Part shown: piece by piece, positions 1 through 64,000 of the stretch
Layout: each line of letters begins with the position of its first letter
How positions within the stretch are numbered: position 1 is the first letter of the stretch
Assembly (NCBI RefSeq): GCF_001194135.2
Contig: NC_069010.1
Location: 9,251,577-9,315,576 of the forward strand
From: Octopus bimaculoides
Lineage: Eukaryota
DNA: 64,000 nucleotides
Reading direction: 5' to 3'
Program-made: the position numbers and the translations under genes
Notes under the pieces: generated by a model
Told to the model about the DNA's origin: nothing
Database searches by the model: none
Seen by the model: only the letters and a program-made list of their open reading frames with translations

Positions 1-54120: not shown

Positions 54121-54803
54121 GTGAAGTATACATACACATATCTGTGTGTGTATATATCTTGTTATATATATATATATGTTTATATATTTGTGTGTATGTG
54201 TTTAGACAATCTGCCTCGAATTCCATGTGACCCAGGCCAGCATGAAAGAGATATGAATTTTGATGGAGTAAACCTCTCTGCTCGCAGTGAGGTTGTCTGT
54301 TCACCCTTCTCATGATGCTCCGGTCTAAAGCTGAAACCATTAAGAGACATCACAGTTGCCAGTCTCTGGCCATCTAGTCACTGCTGGCATGTATGCATAC
54401 AATTATATATGTGCAGGCTGCAGCAACAGAGCCATTTAGCTGTTATTTCTAGCAGTGTAGGTAGGTGTTCTAACACCCTCAGTCATAGTTAATAACGTTT
54501 ATTGTTTTCCTTTTAGGTGAAACTCTGCTAACGAGCTGCTTTGCTTAATTATATATATATATATATATAGATATATGTGTGTGTGTGTATGGATCAAAAC
54601 AGTTTGATTCAAATTTGTTGGTATTCTTGAATTTCGAGTGTGATGCTAGACATGAGCCATTTTGAATTTGGAATGGCTGACGACTAGCATCATGCTTGAA
54701 GCTCAAGAATATCAACAAATTTGAATCAAACTGTTTTGATCCCTACATGTAACTCCCAATAAATTGGTTGGGTGCCCTTCTTTCATTTGTCCCCTCACTC
54801 GTA

Positions 54804-54839
<36 letters not shown>

Positions 54840-55125
54840 ATTACACCCACACACACACACCACATATCTGCCCCTCTGCTCTACAGAGTCTCCTGGTCTG
54901 CCTTTCACACACACACACCACACAAATTATATGTACATGTGTGTAAGTTGTATTGACATGTATATACATATCCACATACACACATGCATGTGTTGTATAT
55001 ATACATACATATATTTTGCTGTTTTACATCTGCGTTTGTATGAGTGTCAGAGACGGAGATGTATCAGTGTAGCCACATTTGTTTCAAAGTTTTTACTGAC
55101 CAAGATGTTCTTTTATATATTTCAG

Positions 55126-55536
55126 ATGGCTACGGCAACAAGAAGTATAACTGCTCTACTGCTGATCGTCAGCCTCTTCTGTTTTGTTGCTGGCTGGAAA
55201 AGAACATGCACTTGTCCCTCCACAGTGGTCCAGCCTGCCAACAAACAGAACCCAGTTTCCAGTGATGTCCCCATTGTGAGGAATGTTCTAGACCAGCTGT
55301 CATTGTGTCCATGGAAGATGGAAATGGATTTTGACCAACATAGAATGCCAGCCAGTTTGATCTATGCCAAATTGCAAACATCAGCCTACTGCAACAACAT
55401 GGAACGACAATGCATGGCTGTTACAGAAACAGTCAATGTCACTGTACGATGCTCAGACAGCAGATGTGTGACATGCACCGAAGACATCCCCATCGCATTT
55501 GTATGTGCCATGCGGCATGTAGTTGTAATTAACTAA
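55126..55536 (+). CDS. Secreted 136-aa IL-17-like (cystine-knot) protein, divergent
   Basis: The ATG directly follows a branch point (TACTGAC) and a ttttatatatttcag acceptor. Hydrophobic signal peptide 1-23. The motif SLCPWKMEMDFDQHRMPASLIYAK resembles the IL-17 RSLxPWxYxxxxDxxRxPxxIxEAxC motif. Nine mature Cys; N-glycosylation site N104-V-T. Confidence 0.75.
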   Translation: MATATRSITALLLIVSLFCFVAGWKRTCTCPSTVVQPANKQNPVSSDVPIVRNVLDQLSLCPWKMEMDFDQHRMPASLIYAKLQTSAYCNNMERQCMAVTETVNVTVRCSDSRCVTCTEDIPIAFVCAMRHVVVIN

Positions 55537-56151
55537 GGAAGTTTCTACCAGAGGGTCATGGTTATCTACTGCCAATGTTGTCATTTCCATTTATGGTAGT
55601 TCTACCCAAGACAGCAGACATGTTTCTCTTCCAAGAATGCAAGCCACGATAAGAACTATTTATCAATTAATTTATTAATTACTATTTTCAAATGATATAT
55701 ATTTACAAAAAGGAAAAGGTTTTTAGTGATTTGTAATGAACTCCTATAAAGACTTCAAATAACTTTGAAAGATTTATTCTAAACAGTTGTCACTAGGTAT
55801 TTGTTTGCTTTCTCTCAGCTAAGAATGGAGAGTTTAATTAAATATTTATTGCATACATTAGTTAGTATGCAGCTCATTAATTCCACTATTTATATCTTTC
55901 ATTTACACACAAAACACCACACATACATGCATGCACACACACACCTATGAAACCACTCAAACATGTACATATATTTATTTTTACACAGAAATGCAGAGTT
56001 TTTAATTTATTTTATACCCCATATACCTATACATACAATATAATATGCGTGCACACACGTTTATTTCCTCAAGATGCACATATTATCTATTTATTTATTT
56101 CAACACACACAAACACACATTTATTTATTTATTTTCATATATATATATATA

Positions 56152-56197
<46 letters not shown>

Positions 56198-56220
56198 CAC
56201 ACACACACATGCACATACAT

Positions 56221-56445
56221 ACACACATAAGGATGTGAACACACAATTATTTATTTTCAACCTCCCCACCATATATTTATATATATACACACACACACAC
56301 ACACATAAGGATGTGAACACACAATTATTTATTTTCAACCTCCCCACCATATATTTATATATATACACACACACACACACACATAAGGATGTGAACACAC
56401 AATTATTTATTTTCAACCTCCCCACCATATATTTATATATATATA
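56221..56445. repeat. 78-bp tandem repeat, ~3 copies
   Basis: TAAGGATGTGAACACAC recurs at 56228, 56306 and 56384. Confidence 0.9.
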
Positions 56446-56533
56446 AGCCTGTCCTTTTCAAACTACAATGTCTGAAGAAGTGATTGAACTTTAAATTTAT
56501 AACATAAATTGCCGAACTTTGTATGTAATGTGA

Positions 56534-56588
56534 AATAAATGGCGTTTGATTACTGAAACATTGATTTGACTTCTGTTTTACTCAATAA
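56534..56588 (+). terminator. Candidate polyA signals of IL-17-like gene
   Basis: Two AATAAA hexamers after a ~1-kb AU-rich tract, followed by T/GT-rich sequence. Confidence 0.45.
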
Positions 56589-57269
56589 AGAATTCTTGTT
56601 ATTCATTGTGTGGATTGTAACATTTGATATACAGACATACACACACATGCATCATCATCATTTAACATTTGTTTTCCATGCTGTTATGGGTTGAATGGTT
56701 TGACTAGAGCTGGCTCGCTGAAGAACTGCCCAGGCTCCCTGTCTGTTTTGGCATGGTTTCTATGGCTGGATGCCCTTCCTAGTGCCAACCACTTTACAGA
56801 GTGTATTGCGTGCTTCTCTGGCATTAGTGCATTTATGTAGCACCAGCACCTACAAGCCCACAAGAGATGCTTAGCTGGAGAGGGATGCAGGAGACAAGCT
56901 TGTATGCAAGGACAGCCATACTTTTACTAAGTCTGATGTGTCTTTTCAAGCACAGCAAACTGCTAGGAGTCTCAGCTCTCTGTCGTCCCTTCTGTGGGGC
57001 CCAATGTCTGCAGATCCTTTCTCACCACTTCATCCCACATCTTCCTGGGTCTACCTCTTTTGTCGGCCCAAGGCTATAGTAGAAGACACTTGGCCAAAGT
57101 ACCATGGAGTGGGATTGCACCCAGGATCTCATTGTTGAGAAGCAAGGTTCTTATCTCACCAACACCTAGCAAAAAAAGAAAAGAAAAAAAATGGTCGTCC
57201 TACAAACATACATATTAGCAGAATGCAAATTTTCATAGCTTTGCACACGATGTGTGTCAGTATGTATAA

Positions 57270-57850
57270 GCAGACGCCAGCCAATAGAAGTTCGCTTCCC
57301 AAGCACATGATTCCAAGTTCAGTCCCACAGCGTGGCACCTTGGGTAAGTTTTGATCTACTATAGCCTCGGAACGACCAAAGTCTTCTCAGTGGATTTGAT
57401 AAAAAGAAACTGAAAGAAACCCATCGTGTTTGTGTCTTTGCGCTTGTATTTGTTCACCACAGCTACTTGGCAATCGGTATTGGTTTGTTTACGTTGACAG
57501 AACGTAGCAGTTCGGCAAAAGACTCTGATAGAATAAGTACCAAACTTAGGAAACAAAAATAAGTACTGGGGTCCGATTTTTTCCACTGAAGCCCGTCGTA
57601 TATATATACATACACACATATATATATATGTGTGTGTGTGTGTGTTTGTGTATCTGTTTGTCCCCCACCATCGCTTGACAACCGATGCTGGTGTGTTTAC
57701 GTCCCCGTAACTTAGCGGATCGGCAAAGAGACTGATAAAATAAGTACTAGGCTTACAAAGAATAAGTCCTGAGGTCCATTTGTTCGGTGTACCTCAGGCG
57801 GTGCTTCAGCATGGCCGCAGTTAAATGACCGAACCAAATAAAAGAAAGAA
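57270..57850 (+). mobile_element. SINE family A, CpG-rich copy with duplicated body
   Basis: Head at 57285; body/tail segment occurs twice (57420-57590, 57590-57840). Confidence 0.75.
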
Positions 57851-58196
57851 TAAAATAATTATTCTGAAAGTTATGAGGAAACTAATTCGATGGGGCACAA
57901 TTGTGTAGGTTTGGTTCGACGTTATGTCAGAGCAGCGACGGTGACAGCAACAGCGCGTCGGATAAAATGAGTTAAAAATTTTATTACGTTCCGTCGCGTT
58001 GTGAGTTCAAATCCCGTCAGAGTCGATATTACTTTCTTGGGTTTTCCGGGTCGGAAAAATATAGTTAAAGCAAAGATAAAGTAAAGTACTATCGATGGTT
58101 GACCTAAGATTGGTCTTTCTGCTTACGCCACTCCTGTGTAACGATAAAATAAACGACAAATTTTTATTTCCCGTACAGACATCCGTAATGGCCAAG

Positions 58197-58419
58197 CTAC
58201 CCCCCCCCCGCATTCCTCCAGCAAGAATTTTTTAAAAAATTAATAAATCTGTACAATTTTTGACTTCGCTTTCGGTCCTCCGTAAACAGCTCGGCCTTAA
58301 CCTCAAACTTGTGGCCTTGTGCTGTGTTAAACTCGTATTTCATGCTCCACCTGGGACAAAAACAAAATCTTTAAGCACAAAAAAATATAGTTTTATATCA
58401 CTTACGGTGATCCGTAAGT
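58197..58419 (-). other. Possible first exons of a minus-strand gene (donor at 58405, 55-nt intron, acceptor 58351, ATG 58343)
   Basis: Minus strand: ...ATCACC|gtaagt...ttttgtcccag|GTGGAGCATGAAA; A at -3; upstream in-frame stop; 48-aa ORF MKYEFNTAQGHKFEVKAELFTEDRKR...; CpG-rich surroundings. Confidence 0.35.
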
Positions 58420-59180
58420 TGGTCGGTTTTTAGCGTCTCATTAATCGTTTTTCTTTTTCCCTCCCTCTCACTATCATACCTTTATCTTTCACTCTCTCAT
58501 ATTCTGTATTTTCCTCTCTCTCCCTCTCTTACATACTTCTCTATTCGCTTCTTCTCTAGTTGACTGTCTACCCTCTCTTTTTCTCCGTTCCTCTCCCGTC
58601 CATAATTTTCTCGCCTTCCGTCTTTCTCTCTCTCCCTTTCTCTATTTCTCATTTTTCCCTGTCTTTCTTTATTTCTCTCTTCCAGTTTCTGTTTCTCACC
58701 CTTTCCCTCTCCTTCTCTGTCTTCCTCGCCCTTTTCCTCTCTCTCTCTTTCGATATTTCTCCTTCCGTCCGGCCTCGTTCTCGCCTCCAATGACGAAAGA
58801 AGATAAAGAAACAAGGGGAGACAACACCAGGTCACCGCCACTACATCTCACACTCATAGATGCACACATATATATATACACACATATTTATAAACACAAA
58901 TACGCTAACACTATACACACACTCCTATATATACACACACATTATATACACAACATATACAATGGTGAGTCGTCTCTTCTCTATTTTCTTTACCCATCTC
59001 GTCCCTCACATTGAATTATTTCTTTACCTTTTATGATATACACAAATAATATACATTCGTGCTTCTATCTGTTAACAGGCGGCATGTATACATACATATA
59101 TACGTATGTATACATGCAGAGAGATATATACACATACGTACATACCTGTATACACAGATCTTTGTATATAAATATATATG

Positions 59181-59217
<37 letters not shown>

Positions 59218-60109
59218 CTGCATGTATGTATGCTTATGTGTCTATGCTGAGATTCCCTTCACTTTATATATATATATATATATATATGTATATAACACAA
59301 CTATATATATANNNNNNNNNNTTCGTTGCAATTTGTGTGTCTAACCTAGCTTTTGGTATCAAAACATTTTCTACTCTATAAATCGAGCGAGTTTTCATTT
59401 ATATTGCCCCCCCCCCCACTCCATTTCTTTCTTGATTCTCTTCCATCGATCTATCTCTCTTTTCATCTCTCTCTCTATCGATCGATCTATCTCTCTCTCT
59501 CTATCTATCTGTATTTCTCTTTCCTTTTCCTCTCTAACTCTCTTATCTCTCCTTTAATGCCTCGTGTGTCTTTTTTTCTTTTTCAATGGTTTCCTCTCTC
59601 TTTCTCTCTCTGGGTAACATATATATATATATATATATACATACATAAATATATATTCACGTATTTTCTCTTTCCTAATATATATATTATATCCTACCAA
59701 TCTCCTATTTCACTGTCTTCGTTTCGATCTTGATGTGATTGTCTATATATCTATCGTTTATTTGTGACTGTGTATATGTGTGTAGATATATATATATATA
59801 CCCATGCATGCGTCTAGTCATGTATATGTAAGGTTACCTACCAGACTACAAACTTTGAACAGCAGGTTTTCGTGATTTTTTTAATGTTATGGTAGCACAA
59901 AATAAACAAAAACTACACACACACACCATCATTACATGCATGCAGACATATATAAACACCAGATTCACAAACTCGCATTGCAATGGCTGGTGTGCTATCA
60001 TTATTAAATGCTAAAAGGACAAAGAAGATTGTCGAAAAACAAACAGGCAATCAAAACGGACAGAGCAAGTTATGAAAGCAACAGAAAGACTTCTAGCCGC
60101 ACTAATTAA

Positions 60110-60440
60110 AGAGAGAATTAGTTAAATGCAGTCTGGGTTTGGTGTTAGGTCAGGGTTACGTTGATGGCCTTTTTTCTAATGAGACAGAAGTTAAGAAAGG
60201 GCCAGCCCTTCTACCCGGCATTTGTTGACCTGGAGAAGGACTTTGATGGGATACATAGCTCTTTCGTTACGAGACAGCCACAGCAGAAGTCAACCACTTT
60301 ACCTAAGGTTGTTTTGTTTTTGACCCGGAGAAGGAATCTGATTGGGATACCCCCCGACCTGTAGTCTGCTGGTTGCTAAGAAAACTAAGTGTGGGTGAAT
60401 GGGAGAGCCAGGCAGGTCATGTACTGAGATGCTGGCAGAA
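60110..60440 (+). mobile_element. Decayed RTE RT fragment
   Basis: AFFLMRQ...FYPAFVDLEKDFD...LRKLSVGEW. Confidence 0.7.
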
Positions 60441-61729
60441 ATTAGTTTAACTAACATTTAAATTAGTTTAATTAGCATTTAAACCGGCCATATCTCACAA
60501 ACAGTCTACCCGTTTTGTATTCAAACCAGTCAGATCCAGCCTCTCACACTTACCCAACAATGTCATTGTGCAAATAAACAATCACATCATTGAAATCTCA
60601 AAGCTATGAGATGATGCCTGATTAATTCAAAACAATGTGAATAAATAAGCATGTCATTGGACAGAATAATCAGATTGTTAAGGGGTTAATAAGGAAGGTA
60701 GCATATTGATATGGGTTCATCAGAATTCAATTCTCAGCTTCCCTCATTCCCATTTATGACAGTTCTTCAGTCCAACGGAGAAGTGTTTATGACTGGGAAC
60801 TTCATCATTTAACAACCTCCTTCCATGCTGGCAGGGGTTGGACAGCTGGATGCCTTTCCTGTAGCTAAACACTGTACTGAGTTGACTGCATGCTTTTCAT
60901 GTGGCACCAACACTAGTGAGATCACTAAGTAACTTGCAAGACAAGATCCCTCAAGTAAGTGGCTTTTGCTGCCACGTGATGAGAGGATGAAATATGAGAG
61001 ACAGGGACGGGTGTCTTGCTGTAGGGGAGATACAATGGTTTGCAAAAGTGCAAGGTTGATGGGGGAAGATATGTATATCAATGAGTTTTCATAGTTATGT
61101 ATATTGAGGGCTTTCAGAAATTCCAGATGTGCTGAATCCACGAAAGGAAGATGTAGCAAAGACATACTTTAGTTGGCTGGCAAATGGTAACGGGGAATAG
61201 TTTTAAAAAAGGGCTCAGTTGAGGTGTCATACAATATCATCATCGTCATTGTTTTAATGACCTCTTTTCCTGCTTTGCAAGGGTCAGACGATATGTATTT
61301 GAGGCAGATTTTCAGTGGCCAAATGCCCTTTCTGCTGCCAACCTTCGCCTATTTCCAAGTGGGGTAATTTTTCTTGTGGCTAAATATGTTCTCACAGAAT
61401 ATTGGAAAAGACACAAACTTACACACATGCACACATGTAAACGTACAGAAAATTGCAGCTATCACACGATGTCAGGGCAAGGAGACAATAACACACACAG
61501 ATATATGAGGGTCTTCTTTTAGCTTCTGCCTGCCAAATCCACTCCCAAGGCTTCAGTTGGTCCAAGGGGCCATACGGTAGGATCGATCCCCAAATCATGT
61601 GGTTGGTAAGCAACCTTCTCATCATACAGCCTTTCTTGCTCTTTGATAGAAGACTGGAAATGGATGGCAGTGTTGGCATGATGAGGATGATGCTCATTCA
61701 CAACAGTGGCACAATATCAAGATGTGTGT

Positions 61730-62030
61730 CATCATCATCATCATCATCAATTAATGTCCATTGTCCCTGCTGGCAGGGGTTGGACAGTTTGACTGGGCTG
61801 GAAGGCTGCACCAGACTCTAGTTTGATTTGGCATGGTTTTCTATGGCTGGAGGCCCTTCCTAATGCCAACCACTCCAAGAGTGTAATGGGTGCTTTTATG
61901 TGCCACCAGCACGGGTGCCATTTGTGTGACACCAGGGTGTGTTTATGTGCTACTGGCCATGGGTGCCAATTTGTATGACACCAGTATCTGTCATAATTGA
62001 AATTTTACTTGGCTTGATGGGTCTTTTCAA
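61730..62030 (-). mobile_element. Family B copy
   Basis: (ATC)n...GGCCCTTCCTAATGCCAACCAC. Confidence 0.6.
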
Positions 62031-62524
62031 GCACGGATAATTAGGTAAAAATCATATAAACTAATTATTTTTGGAGAAAAATTTGAAAAGTTGAGAAATA
62101 TTTATGTCTACATAAAATGACATCCGAGATCTTGTTAAGTAAAACTTTTTTTGTCAGCACAGAGTATATTGATCAATTTTTTAATGCATAATTTAGTTTC
62201 TGCTTTGTGTATTGTATAGTGTGGTTTCCTTTATAATGAACCAATCTAGACTGAATTCTTTGTTGCACATTTTTGATTTATTAATGTGGGTAGCTAGTGC
62301 AGTTGTATTTTTTTGTTTCTTGATTAAATAAATAAATTTGTGTGGCCCCTATATCTTCTCTTAAAGTCAGTCGTACTTCCAGAGTTGAAACCTCAACTTT
62401 ATGTATGACATTTCCCCTTAAACAGAATCCCTTTAAGGGACATAATTCCTGGTTATGGCAATTGCATCTTTTATTTCCATGCTTCACCTTTATATTTTTA
62501 ATATCAGGATTATTATTATTATTA

Positions 62525-62957
62525 TGCCCCTGGGAACTCCTCTATGCTGATGACCTTGCACTAATTGCTGAGTCACTATCAGAACTAGAAGTGAAGTTTC
62601 AGGTGTGGAAACAAGGATTAGAATCGAACGGCCTTAGTGTCAACCAAGCTAAAACCAAAGTCCTAATAAGTAGGAAAGCAGACAAACCACAAACCCCTTC
62701 AGGTAGATGGCCCTGCTCGATCTGTAGAAAAGGCAAAGGTAGAAACTCCATAAGATGTACCCAGTGTAATCCATGGACACATAAGAGGTGCAGCAATATC
62801 AAAGAAAGGCTAACTAGGAAGATAGTTTTTGTATGTGGCAGATGCTCAGGAGCAATAAACACTGAAAATGTGCAGAGAACAACTTCTGCCACATTCCAGG
62901 GAGAAAAACTAGACATAGTTGATAGCTTCCGCTATCTTGGTGACCAAGTCAGTAGCG
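62525..62957 (+). mobile_element. 5'-truncated RTE LINE: RT YADD motif, PHD-like finger, FRYLG; runs into N gap
   Basis: PWELLYADDLALIAES...KTKVL...CSIC..CTQC..HKRC..CGRC...VDSFRYLGD. Confidence 0.88.
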
Positions 62958-63621
62958 NNNNNNNNNNNNNNNNNNNNNNNNNNNNNNNNNNNNNNNNNNN
63001 NNNNNNNNNNNNNNNNNNNNNNNNNNNNNNNNNNNNNNNNNNNNNNNNNNNNNNNNNNNNNNNNNNNNNNNNNNNNNNNNNNNNNNNNNNNNNNNNNNNN
63101 NNNNNNNNNNNNNNNNNNNNNNNNNNNNNNNNNNNNNNNNNNNNNNNNNNNNNNNNNNNNNNNNNNNNNNNNNNNNNNNNNNNNNNNNNNNNNNNNNNNN
63201 NNNNNNNNNNNNNNNNNNNNNNNNNNNNNNNNNNNNNNNNNNNNNNNNNNNNNNNNNNNNNNNNNNNNNNNNNNNNNNNNNNNNNNNNNNNNNNNNNNNN
63301 NNNNNNNNNNNNNNNNNNNNNNNNNNNNNNNNNNNNNNNNNNNNNNNNNNNNNNNNNNNNNNNNNNNNNNNNNNNNNNNNNNNNNNNNNNNNNNNNNNNN
63401 NNNNNNNNNNNNNNNNNNNNNNNNNNNNTGATTGCTTTATCAAGAAAGTCCGGCTTAATAGACTGGTAGTAATTAATAATTACTAATGTCAAATTGTATA
63501 AAGTGAGTTTTCCGTTTTCTTATTCAACGAGCAGAACCAAGTTCTGATGTCCCCTGTGGATATCCAAAGGTGGAAGGTCTGCATTTCTTTTAACACAAGG
63601 GACAATTCTGTCAATGATAGA

Positions 63622-63660
<39 letters not shown>

Positions 63661-64000
63661 TGCATTGTACTCCTCAGTACTGGATTATTAGGTTGTCTGC
63701 TAGTTGGGTGCACTGAAGGAGCTTTCTGTGATAGCCATAGGGTTCTATGAATTCATACATTACACTACAAACACACATACACACACACACCATATTTACA
63801 GATGTATAATGCCCGCCTTACAAAAAACAAAAGAATTAACGTAAAATGTCTGGGTCAAAATAGAGTAGCATGAAATATTTTAGATAAGAGGATAAAACCA
63901 GATTATTGATTTTTAGGTATTAAAAAATGTCTGTGTTGGGGTTCACATAATTATTTGAATAAATGTGTATGTGTACACATACATATTAATAGAGAAAATT

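What the first reader, a model, noticed from the sequence alone, without database searches (positions are those of the whole stretch)
55126..55536. Divergent IL-17-like protein that appears to have lost both partners of one knot disulfide
Seen: signal peptide, then KR, CxCP, SLCPW...DQHRMP...YAKL...YC...QC...C..C..C...IAFVC. Established: IL-17 has AxC...C and C-terminal CxC, paired as C71-C121 and C76-C123 in mature human IL-17A. Invertebrate IL-17s often keep an extra Cys in SLCPW. Here the AKC Cys is Leu83 and the first CxC Cys is Phe125, i.e. both members of the same bond, while C89/C127 and C61/C96 remain. Extra Cys 28, 30, 109, 114 and 117 give an odd total of 9, suggesting an interchain bond. 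Octopus IL-17-like genes are known to be expanded and mostly clustered; this copy is alone in the window, next to NF1. Inference: a new structural subclass of cephalopod cystine-knot ligand.
Basis: partly seen in the sequence, partly recalled or inferred. Interest (0 to 1): 0.7.

Follow-up and report, generated by a model that had tools for sequence, protein, structure and literature searches.

The report
Octopus IL-17 lacking one knot bond
This is a real, selectively maintained gene for a very divergent secreted IL-17-type cytokine in Octopus bimaculoides whose sequence cannot close the usual two-disulfide ring of the IL-17 cystine knot; the same odd cysteine pattern is shared with cuttlefish orthologues, one of which is already named IL-17-11.

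Summary
The ORF at 55126-55536 (+) is exactly as described: 136 aa, signal peptide, CxC, SLCPW, AKL, FVC, and nine Cys in the mature chain. It is single-copy in a 2.34-Gb Octopus bimaculoides genome, about 14 kb downstream of NF1 and far from the roughly 38-gene IL-17 cluster.

It falls below Pfam's IL17 threshold (17.6 vs 24 bits). Homology is still secure:
- Cuttlefish-type orthologues pass the threshold.
- A profile-profile comparison with canonical cephalopod IL-17s gives 94% probability.
- An AlphaFold model (pLDDT 74) hits only IL-17 structures at the top of Foldseek.

A second octopus species keeps the frame, with 90% nucleotide identity, no indels and dN/dS 0.28. All nine Cys and Leu83 are invariant across six sequences; position 125 is Phe in five and Tyr in Sepiella.

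Leu83 firmly replaces knot Cys II. Phe125 as Cys V is the better-supported register (hhalign, block scoring, published motif), but HMMER and MAFFT prefer a two-residue shift. In either register only one strand 2-strand 4 disulfide is possible.

The subfamily is not new as a gene: Sepiella japonica "interleukin 17-11" is an orthologue. Knot-pair losses also recur in other IL-17s. Verdict: a real, unannotated octopus member of a known family with a variant disulfide framework, of modest interest.

The parts
55120..55125 (+). Splice-acceptor-like 'tttcag' directly before the ATG. It suggests an upstream non-coding exon.
   Evidence: Seen in the sequence. The same YAG|ATG junction is present in the other octopus (L031) and in the cuttlefish-type contig L039. 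Other octopus IL-17 paralogues show '...LQ|M'. Use of the site for splicing is inferred, not shown.
55126..55536 (+). Complete coding sequence (136 codons plus TAA) of a divergent IL-17-like protein, P0001.
   Evidence: for the ORF. dN/dS 0.28 against P0002. Single copy in the genome. hhalign 94.3% to canonical cephalopod IL-17s. AF2 and Foldseek give the IL-17 fold.
55126..55194 (+). Signal peptide, residues 1-23 (MATATRSITALLLIVSLFCFVAG), with cleavage predicted after VAG.
   Evidence: Read by inspection: Arg6, a hydrophobic core, and small residues at -3/-1. AF2 run 1 made residues 4-22 a helix. The same layout is seen in orthologues. No signal-peptide predictor was available.
55207..55215 (+). 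N-terminal Cys28-Thr-Cys30, a CxC specific to this subfamily.
   Evidence: Invariant in all six subfamily sequences. The N-terminal regions of the other cephalopod IL-17s do not align with this stretch, so no counterpart can be identified there.
55300..55353 (+). IL-17 motif 1, SLCPWKMEMDFDQHRMPA, including Cys61 (knot Cys I of invertebrate IL-17s).
   Evidence: Aligns to 'SPWRYELDRDLNRLP' of IL-25 and 'SPWNYTVTWDPNRYP' of IL-17F. CPW is the invertebrate form of SPW (PMC8353272, PMC4517768).
55372..55374 (+). Leu83 (TTG) at the position of knot Cys II, the 'AKC' Cys.
   Evidence: Aligned to the Cys of 'ARC' in IL-25 and 'AQC' in IL-17F and to the Cys of octopus paralogues. Leu is invariant in the subfamily.
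55390..55392 (+). Cys89, knot Cys III.
   Evidence: Aligned to 'LGC' of IL-17F. The spacing from Leu83 is +5 in cuttlefish-type orthologues and +6 in octopus.
55411..55413 (+). Cys96, knot Cys IV, the expected partner of Cys61.
   Evidence: Invariant column in every alignment with canonical IL-17s. The I-IV pairing follows the literature on invertebrate IL-17s and is inferred here.
55450..55476 (+). Hairpin-tip Cys cluster, Cys109-x4-Cys114-x2-Cys117.
   Evidence: Invariant in the subfamily. hhalign aligns Cys109 with the loop Cys of canonical octopus IL-17s and Cys114 with their conserved Tyr. AF2 places residues 109-113 in the loop between strands 3 and 4.
55498..55506 (+). Phe125-Val-Cys127. 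Phe most probably sits at knot Cys V, and Cys127 at knot Cys VI.
   Evidence: For this register: hhalign; block score 9.0 vs -4.1; E-D-I-P-I-A-F-V-C-A matches the published motif Ex[VI][APT]V[GA]CTC[VA]. Against it: HMMER and MAFFT put Cys127 at Cys V.
55837..55842 (+). Candidate polyadenylation signal ATTAAA, about 300 nt after the stop codon.
   Evidence: The only AATAAA/ATTAAA within 560 nt after the stop. It sits inside a block conserved in the other octopus. Its function is inferred.

Best explanation
The ORF is a functional, single-coding-exon gene of Octopus bimaculoides. It encodes a secreted IL-17-fold cytokine of an old coleoid-wide subfamily whose cuttlefish orthologue is 'IL-17-11'.

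The protein keeps the IL-17 scaffold: the CPW...D..R.P motif, four long strands, and the invertebrate I-IV disulfide Cys61-Cys96. One of the two strand 2-strand 4 disulfides that close the cystine-knot ring is gone. Cys II has become Leu83 and Cys V has become Phe125, so a hydrophobic pair replaces the bond. Only Cys89-Cys127 (III-VI) can tie those strands, so a closed knot ring cannot form.

The canonical '+2' Cys is also lost (Thr85). Four new Cys appear: Cys28 and Cys30 at the N-terminus, and Cys114 and Cys117 at the hairpin tip next to the retained loop Cys109.

By analogy with the N-terminal-Cys to hairpin-loop-Cys interchain bonds of human IL-17A/F, these five Cys most likely bridge the N-terminal arm to the hairpin tip within or between protomers. 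The odd count would leave one Cys for a symmetric interchain bond in a homodimer.

The dimer would signal through the octopus IL-17-receptor/SEFIR pathway.

Shown here: the ORF, purifying selection, family homology, the Cys positions and the predicted fold. Inferred: disulfide pairing, dimerisation, receptor use, immune role and transcription in octopus.
For: ORF and Cys positions.

Functional constraint:
- dN/dS is 0.28 overall and 0.23 in the domain, with Fisher p = 2e-4.
- The CDS is 90% identical with no gaps, against gapped flanks at 69-80%.
- The gene is single-copy.

Homology:
- An exhaustive HMMER search finds P0003 at E = 2e-11.
- P0003, P0008, P0010 and P0011 score 25-31 bits on Pfam IL17, against a cut-off of 24.
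- P0011 is named 'interleukin 17-11 [Sepiella japonica]'.
- A subfamily profile hits IL-17F (1jpy) at E = 0.0025 in the PDB.
- hhalign against 24 canonical cephalopod IL-17s gives probability 94.3%, E = 9.8e-8.
- The subfamily forms a clade with 98/95 support.

Fold:
- AF2 gives pLDDT 74, with the core at 88-91.
- Foldseek ranks 1-39 are all IL-17 family chains, with probability about 1.0 and TM 0.47-0.57.

Cys register:
- Leu83 = Cys II and Cys89 = Cys III.
- Phe125 = Cys V and Cys127 = Cys VI.
- P0005 shows the same Thr/Phe replacement in an unambiguous alignment.
- The extra 'SC' Cys and the tail Cys of the cuttlefish-type proteins are present or absent together.

Pathway: SEFIR-domain loci are present in the genome.
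Against: - P0001 itself fails Pfam's IL17 gathering score (17.6 vs 24 bits, E = 0.005), and only profile positions 1-57 align.
- HMMER with an octopus-paralogue HMM, and MAFFT, both put Cys127 on Cys V. The cuttlefish-type proteins do carry a literal C-S-C there.
- The AF2 model used an alignment of IL-17 homologues, so the fold result is not independent of the homology call. With a two-sequence alignment AF2 gave nothing (pLDDT 36).
- Model coordinates could not be inspected, so no Cys-Cys distances support the proposed pairing.
- No transcript evidence for the octopus gene was obtainable. The exact protein is absent from the 15-billion-protein collection, and no annotated Octopus orthologue appeared. 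The contigs carrying P0002 are genomic.
Confidence: 0.75

Rival explanations
1. Same gene and same fold, but the C-terminal register is shifted by two residues. Cys127 is knot Cys V, and Met129 (Cys in cuttlefish types) is Cys VI. Octopus would then have lost one Cys from each ring disulfide (II and VI), which are not the two partners of one bond. The survivors, Cys89 (III) and Cys127 (V), would form a hybrid bond. Cuttlefish types would keep a canonical III-VI bond and an orphan Cys V.
For: - An HMM built from 33 octopus paralogues aligns 'IAFVCAMR' to 'vataCvca', and 'AFICSC' to 'taCvCa'.
- MAFFT on 33 sequences does the same.
- Pfam aligns the cuttlefish-type proteins to profile position 79 at the second Cys of 'CSC'.
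- With the Cys columns included, block scores for the cuttlefish types are about equal in the two registers.
Against: - hhalign chooses the other register.
- Without the Cys columns this register scores 10-13 BLOSUM units worse in all three sequences tested.
- It matches only about 3 of 10 positions of the published motif Ex[VI][APT]V[GA]CTC[VA], against about 7 of 10 for the other register.
- It requires different disulfide wiring in orthologues that share nine invariant Cys.
Confidence: 0.18
2. The ORF is a decaying or never-expressed relic, an unannotated pseudogene-like copy with no function in octopus.
For: - It is absent from annotated Octopus proteins in the collection.
- It scores below the Pfam threshold.
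- It is isolated between microsatellite-rich, repeat-rich sequence.
- No transcript was seen.
Against: - The frame is intact in two octopus species with no indels and dN/dS 0.28 (p = 2e-4).
- All nine Cys are conserved between octopods and cuttlefish types.
- The signal peptide and the acceptor|ATG junction are conserved.
- The Sepiella orthologue was deposited from a study of IL-17 transcripts.
Confidence: 0.05
3. It is not an IL-17 but a member of another cystine-knot growth-factor family (neurotrophin-, Spaetzle- or PTTH-like), and resembles IL-17 only by convergence.
For: - The direct Pfam hit is weak.
- BDNF/NT-3 appears at Foldseek rank 40 with similar TM.
- The Cys framework is non-canonical.
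Against: - The IL-17-specific motif CPW-x6-D-x2-R-x-P is present.
- Orthologues pass the Pfam IL17 threshold and nothing else.
- hhalign gives 94% to IL-17 paralogues.
- Foldseek ranks 1-39 are all IL-17 chains.
- The only other Pfam hit, UPF0731, is below threshold at E = 0.011.
Confidence: 0.02

Closest known systems
Sepiella japonica 'interleukin 17-11' (P0011, NCBI nr; from Zhou et al. 2023, Fish Shellfish Immunol 140:108903, which was not readable here)
   Same: Orthologous subfamily (clade support 98/95). It has the same nine Cys, Leu at Cys II, an aromatic residue (Tyr) at the Cys V position, an N-terminal CxC and a hairpin Cx4Cx2C.
   Different: - It is only about 31% identical to P0001.
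- It has two further Cys ('CSC' and a tail Cys) and a basic C-terminal tail (RRRKRK...) that octopus lacks.
- The spacing from Leu to Cys III is one residue shorter.
- It passes the Pfam IL17 threshold (25.1 bits), whereas the octopus protein does not.
Canonical Octopus bimaculoides IL-17-like proteins: the chromosome-1 cluster of about 38 genes, and the C27 pair
   Same: CPW motif, the I-IV Cys pair, the loop Cys, a signal peptide, a single main coding exon and the IL-17 fold.
   Different: - Canonical copies have eight domain Cys, including II, '+2', V and VI.
- They score 45-58 bits on Pfam IL17.
- They lie in a tandem array at C1:24.96-25.72 Mb.
- The candidate lacks II, '+2' and V, has four new Cys, scores 17.6 bits and lies alone on C30.
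Human IL-17A, IL-17F and IL-25 (solved structures 1jpy, 7uwj and others)
   Same: They are the best sequence and fold matches in the PDB. A homodimeric cystine-knot-like cytokine acting through SEFIR receptors is the working model.
   Different: Chordate IL-17s keep II-V and III-VI and have Ser at I and IV. The candidate does the converse: it keeps I-IV and III-VI and drops II-V. Sequence identity is 12-19%.
O. bimaculoides paralogue P0036 (C30:4.84 Mb) and the tandem IL-17 P0005 (ENA contig, host unknown)
   Same: Both are IL-17 domains above the Pfam threshold that lack both members of one ring disulfide. P0005 has Thr/Phe at II/V, the same pair and the same Phe as the candidate. P0036 lacks III and has Ser at VI.
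   Different: Neither is sister to the candidate in the tree. Neither has the N-terminal CxC or the hairpin Cx4Cx2C. P0005 is a two-domain protein.

Membership tests
IL-17 family (Pfam PF06083) | Score at or above the Pfam gathering threshold (24 bits) | tested here: not met
   P0001 scores 17.6 bits, E = 0.005, over profile positions 1-57/81. P0002 scores 15.3 bits. The orthologues P0003, P0008, P0010 and P0011 score 25.1-31.1 bits, and P0001 links to them at E = 2e-11. Membership therefore holds transitively.
IL-17 family (Pfam PF06083) | Motif 1: [CS]PW followed by D-x-N/H-R-x-P and A-[KR]-C | tested here: met
   SLCPWKMEMDFDQHRMPASLIYAKL aligns to IL-25 and IL-17F. Only the final Cys is replaced, by Leu.
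IL-17 family (Pfam PF06083) | Four conserved ring Cys (II, III, V, VI) forming the II-V and III-VI disulfides | tested here: not met
   Position II is Leu83. Only one Cys (Cys127) lies in the V/VI region. hhalign and block scoring make position V Phe125.
IL-17 family (Pfam PF06083) | Invertebrate-type I-IV Cys pair (CPW Cys plus strand-3 Cys) | tested here: met
   Cys61 and Cys96 are in invariant columns. The pairing itself follows PMC4517768 and was not measured here.
IL-17 family (Pfam PF06083) | IL-17 three-dimensional fold | tested here: met
   AF2 pLDDT 74 with four long strands. Foldseek ranks 1-39 are all IL-17 chains. Caveat: the alignment given to AF2 was made of IL-17 homologues.
IL-17 family (Pfam PF06083) | Secreted dimer that binds an IL-17R/SEFIR receptor | not testable with these tools
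   A signal peptide was seen by inspection. SEFIR loci exist in the genome. No binding or dimer data are available.
Cystine-knot growth-factor topology | A ring closed by two disulfides and threaded by a third | tested here: not met
   There is only one Cys on the strand-2 side (Cys89) and one on the strand-4 side (Cys127). At most one ring disulfide can form, in either register.
Coleoid 'IL-17-11' subfamily (defined here) | W-x0-2-CxC after the signal peptide; Leu at II; aromatic-x-Cys at V-VI; Cx4CxxC at the hairpin tip | tested here: met
   All these features are present in all six sequences. The clade has 98/95 support.

The most novel reading that the evidence does not exclude
The coleoid 'IL-17-11' lineage is a structurally distinct class of IL-17-fold ligand that has existed since before octopods and decapodiforms split. 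The knot ring has been replaced by a Leu/Phe hydrophobic contact. A new Cys network (N-terminal CxC plus hairpin-tip Cx4CxxC, with an odd total) builds a covalent dimer or oligomer of different geometry from IL-17A/F. This could come with a different receptor mode or a non-immune role.
Probability: 0.25. Interest if true: 0.55.

Novelty: new variant of a known kind. Interest (0 to 1): 0.38.

Why it matters
**Gene counts.** It adds an apparently unannotated IL-17 paralogue to the octopus repertoire. Threshold-based domain counts (31-36 genes in the literature) miss the most divergent members.

**Dispensable knot bonds.** Each of the three knot disulfides can be dropped in some IL-17 lineage:
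- I-IV in chordates.
- II-V in this subfamily and in P0005.
- III-VI in the paralogue P0036.

This bears on how much the knot matters for folding, stability and receptor binding of IL-17 cytokines.

**A natural test case.** The subfamily is a conserved natural example for studying a ring-less IL-17 fold, with its own Cys network.

The result does not open a new kind of biology.

Tried and rejected
- **AF2 with the two octopus sequences only.** pLDDT was 36 and the model was unusable, so it was not sent to fold search.
- **Direct phmmer of P0001 against the PDB.** Only IL-25 appeared, at E = 0.12, which is not significant alone. The subfamily profile was needed.
- **Using Logan contigs as transcript evidence.** L031 and L032 are colinear with the genome through the acceptor site and end in microsatellites. 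They are genomic, not cDNA.
- **Looking up the run accessions in the literature** to name the source species of P0002 and P0003. Nothing relevant was found.
- **Reading Zhou et al. 2023 and Hymowitz et al. 2001.** Neither paper is held.
- **Settling the register from the Cys IV to Cys V spacing.** The count is 28 or 30 residues, against 29-33 in canonical copies, so it is uninformative.
- **The 'GLY' versus Tyr(-11) anchor.** It is ambiguous between the cluster and the C27 genes.
- **The idea that the ORF is a 3' exon of NF1.** Rejected: the exon opens with its own Met and signal peptide, and the cuttlefish orthologue is a stand-alone 164-aa protein.
- **The Pfam UPF0731 hit** (16.4 bits against a cut-off of 27). 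Treated as Cys-pattern noise.
- **The 'KR' after the signal peptide as a processing site.** It is absent in the cuttlefish types, so no weight was given to it.
Full report
**1. The observation**

Window 55126-55536 (+) is an uninterrupted ATG-to-TAA frame of 136 codons. The product is MATATRSITALLLIVSLFCFVAGWKRTCTCPSTVVQPANKQNPVSSDVPIVRNVLDQLSLCPWKMEMDFDQHRMPASLIYAKLQTSAYCNNMERQCMAVTETVNVTVRCSDSRCVTCTEDIPIAFVCAMRHVVVIN.

Cys lie at 19 (in the signal peptide), 28, 30, 61, 89, 96, 109, 114, 117 and 127, which gives nine in the mature chain. The ATG is directly preceded by 'tttcag', a splice-acceptor-like site.

**2. Where it lies**

The window is C30:9,251,577-9,315,576 of a 2.34-Gb assembly. 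The length of contig C1 equals that of the record carrying NCBI-named Octopus bimaculoides IL-17-like proteins, so the genome is O. bimaculoides.

A six-frame scan with Pfam IL17 finds 44 places above the family cut-off:
- About 38 lie in one array at C1:24.96-25.72 Mb.
- Others lie at C27:3.675-3.677 Mb (two), C30:4.84 Mb, C1:183.2 Mb (two) and C1:79.1 Mb.
- The candidate scores only 18.4 bits in this scan, below the cut-off.

The candidate is single-copy.

Upstream on the same strand lie exons of neurofibromin. The Sec14-PH region is at 687-1570 (E = 1e-41 against human NF1). Later exons match human residues 2307-2627, up to about window 24.6 kb, and further NF1-like exons run to about 41.1 kb. 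The IL-17-like gene therefore sits roughly 14 kb beyond NF1. It opens with its own Met and signal peptide, so it is not an NF1 exon.

**3. Is it a gene?**

A 5.8-billion-protein word search found one close relative, P0002 (87% identity), on 1.1-kb Logan contigs. These contigs are colinear with the window across the acceptor site and end in microsatellites. They are genomic DNA of another octopus, not cDNA.

| Region | Nucleotide identity | Gap columns |
|---|---|---|
| CDS | 90% | 0 |
| 5' flank | 69% | 6 |
| 3' flank | 80% | 116 |

Nei-Gojobori counts give dN 0.069 and dS 0.246. The ratio is 0.28 overall and 0.23 over residues 59-136. Synonymous versus non-synonymous changes differ with Fisher p = 2e-4.

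An exhaustive HMMER scan of 1.8 billion representatives added P0003 (E = 2e-11). A profile search then added P0010 and P0011. P0011 carries the NCBI name 'interleukin 17-11 [Sepiella japonica]'. It belongs to a published study of twenty IL-17 transcripts in that cuttlefish, known here only from a citation, because the paper itself is not held.

P0003, P0008 and P0010 are close to P0011, and I take them to be decapodiform; this is an inference.

Across the six sequences, all nine mature Cys, Leu83, Trp24, the SLC-W motif, and Asp68, Asp70, Arg73 and Pro75 are invariant. Position 125 is Phe in five and Tyr in Sepiella. The acceptor|ATG junction is also shared.

A frame kept with this pattern between octopods and decapodiforms is a functional gene. 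From general knowledge, that split is a few hundred million years old.

Transcription in octopus itself could not be tested. The exact protein is not in the 15-billion-sequence collection, and no annotated Octopus orthologue turned up. The gene therefore appears to be unannotated.

**4. Is it an IL-17?**

Taken alone, P0001 fails Pfam's threshold: 17.6 bits against 24, with only profile positions 1-57 aligned. The case rests on several converging results:
- The decapodiform orthologues pass the threshold at 25.1-31.1 bits and hit no other family.
- The subfamily profile hits IL-17F (1jpy) at E = 0.0025 in the PDB, followed by IL-25 and IL-17A.
- hhalign of the subfamily against 24 canonical cephalopod IL-17s gives probability 94.3%, E = 9.8e-8, over 78 columns.
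- An HMM built from 33 O. bimaculoides paralogues scores P0001 at 23.9 bits.
- AlphaFold2 on the mature chain, with a 33-sequence cephalopod alignment, gives mean pLDDT 74 (blocks of 88-91 in the core) and four long strands.
- Foldseek against the PDB returns only IL-17 family chains in ranks 1-39 (IL-25, IL-17A, IL-17F; probability about 1.0, TM 0.47-0.57). BDNF/NT-3 follows at rank 40.

The fold result depends on an alignment of IL-17 homologues, and a two-sequence alignment gave nothing (pLDDT 36). It corroborates the homology rather than proving it independently.

In a maximum-likelihood tree the six sequences form one clade (98/95 support) on a long branch, apart from the C1 cluster.

**5. 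The cysteine register**

The N-terminal half is unambiguous. 'SLIYAKLQTSAYC' aligns with 'DLYHARCLCPHC' of IL-25 and 'EVVQAQCRNLGC' of IL-17F. Leu83 therefore stands at knot Cys II and Cys89 at Cys III. In the decapodiform proteins the Leu-to-Cys spacing is exactly the canonical +5; octopus has one extra residue. Thr85 replaces the '+2' Cys of the CxCxxC motif of canonical octopus copies. Cys61 (CPW) and Cys96 occupy the I and IV positions, which invertebrate IL-17s use for the third knot disulfide (PMC4517768, PMC8353272).

The C-terminal half is contested.
- HMMER with the paralogue HMM, and MAFFT, place Cys127 on Cys V and Met129 on Cys VI. Met129 is Cys in decapodiforms, which read F-I-C-S-C.
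- hhalign places Phe125 on Cys V and Cys127 on Cys VI. It also places Cys109 on the canonical loop Cys and Cys114 on the conserved Tyr eleven residues before Cys V.

I scored the two registers as ungapped blocks against ten diverse canonical windows anchored on Cys V:

|---|---|---|---|---|
| P0001 | 9.0 | -4.1 | 2.2 | -11.0 |
| P0003 | 2.9 | 1.2 | -3.9 | -14.7 |
| P0011 | 4.7 | 4.9 | -1.8 | -11.0 |

- The family-wide motif 2 of Huang et al. is YExxxEx[VI][APT]V[GA]CTC[VA]. Under the shift about 3 of 10 match.
- The two extra Cys of the decapodiform proteins (the 'SC' Cys and a Cys in the basic tail) are present or absent together. This fits an additional pair laid over an otherwise identical framework.
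- Phe (TTT) and Tyr are single-base neighbours of Cys codons. This is weak evidence but consistent.

The structural consequence is the same either way. There is one Cys on the strand-2 side and one on the strand-4 side. At most one inter-strand disulfide can form, and no closed knot ring.

**6. How unusual is this?**

- P0005 is a tandem two-domain IL-17 on a 248-kb ENA contig of unknown host. It scores 80 bits on Pfam IL17 and has Thr at position II and Phe at position V in both domains, in an unambiguous alignment. It is not sister to the subfamily, so the same pair seems to have been lost independently.
- The paralogue at C30:4.84 Mb (P0036) lacks Cys III and reads A-C-T-S at V-VI. It has lost the other ring bond.
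- Published surveys already report 4 to 8 domain Cys in mollusc IL-17s.

What is specific to this subfamily is the combination: I-IV kept, II-V lost, '+2' lost, the loop Cys kept, and four new invariant Cys (CxC after the signal peptide, and Cys114 and Cys117 at the hairpin tip).

**7. Likely mechanism**

Shown here:
- The signal peptide was judged by inspection only.
- The IL-17 fold was predicted by AF2 and matched by Foldseek.
- Purifying selection was measured against P0002.

Inferred:
- Cys61-Cys96 and Cys89-Cys127 are intrachain bonds.
- Leu83 packs on Phe125 where the II-V bond used to be.
- The five remaining Cys (28, 30, 109, 114, 117) tie the N-terminal arm to the hairpin tip. This mirrors the N-terminal-Cys to loop-Cys interchain bonds of human IL-17A/F (general knowledge). 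One Cys would be left for a symmetric interchain bond, because the count is odd in both lineages (9 and 11).
- Signalling would go through IL-17R/SEFIR proteins, for which four SEFIR loci exist in this genome.
- An immune or mucosal role is the default by family. The Sepiella study concerned the response to Vibrio harveyi, judging by its title.

**8. Verdict**

This is a real, conserved, apparently unannotated octopus member of a cephalopod IL-17 subfamily with a variant disulfide framework that cannot form the knot ring. It is a new variant of a known kind, not a new class. A cuttlefish orthologue is already named, and knot-pair loss recurs in the family. Interest is modest.

Noticed in passing
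window 687-41105 (+): This is the 3' part of the neurofibromin (NF1) gene. Exons encode the Sec14-PH region (687-1570, E = 1e-41 against human NF1) and run on to at least human residue 2627 (about 24.6 kb). Further NF1-like exons extend to about 41.1 kb. A poly-Asn/Ser-rich insert in the ORF at 40488-41105 looks cephalopod-specific.
   Followed up: partly
G000:C30:4839484-4839720 (locus L043; protein P0036): This IL-17 paralogue lies on the same chromosome and has lost the other ring disulfide. Cys III is missing ('VHCRTNTWDNGTC') and Cys VI is Ser ('AVACTS'). UniRef labels the protein 'SUEL-type lectin domain-containing', which looks like a mis-annotation.
   Followed up: partly
L042:10001-10942 (protein P0005, ENA ERZ25084522, 248-kb contig): This is a tandem two-domain IL-17 protein (313 aa, 80 bits on Pfam IL17) from an unidentified host. 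Both domains have Thr at knot Cys II and Phe at Cys V, the same replacement as in the octopus gene and apparently independent of it.
   Followed up: partly
G000:C1:183234286-183254938 (L044, L045) and G000:C1:79106163 (L046): These are three very divergent IL-17 paralogues lacking the PW of the CPW motif ('SVCNTSCKV...', 'ELCPSKTV...'). The C1:183 Mb pair is a recent duplicate.
   Followed up: no
window 62336-63469 (+), and 6391-7152 (+): The first is a retrotransposon fragment: a reverse-transcriptase C-terminal part with a YADD motif (RVT_1, 28.9 bits, just under the cut-off) followed by a PHD finger, interrupted by an assembly gap. The second ORF, inside an NF1 intron, looks like another retroelement remnant but has no Pfam hit.
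   Followed up: partly
window 56135-56428: A tandem repeat of about 75 nt, three copies, reads '...[26 protein letters not shown]' in one frame. It lies 600 nt downstream of the gene among TG/TA microsatellites.
   Followed up: no
window ~14790-15560, ~45420-46030, ~46420-47260, ~62960-63430 and several shorter runs: These are runs of N (assembly gaps or masked stretches). None touches the IL-17-like ORF.
   Followed up: no
P0003, P0008, P0010 and P0011 (C-terminal tails): The decapodiform orthologues carry a strongly basic tail (NHRKRKRNGQMRR...DPCN) ending in an extra Cys, which octopus lacks. It could be a proprotein-convertase site or a matrix- or heparin-binding tail.
   Followed up: no
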